A stretch of 64,000 nucleotides of DNA. Origin: Acidobacteriota bacterium (lineage in GTDB: Bacteria; Acidobacteriota; UBA890; WLXD01). Under the pieces are notes generated by a model. That model did not search any database, was not told where the DNA came from, and saw only the letters and a list, made by a program, of their open reading frames with translations. The translations under genes were made by a program, and so were the position numbers. Of the stretch, positions 1-64,000 are shown piece by piece. Positions within the stretch are counted from its first letter, which is position 1, and every line of letters begins with the position of its first letter. The stretch is from assembly GCA_963666055.2 (NCBI GenBank), contig CAXWPH010000011.1, positions 160,001 through 224,000 of the forward strand, in the 5' to 3' direction.

Positions 1-25
1 TGGCATCTTCCCCAATCGGTTCGCC

Positions 26-413
26 CTAGCAGGCCGTGGTGAAAGTGTGGTGGGTCTGGTTACGGCGAGTTGGGGCCAGATGCAAGGCGGCCTGACACGG
101 GCGATGCCCTAGCAGGCCGTGGTGGAAGTGTGGCGGGCCTGGTTGCGGCGAGTTGGGGCCAGATGCAAGGCGGCCTGACACGGGCGATGCCCTAGCAGGC
201 CGTGGTGGAAGTGTGGCGGGCCTGGTTGCGGCGAGTTGGGGCCAGATGCAAGGCGGCCTGACACGGGCGATGCCCTAGCAGGCCGTGGTGGAAGTGTGGC
301 GGGCCTGGTTGCGGCGAGTTGGGGCCAGATGCAAGGCGGCCTGACACGGGCGATGCCCTAGCAGGCCGTGGTGGAAGTGTGGCGGGCCTGGTTGCGGCGA
401 GTTGGGGCCAGAT
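26..413. repeat. Tandem array of ~4.7 x 83-bp units, each the terminal 83 bp of the MITE
   Basis: CTAGCAGGCC recurs at 26, 109, 192, 275 and 358. Each unit runs from the MITE TIR to the MITE's internal CTAG. Units 2-5 are identical over their shared length; unit 1 differs by 4 transitions. Confidence 0.95.
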
Positions 414-603
414 CGTGACGAAGGTCCTGAAGAACAAGGAAGCGATGGAGGAGTACGTCGAGGAGGTGGCAGACGCTTTGGAAGACGCCATGGACGATGA
501 TCCGAAGGCGCGAAACATGTTTCTTTCCGCCGCCATGTCCGACAGCTCGTTCAGGGACCGCGTCGCCGATGCCCTGGTGCAGGAGATGATCGACGACGAG
601 TAG
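412..603 (+). pseudogene. 3' remnant of an acidic helical protein, 5' end replaced by the repeat array
   Basis: IVTKVLKNKEAMEEYVEEVADALEDAMDDDPKAR...IDDE* starts exactly where the repeat similarity stops; codon usage is gene-like. Confidence 0.6.
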
Positions 604-773
604 GAGTCACGGGCGCCAGCAGAGAGCTCAACTGTCAGGGTGGATGCGATCGGCGACTGCCAGCGCGGGTGGTGTGACCCGCGCTGGCAAGGGTGCGCCG
701 GTCGCCTCATGGACGTCAACGGCCAAAACAGACGCGTGGCTAACTCGAAAGTGGACGCGAACAGGGTAAGCAG

Positions 774-3025
774 ATGAGCTCCGGCTCCCGCGACAAGACC
801 CCTGATGCGCCCGCTCTCGGACGGCAGCAGTCGTCGTGGTCAGGCACAGCAGGATCCTCCTTGGATGGCCTGTTTGCCGGCGTTCGGTGGCTGCGGGGTA
901 GTGTCGACAAATATCCACTGTCGCCAATGTGGTCGGCCTCGCGCTCGGAATGTACCTCGGAAGCGTTTCAGTGCGCTTCGCTGACGGCGTCAACCGCGCA
1001 GTATCGGGCTTGGTGGGCGCGTATGAAGTAGTTGCTCCGGTCGTCGTCTTCCTGGTAGTGGCTCCAGCCCTGGGACAACTCGTCGCGAATCGGGACGGCC
1101 GTCCATTCATCGGCCGAGCAATGATCTGGCTCGCGTTCAACTGGCTCCTGGCCTGCGTGTGGGGGGCCGCGTTCACCGCGCTGGTATTCGGAATGCCGCT
1201 TCTGCCCCGCGGGACTACGGGGCCGTGGGAAGCGGCGACGACATCCCTGAGTGCTCTCTTCTACACGCTCGTCTACAGCAAGCTGTTCTTGGCTCTGTAC
1301 GCCGGAATCGGCTTGGCGCTCCTGGCTCGGCGAAGGCGTCACCTGCTGTCCGCTGTGGAGCGGTGCACCGCCGGCCTAGAGGTTGCCGGTGGGTACTTCG
1401 CAACCGTGGTCCCCCTGCTCATGCTTGCCGTAGGAGGGTATGTCGTCTCCCTCCCTCGAACGCTGCTCGGTGAGTTGAACTTGTCGAATCGCACCGCGCA
1501 ATTGCAGCCGGTCTCGCTCGTAGGCGCCGAGATCGATGTACGAACACCCGAGGGCATGTTGTTCTTCTACCTTGTCATCGCGCTGCTGACCGGTGCGGCG
1601 ACGATCATCTGGCATCTGAGCCTGCTGGCCCGCACCAAGCGTGTTTACCCCGCGTTCTCCCTTCGGCACTACTTCCGTCGTTACTGGCTAAAGCTCAATC
1701 CCCTTCTCTTTACGACTTGCTCAGAGAGTCTTGCCGCACCGCTGAACCTCTTCCTTGCGCGAACCCATTTCCCAGAGGTGCCGGCCGCAGTACGGCGGTT
1801 CTCCATCGCGGCAGGCGCCAGCATCGACCAGAACGGCACCCGCATCACCGCCTTTCTCGTCGCCGGCGCGGTCGCCGCCTTGTTGGGACTCCCGCTGTCT
1901 CTCATCGAGTTGCTGGCGGCGATTCCGCTGGTGATGCTCATTGGCTTGGCGATTCCTGGAATCCCCGGCGAGCTCGTGTTGTTCGCCGGCCCGCTTTCTA
2001 CTTTGTTCGGTGTCGACGCTACCATCGTGCCGGTCTTCATAGCCCTGTACGCCGGTCTGCAGTTCGGTTTCCCGGACTCCTTTCGCACCTGCGTGAACTC
2101 GTCAGATCGCCTGCCGGTAATGATGCTCGTTACCAAGCTCCTCGGAGCGCAACGACCAACACACGACGAGGTACTCGTAGCCGCAGCCGGTGAGTCAATG
2201 CAGCCTGTTGCCGCTCCTGCCGTGAGATCTCTTCCAGAGTTGCACCCGAGACCGCGCCGGCTTGTCGCCAGGCCGCGACTTCGCGACCGAGAGGTCAGGT
2301 GGATCTTCAAGCGAGCCGAGCCGCTCGCCCTCCTCCACGTGGTGTTGAATTCGTCCGCTGGCGACCGCTTCGGTCGTCGCCTTCTCGAGTGTCTGGAAGA
2401 TCCTGTTGCGATGGACGCGGTGAATCGCCTCGCAGAGGACAATGGCGTGAGCGACGCTGGACGGTATGTCTCGGCGAAGCTACGACACGGGTTAGTCCGG
2501 ACAGTGAGCGCTGGCGCCGGCAACGCCACGGCCTTGGTCCGCACCCAATTGGGGGACCGAGCGTTAAACGCACTCATCGCGCTCGAGCGGCGAATCGGCG
2601 CTGCAGCAGTCGCCACGATCTCCCAAGCCGACCTCGGGACCAACTGCTTACGGCTGTTCCTGCGCCTCTACACCGGCAACGGCAAGACGGCATCGACCGT
2701 GGCCGGGCGTGCCACGACCGCCTACTCCTGGGAGCGCGTGTCCGAGTTGACGATGTTTCTGCCACGCGGCATCGAGGCCCTTGCGGCCATCGAGATGCTC
2801 GCCAACGCGGGTCTGCTGATTTACGACGACGCGAAGCAAATGCTGATGCTTCCTTCCGTGAGGGCTCGTGCCTTCTACCAGTACCTGATCGCCCTCGGTC
2901 TCCTGATGAAGCACCACGGTCAGGAGAACTCGCCGCAACAACATCGGCGTAAGAGACGCCTTGCGACGGACGGCCAGGCGTGGACAGACAGCGCGAGCGT
3001 GCAAAAGGAGACCGTGCCGAGTTAA
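774..3025 (+). CDS. Divergent dicarboxylate/amino-acid:cation symporter (SDF/DAACS-like) fused to a ~250-aa soluble C-terminal domain; probable frameshift near 929
   Basis: Multiple TM helices; motifs TCSESLAAP, GASIDQNGT, PGIPG and DSFRTCVN match SDF HP1/TM7/HP2/TM8. The ATG 774 frame joins the 929 frame if one G is restored in ATG-(G)TG-GTC. Confidence 0.7.
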
Positions 3026-3056
3026 CACACCGTGAAAGAAGGCCGCTGCAACATCC

Positions 3057-3860
3057 ATGACAATGCGTAGACTTTTCCATCGGCTCGTGGTCGCTTTGGC
3101 GATCACCCTGACGTTCGGATCGGCGGTGGCGTCAGCCCAGGACGACAAGGTGAGCGCGGGGCGCCCCGGCGAGACGGAGGCTACCGACGTGATCTCCCCG
3201 GGGCAGGTCCAAATCGAAATGGGATTCAGTTTCGGTCGTGACACGGACGGCAGCAATGTCAGCAAGACGAGCGCGTTCCCGTCTACACTCGTTCGCTTGG
3301 GGCTAATCGATCGCCTCGAGCTGAACCTAAGCAGCGATGGTCTGCTCATTGAGAGCATCAGCGGCACATCTGGACGCCATCGTGATGCCGGCACTGGCGA
3401 TCCCGTGGTCGGCTTCAGGTACCACGTCGCAGACGGGAGTGGGTTGCTGCCGTCAGCCGCGGTAGTGGTATCTACTTCCCTCCCCGCGGCTGGAGAGCCC
3501 TTCGGCAACAGCCACAGCGACTTCAATGTAGCCTTCGCGGCCAGTCATTCCCTGGGCAGCGATGCCGCCTTCGACTGGACAATGTCGTACTTAGGCCCGA
3601 TCGGGAAGGCGGACGACGCTACCTCTCAACTTAGTTACGCGGCCGCACTGGGACTCGACATCACTACGAGACTCGGGACGTTCGTGGAGGTCTTCGGCGA
3701 CGTACCGAGCGCCGGGGGCTCGGACGGCAGCACCTCTGTCGGCGGCGGCTTCATCCGTTACATCGGACGTCACATGAGTGTAGATCTCTCGATCGCCGTC
3801 GGTCTCTCCGGAGCCTCTGAAGACTTGCGCTTTGGCTTCGGTTTGGTGGCGCATCTCTAG
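3057..3860 (+). CDS. Outer-membrane beta-barrel 'transporter' (MetA-pathway/Phenol_MetA_deg-like)
   Basis: Signal peptide ending ASA-Q; RPGETEATDVISPGQVQIEMG and GTGDPVVGFRY motifs; alternating beta pattern. Confidence 0.75.
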   Translation: MTMRRLFHRLVVALAITLTFGSAVASAQDDKVSAGRPGETEATDVISPGQVQIEMGFSFGRDTDGSNVSKTSAFPSTLVRLGLIDRLELNLSSDGLLIESISGTSGRHRDAGTGDPVVGFRYHVADGSGLLPSAAVVVSTSLPAAGEPFGNSHSDFNVAFAASHSLGSDAAFDWTMSYLGPIGKADDATSQLSYAAALGLDITTRLGTFVEVFGDVPSAGGSDGSTSVGGGFIRYIGRHMSVDLSIAVGLSGASEDLRFGFGLVAHL

Positions 3861-3924
3861 CCGAGATGACGACACCTCCAAGGGGACTCGACGTCGATCA
3901 AGCCAAACGCGAGAAGGAGAACAA

Positions 3925-4335
3925 ATGAAGATCACCGCTAGCGAAGCCTTGGCGCTGTACAGTGACAAGCGCTTCATCGGGTCACTGAAGGATGCGTTCT
4001 TGGCAAACAAGAAAGCTCGGGACAAGTTCACCAAGCATGTGGCCAGGAAATTGGCGAGCACCATGGAAGCACCTGGCGGTCGAACGCGGATCGTGCAACA
4101 ACTGCTGGCACACGACGCGATTCTGGGGGGCGCCAAGAACATGGTCGGGCGCCGCGGGCGTTTGGAGGCGGAGAATGACGCGACCACCGCCGGCCGGAAG
4201 GGAGCATCCGATTCCAGCGCGCCGGGGGCCGTCTCTGACACGGTTGGGCGGCGTGTGAAAAAGACCAATAAGAAGACGGGCGGGAAGAAGGCGCGGGCGA
4301 AGAAGCAGACGAAAAAGAAGCGTCGCCGCTCGTAG
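3925..4335 (+). CDS. Small basic protein with Lys/Arg-rich histone-like tail
   Basis: AAGGAG RBS before ATG 3925; C-terminus KKTNKKTGGKKARAKKQTKKKRRRS. Confidence 0.7.
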   Translation: MKITASEALALYSDKRFIGSLKDAFLANKKARDKFTKHVARKLASTMEAPGGRTRIVQQLLAHDAILGGAKNMVGRRGRLEAENDATTAGRKGASDSSAPGAVSDTVGRRVKKTNKKTGGKKARAKKQTKKKRRRS

Positions 4336-4600
4336 GATCACGGCCAAGAGCGTTTAACAGCTACGTGTGCTTGCGCGTAGGTTGTTCGACGTCGCCGGCT
4401 GGAGCCGTTCAACCCCGTGCCGAACGACACGGCCACGGGAACTCGTCGCGCTCATGCAGAATTTCTGCCTTCTCCGAGCGCCTCTCCTGATCTTGCCCGG
4501 ATCTTCGCTTCGAGTCCTCCAGATTCCAGGGAGGAGGTGACGGATTCCACCGTTGCCAGCTTGACAATGCTGCTCAGTAGATAGAAAAGCTGTAGCGTCC

Positions 4601-4878
4601 ATAGCAGGCCGTGGTGAAAGTGTGGTGGGTCGGGCGACAGGGTCTTGCGAAGTGGAGGCAAGGAGAGAGGAGGAGGCGATGGTTACCTATCGTTGACGAG
4701 GAACGACGCAGCTTACGCGCGCAACCCCCTGTCGCCCGAAGGGTTACGTCGATTTGGGGCCATTTGCGGTGTTGGCCTTCCTCGACGATGGCCGGGGCAT
4801 CGCCTGTGTCAGGCCGCCTTCCATCTGGCCCCAACTCGCCGCAACCAGACCCACCACACTTTCACCACGGCCTGCTAG
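4601..4878. mobile_element. MITE, full-length copy (~278 bp)
   Basis: Ends TAGCAGGCCGTGGTGAAAGTGTGGTGGGTC ... GACCCACCACACTTTCACCACGGCCTGCTAG; no transposase. Confidence 0.9.
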
Positions 4879-4916
4879 GCTCACTATCGACTCTTCGCCC
4901 TCACGGAGGGAACTAC

Positions 4917-6278
4917 TTGGCGGCTCAGCAGCTACCTGTGGAGAAGGCGACGACGACGGCACGCAGATCGGCGCCTCTCTATCCAGACTTCGACGTATTC
5001 CTCGCGTTGATCCTACCTTGTTGGCTCATCGTCGCCGCTTTGAGTGTCATCGTCTTCGTTGGACGAGGCCATCCTGCTAGCGAGGTTTTCTGGGCAGGCC
5101 CGGCGATCATGTGTCTCCACCTGGCCATCGGCCTGCTTGTAGCAGTGTTGCTGCGGGCTGGAATCGGAAGTAGCGAAGCCGCAATTCGTAGACCGAGCTT
5201 CGCGTCTCTGGCCCGCTACCTTCCCTTCTTTCTCGGAGGCATGATCGGTACGCTCACGGCAAACGCTGTGCGCTCGTCCCTTTTTCCAGAGTTTCTTCCC
5301 GGGTCGAGACCGCTCACCTCTACCGCGTTCTCGAGCGTGGCCGCAGTTGCGTGGGTTGTTGTGGCGATCGTTGCTCACCGCCTTACCGAGTTACGGTACC
5401 GGCGTCAAGCGTACCGACGACTCGTTCGGGCCCACACAACTGAACTCCAAGACCAGCTCAGCCTCCGCCAGGAGGCCCAGCAAGAGCGCGCTCGGCTGAA
5501 ACAGCAGTTGGTCCGCTCCCAGACCATGGAGGCGATCGGGCGGCTGGCGGCCAGCGTAGCCCACGACTTCAATAACCTGTTGACCACCATCAGAATAAGT
5601 GGTGATCAGCTGCTGGGAGGCCTCGATCGCGTCGACCCGCTCCGCCGGGACGCGGAGTACATTAGCCAAGCCGCCCAGCGCGCTGGTTCGCTCGTCCGGC
5701 GGTTGCAGACATTCAGCCGCCCGCAACCGCTTCAACCAACGGTGCTGGACATCAACAGTGTGATCAACGGGACAAAGAGCATGCTGCAGCGTTTGATACG
5801 CGAGGACATCGAGCTGTGCATCGTTCTTCAACCGCGCATCGGACGGGTAAAAGCAGACGTGGGCCAGCTTGAGCAAACAATCTTGAGTCTCGCGATCAAT
5901 GCCCACGACGCTATGTCGCTGGGTGGCCGGCTCACCATCGAGACAGCCAACGTCGAACTGGGTGAAGAGGATTGCTACGGTCAGCTTGATGCCAATGCAG
6001 GTCCCCACGTACGGTTGACGGTGCACAGCACAGGCTCGGGCATGGATGCCGAGACTCAGAGTCATTTGTTGGAGCCTTTCTTCACCACCAGGGAGGGTGG
6101 CCAGGCATCGGGCCTGGGTATATCCACCGTCTACAGCACGGTCAGACAGTGCGGTGGTCACGTCGAGGTCAACGGCAAGATGGGCCGGGGAACGACGGTC
6201 TCGATCTATCTGCCACGGATCGAGGAAGCGGTGCCGTCCCGGTCGGAAGAGGTTGAGGACCACTCCCTGCGCGGCTAG
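4917..6278 (+). CDS. Membrane sensor histidine kinase, probably C-terminally truncated (receiver domain lost)
   Basis: GGAGG 7 nt before in-frame TTG 4917; TM region; H-box LAASVAHDFNNLL, EPFFTTR and GLGIS. Its stop codon is the TAG of a MITE end. Confidence 0.85.
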   Translation: MAAQQLPVEKATTTARRSAPLYPDFDVFLALILPCWLIVAALSVIVFVGRGHPASEVFWAGPAIMCLHLAIGLLVAVLLRAGIGSSEAAIRRPSFASLARYLPFFLGGMIGTLTANAVRSSLFPEFLPGSRPLTSTAFSSVAAVAWVVVAIVAHRLTELRYRRQAYRRLVRAHTTELQDQLSLRQEAQQERARLKQQLVRSQTMEAIGRLAASVAHDFNNLLTTIRISGDQLLGGLDRVDPLRRDAEYISQAAQRAGSLVRRLQTFSRPQPLQPTVLDINSVINGTKSMLQRLIREDIELCIVLQPRIGRVKADVGQLEQTILSLAINAHDAMSLGGRLTIETANVELGEEDCYGQLDANAGPHVRLTVHSTGSGMDAETQSHLLEPFFTTREGGQASGLGISTVYSTVRQCGGHVEVNGKMGRGTTVSIYLPRIEEAVPSRSEEVEDHSLRG

Positions 6279-6469
6279 CAGGCCGTGGTGAAAGTGTGGT
6301 GGGTCTGGTTACGGCGAGTTGGGGCCAGATGCAAGGCGGCCTGACACTGGCGCTGCCCTAGCCATCGTCGAGGAAGACCAACGCTGCAGATGGCCCCAAA
6401 TCGCCGTAACCCTCCGGGCAACAGGGGGTTGCGCGCGTATGCTGCGTCGTTCCTCGTCAACGATGGGGT
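6275..6469. mobile_element. MITE, truncated copy (opposite orientation to the 4601 copy)
   Basis: One intact TIR at 6275; similarity ends at ...CAACGATGGGGT (6469). Confidence 0.9.
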
Positions 6470-6683
6470 GAGCCGGCAACGCTGACTTGACCCTGCCCAT
6501 CTGGCCCTCCCGCTGTCGGGCCGGCTTGTGCGAGACTTCTGCTCGGTTGTTCGCCTACGGTACTCGCTTTCGGAGACATTTCAGAGATAGGCAGCCCACC
6601 ACCGTTGAGCTACAACCATGTATTCGGTTGGGTAGATGACGGCACAGCCACGCTACGAGTTCCGAGTAACATGATCGGGAACG

Positions 6684-8435
6684 ATGCCCAACGACCCTCC
6701 AGTGCCAGCCATGATGCGACTGACGCCCGAATCGCCGCGTACCGACCCGCAGGGCGGCAGCTCCCTGGTCGGCGATAGCGATTGCCGACACAACTTCTGC
6801 CGCCATTTCGGTATGGGGGGGAGGAAGGAGAGCCAGCTCAAAGCGCGGCTGGCGTATGCGCTGCAAAACCGGCTGCGGGCGTTCGGCACTCTCATCGTGT
6901 TGGTGGCGGGGTTCGGGCTAACGCGCCACATCTTTTTCCCCGCGGACTTCTCGCTGCTCCCGCCGCTTTTCGTGTGGCTTACGGTCGCGGCGGCCACCGC
7001 CTACCTCTATAGGCGGCAAGAAGCGCCGCTCGGCCCGCTGCGCCTCATCGAGGGGTGGTTCTTTGCCGGCACCGTGATGGCGATGGCATTCCAGAGCTAC
7101 CACCTCATCCTCGAGGGAGCACGGTTGCCGATCGCCGAGGAAGCAGCCGCCATGACGATGCTCCACTGGTTCCGGCTCTGCCTGCACATGGCGCTCATCA
7201 TCGCGGCCTACGCCATGTTCATGCCGGCGAGCTGGAAGCGAACGCTGGCACATACGCTGCCGATGGCGGTGTGGCCCTTCGCCTTCGGCTGGTGGATGAT
7301 CGGCGCACATGCGGAGGTGGCGGCGGCCGCGGCGCAGCAGGCCGACTTCGAGAAGGTCTCGGCCGCGGCGCTCGCCATGGCCACGGCATTGAGTATCGCC
7401 GTCTTCGGCACCTACATCATCGACTCGTTGCGGCAGGCAGACTACGAGCGCGGCTTCGCGAGCCAGTACCACCTGGAGAAGAAGCTCGGCAAGGGCGGCA
7501 TGGGCGAGGTATGGCTGGCGCGCCACAACCTGTTGACGCGGCCGGCGGCCATCAAGGTGATCCGGCCCGAGATGCTGCGCGACAGCGGAGGCCCGTCGGG
7601 ATCGACCGCGATCACCCTGGCGATGAAGCGCTTCGAGCGGGAGGCGCAGGCTACCGCCACATTAACCTCGCCGAACACGATCGAGCTCTACGACTTCGGC
7701 ACCACGGAAGATGGTTCGTTCTACTACGTCATGGAGTATCTCGATGGGCTCGATCTTGACACGCTGGTCGAGAACCACGGGCCGGTCTCGATCGCCCGGG
7801 CCGTCTACCTACTCACCCAGGCCTGCGATTCCCTCGCCGACGCCCACGAGCACGGGCTGATCCACCGCGACGTGAAGCCAGCGAACATCTTCGCCACCCG
7901 CAAGGGAATCAACTACGACTTCGTGAAAGTGCTCGACTTCGGGCTGGTAAAGGACGTCGACACTTCCGAGAACGGGCGGACCCAGCTCACCGGAGAGGGT
8001 ATGGCCTCGGGCACTCCCGCCTATATGCCTCCCGAGATCGCGCTGGGCAAGAAGGATGTCGATCGCCGCGCCGACATCTATGCCCTGGGCGCGGTGGGCT
8101 ACTGGCTCGCCACAGGCCAGCTTGTCTTCGACTCCCGGTTGCCCATGGAGATGGTGGTCGACCACGTCAAGACCGAGCCGAAGGCCCCCTCATCCCGCAC
8201 CGAGCTAGCGATCCCGCAGCAGTTCGACGAGGTCATCCTGCGGACGCTCGCCAAGGATCCGGAAGGGCGCTTTCAAAGTATGCGCCAGTTTGCAGACGCC
8301 TTGCGCGATATCCCGACCGAGGGAACCTGGGACAACCGGCAGGCCGAGGGCTGGTGGAAGCTGCACGGTAACGGCTCCGGCGGCAACGGTGCCGCGGTCG
8401 GCGAAGCCGTCGACGCGAGCGCAACCGCCCATTAG
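6684..8435 (+). CDS. Membrane-anchored Hanks-type Ser/Thr protein kinase (start uncertain: 6684, 6711 or 6813)
   Basis: N-terminal TM helices, then LGKGGMGEVW, AIKVI, HRDVKPAN, DFGLVK and GTPAYMPPE. Confidence 0.92.
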   Translation: MPNDPPVPAMMRLTPESPRTDPQGGSSLVGDSDCRHNFCRHFGMGGRKESQLKARLAYALQNRLRAFGTLIVLVAGFGLTRHIFFPADFSLLPPLFVWLTVAAATAYLYRRQEAPLGPLRLIEGWFFAGTVMAMAFQSYHLILEGARLPIAEEAAAMTMLHWFRLCLHMALIIAAYAMFMPASWKRTLAHTLPMAVWPFAFGWWMIGAHAEVAAAAAQQADFEKVSAAALAMATALSIAVFGTYIIDSLRQADYERGFASQYHLEKKLGKGGMGEVWLARHNLLTRPAAIKVIRPEMLRDSGGPSGSTAITLAMKRFEREAQATATLTSPNTIELYDFGTTEDGSFYYVMEYLDGLDLDTLVENHGPVSIARAVYLLTQACDSLADAHEHGLIHRDVKPANIFATRKGINYDFVKVLDFGLVKDVDTSENGRTQLTGEGMASGTPAYMPPEIALGKKDVDRRADIYALGAVGYWLATGQLVFDSRLPMEMVVDHVKTEPKAPSSRTELAIPQQFDEVILRTLAKDPEGRFQSMRQFADALRDIPTEGTWDNRQAEGWWKLHGNGSGGNGAAVGEAVDASATAH

Positions 8436-8460
8436 GCGGCAGCGCACCCTCACGAGTGTC

Positions 8461-8729
8461 CTAGCAGGCCGTGGTGAAAGTGTGGTGGGTCTGGCGACAG
8501 GGTCTTGCGAAGTGGAGGCAAGGAGAGAGGAGGAGGCGATGGTTACCCCATCGTTGACGAGGAACGACGCAGGATACGCGCGCAACCCCCTGTCGCCCGA
8601 AGGGTTACGGCGAGTTGCAGCGTTGGCCTTCCTCGACGATGGCTAGGGCATCGCCCGTGTCAGGCCGCCTTCCATCTGGCCCCAACTCGCCGTAACCAGA
8701 CCCACCACACTTTCACCACGGCCTGCTAG
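8461..8729. mobile_element. MITE copy with ~10-bp internal deletion (269 bp)
   Basis: Perfect 34-bp inverted ends including CTAG at 8461-8464 and 8726-8729. Confidence 0.92.
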
Positions 8730-8819
8730 CCCGGGCAAATCCTGAGGTTCATGAGATCGCACTCGAACAACTTCTTTCGATATCCCTGTTGTTTGCAAGC
8801 GGAGGGCGCGCCATGAGAA

Positions 8820-8838
8820 TTAGGTTCCGCTAAACTAC
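8820..8838. promoter_or_regulatory. Putative DtxR/IdeR/MntR-family operator
   Basis: TTAGGTTCCGCTAAACTAC matches the DtxR consensus TTAGGTTAGSCTAACCTAA at 15/19; extra CCTAA half-site at 8851-8855; lies ~115 bp upstream of the operon. Confidence 0.55.
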
Positions 8839-8951
8839 GGTTCAGTCGTGCCTAATTTCGTGTCACGGTGGCCGCTCGGGAGAGATCCTCGAGCGCGACG
8901 ACGACTTCTTCGTCGGCGTCGGAAACTGCATCCGCTGGTAGCGAGGAAGTG

Positions 8952-10877
8952 ATGGACTCCTGGGCCCCCGCCGCAGCTTCGGCGACGAGAAGTCGCCGCC
9001 TGCCCTTGCTGGCAACAGTCGTTCTCGGAGCACTCTTTCTGCTCCCGCTGACCGGACGATCCCACATCATCCGCGAGGAACCCTGGCACCCGGTACCAGC
9101 GGCGTATCTGCGCAGCATGTTCTACCTGAAGCTACAGCCGGTGAACTGGACGCTAGTCGCTGCGGAGTTCGAGGGCGTGCGTGAGAGCGGTTGGCAGCTC
9201 GACTCGGTCTACGACGGCATCGCGCTGGCCACAGAGCTCGAGGGCACCGACCACACGGCAACGATCCGCGCCGCCATCGCGGCCACCGATGCAGAGTCGT
9301 TTTCGGCTTCGGCCACGCGAGCGGTGTCGCAACTCGTGCGGTTACATCTGCGGCGCGCGCTGGCCAATCTCGACGCGCCAGGGGCAGCCCTCGAGGAGGT
9401 GCATCAGGCCAGCCGGATGTTCCGTGCATTCGACCGATTCGTGCGTGCCACCGACTCGCAGGGCGCTCGAGAACTGGGCCGTGCGTGGCTCGAGCTGACC
9501 ACGACGGTGGGCACAGCCGGAATCGGGAATCGCGGCGTGAAGCCGGTCGACAGGGAGCGTTTCGCCAGCGCCGCCGAGACCGTGGAGGCTTACCTCACCG
9601 CCAACTACGAGCGCGACGGCGGGCCGAGCATGACCCACTTCAACCCGGTTCCGGCGATCGGTCGCAACTCGACAGCCGGGGTGGCGCCCTGGTTGCCGCC
9701 GGCCACCGACCTCAACGACCAGGATCCTCTGCCCCGCCTGGTGCTGAACTTCGAGGAGCGCGGCGTCGACGAGAAAGATCTGTTCCTGGTGACCTACGGG
9801 GACATGCTCTTCGATTCGCCGCAGATCTTCGGCGAGCCGGCGCTCAGCCTCGGTCTCTCGTGCTCGCGTTGCCATAACCGTAGCGACATCAACCAACGGT
9901 TCTTCATCCCGGGAATCAGCACGCGTCCCGGCAACGTCGACGTCGACGGACACTACTTCAACCCGCGCTTCAACGATCGCCGCGCCGACGCGCTCGACAT
10001 CCCGAGCTTGCGCGGCCTCCGGTTCACGGCGCCCTATGGCCGCGACGGCCGTTTCGCAAGCCTGCGTAACTTCACCCGGAACGTCGTGGTCAACGAGTTC
10101 GCCGGCGAGGAGCCCTCGCCGTTGATGCTCGATGCTCTGGTCGCCTACATGTTCGAGTTCGATTGGCTGCCGGCGCCCTACCTGCAGCCTGACGGCCGGC
10201 TCAACGACGCCGCTTCCGACTCCGCCCGGCGCGGCGAGGTACTGTTCAATCGCCCGTTCGACGGCATGGGCGGACGCGCTTGCAGTACCTGTCATGTGCC
10301 GAGCAACAACTTCCTCGACGGCCAGCGACACGACATCGGTAGCGGCGAACGGTCGAGCCCGGGCGCTCGGGACACGTTCTTCGACACGCCGACGTTGATC
10401 GGCGTGTTGCACACTGCGCCGTACTTTCACGACGGGTCGGTGGTAACTCTCGCCGAAGTTGTCGATTGGCTCGATGATCAGTTCGACCTCGGCCTCGACG
10501 ACAACCAGCACTCCGACTTGACGATCTACCTCGAGACGGTGGGCGAAGGCACAGACCCGTACGAGGTGTTCGACGAGGACAACACGCTGTTCCAGCTGTT
10601 CTGGGGTGAGCTGTCGACGTTTGCCTCGACCCTGTCGACGCTCATTCCTGCGCGCGACGCCGAGCACGCCGACCTCATGCTGCGCACAGTCGCCGCCGAC
10701 TTGAGACTCGACGCCTCGGCGCTCGAGAATCTGGCACAGGCACCCAAGGTCTTCGAGCTCGCCGACCAGCTCGACGATATCCGTGCGTCAATCGACGCCG
10801 ACGATTGGCGCCGGGCGGCGCAGCTGTGGATCGAATACCAGGCGCTCGAAGCCGCTTACGGACCCGATTTCCGCTGA
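8952..10877 (+). CDS. Exported di-heme cytochrome c, bacterial CcP/MauG superfamily, with extra N- and C-terminal helical domains
   Basis: Signal peptide; CSRCH and CSTCH; IPSLRGLRFTAPYGRDG and TPTLIGVLHTAPYFHDG family motifs. Confidence 0.85.
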   Translation: MDSWAPAAASATRSRRLPLLATVVLGALFLLPLTGRSHIIREEPWHPVPAAYLRSMFYLKLQPVNWTLVAAEFEGVRESGWQLDSVYDGIALATELEGTDHTATIRAAIAATDAESFSASATRAVSQLVRLHLRRALANLDAPGAALEEVHQASRMFRAFDRFVRATDSQGARELGRAWLELTTTVGTAGIGNRGVKPVDRERFASAAETVEAYLTANYERDGGPSMTHFNPVPAIGRNSTAGVAPWLPPATDLNDQDPLPRLVLNFEERGVDEKDLFLVTYGDMLFDSPQIFGEPALSLGLSCSRCHNRSDINQRFFIPGISTRPGNVDVDGHYFNPRFNDRRADALDIPSLRGLRFTAPYGRDGRFASLRNFTRNVVVNEFAGEEPSPLMLDALVAYMFEFDWLPAPYLQPDGRLNDAASDSARRGEVLFNRPFDGMGGRACSTCHVPSNNFLDGQRHDIGSGERSSPGARDTFFDTPTLIGVLHTAPYFHDGSVVTLAEVVDWLDDQFDLGLDDNQHSDLTIYLETVGEGTDPYEVFDEDNTLFQLFWGELSTFASTLSTLIPARDAEHADLMLRTVAADLRLDASALENLAQAPKVFELADQLDDIRASIDADDWRRAAQLWIEYQALEAAYGPDFR

Positions 10878-10905
10878 CCTCGGCCGACACGGCGAGGAGG
10901 ACGAT

Positions 10906-11793
10906 ATGAACCGACGATTCCGGAAAGCCACGGCGATCCTAGCGACCTCACTGGCGTTGTGCGCGGTGCAACCGGCCGGCCAGGCCGCGGCGATACCTCA
11001 GGACAAGCTGACGTTGGCGTTCATTCCACAGGAAAACCCCGAGAAGCTGCTCGACGATATCTCGGTCATTCGCGACTATCTGTCCGAGGAAATGGGAATG
11101 GCGGTCGACGGTTTTGTAACGCTCGACCACGCTGCCGCGGTCGAGGCGCTGCGCAACGGTACCGCCGATATCTCGTTCATGGGTGCCTTGCCCTACGTCC
11201 TGGCGCACCACCACGTCGACGCTCAAGTAGTGCTCGCCGAAATCTATCGCGGCAGCCCGATGTATCGGGCGCGCCTGTTCGTGCGGCGCGACAGCGGCAT
11301 CACTAAACTCGCCGACCTGCGTGGCAAGAGCATTGCCTTCGCCGATCCGATCTCGGAGTCCGGCTATCTGTACCCGCTCGATCTGTTTGCAGACGCTGGC
11401 TTCTTGACGCCTGGCGATGACCCGCAAACATTCTTCAGCTCGGTCTACTTCGCGGGCGGCTACCAGCAGGCCATCCAGGCAGTAGCGAACGGTTACGTAG
11501 ACGCTGCCGGCGCCAGCCAATACGCCGAGCTGCTGCTGACGCCCAAGCAGTTGCTGGAGGTAACTTCGATCGCCGAATCGGATCTGATCCCCTCGCACGC
11601 CGTGATCGCGCGGGGCGATCTCGACCCGATCGTCGTAGCGGCGTTCAAGCGAGCCATGCTGAAGCTCAACGACGACGATTACCGGCACCTGCTGCAGTAC
11701 GTGTACGGCCCCGACGGCTACGTTGAGGTCGACCATGCCGCCTTCGCGGGCGTGGAGGCCCTGGCGCGAGAGTATGGCTATCTGCAGAACTAG
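10906..11793 (+). CDS. PhnD/PtxB-fold ABC substrate-binding protein with atypical binding residues
   Basis: GAGGAGG RBS; signal peptide; LAFIPQE, DLRGKSIAFADPISESGYLYP and FAGGY. Confidence 0.85.
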   Translation: MNRRFRKATAILATSLALCAVQPAGQAAAIPQDKLTLAFIPQENPEKLLDDISVIRDYLSEEMGMAVDGFVTLDHAAAVEALRNGTADISFMGALPYVLAHHHVDAQVVLAEIYRGSPMYRARLFVRRDSGITKLADLRGKSIAFADPISESGYLYPLDLFADAGFLTPGDDPQTFFSSVYFAGGYQQAIQAVANGYVDAAGASQYAELLLTPKQLLEVTSIAESDLIPSHAVIARGDLDPIVVAAFKRAMLKLNDDDYRHLLQYVYGPDGYVEVDHAAFAGVEALAREYGYLQN

Positions 11794-11872
11794 CGTCCTG
11801 TGGTGGCAATCTCGGTGTTGCGATTCGTCGACGATGGGCGAGGCATCGAGCCGTTCCTGAAGGGAGCAATCC

Positions 11873-12664
11873 GTGTCTGAGCCGGTACTCCGCCTGCGCG
11901 ACCTACGCGTTCGCTACGGCTCCAGGCCGCCGGTCCTCGACGTCGGCGCGCTGGAGGTCGCCGCCGGGGAGATCGTTTGTGTCATCGGGTCCAGCGGCGC
12001 CGGCAAGACGACGCTTCTGCGACTGGCCAACGGCTACGTGCGCGCCGAGAGCGGTGAACTCGAGGTCCTCGGTACACCGACTCGCTTCGGGCCCGACAGC
12101 GGCACCGATCGGCGCGACCGGATGCTGCGGCAGCGCGTAGGCTTCGTATTCCAGAGTTTCAACGTTATCGAACGCGCCAGCGTGTTCGACAACGTCCTCT
12201 GGGGTTCGCTCGGCCGCCAACATGGCCTCGGCGCGCTGCTCGGCCGCTTTCCCGAAAGCGACCGACGCCTGGCCATGGAGGCGATTGCCGAGGTCGATCT
12301 GTTGGCGCAGACCACACAGCGTGTGGATACCTTGAGCGGCGGCCAGCAGCAGCGGGTCGGTGTGGCGCGCGTCATCATGCAGCAGCCGGAACTGGTGCTC
12401 GCCGACGAGCCGGTGTCGAGCCTCGATCCGGTGCTCGCCGAGGAGATCGTCGAGTTGCTCGTCGGGGTCGCCCGGCGACACGGCAAGACGTTGATCATGA
12501 GCCTGCACCTGCCAGCGCTGGCGCAGCGTTTCGCCGATCGCGTGGTCGGGCTGCGAGCCGGCGGGGTGGTCTGGGACGGTGCCGCGGTGGCTCTGGACGA
12601 CACCGCCATCGCCTCGATCTACGGATCTGAATCGCCACCGCCGGCGCCGGAGGTCGGACAATGA
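11873..12664 (+). CDS. ABC ATPase, PhnC-like
   Basis: GSSGAGKTT, LSGGQQQRV, LADEPVSSLDP and SLH. Confidence 0.92.
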   Translation: MSEPVLRLRDLRVRYGSRPPVLDVGALEVAAGEIVCVIGSSGAGKTTLLRLANGYVRAESGELEVLGTPTRFGPDSGTDRRDRMLRQRVGFVFQSFNVIERASVFDNVLWGSLGRQHGLGALLGRFPESDRRLAMEAIAEVDLLAQTTQRVDTLSGGQQQRVGVARVIMQQPELVLADEPVSSLDPVLAEEIVELLVGVARRHGKTLIMSLHLPALAQRFADRVVGLRAGGVVWDGAAVALDDTAIASIYGSESPPPAPEVGQ

Positions 12665-13473
12665 GGTCTGATGCCCACACGGCCAGCCCCGCTGCCCCTG
12701 CGCCACCCGAACAGAGTCTGGGCACGACGCTGCGTCGCTCCACCGGGATGATTGCTCTGGCTGTGGTGGTCGCTTGGGCGTGGCACGGTACCGGCTTCGA
12801 GCTCAGCCGCCTGGGCGGCAGCCTCGCGCCACTGATCGAGTTCTTAGACCGCATGACCCCACCGGATCTGTCGGCACTCGAAGTGGCGATGAGATCGACG
12901 GCCGAGACGCTCCAGATCGCCGTGCTCGGGACGTTCTTGGCCGTCGTCCTGTCGATACCGCCGGCGTTGTTGGCGGCGGCGAACCTAACGGCGGCGTGGA
13001 TCCACCAGCCGGTGCGCTGGCTTCTGGCGCTGCTGCGCGGTATTCCACTGCTGTTGCTGGCACTGATGTTCGTTGCTGCGCTTGGCTTGGGACCCGTACC
13101 CGGCGTGCTCGCCGTGGCCGTGCATTCGGTCGGCATGCTGGCCAAGTTCTACGCCGACGCCTTCGAGAGCGCCCGGCCGGGCCCCATCGAAGCGCTCGAC
13201 TCCGCCGGCGCCAACTGGCTCCAGCGCGTACGCTACGGTGTGCTGACGCAGGTAGCGCCCGATCTGGCTCGCGACACGCTGTTCCGCTTCGAGCTGAACC
13301 TACGCGAGTCGCTGGTCTTAGGCCTCGTCGGTGCGGGCGGTATCGGCTTCTACATTCAGCTCTACATCCGTTCCTTCCGCTACACGAGGGTGGCCACCCT
13401 GACGCTGGTGATCCTGGTGATCGTCGTGCTGGTAGAACAGGGCAGCGTCGCGATTCGTCGCCGGCTCAGCTGA
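12661..13473 (+). CDS. ABC permease, PhnE/PtxC-like
   Basis: ETLQIAVLGT, LAKFYADAFE..GPIEAL and RFELNLRES.LGLVGAGGIG; ATGA overlap with the ATPase. Confidence 0.9.
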   Translation: MRSDAHTASPAAPAPPEQSLGTTLRRSTGMIALAVVVAWAWHGTGFELSRLGGSLAPLIEFLDRMTPPDLSALEVAMRSTAETLQIAVLGTFLAVVLSIPPALLAAANLTAAWIHQPVRWLLALLRGIPLLLLALMFVAALGLGPVPGVLAVAVHSVGMLAKFYADAFESARPGPIEALDSAGANWLQRVRYGVLTQVAPDLARDTLFRFELNLRESLVLGLVGAGGIGFYIQLYIRSFRYTRVATLTLVILVIVVLVEQGSVAIRRRLS

Positions 13474-13489
13474 GACGCGGTTGTCTCCC

Positions 13490-13801
13490 CTACCCCGCCC
13501 GGCGCTCGGCGATCAGGCTGGCGGCGAAGCCGTCGTAGTCGGCAGCGCGACGCTGCAGCATGTCGCGCAGATGCTCCAACGCCTTCTCCTTGCTCGATAG
13601 CCCGTACATGTAGATCTTGAGCGGGCCGATCAAGCCGAGGTAGTAGTGGTTGGTGGCGTCGTACTCGGCGGCGCAGGCGCTCGGATCGATGGCGACTGCG
13701 AGCAGATCGTCGAAGGTGTCGGCGAACTGCGCCAGCAGCGGTTCCCGATGTAGGTCTGTCGGAATCTCAGGGAAGCGAGTGACGAGGTCTTGGACGGTCA
13801 T
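13490..13801 (-). CDS. Hypothetical protein (~103 aa; start may be 13879)
   Basis: MTVQDLVTRFPEIP...PSACAAEYDATNHYY; typical codon usage. Confidence 0.6.
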   Translation of the reverse strand: MTVQDLVTRFPEIPTDLHREPLLAQFADTFDDLLAVAIDPSACAAEYDATNHYYLGLIGPLKIYMYGLSSKEKALEHLRDMLQRRAADYDGFAASLIAERRAG

Positions 13802-13915
13802 CGGGCTTGGGTCCGGGAGTTGATCTGCGGCGGCGATCGACAACGCAGTAGTCCAACACTCTATACGCTGCGCCGCCATCAGCCCTCCCGTCGCTGCGAA
13901 GAATCACCAGTGCGG

Positions 13916-14265
13916 CTACGGCTTTTTCTCCAGAACCCGGAGAGTATAGGGTGAGGATTGCCGCGCCGGACGATCCTCGATCCAGTCGAGCACTTCGGCG
14001 CGAAAGCGCACCGGTTCGTCGACGGAATCGAACCGGTCGATATCCTTCACCTGCGAAGACCTGGTTAGAGCCGACCCAACGGATCCGATCCGAGGACCTC
14101 CTCGACGCCAGCGACATCTCCCAGCGCGGAAATCGCCTGCTGTGTCGTCTGCCGGTTGCAGGGCAGGAACAGCATCACTTCAACCGCATGAACTTCGGCG
14201 GCCGCCGCACGGGCGACGCCCAGCGCCACGAAAGCCATTAGCACGACCTTCGTCCAGGGTTTCAT
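13916..14265 (-). pseudogene. Second exported HMA-like protein, frameshifted or internally deleted
   Basis: AAGGAGG RBS and ATG 14265; signal peptide, then AEVHAVEVMLFLPC...ALGDVAGVEEV; TAA at 14065. Another frame continues QVKDIDRFDSVDEPVRFRAEV...YTLRVLEKKP* to 13916. Confidence 0.5.
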
Positions 14266-14420
14266 GATGGCCTCCTTGTCGCTGCAGGTTGGATGTCTGA
14301 GAGCCTCGCTTTCTTCGCCGGGCGCGGAGGAATCCGTCACCGACGCCACAGCCCGATGAAACGAGCCTGGCGTGCTGAGCGGCTGAGCAAGTCGAAACGC
14401 CCGAGCGGCGACGACTTGCG

Positions 14421-15434
14421 TCAGGAACCTCTGGCGAAACGCTGCACCCGCGAGGCGGCGAAATCGGCCACGTAGAGGCGGCCTTCGGAATCGACGTCGA
14501 TGTCGGCGGGCGAGTAGATGCGCCGCGTGCTCCGGTACCAACGCTCGGCGGCACGGGACACGAGAAAGACCTGTCCGGACGGGTCTAGGCCCTGGACTCG
14601 AAAGTTGGCGCTATCGGCGACGAACAGATTGCCCTCCGCGTCGGTGGCGAGGCCTACGGGGACTTCCCACTCGCCGGCCTCCGCGCCCTTGCGTCCCCAA
14701 CCCTCGCGGAGGGTGCGGTCGGACTCGAACACGAGGATCTCGTAGGCGTGGGTATTACTGACATAGAGCGTGTCGTCCGGCCCGACGGCAGCGTCGCTGG
14801 GGAAGACGAACAGGTCGTGGGGATCGCCCGGTGTGGCCATCATCGACATCTTCGTCTCCTCCATCCCGCGGACCGGCGGGCGGTTCTGAGCGTAGCGGCG
14901 CGCGGAGTCACCGCCGTCGATAAAGCGTATGAAGTTGCCTTCGGAGTCGAGCTCCTGGACACGCTGGCCCATGAACTCCACGACGATGACATTGCCCGTC
15001 GGCGTGACCGCCACGCCGCTGGGAGCCTGGAACTGACCGGCACCCGTTCCGCGCCCTCCCCATACCTCGAGCAGCTTGCCATCGCGGTCGAGCAGCAGCA
15101 GCCGATCGCCGGTGTAGTCGGTCACCAAGATCGTCCCGTCGAGCCGTTCCGCCAAGCCGACCGGCCGCGTTCCCTCGGGCAACGCCCATTGGTCGATCGG
15201 CGTGCCGTCGGCGTCGTAAACGACGATCCGCGAGGCACCGTCGGCGACCATTACCCGCCCAGACATGCTGACAGCAATGCCCATGGGATGATCGAGGGAG
15301 CTGCCCTCGGGGCCAGCTTCTGTCCACTCGGCCTCGAGCTCGAGCGTGCCGACGAGCACCTGACCGAGCGTGCCGACCGCGCCGGTCAGAACCCCGGCGA
15401 CGATCACCAAGCGCACCCAGCGCCAGCGCCTCAT
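14421..15434 (-). CDS. Exported NHL-repeat (beta-propeller) protein with a Met-rich insertion
   Basis: Repeats HPMGIAV, RPVGLAE, GQFQAPSGVAV, FPSDAAV, VPVGLAT and SPADIDV; insert GMEETKMSMMATPGDPHD; ATGA overlap with the upstream gene. Confidence 0.85.
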   Translation of the reverse strand: MRRWRWVRLVIVAGVLTGAVGTLGQVLVGTLELEAEWTEAGPEGSSLDHPMGIAVSMSGRVMVADGASRIVVYDADGTPIDQWALPEGTRPVGLAERLDGTILVTDYTGDRLLLLDRDGKLLEVWGGRGTGAGQFQAPSGVAVTPTGNVIVVEFMGQRVQELDSEGNFIRFIDGGDSARRYAQNRPPVRGMEETKMSMMATPGDPHDLFVFPSDAAVGPDDTLYVSNTHAYEILVFESDRTLREGWGRKGAEAGEWEVPVGLATDAEGNLFVADSANFRVQGLDPSGQVFLVSRAAERWYRSTRRIYSPADIDVDSEGRLYVADFAASRVQRFARGS

Positions 15435-15988
15435 TCGTCGCTGACGCTCCCTTGTACCTGCACGGTGACAGGGGCCTTATCATCGGCTCGAGTGGCTCGA
15501 CCGTAGAGCGTCATCGACCCGGGCGGTGCAACCCTGAACGCGGCGAGAGCCTCCCTGCCTCGCTCGTCGCCGGCGACGAGCAGAAACCGCTGCCCACTGC
15601 TCTCGCTCACTAACCAGGCTGCCGTCTCGTTCGTGGCAATCGCCGGCAGGTCATTGGTGTCGGCGATTCCCCGCAGCCAAACCGTCACCCCAGTCGGCGT
15701 GAAATCGACCTTGGACACACCCGCTTCGAGCGCGGCGGGATCGAACATCGCGTCGGGCGTGAACGTCACGGTGATCAACCCTCGCTCCAGATCTTCCTTC
15801 GTGTCGGCAACGCCTTCCAGGCGTTGTAGGGATCGATTGATCCCGTAGGCTCAGAGCCCTCACGTCATCCCGTCGACACCGACCTCCGCCTTGATGACCT
15901 GGGCGGTAACGGGCGCGGCGACGAGCATCGCGAAGAACAGCCCGACGCCGACGGTGATCAAACGCCGACTTTCGGTTTGGTGGCTCAT
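15431..15988 (-). CDS. Exported HMA-domain selenoprotein with UxxU motif (GMT-U43-GL-U46), 185 aa
   Basis: AGGAGG RBS, ATG 15988 and signal peptide. VGVDGMT-TGA(15862-15860)-GGG-CTC-TGA(15853-15851)-AYGINRSLQRLEGVADTKEDLERGLITVTF continues in frame into ORF 15431..15778. Confidence 0.85.
15808..15844 (-). promoter_or_regulatory. Two tandem SECIS-like hairpins
   Basis: GGGATC-AATC-GATCCC (15844-15829) and CAACGCCT-GGA-AGGCGTTG (15826-15808), directly 3' of the two UGA codons. Confidence 0.6.
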
Positions 15989-16020
15989 GTCGACCCTCCT
16001 CGAGTCGAGGCGTCCATCTT

Positions 16021-16962
16021 TCACGGGACGATGATGTAGCGTAGGCCGAATAGCACGTTGATACTCGGCGCCAGCTGCGTGCCGTTGAGGTAACGAACCG
16101 CGGGGAGCTGCACACCGGCCTCGACGACGAAGTTGGGCCGCAGCAGGTACTGGATTCCGGGGGAAAGATACAGGAGGTTTCCGCCTGAACTGTCGACTTC
16201 CTGGTCGCCGGCGCGCGAGTGTCCCTGCCAACGGCCGTTGAGCTCCAGTAGCAAGAAGACGTCGCGGGAGCGCAATGACGAGATCCGTGTCTTGACCATA
16301 GCATCGTAGCGGAACCGGTCGCCAAGCTCGAAATCGTTGGCCTCCGTGCTTCGCGAGACGCCGACACTGGCAGTGAAGAACCAGCGGGCGGAAGGGGTCA
16401 CATAGCTTGCGATGAAGTCGGCGGTCGGGTCCCAGGATCCAGTCCCACGTTGGAGCGGCGGCGACAACAACTGCCCGTTCGATGAGTCGCGCGCGTCGCC
16501 GCGACCGGTCGGGGTCTTGACACCGCCCTGAAACGACAGCTGGACTCCTCCTCTGCCGCGATCCCGCTTCAGGAAGCGCCACTTGACCAGCAGGGTCGCA
16601 TCGCCGAAGCCCAGGCCGGCTCCAAGACGCTCTGTGCCCGCCGGGCCGTCGATTCGCATCTCCTTGTCGAGTACCGGGAATACGCCGATCAAGCTGACCT
16701 TGCGGTGCAACCCGTACACCACGGCCATCGATACCACGCTTGCTTTGAACCTACGCCCCAGAGGGTTGGGGACCTGCGCGCTGCCGCTCAGCGTGTCGTT
16801 GGCCTGCAGGAAGCTCGCCACGGTGCGGATGCCGAATCCGGAGATGAACTCCGCTCGCGCCCCCGGCGCGAAGATCTGGGCGCTCGACTCCCCGGGCCAA
16901 CCAAGAGTCAACGCCAGCACCGCGTACAGTGCCGGTCGCGATATGGTCGCTTTGCTGTTCAT
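16021..16962 (-). CDS. Outer-membrane beta-barrel 'transporter' family protein
   Basis: Signal peptide ending SSA-Q; GFGDATLLVKWRF, GVKTPTG, LQRGTGSWD and LYLSPGIQY. Confidence 0.8.
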   Translation of the reverse strand: MNSKATISRPALYAVLALTLGWPGESSAQIFAPGARAEFISGFGIRTVASFLQANDTLSGSAQVPNPLGRRFKASVVSMAVVYGLHRKVSLIGVFPVLDKEMRIDGPAGTERLGAGLGFGDATLLVKWRFLKRDRGRGGVQLSFQGGVKTPTGRGDARDSSNGQLLSPPLQRGTGSWDPTADFIASYVTPSARWFFTASVGVSRSTEANDFELGDRFRYDAMVKTRISSLRSRDVFLLLELNGRWQGHSRAGDQEVDSSGGNLLYLSPGIQYLLRPNFVVEAGVQLPAVRYLNGTQLAPSINVLFGLRYIIVP

Positions 16963-17100
16963 GCTGCTTCGTCGCTTTCCGCCGCGGCGCGGTCGCCGAA
17001 CGGCCCCTCTCGTCCGATCGCATCCAGAATCGGGCACTCGCCCACGGGCCCCTCTCCCTCGCACTGTCGCGCAATCGCATCAGCGCACACCGCATTTGAC
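16959..17100 (-). pseudogene. C-terminal remnant of a metal-sensing MerR-family regulator (CueR/ZntR/MerR type)
   Basis: QMRCALMRLRDS [1-nt shift] CEGEGPVGECPILDAIG...EAA*; its TGA overlaps the ATG of the barrel gene; no intact HTH seen upstream. Confidence 0.7.
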
Positions 17101-17368
17101 TCGAGCACCCAGATCGCCGGCTAGCTCGACAGTACCGTATTGGCAGATACGTCATGCGGACCGCGAAATTGACGCCGTAGACAAGCCGCGTCCAGGGTCG
17201 CCCGGCTACAGTTGGGCTCGACGAGTTCCACCGCGCCGGAAAACTGCTGCGGACCGTAGACGTATTGCATCATTAGATCATTAACGTAGCCACCGCTGCT
17301 CCGGGGTTGGGCAAGCGTCTCGTCGGTCCAGATCCTTACCCCGGCGGAACCGCGCAGCGGGCGCCTGG

Positions 17369-18253
17369 GTGCGGCAGGCAAGCGCGTTCCACAACCGCGT
17401 CACTGCCGACGGCTCATCGGGCTTCACTGCCGAGGCCGGGCGCTATCATCTGTACGTCTCCTATGCCTGTCCCTGGGCTCACCGGACAATCATCTTCCGC
17501 CGCCTGAAGGGGCTCGAGGAGTGCATCGGCATGACCGTCGTCGACCCGATCCGCGACCAGCGCGGCTGGGCCTTCACCGGCGCGGCAGGCAGTGAGCTGG
17601 ACCGGCTGAACGGCTTCGATTTCCTCAGCGAGGCCTACCTGGCCAGCAACCCCGGCTTCGACGGCAGGGTGACGGTACCCGTGCTCTGGGACCACCAGGA
17701 GCGAATGATCGTCAACAACGAGTCGTCCGAGATCATTCGTCTGCTCAACTCGGAGTTCGACGCCTGGGGCAACGCCGAAGCCGATTACTACCCGGCTGAG
17801 CTACGCGCCAAGATTGACGCGATCACCGAGCTCATCTATCCGAACATCAACGACGGCGTCTACCGTTGCGGCTTCGCCACCTCCCAGGCAGCCTACGACG
17901 ACGCCATCGCCGCGCTCTTCGCGACCCTCGATCAGCTCGAGGAGCGGCTGGCGGGCCACCGCTACCTGGTGGACGACACGATCACCGAGGCAGACTGGCG
18001 CCTGTTCACGACCCTGGTGCGCTTCGATCCGGTCTACGTCACCCACTTCAAGTGCAACGTCCGGCGACTCATCGACTACCCCAACCTCTGGGGCTACACG
18101 CGTGACCTGTATCAGCAGCCCGGGATCGCGGACACGGTGAACCTGGACCACATCCGGCGCCACTACTACGTCACCCACCGCAGCATCAATCCGCACGGGA
18201 TTATTCCGGCGGGCCCGGAGATCAACTACTCGACCCCGCACGGGCGTGCCTGA
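17369..18253 (+). CDS. Glutathionyl-hydroquinone reductase (Xi-class GST, YqjG-like); start uncertain
   Basis: RYHLYVSYACPWAHR, VTVPVLWD, NNESSEII and RFDPVY.HFKCN. Confidence 0.93.
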   Translation: MRQASAFHNRVTADGSSGFTAEAGRYHLYVSYACPWAHRTIIFRRLKGLEECIGMTVVDPIRDQRGWAFTGAAGSELDRLNGFDFLSEAYLASNPGFDGRVTVPVLWDHQERMIVNNESSEIIRLLNSEFDAWGNAEADYYPAELRAKIDAITELIYPNINDGVYRCGFATSQAAYDDAIAALFATLDQLEERLAGHRYLVDDTITEADWRLFTTLVRFDPVYVTHFKCNVRRLIDYPNLWGYTRDLYQQPGIADTVNLDHIRRHYYVTHRSINPHGIIPAGPEINYSTPHGRA

Positions 18254-18320
18254 CACGTACCGAGATCCCCTGCAGCGCTAGGAGTACCCGTGCGAAGACG
18301 GTCACGACGGTGGCTTTCGT

Positions 18321-18350
18321 TATGTAATAGTATTATGCGCATATGCGCAT
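18321..18350. promoter_or_regulatory. AT-rich promoter/operator with a 16-bp palindrome upstream of argR (candidate ARG box)
   Basis: ATGCGCATATGCGCAT at 18335-18350, preceded by TAATAGTATTA. Confidence 0.45.
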
Positions 18351-18372
18351 TTTCTTAGGACCGTAATTCTCG

Positions 18373-18846
18373 ATGCCGACCCGTACCAACGCTGCCCACC
18401 GCCGTCTCCTCTTACGTCGGCTGATCGAGCGCCAGGAGATCTCCTCGCAAGAGGATCTCGTTAGTCTTCTGGCGATGCGCGGTCACACCGTCAGCCAGGC
18501 AACGGTGTCGCGCGACCTCTCTGCCATCGGAGCGGTGCGCGAATCGCTCGACGGCGCCAGCACCATCTATCGACTGGTCGCAACCGCGGCCCAAGCTGAC
18601 GAGCTTCACGATCGATTCCGACAGTTCGTGCACGAGATCACTAGCTCCGCCAACATCGTAATCGTCCGCACACCTCCTGGCGGCGCTCACGCCGTTGGTG
18701 TGGCGCTCGACGATACCCGCGATCGCGGCCGCCTGCCTGAGGTGCTCGGAACCGTGGCTGGCGACGACACCCTACTCATCGTGACGCGGTCCGCCAGAGG
18801 CGGCAGCCGGCTCGCACGCAAACTCGAATCAATGTTGGAGGCCTGA
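18373..18846 (+). CDS. argR: Arginine repressor
   Basis: [23 protein letters not shown] and GTVAGDDT. Confidence 0.95.
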
Positions 18847-18847
18847 C

Positions 18848-20053
18848 ATGAAAGTTGTGCTGGCGTACTCGGGAGGGCTCGACACATCGGTCATCCTGCG
18901 GTGGATTCAGGAAAACTATGATGCCGAGGTAATCGCCTACACGGGGGATGTCGGCCAGGGTAGCGACGAGGTCAGCAATGCGCGCCTGGCCGCCAAGCGC
19001 ACAGGCGCGAGCGCCATCGAGATCGACGACCTGCGCGAGGAATTCGTCACCGATTGCATCTTCCCGGCGCTGCGCGCCAACGCGGTCTACGAGTGGTACT
19101 ACCTCATGGGTACGGCGCTGGCGCGGCCGGTACTCGCCCGCGGCCTGGTGCGCGCCGCCGAGAAGCACGGAGCCGAGGCCATCGCGCACGGCGCCACCGG
19201 CAAGGGCAACGACCAGATCCGCTTCGAGATGGCAGCGTACGCGCTCAAGCCAGACATCAAGATTATTGCCCCGTGGCGCGAATGGAGCTTCAAGGGACGC
19301 TCCGACCTAGTTGCCTACGCTCAGGAACACGGGGTCGATCTGTCGGCAGCACCCCGACCTGAGTACTCGATGGACGCCAACCTCATGCACGTCTCCTACG
19401 AAGGTGGCGTGCTCGAGGACCCGTGGGCGCCATCACCGCCGGGCATGTTCCGCATGACTACCGACCCCGAGAATGCACCGGACGAGCCTGAATACGTCGA
19501 AGTCTCCTTCCGCGAGGGCGTGCCCGTCACCATCAACGCCGAGGAGCTGTCGCCAGTAACTCTGGTGGAGCGTGCCAACGAGATCGGTGGACGCCACGGA
19601 GTGGGCCGCGTGGACATGGTTGAAAACCGCTTTCTGGGTATGAAGAGCCGTGGTGTCTACGAAACCCCCGGCATGACGTTGCTCATGCACGCCCATCGCG
19701 CCGTCGAGTCGATTACGCTCGACCGTGAGGTGCAGCACCTGCGCGACGAGCTCGTGCCGCGCTACGCCGAGATGGTGTACAACGGTCTCTGGTTCAGCCC
19801 CGAGCGCGAGGCCTTGCAACAGTTCATGGACTCGGTGCAGGAGCGCGTCACTGGCGACGCGCGTTTGAAGCTGTACAAAGGCGCGGCGACGATCGTGGGG
19901 CGGCGCTCGGCAACCCGTACGCTCTATGACAAGGCCACGGTGACCTTCGAGGCCGACGACGTTTACGACCAGAGCGACGCCACGGGCTTTATCCGGCTAC
20001 GCGCACTACGGCTGCGCACTCTGGGCGCACGTCGTATCTCGGAGGGCGAATGA
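18848..20053 (+). CDS. argG: Argininosuccinate synthase
   Basis: [24 protein letters not shown] and SRGVYETPG. Confidence 0.98.
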
Positions 20054-21432
20054 TGCCCCTACTCCGTGGCCGCTTCGACGCGCAGGTCGACAAGCTCATG
20101 CAGCGCTTTGCGTCGTCGCTGCAGATCGATCTGCAAATGCTCGACGAGGATATTCAGGGGTCGCTGGCGCACGCGCAGATGCTCGGCGAGACCGGCATCA
20201 TCTCGAAACAGGAAGCTGCCGCCCTGTGCGACGGGCTGGCACGAGTGCGCCAAGACCTCGCGGCGGGGGCCTGGGTACCGGGCGACGAGCTCGAAGACGT
20301 GCACATGGCAGTCGAGGCGCGCCTGTCCGAGCTCCTCGGTGACGTCGCGGGCAAACTGCACACGGCTCGGTCGCGCAACGATCAGGTGGCCACCGACCTG
20401 CGCCTATGGCTCAAAACACGTCTGCAACGGCTCGACGGTGCGCTGATCGAGCTGCTGCGCGTGCTCTTGGACCGGGTCGAAAGCGACGGCTCCACGGTTC
20501 TACCCGGATACACCCACCTACAACGAGGGCAGCCGATTCTCTTCGGCCATCATCTGCTGGCGTATACATGGCCGTTGTCACGCGACCTCGGCAGAGTACG
20601 GGACGCATTGCATCGATTCGACGAGTGTCCTCTGGGGGCGTGCGCGATGGCGGGCACTTCGTTCCCTATCGATCGGCATCGCACCGCCGAGCTCCTTGGC
20701 TTCAGGGTGCCGACAGAGAACGCGATGGATTCGGTAGCGGCGCGCGACCACGTTCAGGAGGTCGCCAGCGCCTGTTCGATCCTGTCCTGCAACCTCTCGC
20801 GCATGGCCGAGGAGCTGGTCCTCTGGAGCTCGGCCGAGTTCGCGTTCGTTCGCCTCAGCGATGCCTATTCCACCGGATCGAGCATCATGCCGCAAAAACG
20901 CAACCCTGACGCCGCGGAACTTGTTCGCGGTAAGTCAGCATCGGTGCTCGGCAACTGTGCCGCCCTGCTGGCCCTGCCTCGCTCTCAACCATTCGCGTAC
21001 AACCGCGACTTGCAGCAAGATCGCGAGGCGCTGTTCGCGGCCGTCAAGACGACCATCGACTGTGTACTCGTCATGACGGAGGTGTGGCGAACCCTCTCGA
21101 TCGACTGCGAGCGCTTCGAGGCCGATCTGGTTGGCGACTTCAGTCTGGCAACTGAGGTCGCCGACGAGCTCGCCCGTGGCGGCCTGCCATTCCGTGCCGC
21201 GCATGGAATCACCGCTCGGTTGGTCCGCCGTTGCGAGGACCGAGGCTGCACGCTGGACGGCCTGGCCGCAGAGGAGCTCGAAGCCCTCCATCCAGGGCTC
21301 GGCGGCGTGGTGTCTGGCGTCGGCTCGCCGCGCGACGCGGCGGAACGCCGGCGATCACACGGCGGGTCGTCATCGTCGGAGATTGCCCGGCAGGTCGCCG
21401 TCCTGCGCAAGGTCGTCGCAGCGTCGACCTGA
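20050..21432 (+). CDS. argH: Argininosuccinate lyase
   Basis: [16 protein letters not shown] and [12 protein letters not shown]. Confidence 0.97.
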
Positions 21433-21499
21433 ATCCAGCCGCGGGCCGCGACGTCGAGTTCGGTCGGCTGTCGGGCTTCGTTCGCCCACCAGCGACGCG

Positions 21500-22726
21500 C
21501 TAGCTACAATCTGGTGCGGGCTCGTCACCCGGCTCGGATGGAAGCGCGCAATCGAGCAGCTGCCCTTTCGCTCGGAGCTCGTCGTCTATCCCGTCGCCGG
21601 TGAGGAATATCCGCTCTTGATAGGCGCCAAAGAAGGCGGGATACAGCGGACCCATTGCAGCGAGCTCATCACTCGAGAAACGGACCGCCGGCAGCAAGTA
21701 GCGGGGAGCGGCCGGCCACTCCGGATCAAGGACGAGGCGGTAGCCATCCCAGGACGTCAGGAAGGAGATGAACTCCCGCGCCAGCCGCTGCCGCTCACGC
21801 GGCAGATCGGCGGCCACGGCGAGCCCGTCCACCCACCCCACTGCGGCGGCTCCGCCTGAAGCAGGGGGGAGTGCGCGAACGGCGATCGACTCGGCGCTCA
21901 AGCAAGCGTCGGCAGGTCCGCACTCGGCGGCGATCTCGGTCAGCGCAAAATGAGACATCTCCGAATAACCCACGTAGGCCCGCGCTTCTCGTCGCGCAAA
22001 ACGCCGAGCATAGTACCCTACGCGGCCGTGGTACGCATCGCTTCGACAGGAGCCAGCCGGGCAGGAATCGAGGGTTTCGGCAAGAAGCGACACCGCTCCC
22101 TCGTCGAGCGTCGCGGTGGTGAGATCGCGAAGGATCTCTTCCCTCCCGGCTCCACCGGCGGCGAGCGCCGTGACGTACCACTCGCCCAAAGTAGCGGTGC
22201 TCAGATCTATGAGCAGCCCACCGGTATCGTCGCCCAGGACCTCAAGGAGCGCCTCCCAAGTTGCCGCCTCTCTGATCGCATGATCGTCAGCTTCGTAGTA
22301 GAGGAAGTTGCCGCACACCCAGTGGGGGATCGCCCAGATCGAGCCATCCACGGTACTCGCCGCGAGGGCACCTTTGATGAAGCGATCCGTCACCGAGCCG
22401 AGCGCCGTCAGCTTCCCCGCATCGACCATATCGGCAAGAAGCACGCTATCGATCTCGTATACGTCGGCCTCAGCCGACAACAGCCCACCGCTGTAGTACG
22501 ACCGTGACAGCGGAGTGAGCTCTCCCGAAATCGGGTCGCGAGAGGTCTCGACTAACTCCAGATTCACGCCGGGGTGAGAGGCCTCAAAGGCAGCTTCGAG
22601 CTCCTGAAACAACCCTCGGCTATCCGGCACGTATGGATAGAGAGCGACCCGAAGCGCGGCCGGCTGTTGGCAAGCGGCGGCACCCAGACATCCGAGGACG
22701 GACAGAACGACCGCCACCTGGCGCAC
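21500..22726 (-). CDS. Thiaminase I (thiamine pyridinylase)-like lipoprotein
   Basis: Lipobox LGAAAC; LRVALYPYVPD, DVYEIDS, PHWVCGNFLYY (catalytic Cys) and YVGYSE (catalytic Glu). Confidence 0.75.
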   Translation of the reverse strand: MRQVAVVLSVLGCLGAAACQQPAALRVALYPYVPDSRGLFQELEAAFEASHPGVNLELVETSRDPISGELTPLSRSYYSGGLLSAEADVYEIDSVLLADMVDAGKLTALGSVTDRFIKGALAASTVDGSIWAIPHWVCGNFLYYEADDHAIREAATWEALLEVLGDDTGGLLIDLSTATLGEWYVTALAAGGAGREEILRDLTTATLDEGAVSLLAETLDSCPAGSCRSDAYHGRVGYYARRFARREARAYVGYSEMSHFALTEIAAECGPADACLSAESIAVRALPPASGGAAAVGWVDGLAVAADLPRERQRLAREFISFLTSWDGYRLVLDPEWPAAPRYLLPAVRFSSDELAAMGPLYPAFFGAYQERIFLTGDGIDDELRAKGQLLDCALPSEPGDEPAPDCS

Positions 22727-22914
22727 AGCCGCTGCAGTTGGTGGTGGGAGGATCACGTATGGCGACAGTTTGTCTGCCAGGCGTTTCCGATCTCCCCCTC
22801 TCTGCCGAGCTAACTCGACGGGACCGGTGGCCAGCGTTGGCATCTGGGTAAGCTCTCCGGTAGTGCGATCGTGACTTGCAGGCTAGCGACGGCAGCAATC
22901 AGCCGTCGCGCAGG

Positions 22915-23436
22915 TCAGAAGATATCCGGGCGAGGTTGCGGCGCGGCTCGTTTGCCAGTCGTGTGCTGGTCCTGAATCTTGTCCTGTAGCTTCATCAGGC
23001 CGTCCAGGACCATCTCCGGACGCGGGGGGCATCCCGGTATGTAGACATCCACCGGCATGATGGTGTCGATACCCATGACGGTGGCGTAGTTGTCGTAGAA
23101 GCCGCCGGTGCAGGTGCAGACTCCGAAGGCGACCACCCAATTGGGCTCCGCCATCTGGTCGTGGATGCGCTTCAGCACCGGCGCCAACTTGTGACTGATG
23201 GTGCCAACGACGAAGAGCACATCGGCCTGGCGGGGGGAGAATCGTGGCAGCCCAGCACCGAATCGGTCCACATCGTAATGGGAGCAGGCGGTGGCCATGT
23301 ACTCCATACCGCAACACGCTGTGATGAACGGGTATTGGAAGATCGAGTACTTCCGGGCCCATCCGATGGCTGCGTCGATGCGGCTGGTGAAGAACCCCTG
23401 GTTTTCCGGGCCGAAGTAAGTCGGGTCGTTCTGCAT
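22915..23436 (-). CDS. nuoB: NADH-quinone oxidoreductase subunit B (stand-alone)
   Basis: TACCGMEY, RFSPRQAD, QMAEP.WVVAFG.C..GG.Y and PVDVYIPGCPPRPE. Confidence 0.93.
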   Translation of the reverse strand: MQNDPTYFGPENQGFFTSRIDAAIGWARKYSIFQYPFITACCGMEYMATACSHYDVDRFGAGLPRFSPRQADVLFVVGTISHKLAPVLKRIHDQMAEPNWVVAFGVCTCTGGFYDNYATVMGIDTIMPVDVYIPGCPPRPEMVLDGLMKLQDKIQDQHTTGKRAAPQPRPDIF

Positions 23437-23654
23437 GCTTCCAGTCTAAGGTGTCGTCGTCCGGCGCGTAAACATCGCCGAACATCGAGCAAGACCCCCC
23501 CCCTCTCTACCGGGCCCGGGACACGCAGACCGCCCCTCGGCACAAGGAGTTCCTCAGCTCCCGGCGCTGCAGCGCGGCGATCGGGCGGTAGTCCACCCGC
23601 TCCTGCCTTTGCTCGGCCAGCGTCGATGCGGCAGACTGCGCGGCGGAGACGCCC

Positions 23655-25128
23655 ATGACAAACGACCCCGCTGGCAACGAGTTCGATCGTCACCTCACAG
23701 AGCTAATTCTCGATGCCGCCGGTGAGGGCGTATACGGGCTAGATTGCGATGGCCTGACGACCTTCGTGAATCCGGCAGCCGCCCGCATGCTCGGGTATCC
23801 GGCCGAGGAGCTCATCGGCGCGTCGATGCACTTGGTGTTGCACCACAGTCGCGCCGACGGCTCATGCTATCCGTCCGAGGACTGCCCCATATACGCGGCA
23901 TTTCATGATGGCCTCGTACACACGGTCAGCGACGAAGTGTTCTGGCGCCGGGACGACTCGAGCTTCCCCGTCGAGTACACGAGCACACCGATCCGGCGCG
24001 ATGGGGAGCTGTGCGGCGCGGTGGTGGTGTTTCGTGACGTCAGCGAGCGAGTGCAGGCCGAGCGGAACCTACGCACCGCTCTTACCGAAGTCCAGGAGCT
24101 GAGGGATCGCCTTAGCGCCGAGAACGAGTACCTGCAGGAAGAGATTCACACGACGCACAACTTCCGCCAAATCATCGGCGATTCAGCGCCGCTTCGGCGG
24201 GCGCTGCACGCCGTCGAGACGGTCGCGCCCACCGACGCCGCGGTGTTGATTACCGGCGAGACGGGAACCGGTAAGGAGCTGATCGCGCGCGCCATCCACG
24301 ACCTCAGTGGGCGGCGCCACAAGCCGCTGATCAAGGTCAACTGCGCCTCGATCCCGAGGGAGTTGTTCGAGAGCGAGTTCTTCGGTCACGTGCGCGGCGC
24401 CTTTACGGGCGCGGTGCGTGATCGCATGGGACGCTTCGAGCTCGCCGATCGCGGCACGCTGTTCCTCGACGAGGTGGGCGAGATTCCGATCGAGATGCAA
24501 AGCAAGTTGTTGAGGGTGCTGCAGGACGGCAACTTCGAGCGCGTCGGCGAGCCGCGCACCCGAAAGGTCGACGTCCGCGTCATCGCGGCAACCAACCGTG
24601 AGCTCCGGGAAGAGATCGCAGTTGGACGCTTCCGGGAAGATCTCTACTACCGGCTGAACGTCTTCCCGATACCGATCGCGCCTCTGCGTAACCGACGCGG
24701 CGACATCCCGGCACTGGCGTCTCACTTCCTGCAACAGGCCCGCGTACGACTCAACCGGCCTGACGCGCGGCTGACCCGGGCAAGCTTGACGATGCTGCAG
24801 GCCAGCGACTGGCCGGGCAACGTCCGGGAACTGCAGAACGTCATCGAGCGCGCCGTCATTCGCGCCGCTCCCTCTGGCGCCCTGCGCATGGACCTACCAG
24901 AGGGTACGGAGCCCGTCGAGCTTGCTGTGCCGACCGGATCCCAGGCTGACTCGGAGATTCTCCCCGACGCGGAGTTCCGCCGTCGGGAGCGGGCCAACAC
25001 CCGCGCCGCCCTCGAGGCCGCCAAACTGGAAGGTCTACGGAGCCGGAGGCGCGGCCGAGATTCTCGGGATCCGGCCCACCACCCTCGCCTCGCGCATCAA
25101 GAAGCTAGGACTTTCCCGCCTCGAGTGA
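23655..25128 (+). CDS. PAS-domain sigma-54 enhancer-binding activator; +1 frameshift at ~25023-25025 before the Fis-type HTH
   Basis: PAS domain, [21 protein letters not shown] and [10 protein letters not shown]; the alternative frame gives [30 protein letters not shown]. Confidence 0.9.
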
Positions 25129-25161
25129 GGCAGGCGCGCGTGTTCCGAAACGTCACTTCCG

Positions 25162-25216
25162 TCACGAACTTTCGTGGAAACGGGCACGACTCTTCGTGAT
25201 TCACGACATTTCCTGA
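25162..25216. promoter_or_regulatory. Three 16-bp imperfect palindromes, candidate activator UAS
   Basis: TCACGAACTTTCGTGG (25162), GCACGACTCTTCGTGA (25184) and TCACGACATTTCCTGA (25201). Confidence 0.6.
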
Positions 25217-25284
25217 CCGCAGCGAGGACGCGCACCTCGGTGATAAGTACCGATGAATAAACCATAAATCATGATCGTCTGAGT

Positions 25285-25301
25285 CTGGCACAGAGCCTGC
25301 A
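25285..25301 (+). promoter_or_regulatory. Sigma-54 -24/-12 promoter
   Basis: CTGGCACAGAGCCTGCA gives GG-N10-GC; it follows an AT-rich tract and lies next to a sigma-54 activator gene. Confidence 0.75.
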
Positions 25302-25381
25302 AACACCGTTCCTTCGACAAGCCGATCCGGACCACACCGGTCGGGGTCACAAAACAGGGGGAGACCCCCCGAGGAGGAACC

Positions 25382-25822
25382 GTGAGGCTCGATATCAAGT
25401 TGACCGTCTTGGCCGGAGTCGTGGGCACGATCGCCTTCGATCTCGCCGGCCTGCTGTTCACCGGCCAGTGGTGGGACATTCCCAACCTGCTCGGGGCCAA
25501 GCTGGGGATCGGTCTGGCCGCCGGCGTGCTCGCCCACTACAGCAACGGCGTGATCCTGGCGGTGATCTTTGCTGCGCTCGCCGACGTCATCCCAGGCCCG
25601 CGTTGGTCGCGTGCCTTCACCTTCATCACCGTGCAGACGGTGTTCGGCGTGTGGCTGTTCATGCTGCCGCTGCTGGACATGGGCATCGCCGGCCTCGGCG
25701 TCAGCGCCATGATCCCGGTGATCACACTGGCCCGCCACTGGGCGTACGCCGGTGCCCTGGAGTTGGTGCTCCGGGCACACCCGGCGAGCCGCGCCCTCAC
25801 CACCGCCTCCATCAACGCCTGA
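25382..25822 (+). CDS. Small 4-TM membrane protein
   Basis: GAGGAGG RBS, GTG start, hydrophobic helices with intramembrane His (AHYSNG, RHWAY). Confidence 0.75.
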   Translation: MRLDIKLTVLAGVVGTIAFDLAGLLFTGQWWDIPNLLGAKLGIGLAAGVLAHYSNGVILAVIFAALADVIPGPRWSRAFTFITVQTVFGVWLFMLPLLDMGIAGLGVSAMIPVITLARHWAYAGALELVLRAHPASRALTTASINA

Positions 25823-25847
25823 GCCCGTGCTCGGGAGAGAGAACGCC

Positions 25848-26600
25848 ATGCGTCGCAATGTTGCCAATACAGCCGCCCTTACTTTGTTCGCCATCTTCAT
25901 CGCCATGCCGGCATCCGGCCAGCTGCCCGATCCCGGCATGCGCATCACGCCGGGGAACACGGCCCTGCTGATCACCGACCCACAGAACGACTTTCTCAGC
26001 CCCGACGGGGTCGCCTGGGGAGTCGTCGGCGAGAGCGTCACTGAGAACGACACTGTCGCCCACATCGAAACACTGTTGAGAACCGCCAAGGAAACCGGCA
26101 TGGGGGTATTCATCTCGCCGCACTACTACTACCCAACCGACCACGGCTGGCACTTCGAGGGAGCGCTCGAAGCGTTGATGCACAAGATCGGCATGTTCGA
26201 CCGGCGGGGCCCGCTTGACGTGACTTCGTTCAGTGGCTCGGGTGCCGACTGGCTGTCTCGCTACAAGCCCTACATCGAGGACGGCCGCACGGTAATCACC
26301 AGTCCGCACAAGGTCTACGGACCCGAAACCAACGACCTTGTCCTGCAGCTGCGCAAGCGAGGCATCGACAAGGTCATCCTCGCCGGCATGTCGGCCAACC
26401 TGTGCACCGAGTCGCACATGCGGGAGCTGATCGAGCAGGGCTTCGAGGTGGCGGTGGTAGGGGACGCGACTGCGGCAGCGAAGGTCGCCGAGGGCGACGG
26501 TTACGCCGCCGCGCTGGTGAACTTCCGCTACATCGCCAACGACCTGATCACCACGGCCGCGGCGGTGACAGCAATCCGCCACGCCCAGTCCACTGAGTAA
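25848..26600 (+). CDS. Exported cysteine hydrolase (isochorismatase family)
   Basis: Signal peptide; [18 protein letters not shown] and [12 protein letters not shown]. Confidence 0.9.
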
Positions 26601-26605
26601 GGCAC

Positions 26606-27010
26606 ATGCCAACCGCGATCAAGCCTCCGTTCACTGAAGAGACTGCCCGCGCCAAGGTGCAGGCCGCCGAGGATGCGTGGAACAGCTGCGATCCGGAGCG
26701 GGTGGCGCTCGCATACAGCGAACGCTCCGAGTGGCGCAACCGCGATGAGTTCTTCTGCGGTCGCGAGGCAATCCGGGCGTTCCTACGCCGCAAGTGGGAC
26801 AAGGAGCTCGACTACCGCCTCATGAAGGAGCTGTGGGCATATACCGACAACCGCATCTCCGTGCGCTTCGAGTACGAGTGGCACGACGCGGATGGCAACT
26901 GGTACCGCACCCACGGCAACAAGCACTGGGAGTTCGATGTCGACGGGCTGATGTCACGGCGCGACATGAGCGCCAACGACATCCCGATCGACGAGTCCGA
27001 AAGACACTAG
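26606..27010 (+). CDS. DUF1348 / SnoaL-like (NTF2-fold) protein
   Basis: [36 protein letters not shown] and RFEYEWHD. Confidence 0.9.
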
Positions 27011-27073
27011 CCGGGCCAGGAGACGGCCGTCTCCCGGCACGTGCCAACTGCGAACGAACGAGGAGAAAGAACC

Positions 27074-28043
27074 ATGAACCGCTTCAAGCTAACCCTGACT
27101 GCCCTCGCCCTGGTAGCCGTCGCCGGCAGTGCGCTGGCCTACCCGACGGCTGAACGAGTCGACGTCTCGGGCACCGCATATCGCACCGTACAGGTCGACG
27201 GGCTCGACATCTTTTATCGGGAGGCCGGTCCGGCAGACGCCCCCGTTCGTGCTCCTGTTGCACGGCTTCCCCACTTCGTCGCACATGTTTCGCGCCTTGA
27301 TCCCCGAGCTGGCTGAGAGCTATCACGTGATCGCCCCGGATTATCCGGGCTACGGCAACAGCTCGGCTCCCGGCGCGGACGAGTTCGATTACACCTTCGA
27401 CAACCTCGCCAACCTGATCGAGCGGTTCACCGAGCAGATCGGCCTGCCGAGGTATTCGATTTATCTGATGGACTATGGCGCTCCGATCGGCTTTCGCCTG
27501 GCGACGCTTCACCCCGAGCGTGTGCAGGCATTGATCATCCAGAACGGGAACGCCTACGACGAGGGCATCGACAACGTGTTCTGGGAGCCGATCAAGCGGT
27601 ACTGGGCTGCCCCGACGACCGAGAACGGCAACTCGCTACGCGGCCTGCTCACCCTCGAGGCGACCAAGTGGCAGTACACCCACGGCGTGCGCAACGTCGA
27701 GGCGATCAGCCCCGATACCTGGGGCCACGTGCAGCCGCTGCTGGATCGCCGCGGCAATCAGGAGATTCAGCTCGACCTGTTCTACAGCTACGGCTCCAAC
27801 CCGCCTCTGTACCCACAGTGGCAGGAGTACCTGCGCACCTGGCAGCCGCCGACTTTGATCGTGTGGGGCAAGAACGACCAGATCTTTCCAGCCGCCGGAG
27901 CCTATCCGTACCGGCGCGACTTGCCGCAGGCGGAGCTACACCTACTGGACACTGGCCACTTCGCCCTCGAGGAGGACGGCGCCACGATCGCACGGCTGAT
28001 GATTGACTTCCTCGCTCGACACCTGGACCAGGTAGGTGAGTAG
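27074..28043 (+). CDS. Exported alpha/beta hydrolase (epoxide hydrolase/haloalkane dehalogenase-like); +1 frameshift at ~27246
   Basis: AGGAG RBS and ATG 27074; [12 protein letters not shown] | [21 protein letters not shown] and GHFALE. Confidence 0.88.
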
Positions 28044-28204
28044 CGGATCCAACAAGGACTTATGATGAGCACGTTCGGTGAACGCAGGAAGGTACTGTCG
28101 AACAACATGCTCACAACGCCTACGAAGACCCGCATCGAGTCGGTCCGCCGCTGGCGCCAAAAGCATGCGCAGCAGGAGGCGCCGGTTTTCAGCCGGACGG
28201 TGTG

Positions 28205-29644
28205 ATGCCACCGCGCCTAGTGGTGATCGGTGCAGGCATCTCGGGTCTAGCGGCCGCCTTTACTGCAGCCCGAGAAGACCCCGGCCTCGCGGTCACCGTG
28301 CTCGAGAAACAGGATGTCGTCGGCGGCCGTACGCTGTCTATCGAGCAGAACGATTGGCTCGTCGAGGCGGGACCGGGAGGCTACCTGGACACCGACCCCG
28401 CGGTCGTAGCTCTGGTGCGCGCGGCCGGCATGGGCGAGGAGCAGATCAGGGCACATGAGGCGGCGGCACGACGCTTTATCTACCGCGGCGGGCGTCTGCA
28501 CGAGGTCGGTCCCAACCTGAGCAAGCCGCTGCGTAGCGGCTTGCTCAGCCCCAGCGGGGTGCTGCGCGCGCTCTGCGAGCCGTTGGTCCGCAGGCCGAGT
28601 AGCGGCAGCCAGGAAAGCGTGTTCGATTTCTGCAGCCGTCGCTTTGGGCACCAGATCGCGGAGCGTGTCGTGCACACGGCGATGCTCGGGATCTTCGCCG
28701 GTGACGCCCGCCGACTCTCGCTCGACGCCTGCTTCCCGGAGCTGCGCCGTCTCGAGATCGAGCACGGCTCGGTTATCCGGGGTGGCATCGTCCGTCGCTT
28801 CCGCCGCCATCGGGAGACCACGACGTCCGAGAGAACGGATGTGCCCAGTCGCAAGCTGAGCTCCTTCCGTGGCGGCCTGCAGCAGTTACCACGGGCGCTC
28901 GCCGCGGATCCGCGCATCGAAGTCCGCACTGGGACCGAGGTAAGCGGCCTGCAGCGGAAACCGGCCGGCGTGAGCGAGTCGCACGACGGCCACAGCGGCT
29001 ACCTGGTGCAGATGCGCCACGGCGAGGCGCTGGCCGCCGACGCGGTGATCGTGGCCACCCCAATCCAGGCCACCGCACGACTGCTCGCCGATCTGGCGCC
29101 GCAGGCGTCACGCTTGCTTGCCGGCGTTCCGGTGCCTCCAGTCGCCGTCGTCGGCCTTGGCTTCGACCTAGCCGCGGTGAGCTGTTTGCCGCCCGGTTTC
29201 GGTGTGCTGGTGGCGAGGGGAGAGGGTATTCGCATGCTGGGCTGCCTGTGGGAATCGCACATCTATCCTGGTCGTGGCCCGAAGACGGGCTTCTTGGTGC
29301 GGGCAATGTTCGGCGGACGCCTCGATCCGGCAATCGGCGAGTTGCACGAGGAGGAACTGACGACGCTGGCGCGGTCGGAGCTACGCTCCACCCTCGGCAT
29401 CGATGCGCCACCGATCTTCAGCCGCGTCTTCCAGTGGCCCCGTGCGATCCCGCAATACGAGATCGGTCACCCGGCGATCAAGGAGGGTGTCGAGCAAGCC
29501 CTGGACTCGCTCCCAGCGCTGTTCCTTGCCGGTGACGCACTGGAAGGGGTTTCGTTCACCAAGACCACGGCTACCGGCATCCGCCAGGGCTCTCTGGCCG
29601 CCCGCTGGCTTCGTCAAGTTGGCCGACGCTCAGCGTCAGGTTGA
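28205..29644 (+). CDS. hemY: Protoporphyrinogen/coproporphyrinogen oxidase (HemY type)
   Basis: VVIGAGISGL, EAGPGG, GIFAGD, SFRGGLQ, GFGVL and WPRAIPQYEIGH. Confidence 0.9.
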   Translation: MPPRLVVIGAGISGLAAAFTAAREDPGLAVTVLEKQDVVGGRTLSIEQNDWLVEAGPGGYLDTDPAVVALVRAAGMGEEQIRAHEAAARRFIYRGGRLHEVGPNLSKPLRSGLLSPSGVLRALCEPLVRRPSSGSQESVFDFCSRRFGHQIAERVVHTAMLGIFAGDARRLSLDACFPELRRLEIEHGSVIRGGIVRRFRRHRETTTSERTDVPSRKLSSFRGGLQQLPRALAADPRIEVRTGTEVSGLQRKPAGVSESHDGHSGYLVQMRHGEALAADAVIVATPIQATARLLADLAPQASRLLAGVPVPPVAVVGLGFDLAAVSCLPPGFGVLVARGEGIRMLGCLWESHIYPGRGPKTGFLVRAMFGGRLDPAIGELHEEELTTLARSELRSTLGIDAPPIFSRVFQWPRAIPQYEIGHPAIKEGVEQALDSLPALFLAGDALEGVSFTKTTATGIRQGSLAARWLRQVGRRSASG

Positions 29645-29653
29645 CGCGTGCAG

Positions 29654-32386
29654 TTAGCCGCCGCGCAGAACCTCGATGCCATCCAGCCGAGCGGCGCGGC
29701 GCGCCGGGACGATCGTCGACGCCAGGGCTACGAGCCCCAGGCCAAGGACGGCGGCGACAAGAATCATCGGATTGCCGCGATCCATCTCGAAGAGCAACCC
29801 TTCGGCGATCGATGCAGCGGCGAGGGCAACGATCGATCCGGCCACGCCGCCGACTAGCCAGAGCAGAGTGACCCGGCGCAGCACCATCGCCAACACCTTC
29901 CCAGGGGTGGCCCCGAGGGCGATGCGCGTGCTGATCTCGCGCGTCCTGAGCGCCACTGTGTAGGAAACAACGCCGTAGACCCCGACCGCGGCGAGCAGCA
30001 GCGCCACGGCACCGAAAGTGCTCATGAGCAACAGCCCCAAGCGCGGCGATGCGAGCGTCGCATCGACCAACGACGAGAGCGGCCGCACATCGTAAACGGG
30101 GATGCGCGCGTCCACCTCGGCGACGACCGCACCGATCTGCGGCGCCAGCGACAACAGGTCACCGGTGCTGGCCGCGACCAAGATCATCTCCCGCTGGGGA
30201 CTCTGCCAGGCCGAGAAATAGACGTGGCCTGCACCCGGCGTGGCGAGATCGCGGTCGCGCACGTTGCCCACCACCCCGACCACCGTAGCCTCCTGCACGT
30301 CGCCGAGAAATACCCCGAGCTCGATGCGCTCACCCAGCGGCGACCGGCCGGGCCAGGCTCGGCGGGCGACGGCCTCGTCAACGACCACCACGGGCGGGGC
30401 TCCGGGCTCGTCAGTCGCATTGAGCACCCGACCACTGAGCAGCGGAATCCCCATGGTGCGGAAGTAGCCGGGGGAAACCGGGCGCATGTTGCCGCCCAGG
30501 GCGGCGTCGGCAACCGACGGGTCGGGCTCGACGAGATCAAACGACGCCGACCAGACGACACCCGTTAGCGGCAATGCGTAGGTCAACGCCGCCTGTGAAA
30601 CGCTGGGCAAAGCACGCACGCGATCGAAGATGCGGCGATACACCTCGCCGCGCTCCACCCCCCCCGTAACCCTCGACCGGGGTTGCCAGTTTCACCGCCA
30701 GCTTGCCGTCGGCCTCGAAGCCGGTCACCATCGTGGTCAGGCGACGGAAGCTCTCTGCGGTAACGCCGACTCCGAACACCAGCACCACCGCCAGCGCCAC
30801 CTCCATCACCACCAGCCCGGAACGGATGCGAGCGCCGTACGCGCTCCCCCCTGCCCGGCCGGTACTTTCCCGCAGCACCTCGCTCGGCGCTGAAGTCAGC
30901 GCGCTGGCGACCGAGGCCATGCCAAACAACAGCGCCGTGCCCGCACTCACGGCCACGGCAAATAGCACCACCGGCCAGCCTACGGTGAGCTCCCCGAGGG
31001 CGGCGACGTTGGCCGGCGATGACGCGGCGATGGCCCGCGTCACCGCCACAGCACCAGCAACCCCGAGGGCACCGGCGGCGGCGGTCAGCAAGAACGTCTC
31101 GAGCACCACGAGGCGGGCCAGACGCCGGGCACCGGAGCCCAGCGCCCGCCGCAGCGCGAACTCGTGGCGGCGGGACTCGGCGCGCGCCAGCAGCAGGTTC
31201 ATGACGTTCGCGCAGCCGATCAGCAGCACCAGGGTGACCGCCGCCAACAAGACCAGGAGCACCGCGCCAGTATCGCCGACCAGATGTTCTCGCAAGGGGA
31301 TGACGTTCACCCGTTGCCCGACGTTGGCCACTCGATCCGGCGCCTCTTGCTCCAGTTGATCGGTGAGGCCGGCAGCGGCGACAGCCGGCGTGATGCCTTC
31401 GTCGAGCCGGGCGACCGTCTCCAGGAACTCCCAACCGCGTCGCCCCGGTTCATACCACTCCGGGCCCAACGCCAAGGGCACCCATAGCTCGGCGCCGCGG
31501 ATGAGCTCGAATCCCGGCTCGAGGACGCCGACGACCTCGTAGCCGCCACCGTCGAGCACCAGGGTTGTACCAAGCACCCCGGAATCGCCCCCGAACGACT
31601 GGGTCCACATGACGTGAGAGAGAATCACCGCGCCGTCGGCGCCCGGTGCGGCTTCGGCCTCTAGAAAGAGCCGACCCACGGCAGGCGTCGCTCCCGTAAG
31701 CCCAAACAGTCCAACCGAGACCCGGACTCCTTCTACCCGGCGCACCGTACCGCTGTCGTCACTCAGGTGATAACTGCGCCGCTCCCAGACCTCGGTGGCG
31801 TCGACCAGATCGCGCCGGTTCTCGGCATCCTGCCAGGTGAGCGGTGAGATCGGGTTCCTTCCCTCGAGGCTGTTCTCGTAGCCGGTGAATACCTTGACCA
31901 GACGATCGGCGTCCGGATACGGCAGCGGCAGCAGGTAGGCGGCGTGCACCAGGGTGAACATCACCACTGTGGCGCCAACGCCTAGCCCCAGGGTCAGCAG
32001 CGCGGTGATGGTAAACCCCGGCTGGCGGGCGAGTCCGTGCGCGGTTTGGCGGAAGTCCGTTGCCCATCCGTTCCTCCAATCTCGCTCGTGCCCGGCTAAT
32101 CTGATGACTCGGCGACGGTTGAGCTTCGGGACCTGGCGGGAATTTTCGACCGGGGCACCAGGGTCCGATTGTCCGTCCCGCTCCCAGCGTGCCCGAAGTC
32201 GAGCGCGCAGCAAGCCGAAGACCAGCGACAGGCTCTCGCGGACGTACCAGAGCTCACCGGCAAGCTTGCCAACGCCGGGGCGGATGCGCTCCTCCATTCC
32301 TCGTCGAGGTCGCCGACCACCATGTCGCGATCGCTGGCCGGCGAGGCGACCAGGACAAGCGCACGCATCAGCCAGCGAACGGACAT
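29654..32386 (-). CDS. ADOP-type duplicated ABC permease; two single-base frameshifts (~32295 and the G8 run at 30658-30665)
   Basis: GDLDEE N-terminus, LTLGLGVGAT, LLIGCANVMNLLLAR, GVYGVVSY..RTREI and PARRAARLD, spread over three ORF pieces. Confidence 0.88.
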
Positions 32387-32389
32387 GAC

Positions 32390-32716
32390 TCAACCATCCG
32401 ATAGCGCGGTATCGAGGCCTTCCCGCATCTGATCGACGGCGCGGGTGGAGGCTCGAATCGCGCCTAACCCGGAATCGGTGACCGAGAAATAGCGCTTGGC
32501 GCGGCCGCCGCGTACCGGCGTCGGCTCGCCCATCGCGGAGGCCAGACAGCCGCGGCGTTGGAGCCTCGTGATGGTGCTGTAGATGGCTCCCCGGCTCAGC
32601 GCCCGCCCGGTCCGATCCCGAATCTCGTCGCGGATCGAGACCCCATAGGCGCCCTCCCCCAGCCGCAGCGTGGCCAACAGCACCAGTGTCTCCAGCTCAC
32701 CGAACGCAGTAGGCAT
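32390..32716 (-). CDS. PadR-family transcriptional regulator
   Basis: GELETLVLLA, YGVSIRDEI, GAIYSTITRL and PVRGGRAKRYF. Confidence 0.92.
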   Translation of the reverse strand: MPTAFGELETLVLLATLRLGEGAYGVSIRDEIRDRTGRALSRGAIYSTITRLQRRGCLASAMGEPTPVRGGRAKRYFSVTDSGLGAIRASTRAVDQMREGLDTALSDG

Positions 32717-32846
32717 ATTGTGTTGTCTCGTCGGTTATTTAGTCGGTGTAGCAGACTATATTGGCGACGGGGCGCTTTGTCGAGATCCGGCAACGCCCGC
32801 CCTGTCGCTGCAGCACCGCTGAGGATCAAAATCCTCGACTCTCCTT

Positions 32847-32885
32847 GACACTCGACAAGAGCCCGGGTCACTCTTGTCGAGTGTC
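32847..32885. promoter_or_regulatory. 15-bp perfect inverted repeat in the divergent padR promoter region
   Basis: GACACTCGACAAGAG-N9-CTCTTGTCGAGTGTC, overlapping TTGACA at 32845-32850. Confidence 0.6.
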
Positions 32886-32969
32886 TAGAGGAACGGGCGC
32901 GAATGAGCGTCAAGGTGCTGGACGCGATGACCATCGATTTCCCGTAGACGAACTGCGCGAGAAGAGCCG

Positions 32970-33302
32970 ATGACCAAGGCCAACGTCGACCTGCTCCAGG
33001 GCACCCTGGACATGCTTATCCTCAAGACCCTGCAACTCGCCCCGCAACATGGTTGGGGCGTCTCGCAGCGTATCCAGCAGATGTCCAGGAACGTTCTGCA
33101 AGTCAACCAAGGCTCGCTCTATCCGGCCCTGCATCGACTGCAACGGCACGGCTACATCGGTGCGGAGTGGGGCACCTCGGAGAACAACCGCCGCGCCAAA
33201 TACTACCGACTCACCACCAAGGGAAAGGAGCAGCTGGCGGACGAAGCGCGTAACTGGGATCGGCTCTCGCGAGCGGTGAGCGCGATCCTACAAACGGTAT
33301 AG
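32970..33302 (+). CDS. PadR-family regulator (acidobacterial type)
   Basis: DLLQGTLDMLILKTL, QGSLYPALHRL and WGTSENNRRAKYY. Confidence 0.95.
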   Translation: MTKANVDLLQGTLDMLILKTLQLAPQHGWGVSQRIQQMSRNVLQVNQGSLYPALHRLQRHGYIGAEWGTSENNRRAKYYRLTTKGKEQLADEARNWDRLSRAVSAILQTV

Positions 33303-33311
33303 AGGCTACGG

Positions 33312-35969
33312 ATGGGCAAGAGAGCTTGGGGAGGCCTGCTGGCGCGATTGCGCAGCGACGGGCGGCCGGCGGAAGATCGCGTGCTCGACGACGAGCTGTC
33401 GTTCCACCTCGAGATGGAAGCCGACAAGTACCGACACCAGGGCCTGGGCGACGAGGAAGCCAGGCGGAGGGCTCGCATGAGCTTCGGCGCCACGCAGCGC
33501 TTCAAGGAAGAGTGCCGCGACGAGCGCAAGGGGAACCACTTCGACATGCTGATACAAGATATCCGCTACGCCCTTCGGACGCTCGGCAAGAGCTGGGGAT
33601 TCACCGCCACGGCGGTGCTGACACTAGCGCTTGGCATCGGCGCCAACACCGCCATCTTCAGCATCATCTACGGGGTACTGCTTCGGCCTCTGCCCTACGA
33701 GCACGGCAACCGGCTGGTGTTGCTGCAGCAGTCCGCCCCCGGCGCACGTATCGCCAACGTCCAAGCCTCTATCCCGGAGCTCTACGACTACCGTGAGCAA
33801 GCCACCAGCTTCGAGGAGTTAGTCGAGTACCACACGATGTTCTTCGTGCTGCTCGGCAAGGATGAGCCGCAACGGATCCAGGCCGGGGTCGTGTCGGACA
33901 ATTTCTTCGACACGCTCGGGGTGGCCCCTTTGCTGGGACGGACGTTCGTGGAAGGTGAGGACGACCTCGACTCCGAGGCGGTGCTGGTTCTGAGCTACGA
34001 CTACTGGCGCAACGCCCACGGTGCAGATCCTGACGTCGTCGGGCAGGTATACGAGGTCAACACGCGTCCGCACACCGTAGTAGGCGTGCTACCGCCGATT
34101 CCTCAGTTCCCCAACGCAGTCGACGTGTACATGCCAACCTCTGCCTGCCCGTTCCGCGCCAACGCGGAGCGCAACATGGCGGGCAACCGCAACGCCTTCC
34201 GCAACCTGTTCGTCTTCGGCCGGCTGCAGGACGGTGCCACGGTTGACAGCGCCAGCGCCGAGATCGCCGGCGTGGCTTCGCGCTTCGAAGCGGACTTCCC
34301 CGACGCCTACCCGGCCAAGATGAACCTTACAGCGGGGGTCGTCGACCTCAAACAGGAGCTCACCCGGAACGCCCGGCCGGTGCTGTTCATGTTGCTGGCC
34401 ACCGCCGGGCTGGTGCTGCTGATCGCCTGCGCCAACGTAGCCAACCTGAGCTTGGCCCGCGTGATGCGTCGAGAACAGGAAGTAGCGGTGCGTGCGGCAC
34501 TCGGCGCCAGCCGCATTCGCCTGATGCGCCAGCTGTTCACCGAGAGCGCGGTCCTGGCGATAATCGGTGGCGCGGTTGGCTTGGTGTTTGCCTATGTCGG
34601 ACTCGATATGCTCGTCGAGTTCGCCGGGCGGTACACGCCGCGCGCCGCGACGGTAACCATCGACGGTTGGGTGCTGGCATTCACGTTGCTGATCTCGCTC
34701 GGCACCGGCATCGCCTTCGGCACCTTCCCGGCGTTCCCCGGCACGCGCGACCTCGGCGGCGCCATCAAGGACGGCGCCCGCTCCACCGCCGCCGGTGGGC
34801 TGCGGCTGCGCCGTGCGCTGATCGCCGCGCAGGTCGCCTTGGCGTTCATTCTGCTGATCGGTGCGGGCCTGACGCTGCGCAGCCTCCTGCGACTGCAAGC
34901 CATCGACCCGGGTTTCGACACCGAGCACGTGCTGACCGCACGGGTCTCATTGGACTTCACGGCGTTCAACGGCATGACGGAGATGCACGACTACCTGCAA
35001 GAACTGGTCGTTGCGATCGGTGACAGTCCCTTGGTGCGAACCGCGGCGCTGACGCAGAAGCCGCCGTACCGGCAGACGAATCCGAACCTGGCTGACTTCG
35101 TCATCGAAGGACGCGCCGTTGAGGAGACCCAGACGCGACCCCAGCTGGACCTCAACGTCGTCACGCACGAGTACTTCGAGGTCCTCGGGATTCCGTTGCT
35201 CAGCGGTCGCTTGCTGGATAGCCGCGACGAGCCCAACGCCGCCCCTGTCGCGGTAATCAACCAGACACTCGCCCGGCTGTACTGGCCCGAGGAGGAGCCG
35301 ATCGGTGCACGCGTCACCTTCGACGACGGCGACACCTGGATCACCATCGTAGGCGTGGCGGGCGATACACGACTCTATGGTCCGGAGACATCTGTCACGG
35401 CGGAGTTCTACCGTCCCTTCGGTCAGGCCGGCATGCCGACTTGGCTCATGATACGAACGGTGGGCGATCCGGCAAGCGCTGGCCAGAGCGTCAAGGACGC
35501 TGCCTATGCCCTCGGCGCCAACCCGATCAGCGACCTACAGCCGATGGCCGCGCTGCGTGCCGACGCAGTAGCATCGCCGCGACTGACCGCCTCCCTATTG
35601 GGTATCTTCGCCGTCCTGGCGCTCATCGTCACGGTAACCGGTATCGCCGGCGTCATGGCGTTCTCGATCACGCAGCGAACCCGCGAGCTGGGCCTACGGA
35701 TGGCACTAGGTGCGCAGCCTCAGCGCATTTTGGCGATGGTAGTTCGTCAGGGCATGGTGCAGGTGATCATCGGGCTAGCGGTCGGACTCGCCGGCGCGAT
35801 CGCCTTCGGTCGCGTCCTCAGAGGGCTGTTGTTCGAGGTTCAGCCGAGCGATCCGATTACCTTCACGGCCGCGCTGTTGGCGCTCGCCGCCGCCGCACTG
35901 ATCGCCATCGTGATACCGGCTCGCCGAGCGGTAGCGGTCGACCCGGCCATCGCCCTTCGGCAAGGCTGA
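33312..35969 (+). CDS. ADOP-type duplicated ABC permease
   Basis: LDDELSFHLEM prefix, QDIRYALR, LGIGANTAIFS, LLIACANVANL and RTRELGLRMALGA. Confidence 0.93.
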   Translation: MGKRAWGGLLARLRSDGRPAEDRVLDDELSFHLEMEADKYRHQGLGDEEARRRARMSFGATQRFKEECRDERKGNHFDMLIQDIRYALRTLGKSWGFTATAVLTLALGIGANTAIFSIIYGVLLRPLPYEHGNRLVLLQQSAPGARIANVQASIPELYDYREQATSFEELVEYHTMFFVLLGKDEPQRIQAGVVSDNFFDTLGVAPLLGRTFVEGEDDLDSEAVLVLSYDYWRNAHGADPDVVGQVYEVNTRPHTVVGVLPPIPQFPNAVDVYMPTSACPFRANAERNMAGNRNAFRNLFVFGRLQDGATVDSASAEIAGVASRFEADFPDAYPAKMNLTAGVVDLKQELTRNARPVLFMLLATAGLVLLIACANVANLSLARVMRREQEVAVRAALGASRIRLMRQLFTESAVLAIIGGAVGLVFAYVGLDMLVEFAGRYTPRAATVTIDGWVLAFTLLISLGTGIAFGTFPAFPGTRDLGGAIKDGARSTAAGGLRLRRALIAAQVALAFILLIGAGLTLRSLLRLQAIDPGFDTEHVLTARVSLDFTAFNGMTEMHDYLQELVVAIGDSPLVRTAALTQKPPYRQTNPNLADFVIEGRAVEETQTRPQLDLNVVTHEYFEVLGIPLLSGRLLDSRDEPNAAPVAVINQTLARLYWPEEEPIGARVTFDDGDTWITIVGVAGDTRLYGPETSVTAEFYRPFGQAGMPTWLMIRTVGDPASAGQSVKDAAYALGANPISDLQPMAALRADAVASPRLTASLLGIFAVLALIVTVTGIAGVMAFSITQRTRELGLRMALGAQPQRILAMVVRQGMVQVIIGLAVGLAGAIAFGRVLRGLLFEVQPSDPITFTAALLALAAAALIAIVIPARRAVAVDPAIALRQG

Positions 35970-36667
35970 TGGATGTTCCGCGGCGGCGGTCCCCGGGTCG
36001 GGGACGCGCCGTCGTTGTCGGTCTTCTGGCCGTCGCGGTCATCGCCGGGTACGGACCGCTCAAGCGAGCCGGCGTCGACCTCTTAGAACTGGCGGGGCGC
36101 ACCGGAGCCGCCTGGCTACAGGCAACGCCGGAGCCGTCGAGCGGCCAGACGACGCTCGCCGCCGCGCCCTTCACGCTCGCTTTCAGTGTCGGTGGGAACT
36201 TGAAGTTTCCAGACACGTACCGGGAGTGGGTGTTCGTGGGCTCTGCCACCGGCCTGGCCTATGGCGAGCCCTCGGCAACACGTCGGCGCGGTGATCGTCA
36301 CGGCCAGGATCACCCTGGCATGTTTACCCAGGTTTACCTCGAGCCTGGCGCGTACCATCACTTCCGACAAACGGGGCAGTTCAAGGAAGGCACCGCCTTC
36401 GCCCTCGAGATGCGCCAGCCGACGACCGGCGTCTCGATAGCCCGCGACGGCTGGTTCGCCGGAGACCTTCAGGGCATCCACGCCGCCATCAAGGACACCG
36501 AGCGTTTCGGGGGTTGGGCCTACTTCAACGTCGACACGTCCGGCGTCGCCCGTCGCGTACGTACCCCAGCCTGCGGCGCGTGCCACGCGGAACACGGCGC
36601 GCTCGACAACGTCTTCGTGCAGTTCTACCCACCGCTGACCGAGGCGGCGAGCTCAAGCGGCCACTGA
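35969..36667 (+). CDS. Cytochrome P460 / c'-beta family protein
   Basis: [23 protein letters not shown] and C-terminal [14 protein letters not shown]. Confidence 0.8.
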
Positions 36668-36777
36668 GCTCGTTTTACCACCCTGCACGAGCCTGCTACG
36701 ATGATCATCGGCGCACGGCTCGGTACCGCCCGCCTCCGAGAGCCGCTCGGCGCCCCTTCCGCTTCCGCTTGCCCACG

Positions 36778-41855
<5,078 letters not shown>

Positions 41856-41858
<3 letters not shown>

Positions 41859-41911
41859 CAGGCCGAAATCTGCGAGCTTATGCGGCTCGCAACACCTCCA
41901 CCTCGGCCTGC
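41856..41911. repeat. Degenerate miniature MITE relative between convergent genes
   Basis: TAGCAGGCCGA...TCCACCTCGGCCTGC, with inner hairpin TGCGAGC-N7-GCTCGCA; right end matches the 56308 variant. Confidence 0.55.
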
Positions 41912-41915
41912 ACAG

Positions 41916-42365
41916 CTAGGCGCCGGAGACGGCTTCGTCGACGCCGATGATGCGCACGTCGGAGCGGTCCGGGTGATGATCAACCTCGACGATGATCGAC
42001 GATCCCAGATCCCATCCGGCCTCCTCGAGACGCTCGGCCCACTCGATCACCACCACGCACCCCCGACCGTAGAGGTCCTCTAGGCCCAGGTCTGGGAGGT
42101 CGGCTGTGCTCAGCCGGTATAGATCGACATGGTAGAGCGTTCGCCGCCCGGTGTACTCGTTGATGAGCGCATACGACGGGCTCGACACCTGGCCGGGATC
42201 GAGCCCTAGCCCGGCCGCGATGCCGCGCACCAGCTGCGTCTTACCGGCGCCAAGCGGGCCAAAGATCAGGATCACCTCGCCACCGCGGAGCCGGCGACCG
42301 AGGCCGGCACCGACATGCTCGGTCTCCTCGGCGCTATGGGTCACGTAGTCGCGTGTGCGGCTCAA
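41916..42365 (-). CDS. tsaE: tRNA threonylcarbamoyladenosine biosynthesis ATPase
   Basis: GPLGAGKT, VSSPSY, YHVDLYRL and VIEWAE. Confidence 0.95.
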   Translation of the reverse strand: MSRTRDYVTHSAEETEHVGAGLGRRLRGGEVILIFGPLGAGKTQLVRGIAAGLGLDPGQVSSPSYALINEYTGRRTLYHVDLYRLSTADLPDLGLEDLYGRGCVVVIEWAERLEEAGWDLGSSIIVEVDHHPDRSDVRIIGVDEAVSGA

Positions 42366-43927
42366 GGCTCCGCCCCCTCGGCGACGCGCCGGAAAGCGCC
42401 AGGGATCTCGTCGACGAGATCCGAAGCCAGGCAGCCCGTCTGCCCGAGGCGTTGTGCTGCGAGATCGCCCGCCAGCCCGTGCAGCCAGGCCCCGGTCCAG
42501 GCGGCCGCCCCCGGGCGCAACCCCTGCGCGATGAGAGCGGCGATCAGGCCAGTCAACACATCGCCCGTTCCGCCGGTAGCCATCCCCGGATTGCCGCTCA
42601 GGTTGACGACCGGCGCCTGCTCCGGCTCAACGGTGAGAGAGCAGTGCCCTTTCAACAACACTACCGCCCCGGACGTCTCGGTAAGCTCCCGTACGGCGCC
42701 GACTCGATCCGACTGTACGGCGGCGACCTCGACACCCAGCAGCCGCGCTGCCTCGCCAGGATGCGGAGTGAGCACACGCGGCCCGGCCGCTTCTGTCAAC
42801 TCTTCGAGGACACCGACGAGCGCGTTGAGGCCATCGGCGTCGATCACCATGGGGCGGGCACACTCCGTCGCCAGCTGCCGTACCAACGCGACCGTTTCGG
42901 TAGCGGTGCCGATGCCCGGCCCGATCGCCACGGCGTCAGCTGCCTCGGCACGCTCGAGCGCCGCCAGCACGGCGTCTGCACCGAGGCCACCGCTGGCTCC
43001 GGCCGGGGCGACGTGCACAAGCGCCTCCGTAAGCTGGCAGGCAATAGGTAAATAGGCGGTCTCGGGGCACAGCACGTGCACCAGACCTCCCCCACCCCGC
43101 AGCGCACCGCGCGCCGCCAGCACCGCGGCGCCGGCGGTACCCGGAGCCCCACCGATGACAAGTACGCGGCCATAATCCCCCTTGTGGCTGTCGGACCAGC
43201 GGGGCGGCAATCCCGCCGCACAGTCCTCCCGAGTCGGTCGCCACAGTGCGGCCGGCGCCGCTTCGATGACCGCAGTGGGGAGGCCGATGTCCACGACCAC
43301 CACCTCGCCACACGTCTCGCTCGCCGGTGCCAAGAGGTGGCAGACCTTCGGTGCGCCCAGAGCAACCGTCAAGGCCGCCTCCACGACAGCGCCCTGAATA
43401 GCGCCCGTATCGGCCGACAGCCCGCTCGGCAGATCCACCGCAACAACCGGAACATCCGATGCGTTGATGCTCTCGATAGCGGCCGCGATGGCGCCCCGAG
43501 GCGCGCTTTCGAGCCCCGTTCCCAGCAGCGCATCGACGATGCAGTCGAACTCCGCCAGGTCGTCCGCCAACGGACCCCATGCCTCCTCGTTGTGTACTTC
43601 TACCACCGGCACGCCGAGGGTCACCGCAATTCGATGGTTGGTGGCGGCGCCATCACGCAGCACCGATCCCTCTCCGAACAGGTACGCCACCACCTCGCCG
43701 CCCATGTTGTGGAGGTGGCGCGCCACCACGAAGCCGTCGCCACCGTTGTTGCCGCGCCCGCACAAGAGCGCGATGCTCGCCGGAGGCTGTTCGCCGAAGT
43801 GGCTCGTCAGTGCCTCGACCACCTGCAACCCGGCGTTCTCCATCAGCACCTCACCTGCGATGCCGTAATCGTCGATCGCAGCGCGATCGCACGCTTGCAT
43901 GGTGGCCCGGTCCAGAACCTTGATCAT
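42362..43927 (-). CDS. nnr: Bifunctional NAD(P)H-hydrate epimerase/dehydratase
   Basis: LMENAG, GRGNNGGDG, DLPSG, SHKGDYG, IDADGLN, LTPHPGE and MATGGTGDVL. Confidence 0.95.
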   Translation of the reverse strand: MIKVLDRATMQACDRAAIDDYGIAGEVLMENAGLQVVEALTSHFGEQPPASIALLCGRGNNGGDGFVVARHLHNMGGEVVAYLFGEGSVLRDGAATNHRIAVTLGVPVVEVHNEEAWGPLADDLAEFDCIVDALLGTGLESAPRGAIAAAIESINASDVPVVAVDLPSGLSADTGAIQGAVVEAALTVALGAPKVCHLLAPASETCGEVVVVDIGLPTAVIEAAPAALWRPTREDCAAGLPPRWSDSHKGDYGRVLVIGGAPGTAGAAVLAARGALRGGGGLVHVLCPETAYLPIACQLTEALVHVAPAGASGGLGADAVLAALERAEAADAVAIGPGIGTATETVALVRQLATECARPMVIDADGLNALVGVLEELTEAAGPRVLTPHPGEAARLLGVEVAAVQSDRVGAVRELTETSGAVVLLKGHCSLTVEPEQAPVVNLSGNPGMATGGTGDVLTGLIAALIAQGLRPGAAAWTGAWLHGLAGDLAAQRLGQTGCLASDLVDEIPGAFRRVAEGAEP

Positions 43928-44125
43928 GACAATGGCACGCGAGTGGCTGGTTTGATGCAGGATGCGCGAGGTAGAGAATCACCCGTATGCCCAAGTATCT
44001 CAGGGCGCGGCTGTTCTTGTCGGTACAGGGAAGGGCGGAAGGAGCGCCGGGGCGCCGTAAGAGTGCTTCACCGCATAAACTCGTTCGCGTACATAAGAGC
44101 TAACTCTCGAACCCAGGGGTCAATC

Positions 44126-45394
44126 GTGTCGCTGCGCTGCCTGCGCTTTCTCAGCGCCGGAGAGTCTCACGGACCGATGCTGGTCGGCCTGCTCGAAGGC
44201 CTGCCCGCCGGGATTCCCATCGATGTCGACGCCATCAACGCCGATCTGCGCCGCCGCATGGGTGGTCATGGCCGCGGCAAACGTATGAAGATCGAGGCCG
44301 ACGCCGTGCGCCTAGTGGGCGGTGTGCGCCTCGGTGAGACGCTGGGCAGCCCGATCGCCTGGCTGATCGAGAATCGCGACTGGGTCAACTGGCAGGAGGT
44401 GATGGCGGTGGAAGCTCCTGCCGGGGGCGGCACTTCGTCGGATGGCGATGGCGCCGTCGTCGGATCGCACGCTGTGGCCGAGAGCGGAAACCGACCGTCG
44501 GCGGTAGATATCCGCCGCATCACGAGGCCGCGGCCGGGGCATGCTGACCTGGCCGGCGGGCTGAAGTACGACCGCGACGATCTGCGTGATGTGCTGGAGC
44601 GCGCCAGCGCCCGCGAGACCGCTGTGCGGGTGGCAGCAGGCGCGTTGTGCAAACAGTTTCTAGGCCATCTCGGCATCGAGGTCACGAGCCACGTGACGCG
44701 CATTGGCGCCGCCGCGTTCGAGGCTGGCGCCCCACCGACGCCGGTGGCAACTGTCCGCCAGCGCGCCGATGCGTCGCCGGTGCGATGCGTTGACCCCGAC
44801 GTCGAGGCCGCAATGATCGCCGCCATCGACCACGCCCACGATGAGCTCGAGACCCTCGGTGGCGCGTTCGAGGTCATTGGGACGGGGTTGCCACCCGGTC
44901 TGGGGAGTCACATCCAGTGGGACCGCCGACTGGAGGCTCGGCTCGGCCAGGCGTTGCTATCGATCCAAGCACAGAAGGCGGTGGAGATCGGGCCGGCGAT
45001 CTGGTGCGCCTCACAGCCCGGCTCGATGGCGCACGACGCGATCATCAGCGAACCGGACAACCGCTGGGGCCGTCCGACCAACCGCGCCGGCGGCACCGAG
45101 GGCGGTATCACGTACGGTGGTGAGCTGCGCGTGACTGTCTACATGAAACCACTATCGACGCTTCGACAGCCGCTGCCCTCCGTCGATATCGTCAGCGGCG
45201 AAGCGGTCGATGCTGTGGTGCAGAGGACCGACACCTGCGCCGTGCCCGCCGCCGCGGTCGTAGGCGAGGCGATGACCGCGCTGGTATTGGCCGACGCGTG
45301 CATCGAGAAGTTCGGCGGTGACAGCCTGCGGGAGACGCTGCGCAACTTCCGCGGCTACATGAAGCAGGTGGCCGACTTTCCGTCAGTCGACTAG
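44126..45394 (+). CDS. aroC: Chorismate synthase
   Basis: LSAGESHG, PRPGHADL, ERASARET, NRAGG.EGG and MKPLSTL; stop codon lies in the MITE CTAG. Confidence 0.97.
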   Translation: MSLRCLRFLSAGESHGPMLVGLLEGLPAGIPIDVDAINADLRRRMGGHGRGKRMKIEADAVRLVGGVRLGETLGSPIAWLIENRDWVNWQEVMAVEAPAGGGTSSDGDGAVVGSHAVAESGNRPSAVDIRRITRPRPGHADLAGGLKYDRDDLRDVLERASARETAVRVAAGALCKQFLGHLGIEVTSHVTRIGAAAFEAGAPPTPVATVRQRADASPVRCVDPDVEAAMIAAIDHAHDELETLGGAFEVIGTGLPPGLGSHIQWDRRLEARLGQALLSIQAQKAVEIGPAIWCASQPGSMAHDAIISEPDNRWGRPTNRAGGTEGGITYGGELRVTVYMKPLSTLRQPLPSVDIVSGEAVDAVVQRTDTCAVPAAAVVGEAMTALVLADACIEKFGGDSLRETLRNFRGYMKQVADFPSVD

Positions 45395-45669
45395 CAGGCC
45401 GTGGTGAAAGTGTGGTGGGTCTGGTTACGGCGAGTTGGGGCCAGATGCAAGGCGGCCTGGCGCAGGCGATGCCCTAGCCATCGTCCAGGAAGGGCAACAC
45501 CGCAAATGGCCCCAAATCGCCGTAACCCTTCGGGCGACAGGGGGTTGCGCGCGTAGGCTGCGTCGTTCCTCGTCAACGATGCGGTAACCATCGCCTCCTC
45601 CTCTCTCCTTGCCTTCACTTCGCAAGACCCTGTCGCCAGACCCACCACACTTTCACCACGGCCTGCTAG
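45391..45669. mobile_element. MITE, full-length copy (279 bp)
   Basis: Perfect 34-bp inverted ends with CTAG at 45391-45394 and 45666-45669. Confidence 0.93.
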
Positions 45670-45808
45670 TGCTCCTGCGTCGGTCCCGTTGACCGGCGAC
45701 AACCGCGAGCCTACGGTGTCTGTGCGCCGATGCACGGCGCCCAACTCACCAACCTGGCGGCCGACGGCTCGAGCCGAGCCCGCAGGGAAAAGATCGAGGA
45801 TGGGCCGC

Positions 45809-46912
45809 ATGCATGCCTCTCGCGCTCTGGTAGTGATAGCGATGGCCGGGACGGGCGTCGGAGTAGCGGCTCAGGACAGGGCGATCGAGTTTCCCGATGT
45901 CTCCGGCTACCACACGCTGATCGTCGACCCGCACACGCACTCGGTCTTTTCCGACGGCCTGGTGTGGCCCTCCATCCGCATCGACGAGTCGGAGCTGGAC
46001 GGGCTCGATCTGGTGGCGGTGACCGAGCACCTCGAGTACCAACCGCACTCGGAGGACATTCCCCATCCCGATCGCAACCGCTCGTTTGTGCTGGCCACCG
46101 ATCACGCCGAGCGCGTCGGGTCGGAGCTCATCATCGTCAACGGTGCCGAAATTACCCGCCAACCGCCCCTCGGGCATGTGAACGCCGTCTTCCTGAACGA
46201 CGCGAACGCCCTCCGGGCCGACGACCCGATGAGCGTCTTCCGCGAAGCCAACCGTCAAGGCGCTTTCCTGTTCTGGAACCACCCGTGGTCATACGGGACC
46301 GACGGCGTCGCCGCGCTTACTGACATGCACCGATCGCTGATTGCCGACGGCCTGTTGCATGGCATCGAGGTGGCCAACGGGAACAACTACTCGTCCGACG
46401 CGCTTCAGATCGCGCTCGATCACGACCTCACGATTCTTGGTGTCTCCGACATCCACGGGTTGATCGACTGGGCCTACGACATCCACGGCGGCGGGCACCG
46501 CACCGTCACGCTTGTGTTCGCATCCAGCCGCACCGCCGAGTCGATCCGCGAGGCGCTGCAGGCGCGACGAACCGTTGCCTGGATGAACAACACGCTGATT
46601 GGGCGCGACGAGGTCCTGATGCCACTGATCGAAGCGTCGCTGACGGTAACGGAAGTCGTCAAGAGACGCCAACGTGACATCGTCGACGTGACGCTATCCA
46701 ATGCGTCGGACGCGACCTTCGAGCTGGCGAACCGCGGCGGCCATCGTTTCCAAGACCAAGCGTCGCTGATCCGGGTACCGGCGCACGGCGAGGTCACGCT
46801 TGTCGTTGCCGGCGAGCCCCGTTCGGCTTTCGATCTCGAGCTCCAGGTGATGAACGCCATCACCGCACCCGGCGCGCATCCGATGCTGCGCCTCGATGTA
46901 CAGGTACGCTAG
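45809..46912 (+). CDS. Exported PHP-domain phosphoesterase
   Basis: DPHTHSVFSDG, VTEHLEY, GAEITR, GHVNA, WNHP and SDIH. Confidence 0.88.
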   Translation: MHASRALVVIAMAGTGVGVAAQDRAIEFPDVSGYHTLIVDPHTHSVFSDGLVWPSIRIDESELDGLDLVAVTEHLEYQPHSEDIPHPDRNRSFVLATDHAERVGSELIIVNGAEITRQPPLGHVNAVFLNDANALRADDPMSVFREANRQGAFLFWNHPWSYGTDGVAALTDMHRSLIADGLLHGIEVANGNNYSSDALQIALDHDLTILGVSDIHGLIDWAYDIHGGGHRTVTLVFASSRTAESIREALQARRTVAWMNNTLIGRDEVLMPLIEASLTVTEVVKRRQRDIVDVTLSNASDATFELANRGGHRFQDQASLIRVPAHGEVTLVVAGEPRSAFDLELQVMNAITAPGAHPMLRLDVQVR

Positions 46913-46945
46913 CAGGCCTGTCACACTTTCACCACGGCCTGCTAG
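46909..46945. repeat. 37-bp collapsed MITE (ends only) between two convergent stop codons
   Basis: CTAGCAGGCCTGTCACACTTTCACCACGGCCTGCTAG. Confidence 0.85.
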
Positions 46946-47983
46946 CTACGCGCTCTCCACCAGCGGCAGCAGCCGCGCCAACGCTTCATCGACGGCCCGC
47001 GTCGTGATGTGCCGGTGGGTAACCAGCCGCACCGCACCGGCAGCGGTTGGCGTGCAGAGCACGCCTCTCTCCTGCGCCGCCTGGCAGAAAGCAGGCGCGG
47101 TCATGCCATCGACATCGAAGACCACGATGTTGGTGTCGACATGGCCGAAGGTCAACGAGACGTGCCCGGTCTGCAACAGTCCGTCGGCCAGACGACGGGC
47201 GCTGGCGTGATCCTCGGCCAATCGATCGATGCCGGATTCCAACGCCACGAGCGCCGCTGCGGCCACCACCCCGACCTGGCGCATGCCGCCGCCGAACATC
47301 TTGCGCACCCGCCTCGCCTCACGAATCAGATCAGCACCTCCTGCAAGCAGCGAGCCCACCGGCGCCGACAGGCCCTTCGACAGCGACACCATGACCGAGT
47401 CGAAATCAGCCGCCAGGTCCGCCGCGGGTCGTTCGGTGGCCACCGCCGCGTTGAACAAGCGCGCCCCGTCAAGATGTGCACGCAAACCCCGCTCCCGACA
47501 GACCGCGACGACCTCGCGGGCTATCTCGAGTGGGTACACCCTCCCTCCGGCCATGTTGTGCGTGTTTTCGAGCACGATCATCGTGCAGCGCGATTGATAG
47601 TAGGGGCGCGACACCAGGTGGGGCTCGACGTGGTGTGGGTGTAGCACGCCCGCCTCGCCGGCGATGGCACGCAGCTGCAGGCCCGAGAGCACCGCCGCCG
47701 CCCCGAGCTCCCAGTCGTGGCCATGCCCCGATGCCTCGATCAGCACCTCGTCACCCGGCCGCGTGTGCAGATGCGCCGCCACCTGGTTGGCCATCATGCC
47801 GGTGGGCATGAACAGGCTCGCCGGCTTGCCGAGCAAGTCGGCGCCGACCTCCTGCAGGCGCTCAACGGTGGGATCCTCACCGTAGACATCGTCGCCAACC
47901 TCGGCCGTCGCCATGGCGTGGCGCATGGCATCCGTGGGCTGCGTCACCGTGTCGCTGCGCAGATCGATAGGAGGCGAGGTCAT
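46946..47983 (-). CDS. ltaE: Low-specificity L-threonine aldolase
   Basis: [34 protein letters not shown] and LSKGL.APVGS. Confidence 0.95.
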
Positions 47984-47990
47984 CGGAGCA

Positions 47991-50811
47991 CTAGTCGTCG
48001 TCAAGAACTTCGCGTAGGTAGCGGGCGGTGTGCGATCCGTTGCAGGCGGCAACTTCTTCGGGGTGTACCCGACGCTACCAGCGAGCCGCCCCCGTCACCG
48101 CCCTCGGGGCCAAGGTCGATGACCCAGTCCGCCGCTTTGATGAGGTCGAGGTTGTGCTCGATGACGATGGCCGAGGCGCCGGTGTCGATCAGCCGGTTCA
48201 AGGCGAACAGTAGCTTGGCGATATCGTCGAAGTGCAGCCCGGTAGTGGGTTCGTCAAACAGGTAAAGCATCCCCTTGCCGCCACCCTGGAGCAGATGTGA
48301 CGCTAGCTTGACGCGCTGCGCCTCGCCGGCCGACAAGGTACTGGAAGGCTGCCCCAGGCGGAGGTACCCGAGACCGACGTCCTCCAGCGCCTTCAGCCGC
48401 GACTCCGCCTTGGGCAAATCGGCGAAGAACCGACGTGCCTCTCCGACGGTCAGTTGGAGCACGTCGTGGATATTCTTGCCACGCACGCGAATATCGAGTG
48501 TTTCGCGGCGGAAACGAGTGCCGCCGCACTCCTCGCAAGGCAGGTTGACGTCTGGAAGGAACTGCATCTCCACGAGAATCTGCCCGGCGCCCTCACACAC
48601 CTCGCAACGCCCCCCGGCGACGTTAAACGAGAAGTGCCCAGGCCTGTATCCACGCGCGCGCGCCGCGCGCGTCGCCGCGAAGAGCTTTCGGATAGGGTCG
48701 AATGCCTTTACGTAGGTCACCGGGTTCGATCTTGCGCTTCGACCGATCGGCGCCTGGTCGACCAGTACCGCCTGGCGAATCAATCCCGCCCCTTCGATGT
48801 CGTCGTGATCGCCTACCGCGCCGCTCCACTCCCCCAGGCGCCGAAGCAAGCCGGCGTGGAGGACGTCGTGAATAAGCGTGCTCTTGCCGGATCCCGAGAC
48901 CCCGGTGACGCAGCAAAGCACGCCGAGAGGGAATGTAACGTCGATGTTCTTGAGGTTGTGCTGCCGCGCACCGATGACCCGCAGCTCATGAAGGCGATGC
49001 CGCCGCAGCGCCGGCATCGGGACCCTGCGATCACCCGAAAGGTAGGCTGCGGTAACCGACTCGGTGGCGGTGTGGATCTTGCTTGGCTCGCCCGCGAACA
49101 CTACGCGGCCGCCGAGCACTCCTGCCCCGGGACCCATATCGATCAGGTGATCGGCACCCTCGATCATCTGGCGGTCGTGCTCCACCACCAAGACGGTATT
49201 TCCGAGATCGCGGAGACTTTCGAGGATCGAGATCAGCTGCTCGTTGTCGCGCGGGTGGAGTCCCACGCTAGGCTCGTCGAGCACGTACATAGATCCCACC
49301 AGCATTGAGCCGAGGCAGGTGGCAAGGCTTATTCGCTGCGCCTCTCCGCCCGACAAGGTACCGGTGAGGCGATCGAGAGTGAGGTAGTCGAGGCCCACTT
49401 CGATCAAGTAGCGGAGCCGCGCACGAATCTCTCGTAGGACCTGATCGACCACCACCGCGACGTGCACCGGTAGCTCCAGATCGCGGAAAAACGCGGCGAT
49501 CTCACCAATGCTCAGGCAGGAGATGTCGGGCAAGGTGCGGTGGTCGATATGAACGGCGTGGGCATCGATGCGAAGGCGCGTGCCCTGGCACGCTGGGCAG
49601 CTCACGTAGCCACGATATCGCGCCAGCAAGACGCGAACGTGGAGCTTGTGCTGCTTCTTGCGAAGTCCGGCGAAGAACCCGTGCACTCCAACGAACCCAT
49701 CACCGCCGTCGAGAATCGCGTCACGCTGCCCGGGCTCGAGATCGGCCCAAGCGACATCGAGTGGAATGCCACGCTCGGCAGCGAAGCCGCGCATCGAGCT
49801 TCGAATGCGATGTCTGCTCTCCTTGTTCCACGGCTCCACGGCTCCGTCGGCGAGACTCCTGCGGCGGTCGGGGATGACCTTGTCGAAATCGATCTCGATG
49901 ATGCTGCCGAACCCGTTGCACTCGGGGCAGGCGCCGTACGGATTGTTGAATGAGAATAGCCTGGGCTCCGGTCGAAGAAAGTCGCGGTCGCAATCGGCGC
50001 ACCGGTAGCGATCGTCGAAGGAGCGCAGCTCCAGCCGGTCATCAAGCTGGATCCAAACGCGCGCTCGGCCCTCGCCCTCGCGAAAGGCGACACCTACCGA
50101 GTCGAGCAGGCGCTCGTGCGACCGCTGGCGTAGATGCAGTCGGTCGACGATGATGTCGACCTCGTCGCCCCGCAGCTTCGACGCCAACTCCGGGAGCTGG
50201 GATGGTGCCAGCTCGCACACCGCACCGGCGACCAAGAGACGACGGAAACCCGACTTGAGCAGATGCTGGAGGAGTCCAAGGCGTGCTGCGTCATCTCGAG
50301 GTAGCGGGCGCGGACAGGCTATCAAGGCGCGCTGCTCCGCATGCTCCTCCAGCAACCGAGCGGCGACCTCTCCAGGCGCGTCGGCGCGCACCGCGTTGCC
50401 GCAGCTTGGGCAGATCGTCGTCCCAGCACGTGCAAACAGCAGCCGCAGATAGTCTTGGATCTCGGTGACCGTGCCTACGGTGGAGCGAGAGTTGCGCGGC
50501 GGCACCCTTTGCTGAATGGCGATGGCCGGACATACGCCACGAACTTCGTCCACCAACGGCTTGTCCATGCGCTCCAGAAACTGGCGCGCATAGGCGGATA
50601 GCGACTCCACATACCGTCGCTGGCCCTCGGCATAGACGGTGTCGAAGGCGAGGCTCGACTTACCGGATCCGGACACGCCTGTAACCACCACCAGGCGGCC
50701 GGCCGGGATCTCTACGTCAATGTTCTGCAGATTGTGGACGCGTGCGCCTCGGACGACGATCGGCTCACTCGCTGCCGTCGCGGACGTGCCCACCGTGGCT
50801 TCGACCCCCAT
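47991..50811 (-). CDS. uvrA: Excinuclease ABC subunit A; +1 frameshift at 48060-48063 near the C-terminus
   Basis: Two ABC modules ([27 protein letters not shown]) and Zn fingers; removing one base restores [25 protein letters not shown]. Confidence 0.95.
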
Positions 50812-51041
50812 GACCCCGCATTCTCCGAAGAGACCACCGCCGCGATTCTATTTCGCCCAACGGACAAGAGATCGATATTACCAGGCCGCAGCTCGCCTCA
50901 AGCCCCCTGCCACGGCTTCCCGATGCAGGCTTTGCGAAGCGTGCCGACTTGCACTTGCCGCACCGGTGGCGGAACGTTCGGCAGCGGCATCAGATCACGG
51001 CAACCGACGACCGTCTCCAGTCTGCGTGAGCGACGGACACG

Positions 51042-51620
51042 ATGAGCAACCAGCACGAGGGCGACGACGAGGCACGTCGCGACGACTACTTCCGGCAAAT
51101 CGAGCGGCACTTCGGCATACGCCGCGGCGGCCCGCTGCTGCTGTCGCCGCGCGACTGGCAGGTCGTCGAGCGCTGGCACGACCGTGGCATCCCGCTGGAT
51201 ACGGTGCTGCGAGGCATCAATCGCGCCTTCGACCGCTTCGACGCGGGCGCCTCGTCGAGAACGAAGGTGAACTCGCTGTCGTACTGCAAGCAGTGGGTCG
51301 AGGCGGCATGGGAGGAGCAACGCCGGCTCGGGATACTCCCGAACGCCGACACGGGTGGCGGCGGGGATCCGGCCGCCGATCACCTCGAAGGCGCCGCCAC
51401 TACCTGCCGGGCGGCCATCGAGACGACGCCGGAGCTTGCCGAAGCACTGGAGATCGCGGCGACCGCTCTCGGCCGTCTAGCAGTTGAAGCCAGCGCCCTC
51501 GGAGCCACCGAGCTCGACCGTCGAGCCAATGCCATCGAGGCCACGTTCCGCAACGCCGCCGAGGCACGGAGCGGACAGCGTACCCTCCGACTACCACGCT
51601 TTAGTCCCTGGACCGTGTGA
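51042..51620 (+). CDS. Hypothetical protein with a DnaD-like domain signature
   Basis: [12 protein letters not shown]...[13 protein letters not shown]...[13 protein letters not shown]. Confidence 0.6.
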
Positions 51621-51651
51621 CCGCTGGCCTGCCGTTGCCCGTGTCGCGACG

Positions 51652-53964
51652 GTGGTTACATGGAGCGGCGCCAGCTCCTGGGCCAACGCCGTCGCCCCAG
51701 GCCAGCTCGAGAGTGTTCCGTGGTCGAGCGCCGCCTCGGTGCTCGCCAGCCGTGTGCTCTGGGTCGCCGCCGGGCGCGTCAAACAACCGCAGGGGGCGAT
51801 CGCCATCCTGGTCGTCGCCGCGCTATTGGGAGGGGTCGCGGGCAGTAGCGCCTCCCGGCCAGGCTCTCTGCGTTACCTGGCCGAGCACGACGGCGGCCTA
51901 GATGGGCCTTGGAGAATCCAAGGCCGTGTCGTCCGGGAGCCGACGGCGGCGGCGCGCGGATCGACGCTGACCGTCGACGTGGATCGCGTATGGCTAGAGC
52001 AGCGGTGGCAGTTGCTTCACGGACGAGTCGAGCTGCAGATCCCCGAAGCCCCACCACGGCCCAACTGGTACTCCGGAACACGGTTGGAAGCCTGGCTGCG
52101 ACTGCAGCCCGACCGCCCGCCGGCAAATCCGGCGCGTGCGACGACCGACCGTCTACGACTGCGCGGCATTGATCTGCGCGCGCGATTGAAGAGCTACGGC
52201 CAGCTACGGATGCGCGCACCACCGGCGTCGTACCTAGCGACCCTACCCGGACGAGCTCGCGATTTCGTCCGCGCGCAAATCGCGGCGACCTTCCGGCGCC
52301 ACCCGAATCTGGTGCGCGCGTTACTGCTCGGTGAACGACGCGACCTCGATGAGACCCTGCTGCAAGACATGGCGCGTAGCGGGCTGATCCATCTGCTAGC
52401 CATATCCGGGCTGCACGTTGGGCTGCTCGCGATGGCACCGATGGCAGCCCTTCGGGTGCTGGGCCGCTCGCCGCGGGCGGGCTGGTGTGCGGCGCTCGGC
52501 GCCACCCTGCTGCTCGTATTCTTGGTAGAGCCGCGGGCGCCAATCCGGCGCGCCGCGACGATGACCGCGTGCCTGCTCGCAGGTCGCCTGGCGGGGCGGC
52601 GGATCGCGTCCACCGACGCACTTGGCTTCGCCATCCTGGTCATCGTCGCCGTCGATCCCGTCGCACCGGAGCAGTTCGGCTTCCAACTGAGTGTTGCCGC
52701 AACCGCGGCGATCGTCCTGGCCGGCCACCGTAGCGAATCGCTGCTCGCCCGCATGTTCGGCACCAGCCTGGCGGCTAACAGCGCGGTGGCGCCCCTGCTA
52801 GCGATAAAGACCGGTACCGTTCCGGTCGCCGGACTGCTGCTCAACGTCGTTGCCATCCCGGCCGTTTCTGCTGCCTTGGTGCTCGCGGTGGTCGCGCTGA
52901 TGGCTGCGGCAAGCGGCCTGGTGGCGCTTCCGAGCGGCCTGTCGGCCGGTGCTGAAGCGATGCTCGACGTCGTGCTGGCGTGTTCGCGAGCGTCTGCTTC
53001 CCTGGGAATGGGTCCGGTCGCCCTCGCGTCGGCCAGCACCGCGTCAGGGCTGTTGTACGGCCTCGGCATGATCGTTGCCATGCGCGCCCGCCGCCGGCGG
53101 CGCATCATGGGCTTGCTATCGATGGTCGTCGCCGGCGGCCTCGCACTCCAATCGCCGCACCAGCCAGCGTACCCGCGCCTGCTCGCCCTCGACGTGGGAC
53201 AAGGCGACGCCCTGCTTCTGGTCTCGGCCGACGGAGCGGTGCTGGTCGACGCCGGCGGCTACCCGGGCATCGATTACGACACCGGCTACCGCATCGTCGA
53301 GCCGGAATTGCGTCGCCTCGGCATCGGCCGCCTCGAAGCGTTAGCGATCACCCACGACCACGCCGACCATATCGGCGGAGTACCGACGATCCTGCGCCAC
53401 TTTCGAGTCGCTGAGTTGTGGCTAGGTGCAACCCCGGTCGAGTCCGAGACCGCAGCCCGCGTATTCGAGCTGGCTTGGGCGCGCCACACCGCCGTGCTCA
53501 CTCCCACCGCCCTCGAACGGTCGATCGCCGGCTGCCGTTGGCGCAGCTTTCCGGCCCCAGGCAACCAACTGCGAGCCAGCGCCGGCTCCGTGAAGAACGA
53601 GGCTTCGCTAGTTCTCGTAGCGACCTGCGGGACCAAGCAGATGCTGCTCACCGGAGACGCCGGTACCGCATCGGAGAGGAACTGGGACCTTACGCGCATG
53701 GCAGGCGCTTTCCTGAAGGTCGGACATCACGGCAGCGCCAGCGCCACCTCGGACAGGTTCCTGAGCCGCCTGCGGCCACGCCACGCGGTGGTGTCGGTGG
53801 GCGCTGCCAACCCCTGGTCACTGCCGCGTTCGAGCGTGCTAGCACGACTGAGAGCACATCGCACAGCGGTGTACCGCACAGACCGTGACGGAGCACTTAC
53901 CGTCGAGTTCGGAGCGCGGGTGCGGGTAAGAGGCGAGCGATGGCGCAGCGGCTCCGGGGACTGA
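51652..53964 (+). CDS. comEC: Competence protein ComEC/Rec2 (start uncertain)
   Basis: HLLAISGLHVG, GFQLS, LDVGQGDA, THDHADHIGG, LKVGHHGS and YRTDRDG. Confidence 0.9.
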   Translation: MVTWSGASSWANAVAPGQLESVPWSSAASVLASRVLWVAAGRVKQPQGAIAILVVAALLGGVAGSSASRPGSLRYLAEHDGGLDGPWRIQGRVVREPTAAARGSTLTVDVDRVWLEQRWQLLHGRVELQIPEAPPRPNWYSGTRLEAWLRLQPDRPPANPARATTDRLRLRGIDLRARLKSYGQLRMRAPPASYLATLPGRARDFVRAQIAATFRRHPNLVRALLLGERRDLDETLLQDMARSGLIHLLAISGLHVGLLAMAPMAALRVLGRSPRAGWCAALGATLLLVFLVEPRAPIRRAATMTACLLAGRLAGRRIASTDALGFAILVIVAVDPVAPEQFGFQLSVAATAAIVLAGHRSESLLARMFGTSLAANSAVAPLLAIKTGTVPVAGLLLNVVAIPAVSAALVLAVVALMAAASGLVALPSGLSAGAEAMLDVVLACSRASASLGMGPVALASASTASGLLYGLGMIVAMRARRRRRIMGLLSMVVAGGLALQSPHQPAYPRLLALDVGQGDALLLVSADGAVLVDAGGYPGIDYDTGYRIVEPELRRLGIGRLEALAITHDHADHIGGVPTILRHFRVAELWLGATPVESETAARVFELAWARHTAVLTPTALERSIAGCRWRSFPAPGNQLRASAGSVKNEASLVLVATCGTKQMLLTGDAGTASERNWDLTRMAGAFLKVGHHGSASATSDRFLSRLRPRHAVVSVGAANPWSLPRSSVLARLRAHRTAVYRTDRDGALTVEFGARVRVRGERWRSGSGD

Positions 53965-53981
53965 ACGGCGCTAGCGACTGG

Positions 53982-54566
53982 TTAGCAGGCGTCGTCGTGC
54001 GGATCGAAGCAGTGACGGCAGCGGGCCTCGTATACATCCGATGCACCCACCACGACGCGCTGCTTGCTGGCGGTCAGGCGCTGCGAGAAGTTGGCGGGGC
54101 GTCCGCATCGCATGCAGATCGCGAGGGTCTTGGTGATGTACTCGGCAATCGCCAGCAACGCCGGTATAGGCTGGAAGGGCTCGCCGCGGTAGTCCTTGTC
54201 GAGCCCAGCCACGATGACGCGATGCTCCTCGGCGGCAAGGCGTTGGCAGACCTCGACGAGCCCGTCGTCGAAGAACTGTGCCTCATCCACGCCGACCACC
54301 TGCGTGTCGGCGCGAACACTCGCGTACAGCTCCGTGGAGTCACGGACGCGGGCGCTGGGCAGTTTTTGCCGGTTGTGCGACACGATGTGATCATTGTCGA
54401 AACGATCGTCGACTCGCGGCTTGAAAACCTGCACTATCTGTTTGGCGATCTGAGCTCGCCGGAGGCGGCGAATCAACTCCTCGCTCTTGCCGGAGAACAT
54501 GCTGCCGCAGATCACCTCGATTGTTCCGAACTCGTGATGCGGTGCTCTCGGCTCGAGTCGTGCCAT
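53982..54566 (-). CDS. tdk: Thymidine kinase
   Basis: GSMFSGKSEELIRR, VDEAQFF, AGLD and YEARCRHC. Confidence 0.96.
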   Translation of the reverse strand: MARLEPRAPHHEFGTIEVICGSMFSGKSEELIRRLRRAQIAKQIVQVFKPRVDDRFDNDHIVSHNRQKLPSARVRDSTELYASVRADTQVVGVDEAQFFDDGLVEVCQRLAAEEHRVIVAGLDKDYRGEPFQPIPALLAIAEYITKTLAICMRCGRPANFSQRLTASKQRVVVGASDVYEARCRHCFDPHDDAC

Positions 54567-54671
54567 TGCCCTACCCTGATCTCGGCGCCAAGCGGCCGGC
54601 GCCCAGGTCGCTGCCGCGGCGGAACCACGGGCTGCTAGAATTCGTTCCCCCGCATCCACTCCCAGCGTGCC

Positions 54672-55427
54672 ATGACGACCGAATCCGCGACCGAGCCCGA
54701 GCCGGACGACGACTCCCCGCTACGTACGCTGCTGGCGGGTATGGACCGTGCCCGCAAGCTTACCGTCTGGTCACTCCTGGCGTTGGCGATCGGCACGTCG
54801 TTGGCGTGGACTTGGTCGCGCGAGATATACCAGTTCCTGGCGAGCCCGCTCACCGACGCGCTCGCCGTACGCGGCCACGATCCGCGACTGACGTTCACTG
54901 GGCTAACCGACCCGTTCGTGCTGTACTTCACCGTTTCGTTGTCGACCGGCCTGGTATTCGCGATCCCGGCGCTGGCTCTACAGCTCTATGTGGTCGTGGC
55001 GCCGCGCGTCCGGCTGCGCTCCGCGGTCGCCATCGCAGGCTTTGTGCTGACCGCCTGCGCGCTGTTCCTCGCCGGGCTCAGCTTCGCGTATTTCATCCTG
55101 ATTCCCTTCGCTGTGAGCTACCTGCTCGATGTCGGCGAGGAGTTCGCACACGCCATCACAATCCGCGATTTTCTGCGCTTTACTGTGCGCCTTCTGCTAG
55201 CCATGGGACTCGGCGCGCAGCTCCCGCTGATTATCTTCAGCGCCTCACGCGTTGGGCTGGTGAACGCACGCGGCCTGCTGCGATGGTTCCCCTACGCGGT
55301 GCTGATAGCCTTCGTCCTGGCAGCGATGCTGACACCGCCCGACGGGATGAGTCAGTTCCTGGTGGCCGTTCCGTTGCTGGTGTTGTACCTGGTCGGCGTG
55401 GTGGTGGCGGCGATCGCCGGACGTTAG
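54672..55427 (+). CDS. tatC: Twin-arginine translocase subunit TatC
   Basis: 6-TM pattern; FAYFILIP, QLPL and AAMLTPPD..SQ.LVAVPL.VLY. Confidence 0.9.
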   Translation: MTTESATEPEPDDDSPLRTLLAGMDRARKLTVWSLLALAIGTSLAWTWSREIYQFLASPLTDALAVRGHDPRLTFTGLTDPFVLYFTVSLSTGLVFAIPALALQLYVVVAPRVRLRSAVAIAGFVLTACALFLAGLSFAYFILIPFAVSYLLDVGEEFAHAITIRDFLRFTVRLLLAMGLGAQLPLIIFSASRVGLVNARGLLRWFPYAVLIAFVLAAMLTPPDGMSQFLVAVPLLVLYLVGVVVAAIAGR

Positions 55428-56236
55428 TGTGCCTCGCCCTCCTTCACGCGCCGCCACTCAGCCTCGAGCTCGCCGCGCGTCGCGCCGATTCGCTCATCGC
55501 CGACAGCTGCTTCCAGTTGCCGAAACCGACGCTCGAACTTACTGCTGGCATCGTTGAGCGCGACCTCGGCCGAGTGCCCCAGATGACGGGCGAGGCTGGA
55601 CAGGGTCAGCAACAGGTCGCCGAGTTCTTCTTCGGCGCCGGGCGCGATACTCTGCTCCAGTGCAGACGACAGCTCATCGAGCTGCTCACGCGCCTTGTCG
55701 ACGACATCCGCCACTGAGGCCCAGTCGAACGACATCTGCGCGGCGCGCTTTCCAAGCTTCTGGGCGCGCTCCAGAGCCGGAAGTGCTCGCGGCACGTCGT
55801 CGAGCAATGACCCGGCACCGCGCTCCTGGCGCTTGATCGTCTCCCAGTTGCGCAGCACCGCTGCCGCGTCGTCGACTCGGACGTCGCCGAATACATGCGG
55901 GTGGCGTCGCACCAGCTTGCTGCTGATCGCTTCGATGGCATCGACGATCGTGAAGCTCCCCTCCTCCGCACTGATCTGTGACAGAAAAACGATCTGCAGC
56001 AACAGATCCCCGAGCTCCGCGCTGAGCACCCTCGGGTCGCCGTCATCGATCGCCTGCACCACCTCGTAGGCCTCCTCGAGCGTGTAGCGCCGCAGGGTGG
56101 AGAGATCCTGCTCACGATCCCAAGGACACCCGTCAGGACCGCGCAGCCGACGCATGATGCCAACCAGACGGGAAAAAGCCTCGCCCGCTAGGCGGTCATG
56201 TGACTCGCCTTTGCCCCGATCTTCCCCTTCGACCAT
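55424..56236 (-). CDS. mazG: Nucleoside triphosphate pyrophosphohydrolase
   Basis: GCPWDREQ, EEAYEV, ELGDLLLQ, KLVRRHPHVFG and EEELGDLL. Confidence 0.96.
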   Translation of the reverse strand: MVEGEDRGKGESHDRLAGEAFSRLVGIMRRLRGPDGCPWDREQDLSTLRRYTLEEAYEVVQAIDDGDPRVLSAELGDLLLQIVFLSQISAEEGSFTIVDAIEAISSKLVRRHPHVFGDVRVDDAAAVLRNWETIKRQERGAGSLLDDVPRALPALERAQKLGKRAAQMSFDWASVADVVDKAREQLDELSSALEQSIAPGAEEELGDLLLTLSSLARHLGHSAEVALNDASSKFERRFRQLEAAVGDERIGATRGELEAEWRRVKEGEAH

Positions 56237-56307
56237 GGACGCAGTCTATTGCTCGCAAGTGCCGACCGCGCCGCGACGCTGCCCGTCGATGCCGTCTTTG
56301 GAGAGCC

Positions 56308-56422
56308 CTAGCAGGCCGAGGTGGAAGCGTGGCCGGCCTGGTCGCGACCCGTTGAGGCCAGTTGCCTCCGCCTCGCAAGACCCTGTCGCCAGGTCCGGCA
56401 CGCTTCCACCTCGGCCTGCTAG
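56308..56422. mobile_element. 115-bp divergent MITE variant with co-varying TIRs
   Basis: CTAGCAGGCCGAGGTGGAAGCGTG ... CACGCTTCCACCTCGGCCTGCTAG; retains the internal TCGCAAGACCCTGTCGCCAG. Confidence 0.85.
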
Positions 56423-56454
56423 AGTCACATGTACTACCTGCTAGACTCGTGCCC

Positions 56455-56997
56455 ATGAACGACAACGACTTGCTAGACGGTCAGCGGCCGAAGATCAAGG
56501 TCATCGACCGGCGGTTGTTCGATAGCGACGGCAACCTGCGCGATGAAGCTCCGTCGCCTCCGTCAGACGCCCCGACAACCGAGCCCGCCGGCGCCGCTGA
56601 GCCGGCGCCTGCCGGGGACTTGATCGAGTCCACCGACGCGTCAGCCGACGATGCCCCGAGCAGTGCACCGTCGGAGGTCGAGGACGTCGCCACCGCGGGC
56701 GACAGCGACGCGACGCCGAAAACCGCGCCGAAGCTCAAACTCAACGACCAGGCAATGCTCAAGTTCATCGAGGAGCAGTATGTCGGCGGGCTCCTCGCTC
56801 TGGGGGCCATGCCGGAGCCACAGAGCGGTCAAATGGTCGAAGATCTCGACCTGGCGCGCCTGCGCGTCGAGGTTTTGGGATTGCTGCAGGAAAGCACCGA
56901 AGGCGGGCGCTCCGACGACACCAGCAAGGCCCTCGAGGACGTGCTCTACCAGCTGCGCATGGCCTACTTGCAGAAACGCAAGGTGGCCAAACTCTAG
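56455..56997 (+). CDS. DUF1844-like protein
   Basis: IKVIDRRLF, acidic linker, LLALG..P.P.SG...DL..AR and LYQLRMAY. Confidence 0.75.
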   Translation: MNDNDLLDGQRPKIKVIDRRLFDSDGNLRDEAPSPPSDAPTTEPAGAAEPAPAGDLIESTDASADDAPSSAPSEVEDVATAGDSDATPKTAPKLKLNDQAMLKFIEEQYVGGLLALGAMPEPQSGQMVEDLDLARLRVEVLGLLQESTEGGRSDDTSKALEDVLYQLRMAYLQKRKVAKL

Positions 56998-57138
56998 CGC
57001 GCTCGCCTGAGCATCGCTATCGAGTCGGAAAGTATTTTCTGATCACCAGCACGCCGCGTTGCTCAGCACAGCGTGCTTTCCGCATAGTTACGCGACCGCA
57101 ATTGGCGCACCGCAGTGAAGCTGCCCGGCACAATTAAG

Positions 57139-57167
57139 TTGACGATACCTAACTAAGGTTTTATACT
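57139..57167 (+). promoter_or_regulatory. Sigma-70-type promoter of the dnaK operon, overlapped by a weak HAIR-like site
   Basis: TTGACG-N17-TATACT; GTTGACG-N7-ACTAAGG (57138-57158) matches CTTGAGT-N7-ACTCAAG at 9/14. Confidence 0.7.
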
Positions 57168-57276
57168 TTTATCTAACTAAACTGCATAAAGGCCCGGCTT
57201 GTCACGAACACCGGCAGCCGGGGAACCGAAACCTCTCTGGGACCCCGTTGAAAGGGGCCTCGATCAGGAGCTCGAC

Positions 57277-59175
57277 ATGTCCAAGGTCATCGGTATCGAC
57301 CTGGGCACCACCAACTCGGTGGTCGCGGTGATGGAGGGCGGTGAGCCCACCGTCATCCCGAACGCCGAGGGTGGTCGCACAACGCCCTCCGTGGTCGCCT
57401 TCACGGAGAAAGATGAGCGTCTCGTCGGCCAGGTCGCCAAACGCCAGGCCGTCACCAACCCCGAGAACACCGTTTTCTCGATCAAGCGCTTCATGGGACG
57501 CCGCCACAGCGAGATCAGCGAGGAGCTGACCATGGTCCCCTTCCAGGTAGAGCAGGAAGGCGACGACGTCAGCATCCTGGCCGCCGGTAAGCACTACTCT
57601 CCGCCGGAGATCTCGGCGATGATTCTGCAGAAGCTCAAGCAAGCGGCGGAGGACTATCTCGGCCAGAAGGTCGAGCGCGCCGTCATCACGGTTCCCGCCT
57701 ACTTCAACGACGCCCAGCGGCAAGCCACCAAGGACGCTGGGCGCATCGCTGGCCTGCAGGTCGAGCGCATCATCAACGAACCCACGGCTGCAGCTCTCGC
57801 CTACGGGCTGGAGAAGAAGACCGACGAGAAGATCGCCGTCTACGACTTCGGCGGTGGGACGTTCGACATCTCGATCCTGGAGGTGGGCGACGGCGTCGTC
57901 GAGGTCAAGGCAACCAACGGTGATACCCACCTGGGCGGCGACAACTTCGACCAGCGCATCATGGACTGGATCATCGAGGAGTTCCGCAAGGATCAGGGCA
58001 TCGATCTGTCGAGTGACCGCATGGCGCTACAGCGCCTCAAGGAGGCGGCCGAGAAGGCCAAGATCGAGCTGTCGAGCGTCGTCGAGTCAGAGATCAACCT
58101 GCCCTTCATCACCGCCGATCAGACTGGCCCGAAGCACCTCAGCCTGAAGCTCACCCGTGCCAAGTTCGAGAGCCTCGTCGCGGACCTGCTCGAACGTGCC
58201 GTCGGGCCCTGCAAGCAGGCTCTGGCCGATTCCGGCCTCAAGGCCGGCGAAATCGATGAGGTGGTCCTCGTCGGCGGATCCACACGGATGCCGGCAGTCC
58301 AGGAACAGGTCCGACAGGTCTTCGGCAAGGAGCCTCACAAGGGGGTTAACCCCGATGAGGTCGTGGCGCTGGGCGCGGCCATCCAGGGTGGCGTGCTGGC
58401 CGGTGAGGTTAGCGACCTGCTGTTGCTTGATGTCACTCCGCTGTCGCTCGGCATCGAGACGCTCGGCAGTGTCACTACGGTGTTGATCTCACGCAACACG
58501 ACCATCCCGACGCGCAAGAGCGAGACCTTTACCACCGCAGCGGATAACCAACCCTCGGTAGAGGTACACGTGCTGCAAGGCGAACGCGAGATGGCGGCCT
58601 CCAACCGCACACTCGGGCGTTTCCACCTCGAGGGAATCCCCGCCGCCCCGCGCGGCGTGCCTCAGATCGAGGTGACCTTCGATATCGACGCCAACGGCAT
58701 CCTCAGCGTCACTGCGAAGGACCTGGGTACCAACAAGGAGCAGAAGATCACCGTCACGTCATCGAGTGGCCTCTCCGAGGCCGAGATCGAGCAGCTCGTC
58801 AAGGATGCCGACGCGCACTCCGAGGAAGACAAGGCGCGGCGCGAGCAAATCGAGGCCCGCAACCAGCTCGACAGCCTCGTATATCAGACCGAGAAGCTCC
58901 TCAACGACAATCGTGAGCAGCTCGATGCCGGAGCCATCTCCGATGTCGAGGGCGCCGTGAAGGCGGCTCGCGAGTCGTTGGACAAGGAGGAGGCCGGCAC
59001 CGACGAGCTCAAGCAGGCGACAGAGGCGCTGCAGCAAGCGTCGCATCAGCTAGCGCAAACAATGTACGCCCAGGCCGACGCTGCGGATGCCGGCGCGGGC
59101 GAAGAAGCTTCCCCCGACGATGACAGCGAGGTCATCGAGGCGGAGGTCGTCGAAGACGAGAGCTCGAGCTCGTAA
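57277..59175 (+). CDS. dnaK: Chaperone DnaK
   Basis: [26 protein letters not shown] and DVTPLSLG. Confidence 0.99.
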
Positions 59176-59228
59176 CCAGGGGGCTATGCGGGGCGCCCAC
59201 GGCGCGGCGCCCGCACAGCATCAAAGCC

Positions 59229-60317
59229 ATGTTGGCACGCGATCATTACGCTACTTTGGGGGTTCCACCCGACGCCGACGCTGATCAGGTCGAGGGCGCC
59301 TATCGGCATCTCAGCCGCCGCTATCATCCGGACATCAACCCGGGGGATCCGCACGCCGCGACGGTTTTCGAACGCATTCAGTCAGCCTACCAGGTGCTCT
59401 CGGATCCGCAGCGCCGAGCCCGCTACGATCGCGAAGGCTCAGTGGTGGACTCTATCGAACCGACCGTACCGGACCTCACCGTGCGGGTAGTGCCGGAAGG
59501 CACCGAGCCCGGCACATACGGCGACCTGTTCCGACACCTGAAGGATCATCGCCGGCGCTCCAGCGCGCAGCGCGGCAACGATCTCTACGTCGACGTCAGC
59601 GTTGCCCTGGTGGATTCCGAGCGCGGCCGGAGGACGACTGCACGAGTCACCCGTGACGACCGCTGTGAGGACTGCGGTGGACGCGGACGGGTGCAGCTGC
59701 AGCGGGCGCGACCGTGTAACACCTGTCGCGGTAGCGGCCAGGAGACCTTCGTAAAGGGTGCCCTGTCGGTGACCTGTGGGTGCGCTGACTGCGACGACGC
59801 CAGCGGCCTGCTCCGCGGCGTCCCATGCGTCCGCTGTGCTGGTCAGGGCATCTGTTCGCGCACCGAGACGATCCTCATTCGCGTGCCTCCCGGTGTCATC
59901 GATGGGCAGGAAATCCGCGTCGCCGGGCAAGGACACTGCGGTCGGATCGGCGGCGAGCGCGGAGACCTGATTCTCCGTTGTCGCGTTGAACCGGCCCGCG
60001 GGTTCCGGCGCGAGGGCCCACACCTTTACACCCGGCAGCCGATCTCGCCGCTCGAGGCGATCCTGGGGGGCCGCATCGACGTGCCGGCACTCGGCGGCGA
60101 TCAGGCCAGCCTACCTCTGCCCCCCAACACGCAGACCGGCCACGTCTTCAGGCTTCGTGGCCGCGGCCTCGAGCTGCCGGACGGGCGGCGAGGGGATATG
60201 CTGGTGCGCGTCGAGGTGCATCTCCCCGAAATCCTCGACGAAGATTCCAAGGAGATGGTTCGACAGCTCGCAGCGCGCCACCCCTTCAACCCACGCAACC
60301 GCGAAGGCGAGCCCTGA
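59229..60317 (+). CDS. DnaJ-family co-chaperone (divergent paralog)
   Basis: J domain with HPD, four CxxC repeats (third atypical) and a DnaJ C-terminal domain. Confidence 0.88.
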   Translation: MLARDHYATLGVPPDADADQVEGAYRHLSRRYHPDINPGDPHAATVFERIQSAYQVLSDPQRRARYDREGSVVDSIEPTVPDLTVRVVPEGTEPGTYGDLFRHLKDHRRRSSAQRGNDLYVDVSVALVDSERGRRTTARVTRDDRCEDCGGRGRVQLQRARPCNTCRGSGQETFVKGALSVTCGCADCDDASGLLRGVPCVRCAGQGICSRTETILIRVPPGVIDGQEIRVAGQGHCGRIGGERGDLILRCRVEPARGFRREGPHLYTRQPISPLEAILGGRIDVPALGGDQASLPLPPNTQTGHVFRLRGRGLELPDGRRGDMLVRVEVHLPEILDEDSKEMVRQLAARHPFNPRNREGEP

Positions 60318-60730
60318 TGATGAGCGCCGATCCCAGGCGGAAGAAGGGCACCTACATGATCAGTGCGGTGGCCGAGCGCTACGAGATCCATCCTCAGACG
60401 CTGCGGCTGTATGAGCGCGAGGGGCTGTTGCGACCATCGCGCTCCGGCGGCAACACTCGCCTGTACGATGACGAGGACTTGCGTCGGCTCGAGGTCATCC
60501 TGTCGCTGACCCGCGACCTCGGCGTGAACCTTGCTGGGGTAGAAGTCATCCTCAACATGCGCCAGAACATGGAGCGACTCCAGAACGAGGTCGCCGAGCT
60601 GATGTGTTTCGTCCGCGACGAACTGACCATCGACGATCAGAGGTTGTCGACCGAGTTCGTCCAGGCGCTGGTGCGAATCGAGCGGAGCGCCCTGGTGCGG
60701 CAGCGTCCGCGGACCACCGAGGACAGCTAG
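60317..60730 (+). CDS. hspR: Heat-shock repressor HspR (MerR family)
   Basis: YMISAVAE..IHPQTLRLYEREGL.PSRS.GNTRLY and LGVNLAGV; follows dnaK-dnaJ. Confidence 0.92.
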   Translation: MMSADPRRKKGTYMISAVAERYEIHPQTLRLYEREGLLRPSRSGGNTRLYDDEDLRRLEVILSLTRDLGVNLAGVEVILNMRQNMERLQNEVAELMCFVRDELTIDDQRLSTEFVQALVRIERSALVRQRPRTTEDS

Positions 60731-61003
60731 CAGGCCGTGGTGAACGTGTGGTGGGTCTGGCGACAGGGTCTTGCGAAGTGCAGGCAAGGAGAGAGGAGGA
60801 GGCGATGGTTACCCCATCGTTGACGAGGAACGACGCAGCTTACGCGCGCAACCCCCTGTCGCCCGAAGGGTTACGGCGATTTGGGGCCATTTGCGACGTT
60901 GGCCTTCCTCGACGATGGCTAGGGCATCGCCAGTGTCAGGCCGCCTTGCATCTGGCCCCAACTCGCCGTAACCAGACACCACACTTTCACCACGGCCTGC
61001 TAG
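60727..61003. mobile_element. MITE, full-length copy (277 bp)
   Basis: Inverted ends with CTAG at 60727-60730 (hspR stop) and 61000-61003. Confidence 0.92.
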
Positions 61004-61046
61004 TGTCCAGCGATACGCAACGAACCTCTGAGACAGGATACTAGTC

Positions 61047-61880
61047 TTGGCGTCAGCGGAGCTCCAGGATTGCGTCCTTTGCGGCGGGACCGGATGGATC
61101 TCCTCGGCAGATGCCGATGACCGGTCGGTGCAACGTTGTGAATGCCGGCTACAAGCCCGCCGGCAGCGGCAGGTCGAGCGCGCCCGCATTCCGCGCCGCT
61201 ACGAGCACTGTCGTCTCAGCAACTTCGAAGCGGAATACGCCGGGGCGCACAGCACGCTGGGGGGCGCCAAGCTCAAGTGTGAGAGATACGTCGAGGAGTA
61301 CCCCCGCCTCGAATACGGCCTGTTGTTCATTGGACAGTTCGGCGTCGGCAAGACCCACCTCGCGGTTGGGGTGCTGAGCGCGCTGCTGGACCGCTACTCG
61401 ATCAGCGGACGATTCGTCGACTACCGTGACCTGCTGCGCGACATTCAGGAGTCGTACAACCCGGTCTCGGAGACCTCGGAGCTGCAGGTGCTTCGCCCGT
61501 TGCTCGAGGCCGACGTGCTGCTGCTCGACGATCTCGGCGCCCGCCGCCCGAGCCCCTGGGTGTTCGATACCGTCACGCACATCCTCAACGACCGGTACAA
61601 CCGCAAGCGCATGACCCTTATCACCACCAACTTCGGAGACGCTCCAGAAGCACCGAGCAAGGCAGGCTCGTCGAGTCCTGCCGCCGCTGACACGAGCCGG
61701 GTGAGATCAGCTCCGCAGCCGCTGCGGGCGCGGCGAGCAGCGCCGGACGGCCCGGCGACGCTCGAGGACCGCATCGGCCCGGCGCTCCGGAGTCGACTGC
61801 ACGAGATGTGTGACGTGATCCGCATCAAGGGCGAGGACGCGCGCAAGCTGCTGAAAAGCGCTGCGGTCCCTTACCGTTAG
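61047..61880 (+). CDS. DnaC/DnaI/IstB-like AAA+ ATPase with N-terminal Cys cluster
   Basis: CVLCGGTG..CEC, IPRRY, GQFGVGKTHL, LLLDDLG, ITTN and SRLHEMC. Confidence 0.88.
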   Translation: MASAELQDCVLCGGTGWISSADADDRSVQRCECRLQARRQRQVERARIPRRYEHCRLSNFEAEYAGAHSTLGGAKLKCERYVEEYPRLEYGLLFIGQFGVGKTHLAVGVLSALLDRYSISGRFVDYRDLLRDIQESYNPVSETSELQVLRPLLEADVLLLDDLGARRPSPWVFDTVTHILNDRYNRKRMTLITTNFGDAPEAPSKAGSSSPAAADTSRVRSAPQPLRARRAAPDGPATLEDRIGPALRSRLHEMCDVIRIKGEDARKLLKSAAVPYR

Positions 61881-61932
61881 TCGGGCGCTCGGGCTCTTGC
61901 CGCGGAAGGCACGTGATTAGGTGCCGCCGCCC

Positions 61933-62685
61933 TCAGCCGAGATCTCCCCAAGCGTGCTGTAACACCGCCAGCGCCGCCGCGCCCGCGGTGTCGGCGCGCA
62001 GCACACGTGGGCCGAAAGCGACGGTCGTCGCGTTCGAAGCCTCAGCAACGGCGCGTTCCTCGCCATTCCAGCCGCCTTCGGGCCCGACCATGAGCGCCAC
62101 ACTCGCGGGGGCCCGGCCACGCAACGTCCGCGCCAACTCTCCCTGCCGACCGCTCGGATCACATATCAGCCGTAGCGCCGGCATCGAGGTCCAGTCGAGG
62201 TGGCGCAGCTGCATCGGCATACCAACGTGCGGCACGACGCTGCGGCCACTCTGCTTCGCCGCCGCTCGCGCCACACGCATCCAGCGTTCGCGGCGTTCGT
62301 CGATCACCTCGACTCCCCCGCTCGGCACCTGGCTGTGCGCTGCAACGACCGGGAGCAGATGGGTCATTCCGAGCTCGGTGCACTGACGCACAATGAGGTC
62401 CATGCGAGCGAGCTTGGTGGGAACCGCCTGGACCAGCCATACTGCGAGCGCGGACTCGGTCGCCGGGGTGTATCGCTCCAGCACCTGCGCCGCGACCCCG
62501 TCTGCTGTAACCACCTCGAGCCGGGCTATCGCTTCCTCCCCTACCCCATCGAAGAGCACCACACGATCGCCGACACGCAGCCGCATGACCCTTACGTGGT
62601 GTCCCTCGCCGGGGTCGAGGCTGACGCGCGCGGTATGTAGAGTGCCACCGGCGACCTTGAACCGCCCGCGGGGACCGGCGTTCAT
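61933..62685 (-). CDS. rsmE: 16S rRNA m3U1498 methyltransferase
   Basis: HVRVMRL, TELG, AAKQSGR, VGPEGG and RVLRADTA. Confidence 0.93.
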   Translation of the reverse strand: MNAGPRGRFKVAGGTLHTARVSLDPGEGHHVRVMRLRVGDRVVLFDGVGEEAIARLEVVTADGVAAQVLERYTPATESALAVWLVQAVPTKLARMDLIVRQCTELGMTHLLPVVAAHSQVPSGGVEVIDERRERWMRVARAAAKQSGRSVVPHVGMPMQLRHLDWTSMPALRLICDPSGRQGELARTLRGRAPASVALMVGPEGGWNGEERAVAEASNATTVAFGPRVLRADTAGAAALAVLQHAWGDLG

Positions 62686-62687
62686 CG

Positions 62688-63797
62688 CTACGCGAAAGCG
62701 TCGCGGAACCTGTCCCACCAGGAGCGCTCGCTTTCGAGCTCCAGGGGTTCGGGCCGCAGCTCCTCGAGCTCATGCAAGAGCTGCTCTTCACGCTCGCTCA
62801 ACCTACGGGGCGTGACGGCCTGAACCGCCACCCGGAGATCACCGCGCCGGCCGCCGTTCACCGAAGGCAGGCCTTGGCCACGCAGCTCGAGCAGTTCCCC
62901 CGACTGAGTACCGGCGGGCACATGCAAGGTCACCGTCTTGTCTCCGAGGATCGCCACCTCGATCTCACCGCCTAAAGCGAGCTGCGCAAAGCTGACCGGC
63001 GCCCGCGTGTAGAGGTCCTGGTCGCGACGAGCGAAGCGCTCGTGCTCACGCACCTCGATGAGAATCTGGAGGTCGCCCGGTGGGCCGCCGTTCAGACCGC
63101 TCTCGCCCTCATCGCGAAGCAGAAGTCGCATTCCCGTGTCGACACCGGGCGGCACCTTGACCTTGAGCGTACTGGTCTCCCGGGCCCGTCCCTCACCCCG
63201 GCACGTCAGGCATGGGTCGACAATGATCGTTCCGGCACCGCGGCACCGCCCGCAGGGCCGCGCCATCGTGAGAAACCCGTGCCGTTGCTGCACTTGCCCC
63301 ATGCCGCCGCACGCGACGCAAGGATTGCGGCCGGTGCCCGACGCCGAACCGGTGCCGCCACAAGGGCGGCAGGCGCGCCGGCGAGGCACGCGAATCTCGA
63401 TCTCGTCACCCGAGGCTGCTTGTTCGAGGTCGATCTGGAGCCGATATTGGAGGCTCGACCCACGCGACGAACCACCTCGCCGGCCGCTTCCAAAGCCCGA
63501 GTCGAAACCGAACAAGCCTCCCAGGATGTCTCCGAAGTCAGCAAAGATGTCGGACCCGAAGTTCGGAGAACCACCGCTGAAGGCGGCGTCGCCGAAGCGG
63601 TCGTAACGAGCTCGCTTCTCGGCATCGCCCACCACCGCATAGGCCTCCGCCGCCTGTTTGAAGCGGTCCTCCGCCAAGGGGTCGTCGGGATTGCGGTCCG
63701 GGTGGTTGGCCATCGCCGCGTGGCGATAGGCCTTCTTGATCTCCTCCGCCGACGCGTCACGGCGGACCCCCAGCACCTCATACGGGTCGGTCGCCAT
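62688..63797 (-). CDS. dnaJ: Chaperone DnaJ
   Basis: J domain with HPD, G/F region and four CxxCxGxG repeats. Confidence 0.97.
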   Translation of the reverse strand: MATDPYEVLGVRRDASAEEIKKAYRHAAMANHPDRNPDDPLAEDRFKQAAEAYAVVGDAEKRARYDRFGDAAFSGGSPNFGSDIFADFGDILGGLFGFDSGFGSGRRGGSSRGSSLQYRLQIDLEQAASGDEIEIRVPRRRACRPCGGTGSASGTGRNPCVACGGMGQVQQRHGFLTMARPCGRCRGAGTIIVDPCLTCRGEGRARETSTLKVKVPPGVDTGMRLLLRDEGESGLNGGPPGDLQILIEVREHERFARRDQDLYTRAPVSFAQLALGGEIEVAILGDKTVTLHVPAGTQSGELLELRGQGLPSVNGGRRGDLRVAVQAVTPRRLSEREEQLLHELEELRPEPLELESERSWWDRFRDAFA

Positions 63798-63798
63798 C

Positions 63799-63999
63799 TC
63801 AGGCGTCCTGTTGAGGGTCGGCGACCGGCTGGCGCGCCACTGCCACCATCGCCGGTCGCAAGAGTCGCTCGGCCACTCGATAGCCGGGCTTGTAGACGCT
63901 CACAATGCGACCGGCGGGCACCTCGTCGGTAGGCAGTTGCTGAACGGCATCATGTAGCGTGGGGTCGAACTCCTCGCCGTGCGGATCGAGGCGGCTAAC
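63799..63999 (-). CDS. grpE: Nucleotide exchange factor GrpE, 3' part (runs off the window)
   Basis: Manual translation: GEEFDPTLHDAV...VYKPGYRVAERLLRPAMVAVA...QDA*. Confidence 0.93.
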   Translation of the reverse strand, partial: VSRLDPHGEEFDPTLHDAVQQLPTDEVPAGRIVSVYKPGYRVAERLLRPAMVAVARQPVADPQQDA

Positions 64000-64000
64000 G

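Follow-up and report, generated by a model that had tools for sequence, protein, structure and literature searches.

A PhnCDE-type importer encoded in this 64,000-nucleotide stretch of acidobacterial DNA (the window) has a periplasmic binding protein in which the phosphonate and phosphite contacts are lost; its predicted ligand is a metal cation. The metal is most likely manganese, because in most lineages the cassette lies behind MntR/DtxR- or Mur-type operator sequences. On balance, we consider the cassette to be a manganese-repressed metal importer that is annotated as phosphonate-family or left unnamed. Its pocket replacements, its linkage to a di-heme protein and its manganese-repressor-type operators in many phyla make it a likely new type of importer for manganese or possibly iron.

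Organization and distribution of the cassette

On the forward strand of the window, the gene for a di-heme CCP/MauG-like protein of 641 aa (8952..10877; PF03150, PF21419, two CxxCH motifs) precedes genes for a PhnD/PtxB-fold periplasmic binding protein of 295 aa (10906..11793; PF12974, E 2e-57), a PhnC-like ABC ATPase of 263 aa (11873..12664; PF00005, E 1.1e-28), and a PhnE-type ABC permease of 270 aa (12661..13473). The earlier note had placed the transporter at 10906..13473; these coordinates are exact, and the reading frames of the binding protein, ATPase, and permease were confirmed. The frame of the di-heme protein opens at GTG 8868, and ATG 8952 was taken as its start. A DtxR/MntR-type operator-like palindrome, TTAGGTTCCGCTAA, lies on the same strand at 8820..8833, 119 nt 5' of this ATG. 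The binding-protein ATG at 10906 has a GAGGAGG Shine-Dalgarno sequence 8 nt upstream, its stop is at 11793, and the ATPase and permease genes overlap by 4 nt. The permease passed the TIGR01097 (PhnE) cut-off (264.9 vs. 216.7), and the ATPase scored narrowly below that of TIGR02315, the PhnC equivalog (244.3 bits; cut-off 266.1). A promoter and terminator scan over 8440-13800 gave no signal above shuffles.

A relative was present in 225 stretches of the species collection, and 80 loci were kept for comparison. These cover at least 8 phyla, and carriers include Acidobacteriota, Methylomirabilales, Thermodesulfobacteriota, Dadabacteria, Chloroflexota, Deinococcota, Spirochaetia, and Alpha- and Gammaproteobacteria, among them marine Rhodobacterales. 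A di-heme homologue is encoded directly 5' of the binding-protein gene in 78 of the 80 loci; the other two begin at the binding-protein gene. The order di-heme protein, binding protein, ATPase, permease is fixed in at least 8 phyla and recurs at a sister-clade locus (L110). Acidobacterial, Thermodesulfobacteriota, and Dadabacteria relatives co-encode a beta-barrel, and no beta-barrel gene adjoins the operon in the window. Rhodobacterales loci have copper-homeostasis neighbors (SCO1 in 17, P-type ATPase in 17, MerR in 10, PCuAC in 9, and DUF411 in 6). The binding protein was the best conserved of the four cassette proteins in all 66 loci compared (66/66).

Fold and ligand pocket of the binding protein

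The Phosphonate-bd (PF12974) class II binding-protein fold was confirmed. The protein belongs to the TIGR01098 subfamily (172.9; cut-off 112) and scored below the cut-off of the PhnD equivalog TIGR03431 (164.5 vs. 261.1 bits). Its best solved relative is PtxB (5lv1; HMMER E 6.4e-27). An AF2 model (pLDDT 93) matched PtxB-type structures with a Foldseek E of about 1e-26, and its TM score was 0.85-0.86 to liganded PtxB vs. 0.59-0.62 to apo-open PtxB. PF01297 (ZnuA/PsaA) had no match in the protein at E ≤ 0.01.

Pocket residues were assigned from HMMER alignments to solved PtxB and HtxB structures, using the Te_PtxB numbering of PMC5700983. The latch residue D22 corresponds to Q42, the domain-1 Tyr Y55 to H75, S130/T131/S132 to S150/E151/S152, H160 to Y186, and the capping Y208 to H231, while Y100 is kept as Y120. 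The positions of H75, Y120, E151, Y186, and H231 are phosphite contacts in PtxB (PMC5700983). Therefore, each substitution named in the earlier note falls at a ligand-contact position published there. The motifs that it had read by eye are all present: DHAAAVEA (74-81), SESG (150-153), GGY (184-186), and IPSH (228-231), with the Tyr kept in MYRA (119-122). By homology to closed PtxB, the side chains of this H/E/Y/H set are inferred to converge in the cleft.

Conservation was assessed in 200 clade sequences (196 distinct), consisting of 120 database proteins and the 80 loci. E151, Y186, H231, Y120, Q42, E43, Q187, and Q188 are invariant (200/200), and H75 is kept in 194 sequences, with Q in five and P in one. 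The four residues on which the earlier proposal turned are thus conserved in the clade, and given this conservation the pocket substitutions are not due to chance. The binding protein has no invariant Trp.

The wider family was represented by 118 other 50%-identity cluster representatives of at least 240 aa among the best 150. At position 151, 57 of them have T, 24 A, 16 S, and 5 E, and all five with E are members or fragments of the clade of the window protein. Y occupies position 75 in 98 representatives and H occupies position 186 in 73; at position 231, 41 have D and 33 have H. Y186 and H231 occur together in 24 of the 118, many of which have Ser, Thr, or Ala at 151 and Tyr at 75. Because this pair is also found outside the clade, the clade-specific novelties are E151 and H75. 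One relative with Y186 and H231 and an intact STS (P0185) is closest to PtxB, not to AioX or ArrX. At the sister-clade locus (43% identity) the pocket is different and again acidic (VDMSG, GGDEQ, PSH).

Comparison with phosphonate and phosphite systems

The cassette is similar to PtxB, PhnD, and HtxB systems in the fold of its binding protein, in the retained Y120, S150, S152, and G153 (half of the oxyanion cradle), and in its partners, a PhnE equivalog and a PhnC-like ATPase. It differs from them in the pocket. Compared with the contacts given in PMC5700983, the binding protein lacks the domain-1 Tyr and the oxyanion motif of S-T-S plus His, and has H75, S-E-S, and Y186 instead; Y is exchanged for H, T for E, H for Y, and the capping Y for H. 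Latch residue D22 is Q, and the PhnD equivalog cut-off is missed. The cassette also differs in its Mn-type regulators, in its di-heme partner gene (78/80 loci), and in that no C-P lyase was found.

The latter point extends a claim of the earlier note, which had seen no C-P lyase genes nearby: PhnJ (PF06007) had no match in the 95.7%-complete genome, and no C-P lyase genes were seen among the conserved neighbors of the 80 loci. The note had also expected automated annotation to call the system a phosphonate transporter. In the source records, relatives that have a name are always called phosphonate or phosphate/phosphite/phosphonate binding proteins, and the others are unnamed. The note's central idea, a pocket re-tooled for an Fe/Mn-like cation, gains independent support from the linkage to the di-heme gene, the regulators, the operators, the lack of PhnJ, and the PhnD score below cut-off.

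Regulators and operator-like sites

In 36 of the 80 loci, the cassette adjoins a gene of the DtxR/MntR family. The two alphaproteobacterial regulators that were scored pass the MntR equivalog NF008273 (205.7 and 197.8; cut-off 153), and one of these two matches E. coli MntR (2H09) with an E of 1e-41. The window genome has one DtxR-family gene, which scored 189 on NF047407, below its cut-off of 350, and 106 on the iron DtxR model. Long-form regulators and this gene scored 176-211 bits on the Mn-type MntR model and 99-112 on the iron DtxR model. Nramp-like and ZnuA-like genes are present elsewhere in the window genome.

The operator pattern TTAGSNNNNSCTAA has its sole match in the 64-kb window at 8820-8833, where 0.01 matches were expected and one of 100 shuffles had any. 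The 5.73-Mb genome has three such sites, including this one, compared with 14 for a reversed control pattern. The pattern is thus not over-represented genome-wide, so only the placement of sites is informative. The remaining genome sites lie ahead of a gene for a porin that has a CxxCH heme motif at its N-terminus. Secondary operator-pattern sites are present in the genomes of four relatives. Another sequence in the window, CTAGCCCGGGCAAA at 8727-8740, was the first operator candidate and was rejected for its overlap with a MITE terminal repeat.

Among the relatives, 38 of 64 loci have TTAGSNNNNSCTAA, with at most one mismatch, between -300 and +100 relative to the start of the di-heme gene; beyond that interval there are 28 matches in 912 kb. 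Its core, TAGCC-nn-GGCTA, is that of predicted MntR sites upstream of mntH (PMC1698941 Table S5). Eleven of 65 loci, mostly from Hyphomicrobiales that lack the MntR-type site, have Mur-box-like sites upstream. These sites resemble those upstream of sitABCD and mntH (PMC1698941 Table S4), and Mur and Fur-alpha boxes are similar in appearance. At the thresholds used, 15 of the 64-65 loci had neither type of operator. With an operator upstream and a regulator gene in the genome, the cassette is predicted to be under the control of a manganese repressor.

Di-heme partner protein

The di-heme protein consists of a signal peptide, an N-terminal helical domain (residues ~45-260), the di-heme core, and a C-terminal four-helix bundle (~538-641). 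Both core motifs, C304xxCH and C444xxCH, were found without change in all 37 sequences compared. The protein scored 34.4 bits on PF03150 (cut-off 25.6) and 29.3 on PF21419 (cut-off 26.7). VIA-align Z scores for the core were 11.5 with BccP, 11.2 with the MbnH-like structure 6e1c, and 10.7 with MauG. The best NCBIfam match of the core was the MbnH family, covering 31 residues at 44.7 bits vs. a cut-off of 363. In a Foldseek search of the PDB with the di-heme model there was no match at E ≤ 0.001 (best YhjA, 1.5e-3), and an ESM Atlas search with the N-terminal domain gave no usable match.

The distal ligand of the second heme is a Met in bCCP and a Tyr in MauG (residue 294). In profile alignments, the Met of the BccP motif AVNTM falls on F507, beside the invariant W506 (the window protein has L at 507), and by index arithmetic from table rows, MauG chain residue 294 falls on the W506/F507 pair. 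Thus, neither the Met nor the Tyr is present at the aligned position. The C-terminal bundle was best on PsbQ/CyanoQ by VIA-align (Z 13). We rejected this similarity as a link to manganese; the match is generic because for helical bundles, Z scores under about 13 are in the chance range of that method.

Proposed mechanism and relation to known metal systems

We propose that under manganese scarcity the repressor would leave its operator and the operon would be transcribed. The co-encoded beta-barrel may carry the metal across the outer membrane. In the binding protein, the ligands of the ion would be the E151 carboxylate, two phenolates (Y120 and Y186), and two imidazoles (H231 and H75), with the carboxylate placed at the N-terminus of the helix that binds the oxyanion in PtxB. 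Import would then be through the PhnE/PhnC-type translocator. At the binding protein, the redox state of the metal is probably conditioned by the di-heme CCP/MauG-like partner. In the version that we prefer, this partner would drive the oxidation of Mn(II) to Mn(III), or of Fe(II) to Fe(III), with peroxide, and the hard Tyr/Tyr/Glu/His site would capture the oxidized ion selectively, as transferrin and FbpA do with Fe(III). Redox conditioning with selective capture is the least supported step of the mechanism. A "bacterial transferrin for manganese," in which Mn(III) made by the di-heme protein is trapped by Tyr/Tyr/His/His/Glu, with E151 in place of a synergistic anion and import through the PhnE-type permease, is an idea that we regard as doubtful. 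If true, selection by oxidation state would sidestep the Zn(II)/Cu(II) competition that poisons classical Mn(II) binding proteins, and this would explain why the Rhodobacterales cassette lies inside copper-stress islands.

The site has parallels in known metal systems. Like transferrin and FbpA, the cassette protein has a class II periplasmic-binding-protein fold and Tyr, Tyr, His, and carboxylate donors, and E151 presumably sits where synergistic carbonate or phosphate binds in those sites. It differs in having a second His for Asp and in that no synergistic anion would be needed; no sequence relationship to transferrin or FbpA was detected. The cassette shares predicted MntR or Mur control with MntH and with the cluster A-I importers MntABC, SitABCD, and PsaABC, but its binding protein has a fold unrelated to that of the cluster A-I proteins, and it has a PhnE-type translocator, Tyr donors, and a di-heme partner. 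MbnH/MbnP and EfeUOB couple a heme enzyme to periplasmic metal capture, and here too the gene for a periplasmic protein of the heme peroxidase family is linked to that of a predicted metal-acquisition protein. However, the di-heme protein of the cassette is 641 aa long, with extra N- and C-terminal helical domains and W506/F507 at the ligand position, and it is paired with an ABC binding protein instead of MbnP or EfeO.

Alternative ligands

Two Tyr, two His, and one Glu are a classic Fe(III) ligand set, and the known Mn(II)-binding proteins use His, Asp, and Glu, not Tyr. Judged by its residues, the cassette site looks more like an Fe(III) site than a Mn(II) site, and genes under MntR control need not be manganese importers. 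The system could import ferric or ferrous iron, with Fe(III) in a transferrin/FbpA-like Tyr/Tyr/His/carboxylate site and with the di-heme protein working as EfeB does in EfeUOB, either as a ferroxidase or as a peroxidase. Transferrins are the next Foldseek matches of the binding protein (E about 1e-14) after the PhnD family and one sterol transporter, and DtxR-family regulators include iron sensors. In addition, the half-sites of TTAGGTTCCGCTAA resemble the IdeR iron box, and the CxxCH porin behind the other genome operator sites looks like Cyc2. The regulatory evidence argues the other way: adjacent regulators are of the Mn type and the two alphaproteobacterial ones scored pass the MntR equivalog, long-form regulators reach about double their iron DtxR score on the Mn-type model, and the upstream sites in Hyphomicrobiales resemble the Mur boxes of sitABCD and mntH. 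We consider an iron importer unlikely. A role for another metal (copper, zinc, or cobalt), or a di-heme enzyme that modifies the binding protein to build its site, seems distinctly unlikely. MbnH post-translationally modifies the copper protein MbnP, the structure of the di-heme core matches 6e1c (Z 11.2), and the MbnH family is its best NCBIfam match, but that family match covers only 31 residues far below cut-off, and the binding protein lacks an invariant Trp. The binding protein being the most conserved of the four proteins (66/66 loci) would fit an extra protein partner. The cassette lies amid copper-homeostasis genes in Rhodobacterales, but these genes are limited to one order while MntR/Mur-type operators span phyla, and DtxR/MntR regulators are not known to be copper sensors.

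The ligand might also be a small non-metal solute (a protonated or neutral oxyacid, or another anion) wanted under manganese limitation, with the acidic residue recognizing a proton as Asp does in phosphate-binding proteins. Because half of the oxyanion cradle (S150, S152, G153, and Y120) is kept and the PhnE equivalog is passed, such an oxyacid stays a rival. Membership in PF12974 and the TIGR01098 subfamily also favors it, and the relatives AioX and ArrX bind arsenite and arsenate according to their structure titles. An Asp carboxylate contacts phosphite in Pm_PhnD (PMC5700983). On the other hand, the protein has neither the His nor the Thr that binds the oxyanion (PMC5700983) and has acquired a second His, there was no sign of phosphonate catabolism (no PhnJ in the 95.7%-complete genome), and the manganese-type regulatory context has no obvious oxyanion link. 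We consider this explanation very unlikely.

Significance

If a manganese or iron cation is the ligand, the cassette would be a fourth architecture for bacterial manganese or iron import, and the PhnD/PtxB fold would gain its first metal-cation ligand. A literature search found no description of a di-heme/PhnD-fold cassette. Surveys count phnD homologues as phosphonate-uptake potential; since relatives of the binding protein have phosphonate-family names, such surveys would over-count. Through the di-heme partner, a connection between peroxide chemistry in the periplasm and metal acquisition can be put to the test. Cultured carriers include Leisingera aquaemixtae, Pseudovibrio axinellae, Hoeflea, Bosea, and Labrenzia, so the hypothesis is directly testable at the bench.

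Gene Organization and Family Assignment

The binding protein (10906-11793, + strand; ATG preceded by GAGGAGG) is encoded co-directionally with an ABC ATPase (11873-12664, +) and a permease (12661-13473, +). Upstream, and separated by 29 bases, lies the gene for a secreted di-heme protein of 641 aa with two CxxCH motifs (ORF 8868-10877, +; likely start ATG 8952). Family scans assign the binding protein to PF12974 (E 2e-57), and the di-heme protein passes PF03150 (CCP_MauG). In the NCBIfam scan, the binding protein is above the cut-off of the broad TIGR01098 subfamily model but reaches 164.5 bits with the PhnD equivalog model, short of its cut-off of 261.1. The permease passes the PhnE equivalog model, and the ATPase narrowly misses the PhnC model. 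Source names, where given, are "phosphonate transport system substrate-binding protein," which is the label the earlier note had anticipated, and "cytochrome c peroxidase" or similar. That note remarked on the lack of C-P lyase genes nearby, and PhnJ was not found in the whole genome (95.7% complete). Nramp-like and ZnuA-like genes are present elsewhere in this genome.

Binding Pocket

The nearest solved relatives of the binding protein are PtxB structures (5lv1, E 6.4e-27, then 5o2j and 5jvb), followed in order by HtxB, AioX, ArrX, and E. coli PhnD. Pocket equivalences were read from the alignment to 5jvb indexed on the residue numbers of PMC5700983; this indexing reproduces D22, Y55, S130-T131-S132, H160, and Y208 as numbered in that article. 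In the phosphite-binding Te_PtxB, D22 corresponds to Q42 of the binding protein, Y55 to H75, Y100 to Y120, S130/T131/S132 to S150/E151/S152, H160 to Y186, and the capping Y208 to H231. The same article describes these Te_PtxB residues as hydrogen-bonding partners of the phosphite oxygens or as caps over the P-H (PMC5700983), and the substitutions therefore fall on ligand contacts. As aligned, the pocket has swapped oxyanion hydrogen-bond donors for Glu, two His, and two Tyr. All of the motifs quoted when a change from oxyanion to metal cation was proposed are present in the sequence.

The AF2 model of the binding protein (pLDDT 93) superposes on liganded PtxB with a TM of 0.85-0.86, versus only 0.59-0.62 on apo-open PtxB. 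In the model, H75, E151, and Y186 are the first residues of three helices (H75-83, H151-163, and H186-194), Y120 is on strand 119-127, and H231 lies between strands 219-229 and 232-235. We infer from homology that the pocket side chains converge.

Conservation and Clade Limits

Among 4953 candidates, 1459 database proteins match the binding protein at E <= 1e-10, and the best 120 of these 1459 are all at least 63% identical, yet come from many phyla. Judged by identity, the binding protein is a member of a tight clade, which shrinks to a handful of clusters among representatives taken at 50% identity; beyond these, identity is at most 44%. The expected conservation of the pocket in the di-heme-linked clade was borne out: E151, Y186, and H231 are invariant in 200 sequences (196 distinct), as are Y120, Y114, Q42, E43, Q187, and Q188, and H75 is kept in 194 of the 200 (Q in five, P in one). 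Among 118 other representatives, canonical Y75 with H186 occurs in 67, D186 with H231 in seven, and Y186 with H231 in 24, many with intact S-T/S/A-S and Y75. Because Y186 and H231 are found outside the clade, they are older; Glu at 151 occurs in only five of the 118, all members or fragments of the same clade, and thus E151 and H75 define it.

In all 66 complete loci the binding protein is the best conserved of the four proteins, with a median identity to the window's protein of 63% (permease 54%, di-heme protein 51%, ATPase 46%). This is unusual for ABC importers and the reverse of what is normal.

Distribution of the Cassette

A survey of one genome per prokaryotic species yielded 225 stretches encoding relatives, from which 80 loci were kept. 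In 78 of them the gene immediately before the binding-protein gene encodes a di-heme homologue, and in the remaining two the contig starts with the binding-protein gene; every contig that extends further downstream goes on with ATPase and permease genes. By record title, carriers belong to Acidobacteriota, Methylomirabilales, Thermodesulfobacteriota, Dadabacteria, Chloroflexota (Caldilineaceae, Anaerolineae), Deinococcota (Trueperaceae), Spirochaetia, and Alpha- and Gammaproteobacteria. The gene is accessory: of 11 genomes from the family that the window belongs to, 7 have it. One metagenome contig (L110:5-4289), the single locus of its type seen, encodes a sister-clade binding protein (43% identical) with the same order of di-heme, binding protein, ATPase, and permease genes. 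Its pocket is different and again acidic (DY, VDMSG, GGDEQ, PSH), so the di-heme link is older than the H/E/Y/H pocket.

In Rhodobacterales and relatives (loci L044-L080), some of them plasmid-borne, the cassette sits among copper-homeostasis and envelope genes. These flanking genes include SCO1/SenC (17 loci), P-type ATPase (17), DsbA-like (12), MerR (10), YkuD L,D-transpeptidase (10), PCuAC (9), DsbB (8), M23 peptidase (8), signal peptidase II (8), DUF411 (6), and Lnt (5). Outer-membrane beta-barrel genes accompany the cassette in several lineages, being upstream of the di-heme gene in L001-L003, two genes upstream in L007, L011, L014, L018, L023, and L024, and downstream of the cassette in L009 and L010. 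The acidobacterial barrel belongs to PF13557 (Phenol_MetA_deg); that of Thermodesulfobacteriota and Dadabacteria is unannotated and ends in Phe. Two PF13557 genes also occur in the window (3057-3860, +; 16021-17064, -), but neither resembles the travelling barrels or adjoins the operon.

Manganese-Type Regulators and Predicted Operators

Neighbor clustering placed a DtxR/MntR-family repressor gene (PF01325 and PF02742) next to the di-heme gene, and a tblastn search using the regulator of the window's genome found such a gene in 36 of the 80 loci. Eight are co-directional long forms from Thermodesulfobacteriota, Dadabacteria, and Trueperaceae, and 28 are divergent short forms from Alphaproteobacteria. 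Both short forms that were scored (205.7 and 197.8 bits) pass the NCBIfam equivalog "manganese-binding transcriptional regulator MntR" (cut-off 153). One of them has E. coli MntR (2H09) as a match (E 1e-41) and, aligned to B. subtilis MntR (1ON1), keeps EDY..E and E-G-I-E-H-H, which we take to be the metal ligands. For the three long forms scored and the window genome's regulator, the Mn-dependent MntR model gives 176-211 bits, under its cut-off of 350, and the iron DtxR model gives 99-112 bits. The window's genome has a single DtxR-family gene, and no regulator gene adjoins the cassette in the window.

Most alpha- and gammaproteobacterial loci have a TTAGCC-nn-GGCTAA palindrome that precedes the called start of the di-heme gene by 7-53 nt. 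Its core, TAGCC-nn-GGCTA, is identical to that of MntR sites predicted upstream of mntH in Supplementary Table S5 of PMC1698941, a Rhodobacter capsulatus site among them; the main text of that paper has an enterobacterial MntR consensus. The generalized pattern TTAGSNNNNSCTAA, allowing at most one mismatch, is found in 38 of 64 loci between -300 and +100 relative to the di-heme start, and outside that interval there are 28 matches in 912 kb. The three closest acidobacterial loci have an outer-membrane barrel gene before the di-heme gene, and there the pattern is located about 80-110 nt ahead of the barrel gene. Several loci without the pattern, from Hyphomicrobiales and relatives, carry instead sites such as ATTGCAAATCATTCTCATT and GTTGCGAATGATTTGCAAT, which are very similar to the Mur boxes given in Table S4 of PMC1698941 for the upstream regions of sitABCD and mntH. 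Scanning at 13 or more of 18 matches to a consensus derived here from those sites found a Mur-like site upstream in 11 of 65 loci and 37 matches elsewhere in 925 kb, with the caveat that Mur and Fur-alpha boxes resemble each other.

The only pattern match in the window (0.01 expected) is TTAGGTTCCGCTAA at 8820-8833, which precedes the di-heme ATG by 119 nt. The whole genome has three sites, compared with 14 for a reversed-pattern control, so the motif is not enriched genome-wide and position alone is informative. The other two form a tandem pair (G000:C14:490714-490742; TTAGCCAAGGCTAA a TTAGCCTTGGCTAA) directly upstream of a gene for a secreted 383-aa protein (P0276; L084:6772-7923). This protein combines a CDSCH heme motif at its N-terminal end with a barrel-like C-terminal part whose last residue is Phe, and it has no Pfam or NCBIfam match. 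Its Atlas neighbors are unnamed acidobacterial clusters, the nearest named being Porin_O_P in 20% of members. It looks like a porin-cytochrome fusion, presumably Cyc2-like, and its gene adjoins an IS240-family transposase and an integrase.

Di-Heme Partner

The core of the di-heme protein model (about 264-577; pLDDT 82) aligns with BccP (Z 11.5), MbnH-like 6e1c (Z 11.2), MauG (Z 10.7), YhjA, and hydrazine synthase gamma. In profile alignments, the Met of BccP "AVNTM" aligns to F507, next to invariant W506, and index arithmetic on table rows brings MauG chain residue 294 to the same pair; the window's protein has Leu at 507. Both the Met and residue 294 are, we assume, distal heme ligands. With W506/F507 at the ligand position, distal ligation of the second heme is thus of neither known type. 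No structural match was found for the N-terminal helical domain. Residues 538-641, approximately, form a four-helix bundle whose top matches are the photosystem II proteins PsbQ (Z 13.3) and CyanoQ (Z 13.0; 104 residues aligned). These matches were judged generic; Z is at the tool's chance level for bundles.

Proposed Function

From sequence, the cassette is a PhnCDE-derived importer wired to two different manganese-type regulatory systems in different lineages. The Glu/two His/two Tyr pocket, together with this regulatory context, argues for the earlier proposal of a metal ligand, and import of a metal cation is most likely. Manganese is the best candidate, followed by iron on account of the Fe(III)-like donor set. 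For the di-heme protein, its invariable linkage and its family, the only indications of its role, lead us to favor redox conditioning of the metal. It would oxidize the metal to the +3 state, and the hard donor set of the binding protein would then capture the ion. Oxidation-coupled capture has analogies in EfeB, fungal manganese peroxidase, and transferrin chemistry. The alternative, by analogy with MbnH and MbnP, is that the di-heme protein modifies the binding protein itself.

Selection on oxidation state, as redox conditioning would provide, has a rationale in that zinc blocks manganese uptake through a classical binding protein, as PMC3928430 and PMC3207923 report. This rationale may bear on the cassette's place inside the Rhodobacterales copper-homeostasis islands. 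No description of such a system was found in full-text searches of literature other than subscription journals and bioRxiv supplements. As read here, the cassette is a putative metal ABC importer whose chassis is that of an oxyanion transporter and whose di-heme partner is obligatory.

Genes and Repeats Upstream of the Operon

A Ser/Thr protein kinase gene (6684-8435, +) lies directly upstream of a MITE-like element and the operon, and is not conserved beside the cassette in any of the 80 related loci. The Pkinase domain of the encoded protein spans residues 262-532, and several hydrophobic stretches occur in the roughly 260 residues before it. The MITE-like element (about 270 bp; 8461-8729), between the kinase gene and the operator-like site at 8820-8833, has 47-nt inverted arms with 87% complementarity and a core of 34 nt that pairs perfectly. 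The same genome has at least 40 copies of nearly full length (92-94% identity) among the 119 matches listed.

Follow-up and report, generated by a model that had tools for sequence, protein, structure and literature searches.

The question raised by this locus is whether it encodes a selenium-based envelope system for heavy metals and, if so, for which metal. The locus lies in a stretch of 64,000 nucleotides from a contig of an Acidobacteriota bacterium (here denoted the window). A preliminary description read it as a metal-inducible periplasmic system made of merR, an outer-membrane barrel, a selenocysteine-containing HMA protein (Sec-HMA), an NHL propeller and a second HMA protein (HMA2). 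Of that interpretation, the recurrence of the gene set and the use of selenium stood, whereas induction by its own MerR, the Met-rich binder and an intact HMA2 did not. The reading that we prefer, and to which we give about an even chance, is that the envelope set, comprising a COG4313-type barrel, an exported UxxU HMA protein and an NHL protein, would capture a thiophilic metal in the periplasm, with Hg(II) as the most likely one.

Organization of the locus

All five genes run in the same direction, on the minus strand of the window (Table 1). Both ATGA overlaps reported earlier are present, one at 16962-16959 formed by the TGA of the merR stub and the ATG of the barrel gene, and the other at 15434-15431 formed by the Sec-HMA stop codon and the NHL ATG. 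The barrel, both HMA-like proteins and the NHL protein had been assigned export signals, and all four possess a basic-then-hydrophobic N-terminus, as judged by eye; the genome is that of a diderm, with five Omp85 matches over the cut-off. As described before, no merA, P-type ATPase or RND pump was detected among the eight window ORFs scanned, and these ORFs, like 115 neighbours from 20 related loci, gave no match to an RND pump, a multicopper oxidase, CopCD or a CusF with its Met/His/Trp site.

HMA2, previously taken for a second intact metal-binder gene, turned out to be a pseudogene. Compared with its counterpart in the same-genus genome G069, which is intact (167 aa from the ATG at 9495), it misses 152 bases internally and carries one extra base that shifts the frame. 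The gene set, the overlaps and the TGA codons observed in the preliminary description hold, but the intact HMA2 does not. HMA2 is paralogous to the HMA protein but degenerate, with a single Cys (hhalign against the family, probability 86%, E 4.8e-6). The only CusF match had an E of 0.055 and fell on the HMA2 signal peptide.

Table 1. Coordinates of the features of the locus, given as positions in the window.
Feature	Position	Strand	Remarks
merR remnant	16959..17108	-	49-codon ORF, MerR C-terminal part
Outer-membrane barrel, 313 aa	16021..16962	-	PF13557
Sec-HMA protein, 185 aa	15431..15988	-	PF00403 with TGA read through
First in-frame TGA, probable Sec43	15860..15862	-	all 38 relatives have TGA or Cys here
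Second in-frame TGA, probable Sec46	15851..15853	-	all 38 relatives have TGA or Cys here
Proximal hairpin GGGAUC-AAUC-GAUCCC	15829..15844	-	15 nt after UGA1; MFE folds
Distal hairpin CAACGCC-UGGAA-GGCGUUG	15808..15826	-	loop GG invariant
NHL propeller, 337 aa	14421..15434	-	PF01436
Met-rich insert of NHL, 27 residues D176-P202, ...GMEETKMSMMATP	14829..14909	-	NHL orthologue alignment
HMA2 pseudogene	13916..14265	-	two out-of-frame pieces, 14265..14065 and 14050..13916
129-aa ORF	13490..13879	-	no family match

Probable decoding of two TGA codons

The two in-frame TGA codons occupy the CxxC position of the HMA domain, which is matched by PF00403 with an E of 2.2e-9 when TGA is read through. Downstream of the second TGA, 139 codons follow in an open, conserved reading frame. 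Among 39 family genes the motif reads UxxU in 20, UxxC in 9, CxxU in 2 and CxxC in 8, counts for which the second batch of loci was chosen mainly by TGA flags.

The distal of the two hairpins is the best SECIS candidate. In 12 UxxU genes 97.6% of its cells are paired, with changes on both sides (compensatory) at two of the seven pairs, whereas the same positions are just 36.7% paired in seven CxxC genes; the hairpin was also found in eight of eight additional UxxU genes, and thus in all 20. The proximal hairpin (helix 1), 79% paired in the 12 UxxU genes in a register that varies between clades, may contribute to the signal for Sec insertion. The genome encodes SelA (450.8 bits, over the cut-off), SelB (367.5 bits against a cut-off of 242.25), SelD (326.6 bits against 125) and two tRNA-Sec genes with anticodon tca. 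Together, the TGAs at the CxxC position, the UxxU-specific hairpin and the decoding genes strongly support the view of the system as selenium-based, and both TGAs are very probably read as selenocysteine.

Since gene callers cut the protein at the first TGA, and 11 of its 12 database matches are C-terminal fragments of 104-113 aa, Sec-HMA is undercounted in surveys of selenoproteomes and metal resistance. In addition, the paired hairpins behind two UGAs 9 nt apart make the gene suitable for studying how bacterial SelB copes with closely spaced Sec codons.

An exported HMA protein with a second domain

In Sec-HMA a putative signal peptide is followed by an HMA domain with the motif GMT-U43-GL-U46, and residues ~96-185 form a C-terminal domain of OB-like type. 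In the predicted structure (pLDDT 86.8), the HMA part resembles structures of CopZ and of MerP (PDB 1osd and 1afi), with TM values of 0.7-0.9 against metallochaperones, and the C-terminal domain gives weak matches to OB folds. No Cys, His or Met is conserved in this domain among the aligned family members, nor is a Met/His/Trp site. In NCBIfam the HMA domain scores highest with CopZ (36.3 bits), by a narrow margin over NF041115 (35.5 bits, residues 33-84 only, below the cut-off of 95) and MerP (TIGR02052, 30.5 bits, below the cut-off of 92.55).

Like the CusF/CopC-type proteins of the cus, cop, pco and sil systems, Sec-HMA is predicted to be a small exported metal binder of the envelope, and the small OB-type beta-barrel of its C-terminal domain belongs to the fold class of CusF. 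Unlike them, it lacks the conserved Met/His/Trp site in that domain, and the locus is without the RND pump, multicopper oxidase and CopD of those systems. With MerP it shares export, the GMT-C/U-x-x-C/U motif and the structural match of the HMA part in the predicted model, and its relatives sit beside MerR and MerT-like genes; it differs in having probable Sec for Cys, an extra C-terminal domain and a barrel partner in place of MerT.

HMA selenoproteins of the UxxU kind are already curated as NCBIfam NF041115, 'UxxU_metal_bind' metal-binding (seleno)protein, according to passages of PMC13188914. As in that family, both metal-ligand Cys of the HMA fold are apparently replaced by Sec, but NF041115 describes a single domain of 74 positions, whereas Sec-HMA is 185 aa long, with a signal peptide, an OB-like domain and a barrel partner. 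Literature searches found no description of the barrel/Sec-HMA/NHL gene set. The earlier statement that this is not a described system can therefore be kept for the gene set, but not for the kind of selenoprotein.

Recurrence of the barrel-HMA pair

The barrel gene adjoins the HMA gene (within ~450 bp) in 35 of 40 related loci, a figure that overstates the independent support because these kin are not independent and the loci were chosen by HMA similarity and TGA flags. An NHL gene adjoins in 11 of the 40 and a MerR gene is present in 12. Thus the gene set recurs, and its conserved core is the barrel and the HMA protein, found together across the phylum.

The NHL protein (PF01436, E 1.2e-24) has a hydrophobic N-terminus with no lipobox Cys, and an alignment of 12 orthologues contains no conserved Cys, His or Met. 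Alignments of the barrel likewise contain no conserved soft-metal ligands, so that both proteins are connected to metal by their neighbourhood only. The Met-rich insert noted previously in the NHL protein is indeed there, yet it occurs in 3 of 12 orthologues (the window, G069 and G082), all from the genus g1. On this alignment the loop is genus-specific and not a trait of the whole system, contrary to its proposed role as a system-wide Met-rich binder. The loop of this genus would favour Cu(I)/Ag(I), which counts against the mercury reading.

Loss of the regulator

The merR stub matches the module-MerR profile at positions 100-135 of 138 only (the last ~36). It aligns with the C-termini of nine module MerRs and retains only the C-terminal metal-binding loop, C-x8-C-P-I-L; the MerR HTH is absent from every frame of 16900-17700. 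Apart from the stub, no metal-type MerR came out when the genome, which is 95.7% complete, was searched with the module-MerR profile. Induction by a MerR of its own is therefore impossible here, and the claim of a metal-inducible system fails for this genome. The core genes would then be expressed constitutively or be controlled in some other way.

Mercury and the coinage metals

According to the reading that we prefer, decoding of the two TGAs as Sec would create a bis-selenolate site on the HMA fold, with a tighter grip on Hg(II) or another soft metal than CxxC provides. The OB-like domain would provide docking, the barrel would pass a metal species or a neutral complex across the outer membrane, and in the operons that carry it the NHL propeller would act as scaffold or acceptor.

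We regard it as unlikely that the module serves Cu(I)/Ag(I) and not mercury, with the HMA protein acting as a periplasmic CopZ/CusF-like chaperone and the Met-rich NHL loop adding a site in the genus. The rank of CopZ among the NCBIfam matches fits this role, as do the Met-rich insert in three NHL orthologues, the zf-CopZ-like ORFs close by in six loci, and the name 'copper chaperone' given to Cys-form relatives in public sources, although such names are automatic. The regulators mostly point elsewhere. For seven of the nine module MerRs the best-scoring model is TIGR02051 (Hg MerR), always below its cut-off and with the CueR and ZntR models close behind, and seven carry a Cys at the position that separates +2 sensors from CueR; one of the nine, which favours the coinage metals, scores best as CueR and lacks this Cys. 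The C-x8-C-P spacing, present in five module MerRs and in the window stub, is the spacing of Hg MerR.

The neighbouring genes also argue for mercury-type metals and against copper or silver. MerT-like ORFs occur in nine loci, and the ATPase adjoining the module in L052 scores as a Zn/Cd/Hg/Pb type, whereas no multicopper oxidase, CusCBA or CopCD was detected when 115 ORFs around the module, taken from 20 loci, were scanned with Pfam. A heavy-metal P-type ATPase is present in seven loci and a MerA-like flavoprotein in three. In the genome of the window itself (95.7% complete) MerT was not found, and no MerA scored over the cut-off, the best MerA-like match reaching 395 bits against 454.45. There is consequently no mer pathway to feed in this genome, which counts against the mercury reading and, with the merR stub, sets the locus apart from a mer operon.

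The outer-membrane barrel

The barrel is a member of the COG4313/Phenol_MetA_deg family (PF13557, E 1.5e-11; 45.2 bits, over the gathering score of 22). Its N-terminus is signal-peptide-like, and the PTG motif (P151-T152-G153) is invariant or nearly so in the family alignment. A phmmer search found no PDB relatives, and the barrel profile reached a single PDB sequence, that of the 12-stranded secretion channel FapF, in a weak match (E 1.3e-4) over ~94 profile positions. PMC4493636 describes the COG4313 members Pput2725, TcpY and SphA as uptake channels for hydrophobic small molecules, 270-320 aa long, a range that includes the ~285 aa of the mature barrel; the FapF paper names a COG4313 channel as the closest structure to FapF, with the PTG motif common to both.

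These relationships raise the possibility, in our view quite improbable, that the barrel is a FapF-like exporter that delivers the HMA-OB protein to the cell surface or beyond it, where this protein would be a metal trap and not a periplasmic chaperone. The FapF match and the shared motif would agree with export, as would the tight barrel/HMA pairing (35 of 40 loci) and a barrel devoid of metal ligands of its own. However, the match is weak, nothing resembling the Fap helper genes was found in the neighbourhoods scanned, and the characterised COG4313 members are described as taking up small molecules. In these papers the known COG4313 and FapF members are linked to taking up hydrophobic organics or exporting amyloid and, unlike the window barrel, have no link to metal operons.

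Decay and retention of the module

We consider it distinctly improbable that this genome keeps the locus only as a decaying, functionless remnant. Such an origin would account for the truncated merR and the deleted and frameshifted HMA2, and it agrees with the failure to find another metal-type MerR, MerT or a MerA over the cut-off in the genome. The barrel gene of G069 is also frameshifted in one assembly, but an intact 341-aa barrel, 86% identical, is present in a further assembly. In the window, the barrel, Sec-HMA and NHL genes are intact, and neither the costly Sec codons nor the hairpin has been lost. Their dN/dS values against G069 are 0.23 (barrel, residues 100-313), 0.32 (Sec-HMA) and 0.17 (NHL), with 0.11 for the PhnE control, and because of this range of 0.17-0.32 the three genes are likely still in use here. 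On the other hand, the decay of merR and HMA2, together with the frameshift of the G069 barrel in one assembly, may mean that this genus is losing the module. The locus thus illustrates the decay of a module, with regulator and paralogue gone and the core apparently under purifying selection.

It is very improbable that UxxU/CxxC is a redox centre and the module an envelope oxidoreductase, for example for Se/Te/S species or disulfide exchange: most UxxC-type bacterial selenoproteins are redox proteins according to passages of PMC13188914, and small thioredoxin-like genes occur in two operons (L048 and L053) and AhpC/redoxin genes beside the GATUATU subfamily (L056), but the G-M-T-C/U-x-x-C/U motif on a ferredoxin-like HMA fold fits metallochaperones, and the regulators are metal-type MerRs with metal transporters as neighbours.

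Returning to capture of a mercury-type metal in the periplasm, we tentatively propose a further step, itself rather unlikely, in which the module constitutes a MerA-independent envelope route for such metals, widespread in the phylum. A bis-selenolate HMA-OB chaperone and a hydrophobic-substrate channel would together exclude or expel the metal, for example in a neutral or Se-bound form, and the UGAs 9 nt apart would be decoded through two tandem hairpins, in contrast to the single proximal hairpin of the UxxC relatives. If the function that we prefer holds, a whole phylum of soil, sediment and marine habitats would possess an undescribed selenium-dependent envelope handling of mercury-type metals that bypasses MerT-MerA, with a bearing on mercury cycling and on the natural coupling of selenium and mercury chemistry.

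The 129-aa ORF of the locus has a relative in G069 only, with a dN/dS of 0.69, and its membership of the module is doubtful.

Recurrence of the barrel and HMA-OB pair

HMMs built from our own alignments were run over six-frame translations of 40 related loci. In 35 of these loci, which were chosen by similarity and include kin that are not independent, a gene for a COG4313/PF13557 outer-membrane barrel is found no more than about 450 bp from that of the exported HMA-OB protein (Sec-HMA in the window). Counting only the 37 loci in which the C-terminal domain is part of the HMA gene, the figure is again 35. An NHL propeller gene adjoins in 11/40 loci and a MerR gene is present in 12/40, indicating that the stable core consists of the barrel and the HMA-OB protein, NHL and MerR being common accessories. 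The neighbourhood check of the preliminary description was thus borne out for this pair. Gene order is variable (barrel-HMA-NHL, barrel-NHL-HMA or HMA-barrel-NHL). Other neighbours include MerT-like ORFs (9 loci), heavy-metal P-type ATPases (7), zf-CopZ-like proteins (6), MerA-like flavoproteins (3), small thioredoxin-like proteins (2-3) and BNR-like proteins (3, one of them fused to the HMA protein).

In the fused case (L051:8010-9773, from the related genome G398), a UxxU HMA-OB protein, with TGA codons at both ligand positions, continues into a BNR/sialidase-like domain of ~400 aa, giving 588 aa in total. Separate homologues of this domain adjoin the module in two other genomes (L042:9073-10986 and L043:2748-4079). 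A subfamily with the motif G-A-T-U-A-T-U (L056, L060, L077, L080, L081) is likewise barrel-adjacent; its L056 member is found near an AhpC/redoxin gene in place of MerR.

We found no described counterpart of the module in the literature, and the earlier proposal of an envelope metal system holds in kind, as a conserved, predicted selenium-using set. The papers found link neither COG4313/PF13557 barrels nor NHL proteins to MerR, HMA or mercury, and the module is absent from the passages seen of the Haft preprint, which deals with new selenoprotein families. Selenocysteine forms of single proteins are known: in the portions available, a selenoprotein review tabulates those of the mercuric transport protein and a cation ATPase (PMC13188914), and the GOS paper lists a selenocysteine 'MerP'. 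The window Sec-HMA scores below the cut-off of the NCBIfam family NF041115, 'UxxU_metal_bind' (35.5 vs 95 bits), from which it also differs in architecture.

Gene content and decayed genes of the locus

The preliminary description of the gene set was largely right: the genes are co-oriented, all on the minus strand, with ATGA overlaps and in-frame TGAs. The barrel and Sec-HMA are separated by 32 bases, and the Sec-HMA frame stays open only with read-through of two TGAs, codons 43 and 46. Flanking genes are a phosphonate-type ABC transporter at one end of the set and, at the opposite end, a GST-like gene with argR, argG and argH. A family scan of 8 window ORFs detected no MerA, P-type ATPase or RND pump. 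Contigs of three public runs from two studies are identical to the window over 13490-15830 and 15807-17400; these runs are possibly the source samples and were not counted as independent support.

Features of the locus and related elements in the window
Feature	Coordinates	Strand	Remarks
merR stub, 49-codon ORF	17108..16959	-	TGA overlaps barrel ATG as ATGA
Barrel, 313 aa	16962..16021	-	PF13557, E 1.5e-11
Sec-HMA, 185 codons	15988..15431	-	PF00403 (HMA), E 2.2e-9; motif GMT-U-GL-U
TGA-hairpin stretch	15808-15862		proximal and distal hairpins
Distal hairpin	15826..15808	-	
NHL, 337 aa	15434..14421	-	NHL repeats, E 1.2e-24; ATG overlaps Sec-HMA stop as ATGA
HMA2 piece, 66-codon ORF	14265..14065	-	no family match
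HMA2 piece, 44-codon ORF	14050..13916	-	different frame; no family match
129-codon ORF	13879..13490	-	no family match
GST-like gene	17369-18253		between merR stub and argR
HspR-like ORF	~59990-60730	+	matches module-MerR profile over HTH half only

Induction by MerR, as proposed earlier, is not upheld for this genome. Its own merR is a stub that retains only profile positions 100-135 of 138, and no HTH was found in any frame of 16900-17700. A whole-genome scan with the module-MerR profile yielded one ORF only, which is without the metal loop and looks HspR-like. A scan of 13300-17500 returned 0 sigma-70 sites. Upstream of the stub there is a single short palindrome, and a MerR-type operator was not identified. 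A similar merR stub is carried by G069, another genome of the same genus (g1). The GST-like gene has no match in the 20 loci fetched first (L041-L060), the syntenic G069 locus included. In G069, argG and the stub are ~700 bases apart, so that the two genomes differ in what adjoins the truncated merR.

The second HMA-like gene, HMA2, had been taken for a component of the module. G069 has an intact copy, 167 aa counted from the ATG, and the gene is a distant single-Cys paralogue of the HMA family (hhalign probability 86%). In the window 152 bases are missing and one extra base is present relative to G069, which rules it out as a working second binder here. The Met-rich insert of the NHL protein, put forward as a property of the system, is a local feature confined to three genomes of genus g1.

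dN/dS values against G069 were calculated by NG86 with our own script. They were 0.17 for NHL, 0.23 for barrel residues 100-313 and 0.32 for Sec-HMA, with 0.11 for the PhnE control, 0.48 for the merR stub and 0.69 for the 129-aa ORF. Together with the broken merR and HMA2, these values suggest that the barrel, Sec-HMA and NHL look maintained in this genome, the regulator and the paralogue being gone. The match to the G069 barrel (L041:6859-7798) is split by a frameshift in that assembly, with residues 1-99 in one frame and 100-313 in another; an intact 341-aa barrel, 86% identical, is found in another public assembly.

Probable selenocysteine at the two ligand positions

The window's genome encodes SelA, SelB and SelD, all above curated cut-offs, and carries two tRNA-Sec genes. 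When 401 genomes of the phylum were searched in six frames, many relatives turned out to contain one or two TGAs within the matched region. Among 38 relatives read in 40 fetched loci, together with the window, the two ligand positions read UxxU in 20, UxxC in 9, CxxU in 2 and CxxC in 8, always in the same two columns; these shares are not frequencies, since the second batch of loci was picked mainly by TGA flags. In public protein sets, 11 of 12 database matches are C-terminal fragments of 104-113 aa. Judging from these sequence features, it is very probable that the TGAs of the window protein are decoded as selenocysteine.

Two hairpins are located downstream of the TGAs. When 12 UxxU genes are aligned by codon without gaps, the distal hairpin shows 97.6% pairing and an unvarying GG in its loop, and changes on both sides occur at 2 of 7 pairs; in 7 CxxC genes, 36.7% of the cells of the same columns are paired. 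MFE folds detected the distal hairpin in 8/8 additional UxxU genes and in 0/9 UxxC genes. UxxU relatives carry a proximal and a distal hairpin, whereas most UxxC genes (L058, L083, L085-L092) have one, ~nt 13-31 after the UGA, which hints that the second UGA may be paired with the second hairpin.

The contigs of the three public runs break exactly at the UGA-hairpin stretch (15800-15863), where several additional short high-depth contigs pile up with 1-5 differences each. Paralogues within the window's genome were ruled out as their source, as the stretch is single copy there, indicating that ~56 nt occur nearly letter for letter in other organisms of those samples.

Predicted folds of the module proteins

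The AlphaFold model of Sec-HMA (19-row alignment, pLDDT 86.8) comprises an N-terminal helix, predicted to be a signal peptide, the HMA domain and a further domain built from five strands and a single helix. Structural matches of the HMA part, with TM 0.7-0.9, are CopZ, MerP and ATPase metal-binding domains. Folded separately, the C-terminal domain reached a pLDDT of 89.5. Foldseek gave no PDB match for it at E <= 0.001; the weak matches (E about 4e-3, TM 0.5-0.6) are all OB folds, including tRNA-synthetase anticodon-binding domains and SSBs. No Cys, His or Met of this domain is conserved in the family alignment.

Most of the proteins that a profile retrieved from 1.84 billion representatives are multi-HMA ATPases. 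At least 30 others, 167-221 aa in length and one of them from a Calditrichota MAG, match in a single stretch across almost the whole profile. Their names at source, 'copper chaperone CopZ' and 'mercuric ion binding protein', were assigned automatically. In P0012, a 177-aa protein of a public contig, a MerR HTH of ~50 residues runs straight into the post-Sec part of an HMA-OB protein that shares 41% identity with the one in the window; either a deletion has fused merR with the gene downstream of it, or the assembly is chimeric.

The invariant residues of the barrel are Gly, Pro, Asp and a PTG motif, and the alignment holds no soft-metal ligand among its conserved positions. A phmmer search of PDB sequences found no relative, and the barrel profile matched FapF (E 1.3e-4). 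In the part available of PMC4493636, the COG4313 channel is a 12-stranded barrel with a proposed role in the passage of hydrophobic molecules; the FapF paper, also seen in part, names this channel as the closest structural relative, with the PTG motif common to both. Co-folding of barrel residues 30-313 with the isolated C-terminal domain of the HMA protein, from 37-row and 41-row alignments respectively, gave scores on both sides of the 0.32 mark: 0.00, 0.51 and 0.00.

The NHL protein matched only generic NHL propellers in the PDB (TRIM71, designed Pizza proteins and PknD), and its conserved residues are repeat-structural ones only. Some NHL orthologues have a lipobox-like Cys after a hydrophobic stretch; the window protein has none.

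Probable metal preference of the module

What the module may do we infer from its gene neighbourhood and folds. The Hg MerR model is the best-scoring one for 7 of 9 module MerRs, all below its cut-off (at most 146.2 vs 150.85 bits), with the CueR and ZntR models close behind. Seven of the nine have Cys at an alignment position that we take, from the MerR/CueR/ZntR literature, to mark sensors of +2 ions. Five of the nine, and the window stub, show C-x8-C-P spacing, presumably that of Tn501-type MerR. Scores, Cys and spacing together favour a thiophilic divalent ion, such as Hg(II), as the probable metal of the module.

Follow-up and report, generated by a model that had tools for sequence, protein, structure and literature searches.

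UxxU-type HMA proteins, in which selenocysteine (Sec, U) stands at both positions of a metal-binding CxxC motif, already form a catalogued selenoprotein family. The NCBIfam model NF041115 (UxxU_metal_bind) describes an HMA domain of 74 positions with both CxxC cysteines replaced by Sec, a sequence-predicted kind that is presumed to bind soft metals. The tables of two reviews credit a UxxU HMA selenoprotein to Zhang & Gladyshev 2007; as the main text of that article (PMC1976440) yielded no passage on a UxxU protein, the attribution rests on the two review tables. Our literature search found no paper joining selenocysteine, the HMA domain and SECIS. Among Cys-containing proteins, MerP (TIGR02052), which mer operons encode for binding Hg(II) in the periplasm, combines a signal peptide with one HMA domain bearing a GMxCxxC-type site, and the CopZ/Atx1-type chaperones are cytoplasmic proteins of the same fold, about 65-70 residues long. 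Another selenoprotein with an HMA domain, NF045683, is a MerT/CopZ fusion-like heavy-metal transport protein of the membrane, with 235 profile positions. In the genes of UXXU-type Group 4 [NiFeSe] hydrogenases, two UGA codons are likewise spaced by three codons and followed by a SECIS-like structure; the authors suggest that a single SECIS downstream could suffice for the pair (PMC13582414).

The gene described here lies in the window, i.e., the whole 64,000-nucleotide stretch of Acidobacteriota DNA that was analyzed, and very probably encodes an exported two-domain HMA protein of the MerP/CopZ fold with TGA codons at both metal-binding Cys positions, most likely read as Sec (GMT-U-GL-U). It scored 35.5 bits against NF041115 (cut-off, 95), matching profile positions 5-56; eight other Sec forms of the phylum scored 34-49 bits, and none of the 401 phylum genomes scanned had a member above the cut-off. 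Whereas NF041115 models a bare HMA domain, the window protein starts with a predicted signal peptide, carries a second domain of about 80 residues, and is encoded in an operon together with an outer-membrane protein and an NHL propeller. It differs from MerP (30.5 bits; cut-off, 92.55) by Sec in place of Cys and by the extra C-terminal domain, and from the CopZ/Atx1 chaperones (36.4 bits against NF033795, cut-off 91, and 28.6 bits against NF047957, cut-off 85) by its predicted signal peptide and its length. Against NF045683 it reached 22.4 bits (cut-off, 375). The UXXU hydrogenases are unrelated proteins, and the HMA gene has two conserved hairpins after its UGA pair, while UxxC relatives have one. 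Thus, the UxxU kind is catalogued, but the exported two-domain HMA family in its operon is not, and no NCBIfam model captures it. The novelty implied by an earlier, sequence-only reading of this DNA was therefore overstated.

The features of the locus are listed in Table 1. That reading had also proposed a ribosome-binding site, a start at ATG 15988, a signal peptide and a frame open as far as a stop overlapping the next gene, and re-reading gave the same picture: the terminal TGA (15431-15433) overlaps the ATG (15432-15434) of the ORF at 14421-15434 as ATGA. Orthologues carry AAGGAG or GAGGAGG at the place of the ribosome-binding site. Translated with TGA as U, the gene yields 185 residues, MSHQTESRRLITVGVGLFFAMLVAAPVTAQ-VIKAEVGVDGMT-U-GL-U-AYGINRSLQRLEGV..., and the frame after the signal peptide reads GVDGMT-TGA-GL-TGA-AYG. 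Export by the Tat pathway was considered, as SRRL is present in the window protein, and was dropped because the RR pair is not conserved in genomes G002 and G008. As had been anticipated, gene callers mishandle the gene by truncating it: public protein collections hold only C-terminal fragments of orthologues of 104-113 amino acids, with a 112-amino-acid call for the window gene, and under table 11 the same frame contains an ORF at 15431-15778.

Table 1. Positions of the HMA gene, its parts and its neighbors in the window
Feature	Position	Strand	Remarks
Upstream gene, outer-membrane protein	16021..17064	-	Phenol_MetA_deg family (PF13557)
RBS	15995..16000	-	AGGAGG, 6 nt before ATG 15988
HMA gene, putatively exported two-domain protein with two internal TGA	15431..15988	-	185 codons + terminal TGA
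Predicted signal peptide, residues 1-29	15902..15988	-	Read from sequence; hydrophobic helix 8-22, then VTA/Q
HMA domain, residues 30-106	15671..15901	-	beta-alpha-beta-beta-alpha-beta
TGA 1, codon 43 (U43)	15860..15862	-	First Cys position of GMxCxxC
TGA 2, codon 46 (U46)	15851..15853	-	Second Cys position of GMxCxxC
Hairpin 1	15829..15844	-	GGGAUC-AAUC-GAUCCC; nt 19-34 from U of TGA 1
Hairpin 2	15808..15826	-	CAACGCC-UGGAA-GGCGUUG; nt 37-55 from TGA 1; best SECIS candidate
C-terminal domain, residues 107-185	15434..15670	-	Strand-strand-helix-strand-strand (predicted)
Downstream gene, NHL-repeat beta-propeller	14421..15434	-	ATG overlaps HMA gene stop

When U was replaced by C, the protein matched the PF00403 HMA profile over residues 38-93 (E = 2.2e-9; 38 bits; cut-off, 24.8), and both TGAs therefore fall on the GMxCxxC positions. 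The same placement, which the sequence-only reading had put forward, was borne out by the TGA-less homologues, which have CxxC at the two TGA columns (CPFC, CAFC and similar). An AlphaFold2 model of the protein (pLDDT, 90; pTM, 0.81) placed U43 and U46 between the strand at residues 30-39 and the helix at 44-55, in the loop after strand 1 where HMA domains have their metal site. Its HMA fold matched that of Ccc2a (Z, 8.5; 72 residues at an rmsd of 1.6 A) and also MerP (1afi; Z, 6.0) and, by Foldseek, CopZ (6ff2; 67 columns at an rmsd of 1.4 A; TM normalized by target length, 0.90). Structural matches of the C-terminal domain were weak and OB-fold-like, e.g., 2hql with a Z of 4.9 for residues 99-185 of the whole-protein model.

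Of 401 genomes of the phylum scanned with a profile, 91 had a match. Inspection by eye confirmed 20 UxxU genes, including the window's own, and three of them are close orthologues: those of G002, G004 and G008, which keep both TGAs at 84, 42 and 61% identity, respectively. A further 13 UxxC genes were confirmed by eye in the G genomes of the phylum. The codon tabulation that had been suggested earlier thus comprises TGA/TGA, TGA/TGY and TGY/TGY homologues. Amino acid identities among the genes with both TGAs reach down to about 20%. Judged from these comparisons, the double TGA at the Cys positions exceeds chance, as it recurs in 19 further genomes and the TGA-less homologues have Cys.

The genes selA, selB, selC and selD, which the sequence-only reading had named as those to look for, are all present in the genome. 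selA, selB and selD scored 533.6, 367.5 and 326.6 bits, respectively, all above cut-offs, and FdhA of the same genome contains one in-frame TGA. There are two tRNA-Sec genes with the anticodon tca (Rfam, 68 and 66 bits; ARAGORN agrees), which differ at one acceptor-stem base; the remaining Rfam tRNA-Sec matches were identified as tRNA-Ser when checked by ARAGORN. The presence of two tRNA-Sec-like genes could be taken to mean that the TGAs are recoded as cysteine or another standard residue, by a SelC*-type tRNA (tRNA-ReC), which brings Cys to UGA codons under SECIS guidance, or by near-cognate read-through, which would give an ordinary CxxC HMA protein. Charging of a tRNA with Cys needs U73; in both tRNAs of this genome the discriminator base is G, which together with the tca anticodon is the canonical tRNA-Sec form. 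Judged from these two genes, recoding as Cys or another standard residue is improbable, even though the UXXU hydrogenase paper reports tRNA-ReC-like genes in about 56% of UXXU-type hydrogenase genomes versus about 2.3% of other Sec-type genomes (PMC13582414).

Two hairpins downstream of the TGA pair were predicted in all four close orthologues and by RNAalifold on the 20 genes. In this two-hairpin structure, 88.8% of cells pair, versus 35-48% with the partners slid; its covariation score was reached by 0 of 500 shuffles, and in seven pairs both partners change. At least six of the seven pairs of hairpin 2 form in 20/20 UxxU genes, in 1/141 CxxC genes and in 0/16 UxxC genes. As the hairpin 2 core, CGCC/GGCG, never varies (four of the seven pairs are invariant), hairpin 2 draws its support from synonymous-site conservation and from presence or absence more than from covariation. 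Its codons are uniform among the UxxU genes (CGC in 20/20, GGC in 20/20, and GTT or GTC in 20/20) and mixed at the same positions of CxxC genes, and the arms in the window use minority codons (CTA, 0.047; CGA, 0.13; GTT, 0.13). Bacterial SECIS loops carry a G. The hairpin 2 loop has one within its first two positions in 20/20 genes; the hairpin 1 loop has one in 15/20 genes, the window (AAUC), G002 and G004 being among those that lack it. The hairpin 2 loop starts 31 nt downstream of TGA 2, which suits a SECIS for that codon; its distance from TGA 1, 40 nt, exceeds the 16 to 37 nt that bSECISearch reportedly allows for SECIS spacing. Hairpin 1, at 21 nt, is well positioned for TGA 1. The hairpin of the genome's FdhA, CC-AGUCU-GG, resembles those of the HMA gene in loop type, and its loop starts 18 nt after the TGA, a spacing matched by neither HMA-gene hairpin. 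In an Rfam search of 15600-16050, no curated family covered the hairpins, and the only matches were to snoRNAs at chance level (two, with 12.4 and 11.5 bits). Taken together, hairpin 2 appears to be the likeliest SelB site, and hairpin 1 would serve the first TGA as a SECIS of its own or else act as a spacer.

To assess selection around the TGAs, dN/dS was estimated between genomes. For G000 versus G002 it was 0.26 (codons 47-185) and 0.18 (codons 47-73), and for G000 versus G008 it was 0.20 (codons 47-104), which indicates purifying selection on the codons surrounding the TGAs. If the TGAs were stops, the gene would give a 42-residue N-terminal peptide and a C-terminal product of about 112 residues from an internal start, as in the 112-amino-acid call on record for the gene and its orthologues and in the table 11 ORF mentioned above. 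However, the HMA domain spans both the TGAs and the internal start, the low dN/dS at codons 47-73 is upstream of that start, Cys-form homologues are continuous across the region, and the hairpins are confined to TGA-bearing genes, so that termination is very improbable. That the gene is a pseudogene, a former CxxC gene with two nonsense mutations or sequencing errors, is close to refuted: although FdhA of the same genome was matched in two pieces, both TGAs occur in 20 genomes with amino acid identities as low as about 20%, the codons on either side are under selection, the UxxU, UxxC and CxxC labels need only two changes on the family tree, and contigs of two studies agree. Specifically, contigs from run X1 (study P1) and run X4 (study P2) show no difference across the two TGAs, and in 67 contigs from four runs the TGA bases have no listed variant while the neighboring bases 15854, 15856, 15857 and 15863-15865 vary; the TGAs, whose confirmation in reads had been called for, are present in independent assemblies. 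Altogether, the machinery, the conservation, the codon tabulation and the contigs support the proposal of the sequence-only reading that both TGAs are read as Sec.

In G002 and G004 as well, the HMA gene lies between the outer-membrane gene and the NHL gene; G008, whose contig stops within the HMA gene, has the outer-membrane gene. Among 80 Cys-form loci of many phyla, 35 also have both neighbors. Ten such loci have a MerR-family regulator in seven cases and MerT in two. Near the window's own operon, within positions 11000-21000, there are no mer genes (MerR, MerT or MerA). The link to mercury therefore comes from distant Cys-form relatives only. The outer-membrane and NHL neighbors are missing in two Sec subclades, the UxxC type (0/12 loci) and the GAT-U-AT-U type (0/5 loci). 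Our literature searches found no description of a module of an outer-membrane protein, an HMA protein and an NHL propeller, and among the papers listed for mercury-transport and heavy metal-associated proteins none mentions an NHL repeat.

In the mechanism that we favor for a Sec-containing product, SelB and Sec-tRNA would decode both TGAs, guided by the hairpins, and after export the two selenolates of the protein would hold a soft metal ion between them, either Hg(II), Cu(I) or Ag(I). The HMA protein would work with the presumably co-transcribed outer-membrane barrel and NHL propeller in a periplasmic metal-handling module, and the same module would operate in other phyla with CxxC, often beside MerR and MerT genes. 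The "very high" soft-metal affinity put forward earlier is a chemical inference. Among the public sequencing runs found with the gene, none was an RNA run containing it. A more specific scheme, which we offer tentatively and hold to be possible rather than probable, assigns one dedicated hairpin to each UGA in tandem: the UGAs are nine bases apart, and UxxC relatives keep only the first hairpin and CxxC relatives neither. In the same scheme, the protein would be a periplasmic diselenolate metal trap at the core of a widespread envelope module that handles mercury-like soft metals.

As a well-supported family, these proteins would add to the few whose metal site contains two selenocysteines, and they occur in at least 20 genomes of one phylum, where current gene calling shortens them. 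The UxxU, UxxC and CxxC relatives constitute a natural experiment on the decoding of closely spaced UGA codons, which the 2026 UXXU hydrogenase paper names as an open point (PMC13582414). The family also draws attention to the three-gene envelope module of outer-membrane protein, HMA protein and NHL propeller, found in many phyla and often with a MerR-type regulator. A small ORF after the NHL gene was considered as a remnant of a second family member and rejected after tblastn of 41 family proteins (best E, 0.012). Other nearby genes in the window encode a GST and a phosphonate ABC transporter.

The reading of this gene as a real selenoprotein gene overlooked by annotation is well supported by comparative sequence data. 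Reading of the frame bore out the sequence-only reading in every detail, namely, a ribosome-binding site, an ATG, a signal peptide, two in-frame TGA codons (codons 43 and 46), and a stop overlapping the next gene. With TGA read as selenocysteine (Sec, U), the N terminus of the protein, MSHQTESRRLITVGVGLFFAMLVAAPVTAQ, is signal peptide-like, and its metal site reads VIKAEVGVDGMT-U-GL-U-AYGINRSLQRLEGVADTKEDLERGLITVTF; the terminal TGA shares bases with the ATG of the next open reading frame (ORF). With C substituted for U, Pfam matched an HMA domain at residues 38 to 93 (38 bits; cut-off, 24.8). As anticipated, gene callers go wrong here, truncating the gene: in the public protein collection, 11 of 12 matches were only fragments of the gene and its orthologues (104 to 113 residues), unnamed or called hypothetical protein. 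The 12th match, P0012 (177 aa), has a MerR-type helix-turn-helix N terminus fused to an orthologue from RLEGV onward, and the two parts join where hairpin 2 would lie; a chimeric assembly may account for this, or else a genuine rearrangement.

Features of the selenoprotein locus, its product, and the tRNA-Sec genes of the same genome
Feature	Position	Strand	Remark
Outer-membrane protein gene, Phenol_MetA_deg family	16021-17064	-	HMA gene starts 32 nt after
Ribosome-binding site AGGAGG	15995-16000	-	6 bases upstream of ATG 15988
HMA gene, TGA=U	15431-15988	-	185 residues; terminal TGA 15431-15433
TGA 1	15860-15862	-	in-frame, internal
TGA 2	15851-15853	-	in-frame, internal
Hairpin 1, GGGAUC-AAUC-GAUCCC	15829-15844	-	RNA folding; in all four close orthologues
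Hairpin 2, CAACGCC-UGGAA-GGCGUUG	15808-15826	-	RNA folding; in all four close orthologues
NHL-repeat propeller gene	14421-15434	-	ATGA overlap with HMA gene
Signal-peptide helix	residues 8-22		AlphaFold2 model
HMA domain, beta-alpha-beta-beta-alpha-beta	residues 30-106		AlphaFold2 model
C-terminal domain, strand-strand-helix-strand-strand	residues 123-183		AlphaFold2 model
tRNA-Sec gene	G000:C13:66094-66187		Rfam and ARAGORN
tRNA-Sec gene	G000:C6:7936-8029		Rfam and ARAGORN

A protein search of 61 genomes found three orthologues with both TGAs; identities to the window protein in alignment A1 were 84% (genome G002), 42% (G004), and 61% (G008). Distant homologues in G020, G048, and G014 are stop-free and read DGLSCPFCAYG or DGLACAFCAYG, so that Cys aligns with both TGAs. 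A profile built from seven sequences (the window, three orthologues, and three Cys homologues) matched 91 of 401 genomes of the phylum at E ≤ 1e-8, with many rows labelled as having two TGAs or one. Reading of the loci confirmed 20 genes with two TGAs (UxxU), one per genome (G000, G002, G004, G008, G101, G145, G376, G398, G103, G308, G258, G146, G136, G317, G294, G231, G347, G200, G061, and G339); a two-TGA row from G207 was unconfirmed and is excluded from this count. Thirteen genes in the G-numbered genomes carry one TGA (UxxC), 12 of type FGMD-U-xxC-AH (two of them in G124) and the 13th, in G020, of type GMT-U-GGC, unlike the other 12; one more UxxC gene lies in L059, a named Blastocatellia MAG. 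CxxC genes were many in the scan. The tabulation of TGA against Cys codons proposed from the sequence alone thus recovered all three forms. Furthermore, a pattern scan of named genomes with G[ML]xC[GPA][LF]CAYG found at least 579 Cys-form loci in many phyla; the pattern used Cys codons and was therefore blind to Sec forms.

In a maximum-likelihood tree of 41 full-length members, U was written as C, so the residue itself is no source of bias. The UxxU, UxxC, and CxxC labels need 2 changes on this tree versus a mean of 17.8 when shuffled, with the CxxC genes split off by a branch (88/84) and the UxxC genes in one clade (100/99). Since its deep branches have weak support and its rooting is arbitrary, the tree is no more than compatible with one origin of the Sec forms.

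Other family members were also observed. The FGMD-U-xxC-AH clade comprises 12 exported HMA genes with one TGA (L146, L148, L153, L154, L156, and L167 to L173). The GMT-U-GGC type of HMA selenoprotein lies at L131:3221-3553 (+) in G020, and one-TGA rows in a scan with NF041115, the NCBIfam model of already catalogued UxxU HMA selenoproteins, are likewise of this type (G006, G008, G014, G116, G129, G350, G368, and G398). At L139:1459-3222 (+) in G398, the frame of a UxxU HMA gene runs for 588 codons without a stop and takes in a large C-terminal region, which may reflect a fusion or a missed stop. Cys forms of ∼205 to 250 residues in Bacteroidota-labelled records (L055, L060, L068, L075, L077, L086, L091, L094, L106, L107, L120, and L124) end in a conserved LPxCCxYER-like motif, a C-terminal module other than the HHGHPYTL ending of the 170- to 190-residue forms.

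Between G000 and G002, dN/dS was 0.26 over codons 47 to 185 and 0.18 over codons 47 to 73, the stretch from TGA 2 to the gene callers' internal start, where dS is low (0.098 versus 0.29 for codons 47 to 185); between G000 and G008, it was 0.20 over codons 47 to 104. Such low values (0.18 to 0.26) past TGA 2 argue for translation through the TGAs. Parts of the window stretch occur in 20 public runs from 10 studies, with half or more of the sampled words in 6 of the 20. The TGAs, for which a check in raw reads had been proposed, recur in contigs, not raw reads, of runs X1 (study P1) and X4 (study P2) that are identical over 15807-16050; X1 or X4 may be the sample from which the window itself was assembled. 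Among 67 contigs from four runs of four studies, variants lay in two codons between the TGAs (15854, 15856, and 15857), in the codon preceding TGA 1 (15863-15865), in the hairpin 1 loop (15836 and 15837), at 15841 and 15824 (A to G on the coding strand, retaining a G-U pair), and at the final loop base of hairpin 2 (15815). None fell on the TGA bases or the CGCC/GGCG core in these 67 contigs, in which, as they are not reads, rare variants are hidden. Summed contig depth in X1 and X4 rises from 2-8 to 750-940 at 15796-15861 only, which spans the TGAs and hairpins; this stretch is common to many related genes in those samples at ≥85% identity.

The search for selA, selB, selC, and selD that had also been proposed found all four in G000, the genome of the window (5.73 Mb, 15 contigs, 95.7% completeness). 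selA (533.6 bits), selB (367.5 bits), and selD (326.6 bits) each exceeded the curated cut-off, and two tRNA-Sec loci matched Rfam above the gathering score (68.2 and 66 bits) and were called tRNA-SeC with anticodon tca by ARAGORN. The two tRNA genes are distinguished by a single acceptor-stem base, with identical 3' flanks and a G preceding the CCA end, and reflect a genuine duplication or else redundancy in the assembly. FdhA, the formate dehydrogenase alpha subunit of G000, has one in-frame TGA; the hairpin downstream of it has CC-AGUCU-GG as its apical part and a loop starting 18 nt past the TGA. FdhA (G000:C3:76500-79500; L177 and L178) matched as two pieces, profile positions 1 to 369 and 367 to 1009, meeting at 78400-78407, which suggests a frame change inside the gene.

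Just downstream of the TGAs lie two predicted RNA hairpins (stems, helix 1 and helix 2), adjacent in 4/4 close orthologues. For UxxU genes, the 54 nt past the motif give more stable folds than shuffles do, with a mean z of −1.83 (22 motif hits, still including L083 and L095, later set aside as chance frames) versus −0.19 for CxxC genes (n = 141); the window scored −4.5. The 20 UxxU genes align gap-free across 66 nt, and RNAalifold predicted both helices unaided. Pairing cells reached 88.8% under the two-hairpin structure versus 35 to 48% with slid partners, and the covariation score was matched by 0 of 500 shuffles. Two-sided changes occur in 5 of 6 pairs of helix 1, whose register is offset by one base in the window's clade; in helix 2, 4 pairs are invariant and 2 changed on both sides. 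Helix 2 with ≥6 of 7 pairs was found in 20/20 UxxU, 1/141 CxxC, and 0/16 UxxC genes. Its codons are fixed in UxxU genes (CGC, GGC, and GTT or GTC), the same residues in CxxC genes use all synonyms, and it is retained despite residue differences (RLEGV, RQAGV, and RQSGV). Moreover, codons in the window's hairpin arms are rare in G000 (CTA, 0.047; CGA, 0.134; GTT, 0.126; CAA, 0.212). A G occupies one of the first two loop positions of helix 2 in all 20 genes and of helix 1 in 15, the window not among them. By our own count on the sequences, the UxxC clade has one different hairpin, CACGC-CGUGN-GCGUG, ∼12 to 26 nt past the TGA.

The helix 1 loop starts 21 nt past TGA 1, near the 18 nt of FdhA, and the helix 2 loop starts 31 nt past TGA 2 and 40 nt past TGA 1. 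One hairpin per UGA, in which helix 1 would serve TGA 1 and helix 2 would serve TGA 2, is favoured because helix 2 is seen only with the second TGA present, UxxC genes have a hairpin where helix 1 would lie, and CxxC genes as a rule are without both (28 of 141 have a helix-1-like pairing). Alternatively, helix 2 alone would bind SelB for both TGAs, with helix 1 as a compacting spacer; the lack of a G in the window's helix 1 loop and the standing of helix 2 as the sole nucleotide-invariant element speak against one hairpin per UGA. Provided that Sec is inserted, we infer that one hairpin per UGA is slightly better than an even bet, and helix 2 for both slightly worse. A 2026 study of UXXU hydrogenases considers the decoding of two close UGAs, raises the possibility that one SECIS serves both, and also notes tRNA-ReC (PMC13582414).

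The AlphaFold2 model of the protein (41-row alignment; pLDDT, 90; pTM, 0.81) places U43 and U46 at the metal-binding site of HMA proteins, in the loop and at the start of the helix. Structural matches of the HMA domain include Ccc2a (Z, 8.5; rmsd, 1.6 Å over 72 residues), GolB (6.7), NmerA (6.5), and MerP (6.0), and Foldseek matched the model to CopZ 6ff2; the C-terminal domain gave weak OB-like matches only (Z, ∼5). Against NF041115 (“UxxU_metal_bind, metal-binding (seleno)protein”), the window protein scored 35.5 bits (cut-off, 95) and eight other Sec forms scored 34 to 49 bits; the GMT-U-GGC type is nearer (63 to 77 bits), yet also below 95. No member above the cut-off was found in the 401 genomes, and the window protein fell far under the cut-offs of the MerP, CopZ, and MerT/CopZ selenoprotein models. 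None of the conclusions depends on G047, a genome in the 401-genome scan that is flagged as unpublished. It is thus predicted to work like the NF041115 protein while lying outside that family. Tables in two reviews include HMA proteins with UxxU, attributed to Zhang and Gladyshev (2007), besides other selenoproteins related to metals, among them a Sec-containing MerT and a cation-transporting ATPase (PMC13188914; PMC9312934). Our literature searches found no report combining selenocysteine, an HMA domain, and SECIS, or describing a link between NHL repeat proteins and either MerT or MerP.

Besides the tandem hairpins, the notable feature is a conserved outer-membrane protein/HMA protein/NHL propeller module. 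GC content varies little over this part of the window (0.62 to 0.68). By tblastn, the outer-membrane gene was found at 13 and the NHL gene at 8 of the 19 other UxxU loci, with flanks of only 1.5 to 2.7 kb, and at 55 and 39, respectively, of 80 Cys-form loci in named genomes (both, 35); neither was found at 12 UxxC or 5 GAT-U-AT-U loci. Pfam analysis of Cys-form neighbourhoods covered 80 of 115 ORFs at 10 of 12 chosen loci; it excluded L105 and L110 entirely, together with some ORFs that were short or on the minus strand. MerR-family regulators occurred at 7 of the 10 loci, MerT at 2 (once HMA-fused), and a heavy-metal P-type ATPase and a pyridine-nucleotide disulfide oxidoreductase at 1 each; genes of these four kinds were absent from window positions 11000-21000. 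As a matter of general chemistry, two selenolates hold Hg(II), Cu(I), or Ag(I) tighter than two thiolates. We infer that the protein, as part of an envelope module, would bind soft metals in the periplasm; only the neighbour genes of distant relatives point to mercury as the metal.

Right after the NHL gene, a 66-codon ORF (14068-14265, minus strand) has a signal peptide and an HMA-like start, VEVMLFLPCNRQTTQQAISALGDVAGVEEV, and ends in TAA. In a different frame, 13925-14060 (minus strand) reads ...EDRPARQSSPYTLRVLEKKP, like the C-terminal HPYTL of Cys-type relatives (E, 0.12 only). Judged from these likenesses, 13925-14265 may be what is left of a second, frameshifted family member.

Follow-up and report, generated by a model that had tools for sequence, protein, structure and literature searches.

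Two hairpins behind two closely spaced UGA codons in an HMA-domain gene of Acidobacteriota: a candidate tandem signal for selenocysteine insertion

The window analysed here, a stretch of 64,000 nucleotides from an Acidobacteriota genome (GCA_963666055.2, contig CAXWPH010000011.1, positions 160,001 to 224,000), contains a conserved HMA-domain gene with two in-frame UGA codons at the positions of its metal-binding cysteines. Two hairpins, H1 and H2, follow the codons; substitution patterns among relatives show that both are held at the level of the RNA, and that they occur together only in those family members in which both cysteines are replaced by selenocysteine (UxxU). The pair is best read as a tandem signal for selenocysteine (Sec) insertion, one hairpin to each UGA, with H1 predicted to serve the first codon (UGA1) and H2 the second (UGA2); we put the probability of this reading at about 0.55. 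A bacterial SECIS must sit at a set distance from its UGA, and for this reason the reading of two UGAs nine bases apart is puzzling.

The gene lies on the reverse strand (15431..15988), with an ATG at 15988 and a TGA stop at 15433-15431, and comprises 185 codons plus the stop, given read-through of the two in-frame TGAs. The product has a signal-peptide-like N-terminus, with export predicted, followed by an HMA domain (residues 38-93; 38 bits against Pfam PF00403, gathering cut-off 24.8) and a C-terminal domain. UGA1 (15860..15862, reverse strand) and UGA2 (15851..15853, reverse strand) fall exactly on the two HMA cysteines, so that the GMTCxxC motif reads GMT-UGA-GL-UGA, or GMT-U-GL-U with predicted Sec43 and Sec46. 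Each is TGA in 25 of 25 distinct sequences of the window's clade (clade A), and both are invariant among 39 distinct UxxU sequences. The AlphaFold model, with a 26-row family alignment as input, has a mean pLDDT of 92.4 and a pTM of 0.85. Its first ~70 residues superpose on the metal-binding domains of CopZ, MerP and ATP7B (TM to target 0.8-0.89); the fold comparison gave no clear structural match for the second domain. In a collection of 5.8 billion proteins the family is represented by 12 matches, which are C-terminal fragments of 104-112 aa, one fragment of 113 aa and one fusion to a MerR N-terminus. The family carries no selenoprotein annotation because the collection holds only these fragments and the fusion.

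Folding of positions 15865-15790 with RNAfold, a check of the kind proposed in the earlier note, gives exactly the three structures described there, with a minimum free energy of -30.1 kcal/mol (z = -3.25; 1 of 200 shuffles folded as well). H1 (15829..15844, reverse strand) has a stem of 6 bp and a 4-nt loop, with GGGAUC at 15844-15839, AAUC at 15838-15835 and GAUCCC at 15834-15829. From UGA1 it is 15 nt to the base of this hairpin and 21 nt to the start of its loop, the latter as first noted; the corresponding distances from UGA2 are 6 and 12 nt. H2 (15808..15826, reverse strand; CAACGCC-U-GGA-A-GGCGUUG) has 7-8 bp and a loop of 3-5 nt, and is made up of CAACGCCU at 15826-15819, GGA at 15818-15816 and AGGCGUUG at 15815-15808. 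Its loop, of the form N-G-G/U-N-N, starts 31-32 nt after UGA2, in agreement with the 32 nt first given, and 40-41 nt after UGA1. H2 begins two bases past the end of H1, which is about as tight as two separate hairpins pack. The third element is the palindrome GGCUC-U-GAGCC around UGA2, also recognized at the outset and present in the sequence, which is predicted to form a small hairpin holding UGA2 (GGGCU-CUG-AGCCU; 15847..15859, reverse strand). It is paired in 94.7% of cells, 5 of 19 clade members having lost one pair, and it is absent from the other UxxU clades compared; it is probably clade-specific and incidental.

The case that H1 and H2 are more than chance folds is one of conservation. 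In a codon alignment of the 25 distinct clade A sequences (four duplicate loci were left out), the mean pairwise synonymous difference is 0.07 over 12 conserved codons of the hairpin region and 0.42 over 39 conserved codons elsewhere (Mann-Whitney p = 1.1e-5). Hardly any codon varies in the stretch that starts directly after UGA2 and ends with the closing GUU of H2, and the codons fixed there include CGA (25/25; 9.5% of Arg codons in the long ORFs of the genome), CUA (25/25; 3.7% of Leu), GGG (25/25; 19% of Gly) and GUU (24/25; 8.9% of Val). The rare CGA and CUA fall in H1 and GUU in H2. Variation is confined to the two middle bases of the H1 loop, the last base of the H2 loop and stem places where wobble pairing is kept (A-U to G-U, C-G to U-G). 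Over 19 distinct clade sequences H1 is paired in 100% of cells, all its stem changes being wobble-compatible. The seven core pairs of H2 (columns 43-49 with 55-61) have one broken cell, in an odd sequence (L050); in 9 of the 19 an eighth pair at columns 50-54, which closes the loop, does not form, and the eight-pair helix is paired in 93.4% of cells. Clade A by itself contains no double compensatory changes, and covariation appears once other clades are added.

A metagenomic view was obtained from Logan contigs of four runs from three studies, compared over 15700-16000. Contigs of many relatives stack on 15799-15864 only, where the summed depth rises from 2-9 to about 900. The runs with the best coverage may include the source sample of the genome. 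The variable hairpin places in these contigs are restricted to 15841, 15837, 15836, 15824 and 15815, the same loop places and two wobble-compatible stem places as above, and neither TGA varies.

A genome search showed that three relatives within the same family have orthologs carrying both TGAs, at 83%, 64% and 45% identity; searches at the order and class levels, over the same 26 genomes, gave nothing beyond these three. The metagenome scan used as its query the part of the protein after UGA2, and therefore carried no bias on the codons at the Sec positions. Twenty-three loci came out of it, and all 27 loci then known read U-G-L-U. More distant UxxU clades, with other peptides at the hairpin site, came from 401 Acidobacteriota genomes and 119 genomes of another class. 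Clade B has the motif GMT-U-PL-U-AYGAEKALRRLEGV and clade E the motif KGAT-U-AT-U-GYSLVKGLKRQAGV; four further UxxU sequences lie beyond clades A, B and E, with two hairpins in each. Altogether both hairpins are found at the same positions in 39 of 39 distinct UxxU sequences, from at least four Acidobacteriota clades.

The stems are kept while their sequences change. H1 is GGGAUC-AAUC-GAUCCC in the window, GGGGCC-GAGAA-GGCCCU in clade B, AGCCUC-GUCAA-GGGGCU in clade E and GGUGUU-GAGC-AACACC in the sequence L156. Over 18 distinct sequences of clades B and E it is paired in 96.3% of cells, with swaps between GC and CG at two pairs (9 or 10 against 8). H2, over 35 distinct UxxU sequences, is paired in 95.9% of cells; pair 38-54 is AU in 26, GC in 7 and GU in 2, while pair 37-55 is CG in 23, GC in 2, AU in 1 and unpaired in 9. 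Sliding the partners by 1-3 columns lowers the pairing to 25-54%. The covariation score of H2 is 0.206 against 0.129 for shuffles and was matched by none of 500 shuffles, a control that overstates the significance because the changes are few, at the level of clades, and the sequences are related. In the tree, clades A, B and E are each monophyletic (support 100/99, 88/85 and 100/100), with their mutual order and their relation to a Cys group left unresolved, and the UxxC clade is placed separately, together with one Cys form (100/98). The common H2 core, ACGCC-N-G-G/U-N-N-GGCGU, suggests a single origin of the UxxU forms.

Family members with more UGAs have more hairpins. Matches to the family motif numbered 98, corresponding to 80 distinct segments of 66 nt, of which bases 14-38 (window 1) and 33-57 (window 2), counted from the first Cys/Sec codon, were folded separately. 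For UxxU (n=35) the mean energy is -9.9 kcal/mol in window 1, with 33/35 at or below -6 kcal/mol, and -11.1 in window 2, with 35/35. For UxxC (n=5) the corresponding values are -7.5 (4/5) and -0.8 (0/5), and for CxxC (n=40), a set in which generic HMA domains from other proteins and three chance matches to the motif are also counted, they are -4.2 (10/40) and -4.7 (13/40). A search of the same sample of 401 genomes with the family alignment gave 63 places, of which, by reading, 20 are true UxxU and 12 are UxxC; the rest are CxxC, including three rows with one or two TGAs that proved to be CopZ-like CxxC genes followed beyond their own stop. Four other loci with a TGA inside weaker HMA matches were set aside, having no U at a Cys position. 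Among the 63 places are four new UxxU members with both hairpins and seven new UxxC members with one, CACGC-CGUGN-GCGUG, whose loop starts 17 nt after the UGA; H2 is present in none of these seven. All 12 UxxC relatives have one hairpin, at the place of H1, and nothing at the place of H2. No member of the form CxxU was found in the 401 and 119 Acidobacteriota genomes.

Cys relatives have no conserved hairpin at the site, a comparison that rests on relatives of 23-29% identity in the family alignment because the 12 close protein matches are the fragments and the MerR fusion. Loss of the stems in UGA-bearing orthologs, or their equal conservation in Cys orthologs, had been named beforehand as results that would speak against the hairpins. 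Neither result was obtained: both stems are kept in 39/39 UxxU sequences, with compensatory changes, while the UxxC forms have one hairpin and the Cys forms no conserved one.

The genome that contains the window (5.7 Mb, 95.7% complete by the tool's figure) has the full selenocysteine machinery. SelA (533.6 bits) and SelD (326.6 bits) both score above their cut-offs, and the SelB protein, of 641 aa, contains the usual domains without any addition. Two tRNA-Sec genes, nearly identical to each other, are canonical in having G73 and a long variable arm; ARAGORN, run over the whole genome, found no Cys-type selC look-alike. The genome was also scanned for in-frame TGAs flanked by coding-like sequence. 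Stricter thresholds missed the HMA gene because its hairpins use rare codons, and relaxed thresholds gave 33 candidates. Apart from the HMA gene, nine of these carry a Pfam domain across the TGA; they encode one formate dehydrogenase alpha subunit, five AhpC/Redoxin proteins and three DUF3179 proteins. In seven of these nine single-Sec genes a single GC-rich hairpin follows the UGA, its loop starting 15, 16, 19, 20, 21, 23 or 24 nt after it, with the loops GGUCU, AGUUC, GUC, CGUGC, GGU, CGGGU and CGGGU. The two remaining genes, DUF3179 paralogs, have the hairpin GGCGU-CGUGU-ACGCY with its loop 20 nt after the UGA (read by eye). GU is present in the SECIS-like loops of all nine, and the shortest distance from UGA to stem among the genome's own SECIS hairpins is 6 nt, in the DUF3179 gene at C15:716084.

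The bacterial SECIS (bSECIS) model of Zhang and Gladyshev, as summarized in the accessible part of PMC13188914, has a loop of 3-9 nt, a stem of 4-16 bp and 16-37 nt between the UGA and the loop, with a G in the first two loop positions and mostly the form N-G-[G/U]-N-N with paired outer bases. Both H1 and H2 are stem-loops that lie in the coding region shortly after an in-frame Sec UGA, the genome contains selA, selB, selC and selD, and both hairpins have loops and stems of the right size. The distance is also right when each hairpin is assigned to its own codon (H1 to UGA1, 20-21 nt across UxxU and 21 nt here; H2 to UGA2, 31-32 nt), whereas the crossed pairings fall outside the range of 16-37 nt, at 12 nt for H1 and UGA2 and 40-41 nt for H2 and UGA1. 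H2 fits the model, including the G in the first two loop positions, in 39/39 sequences, with the loops UGGAA, UGGAU, UGGAC, AGGCU, AGGGU, AGGAU and AGUCU. As a specific marker its core motif had to be rejected, with 351 matches across this GC-rich genome. The H1 loop of the window's clade is A-N-N-C and has no such G in the window (AAUC). The earlier note had ranked H1 as the weaker candidate on this ground, and this holds for clade A, where the G occurs in 1/17, but not for the other clades, where it occurs in 19/22 (10/10 in clade B, 5/8 in clade E and 4/4 of the further sequences).

Like the SECIS of the E. coli fdhF type, both H1 and H2 are stem-loops in the coding sequence 3' of the UGA with a small apical loop, and H2 has the N-G-G/U-N-N loop with its closing pair. 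Unlike that type, there are two hairpins 2 nt apart after two UGAs 9 nt apart, and H1 in clade A is without the loop G. The nine single-Sec hairpins of the same genome differ in having GU in their loops, which is found in neither the H1 nor the H2 loop.

It had been proposed from the window alone that the hairpins are SECIS-like, and that there is either one to each UGA or one shared between them. The conservation pattern supports the SECIS-like part of this proposal; on the choice between the two options we lean towards the first, at the probability given above. In the tandem reading, SelB with Sec-tRNA would bind H1, and UGA1 would be decoded; a second SelB complex, on H2, would then serve UGA2, since the H1 loop, 12 nt from UGA2, is nearer to it than any SECIS seen here. 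H1 might remain folded at the ribosome entrance during decoding of UGA2, and so keep H2 near; it could stay folded because its base, 6 nt past UGA2, equals the shortest UGA-to-stem distance in the genome. Two pre-loaded signals would spare the re-loading of one SECIS within three codons.

Several observations favour this arrangement. The 21 nt between UGA1 and the H1 loop lie inside the range of 15-24 nt of the genome's own loops; in UxxC members the UGA at position 1 is served by a hairpin at the place of H1, and H2 appears only with a second UGA; the H1 loop is too near UGA2, and the H2 loop too far from UGA1, for the known range; and H2 is packed directly behind H1, at two bases. Other observations weigh against it. 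In the window's clade the H1 loop has the form A-N-N-C, without the GU that all nine single-Sec loops of the genome contain, and it looks less constrained than that of H2 because its sequence differs between clades. The 31-32 nt between UGA2 and the H2 loop, although inside 16-37 nt, exceed the genome's 15-24 nt. The compensatory changes are a few events at the level of clades and not many independent ones, the tree does not fix the order of the UxxU clades and sets the UxxC clade apart, and the genomes searched yielded no CxxU member, from which the requirements of UGA2 alone could be read. A single SECIS is, moreover, predicted for both UGAs of the UxxU hydrogenases in the accessible text of PMC13582414.

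A wider rule can be put forward tentatively, and we think it somewhat improbable: wherever the first UGA of a UxxU gene arrived together with a SECIS of its own, the gene would use two hairpins with two pre-loaded SelB complexes, H1 acting as the SECIS of UGA1 and then as a folded spacer that docks H2 at a working distance for UGA2. If true, it would explain why H2 is packed two bases behind H1.

The main rival to the tandem reading, which we consider unlikely while taking it seriously, is that H2 alone binds SelB and serves both UGAs, H1 being a structural element in which the stem matters and the loop does not. The folded H1 could be a spacer that shortens the path to H2 from UGA1 (and from UGA2 for as long as H1 is folded), or a roadblock that delays the ribosome on its way from UGA1 to UGA2 and gives a new SelB-GTP-Sec-tRNA complex time to load on H2. 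Such a division of labour would agree with the loops, G-G/U being present in that of H2 in 39/39 while that of H1 varies (ANNC, GAGAA, GUCAA, CAUCAAA, GAGC) and is without G in 16/17 clade A sequences, even though its stem is still 100% paired there; it would also agree with the one SECIS proposed for both UGAs in the hydrogenase study, as far as the accessible text goes (PMC13582414). The distances tell against it, since the H2 loop lies 40-41 nt from UGA1, outside 16-37 nt and far outside the genome's 15-24 nt, as does the UxxC form, in which the UGA at position 1 goes with a hairpin at the place of H1 and with nothing at that of H2.

It is very improbable that both UGAs depend on H1 as their only SECIS, at distances of 21 and 12 nt, with H2 in another role such as mRNA protection, slowed translation for folding or export, or hindrance of release factor 2. 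H1 does stand where single-Sec relatives and the other selenoprotein genes of the genome have their SECIS, and its base is 6 nt after UGA2, a distance found in one native SECIS of the genome. However, the hairpin left without a decoding role would then be H2, which is the best fit to the SECIS model, the most conserved of the two (39/39) and tied to the second UGA, being present in 0/5 and 0/7 of the two UxxC sets, and a UGA-to-loop distance of 12 nt would be shorter than any seen here.

That the hairpins are a by-product of the conserved peptide (AYGINRSLQRLEGV) or of codon bias, with no function in the RNA, or that the UGAs are errors, marks of a pseudogene or codons for Cys or Trp, is hardly credible, for although the peptide is highly conserved inside the clade and the H2 core motif, at 351 occurrences in a GC-rich genome, is not rare, the synonymous sites are frozen on rare codons, compensatory changes preserve both stems in other clades with different peptides, neither TGA varies in the 39 distinct sequences or in independent metagenome contigs, and both tRNA-Sec are canonical (G73, long variable arm), with no Cys-type look-alike found by ARAGORN.

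UxxU selenoproteins have been catalogued in print, including the HMA-type family NF041115 and a Prx-like family (the accessible part of PMC13188914; PMC2398784), and DUF3179 selenoproteins are likewise already listed in print. In a table of PMC13188914, the NCBIfam family NF041115 (UxxU_metal_bind) is entered as a putative mercuric reductase of the UxxU type with 2 Sec. The protein described here shares with it the HMA-type fold and the replacement of both metal-binding Cys by Sec. It differs in length and architecture, the profile having 74 positions and the protein being 185 aa long and including a signal peptide and a second domain. It scores 35.5 bits against NF041115, below the curated cut-off of 95 and no better than against a generic CopZ model (36.4), and 30.5 bits against the MerP model TIGR02052 (curated cut-off 92.55); the CopZ models are also below cut-off. 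The HMA fold of MerP and CopZ matches the structural model. The closest counterparts in architecture are the Acidobacteriota UxxC members (FGMD-U-xx-C-AH), which share the signal peptide, the HMA domain and the C-terminal domain, and differ in having one UGA and one hairpin, with its loop 17-20 nt after the UGA.

For the bacterial UxxU hydrogenases, which likewise have two UGAs three codons apart, a 2026 study predicts one SECIS-like stem-loop under which both UGAs may be decoded, possibly with additional factors, and the accessible part of its text names the decoding of UGAs three codons apart as an open question and reports that tRNA-ReC is enriched in genomes with these hydrogenases (PMC13582414). 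The present case differs in its two conserved hairpins, as opposed to one predicted SECIS, and in the absence of a Cys-type selC look-alike by ARAGORN. Tandem SECIS hairpins in bacteria were not found described in the main texts of the literature searched, and the accessible part of the 2007 Olavius symbiont paper contains no discussion of them. Judged by sequence comparison, the protein adds a new member to the HMA selenoproteins, and the paired hairpins, as a predicted signal, are a new variant of the bacterial SECIS.

The family offers a natural series within one protein, in which the Cys forms have no hairpin, the UxxC forms one and the UxxU forms two, with both UxxU hairpins under selection, and it supplies clear constructs for reporter, SelB-binding and structural tests. 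It also reveals a predicted exported metal-binding family with two Sec in Acidobacteriota of marine sediment, a gene that gene callers cut to a 112-residue fragment. Knowledge of the signal could aid the finding of genes with multiple Sec and the design of recombinant proteins with two neighbouring Sec.

The sequencing runs listed as containing the sequence include no RNA run from which expression could be read. Downstream of the gene lies an NHL-repeat beta-propeller gene (14421..15434, reverse strand; Pfam NHL, 1.2e-24), whose start overlaps the selenoprotein stop (ATGA) and which also adjoins the family gene in clade A and clade B relatives. Upstream lies an outer-membrane-barrel-like gene of the family PF13557 (Phenol_MetA_deg; 16021..17064, reverse strand; 1.7e-11), a neighbour likewise found in clade A relatives and in a Cys-form relative. 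The Cys-form relative with this neighbour also has a MerR regulator alongside.

Summed depth in Logan contigs from four metagenome runs rises about a hundredfold on exactly the stretch of the selenoprotein gene that holds the hairpins (window 15799-15864). The rise arises because contigs from many related strains match there only. In the same four runs, the Logan assemblies break at window 15807-15830.

A regulatory neighbour of the selenoprotein family is suggested by P0012, a protein of 177 aa from a 589-kb contig elsewhere, in which a MerR-type helix-turn-helix N-terminus is fused to the part of the family that follows the Sec motif (the UGA-x-x-UGA pair). This fusion hints that a merR gene adjoins the family elsewhere; the MerR gene lying adjacent to a Cys-form relative, a family member with CxxC, agrees with this.

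Within the window, the NHL gene directly downstream of the selenoprotein gene is followed on its 3' side by a small ORF (14065-14268, minus strand), which features a signal-peptide-like start and then a beta-alpha pattern (MKPWTKVV...VEVMLFLPCNRQTTQQAISALGDVAGVEEV), and for which no Pfam match was found. Also downstream (on the 3' side) of the selenoprotein cluster are a gene for a di-haem cytochrome c peroxidase/RoxA-like protein (8868-10877, plus strand) and a phosphonate-type ABC transporter operon (10783-13473, plus strand), both of which are ordinary neighbours.

Other in-frame TGAs are present in the genome outside the window, here on contig C15. Three DUF3179 paralogs (C15:716084, C15:1843609 and C15:1117112) each carry one within the Pfam domain, in the contexts YUALC, WUPLT and WUPID, and in each paralog a hairpin lies 3' of the TGA. 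DUF3179 is already among the listed selenoprotein families. A further in-frame TGA (C15:1427345, plus strand) falls in a repeat reading T-R-D-G-G-E-T-*. The gene may be broken at this point, the TGA may be a sequencing error, or it may be read through; its position is presumably the Trp place of a BNR-type repeat.

Also outside the window, the genome has two canonical tRNA-Sec genes, at C6:7932-8029 and C13:66090-66187, with a single base difference between them, in the acceptor stem. The two share the same 3' flanking sequence but not the same 5' flanking sequence, and the pair may reflect either duplication or a repeat in the assembly. ARAGORN also reports, under the label tRNA-Pyl, a tRNA whose anticodon is CUA (C5:65608-65685, minus strand), which is possibly an amber suppressor or an odd tRNA, and an unassigned tRNA-like call at C15:587303-587389.
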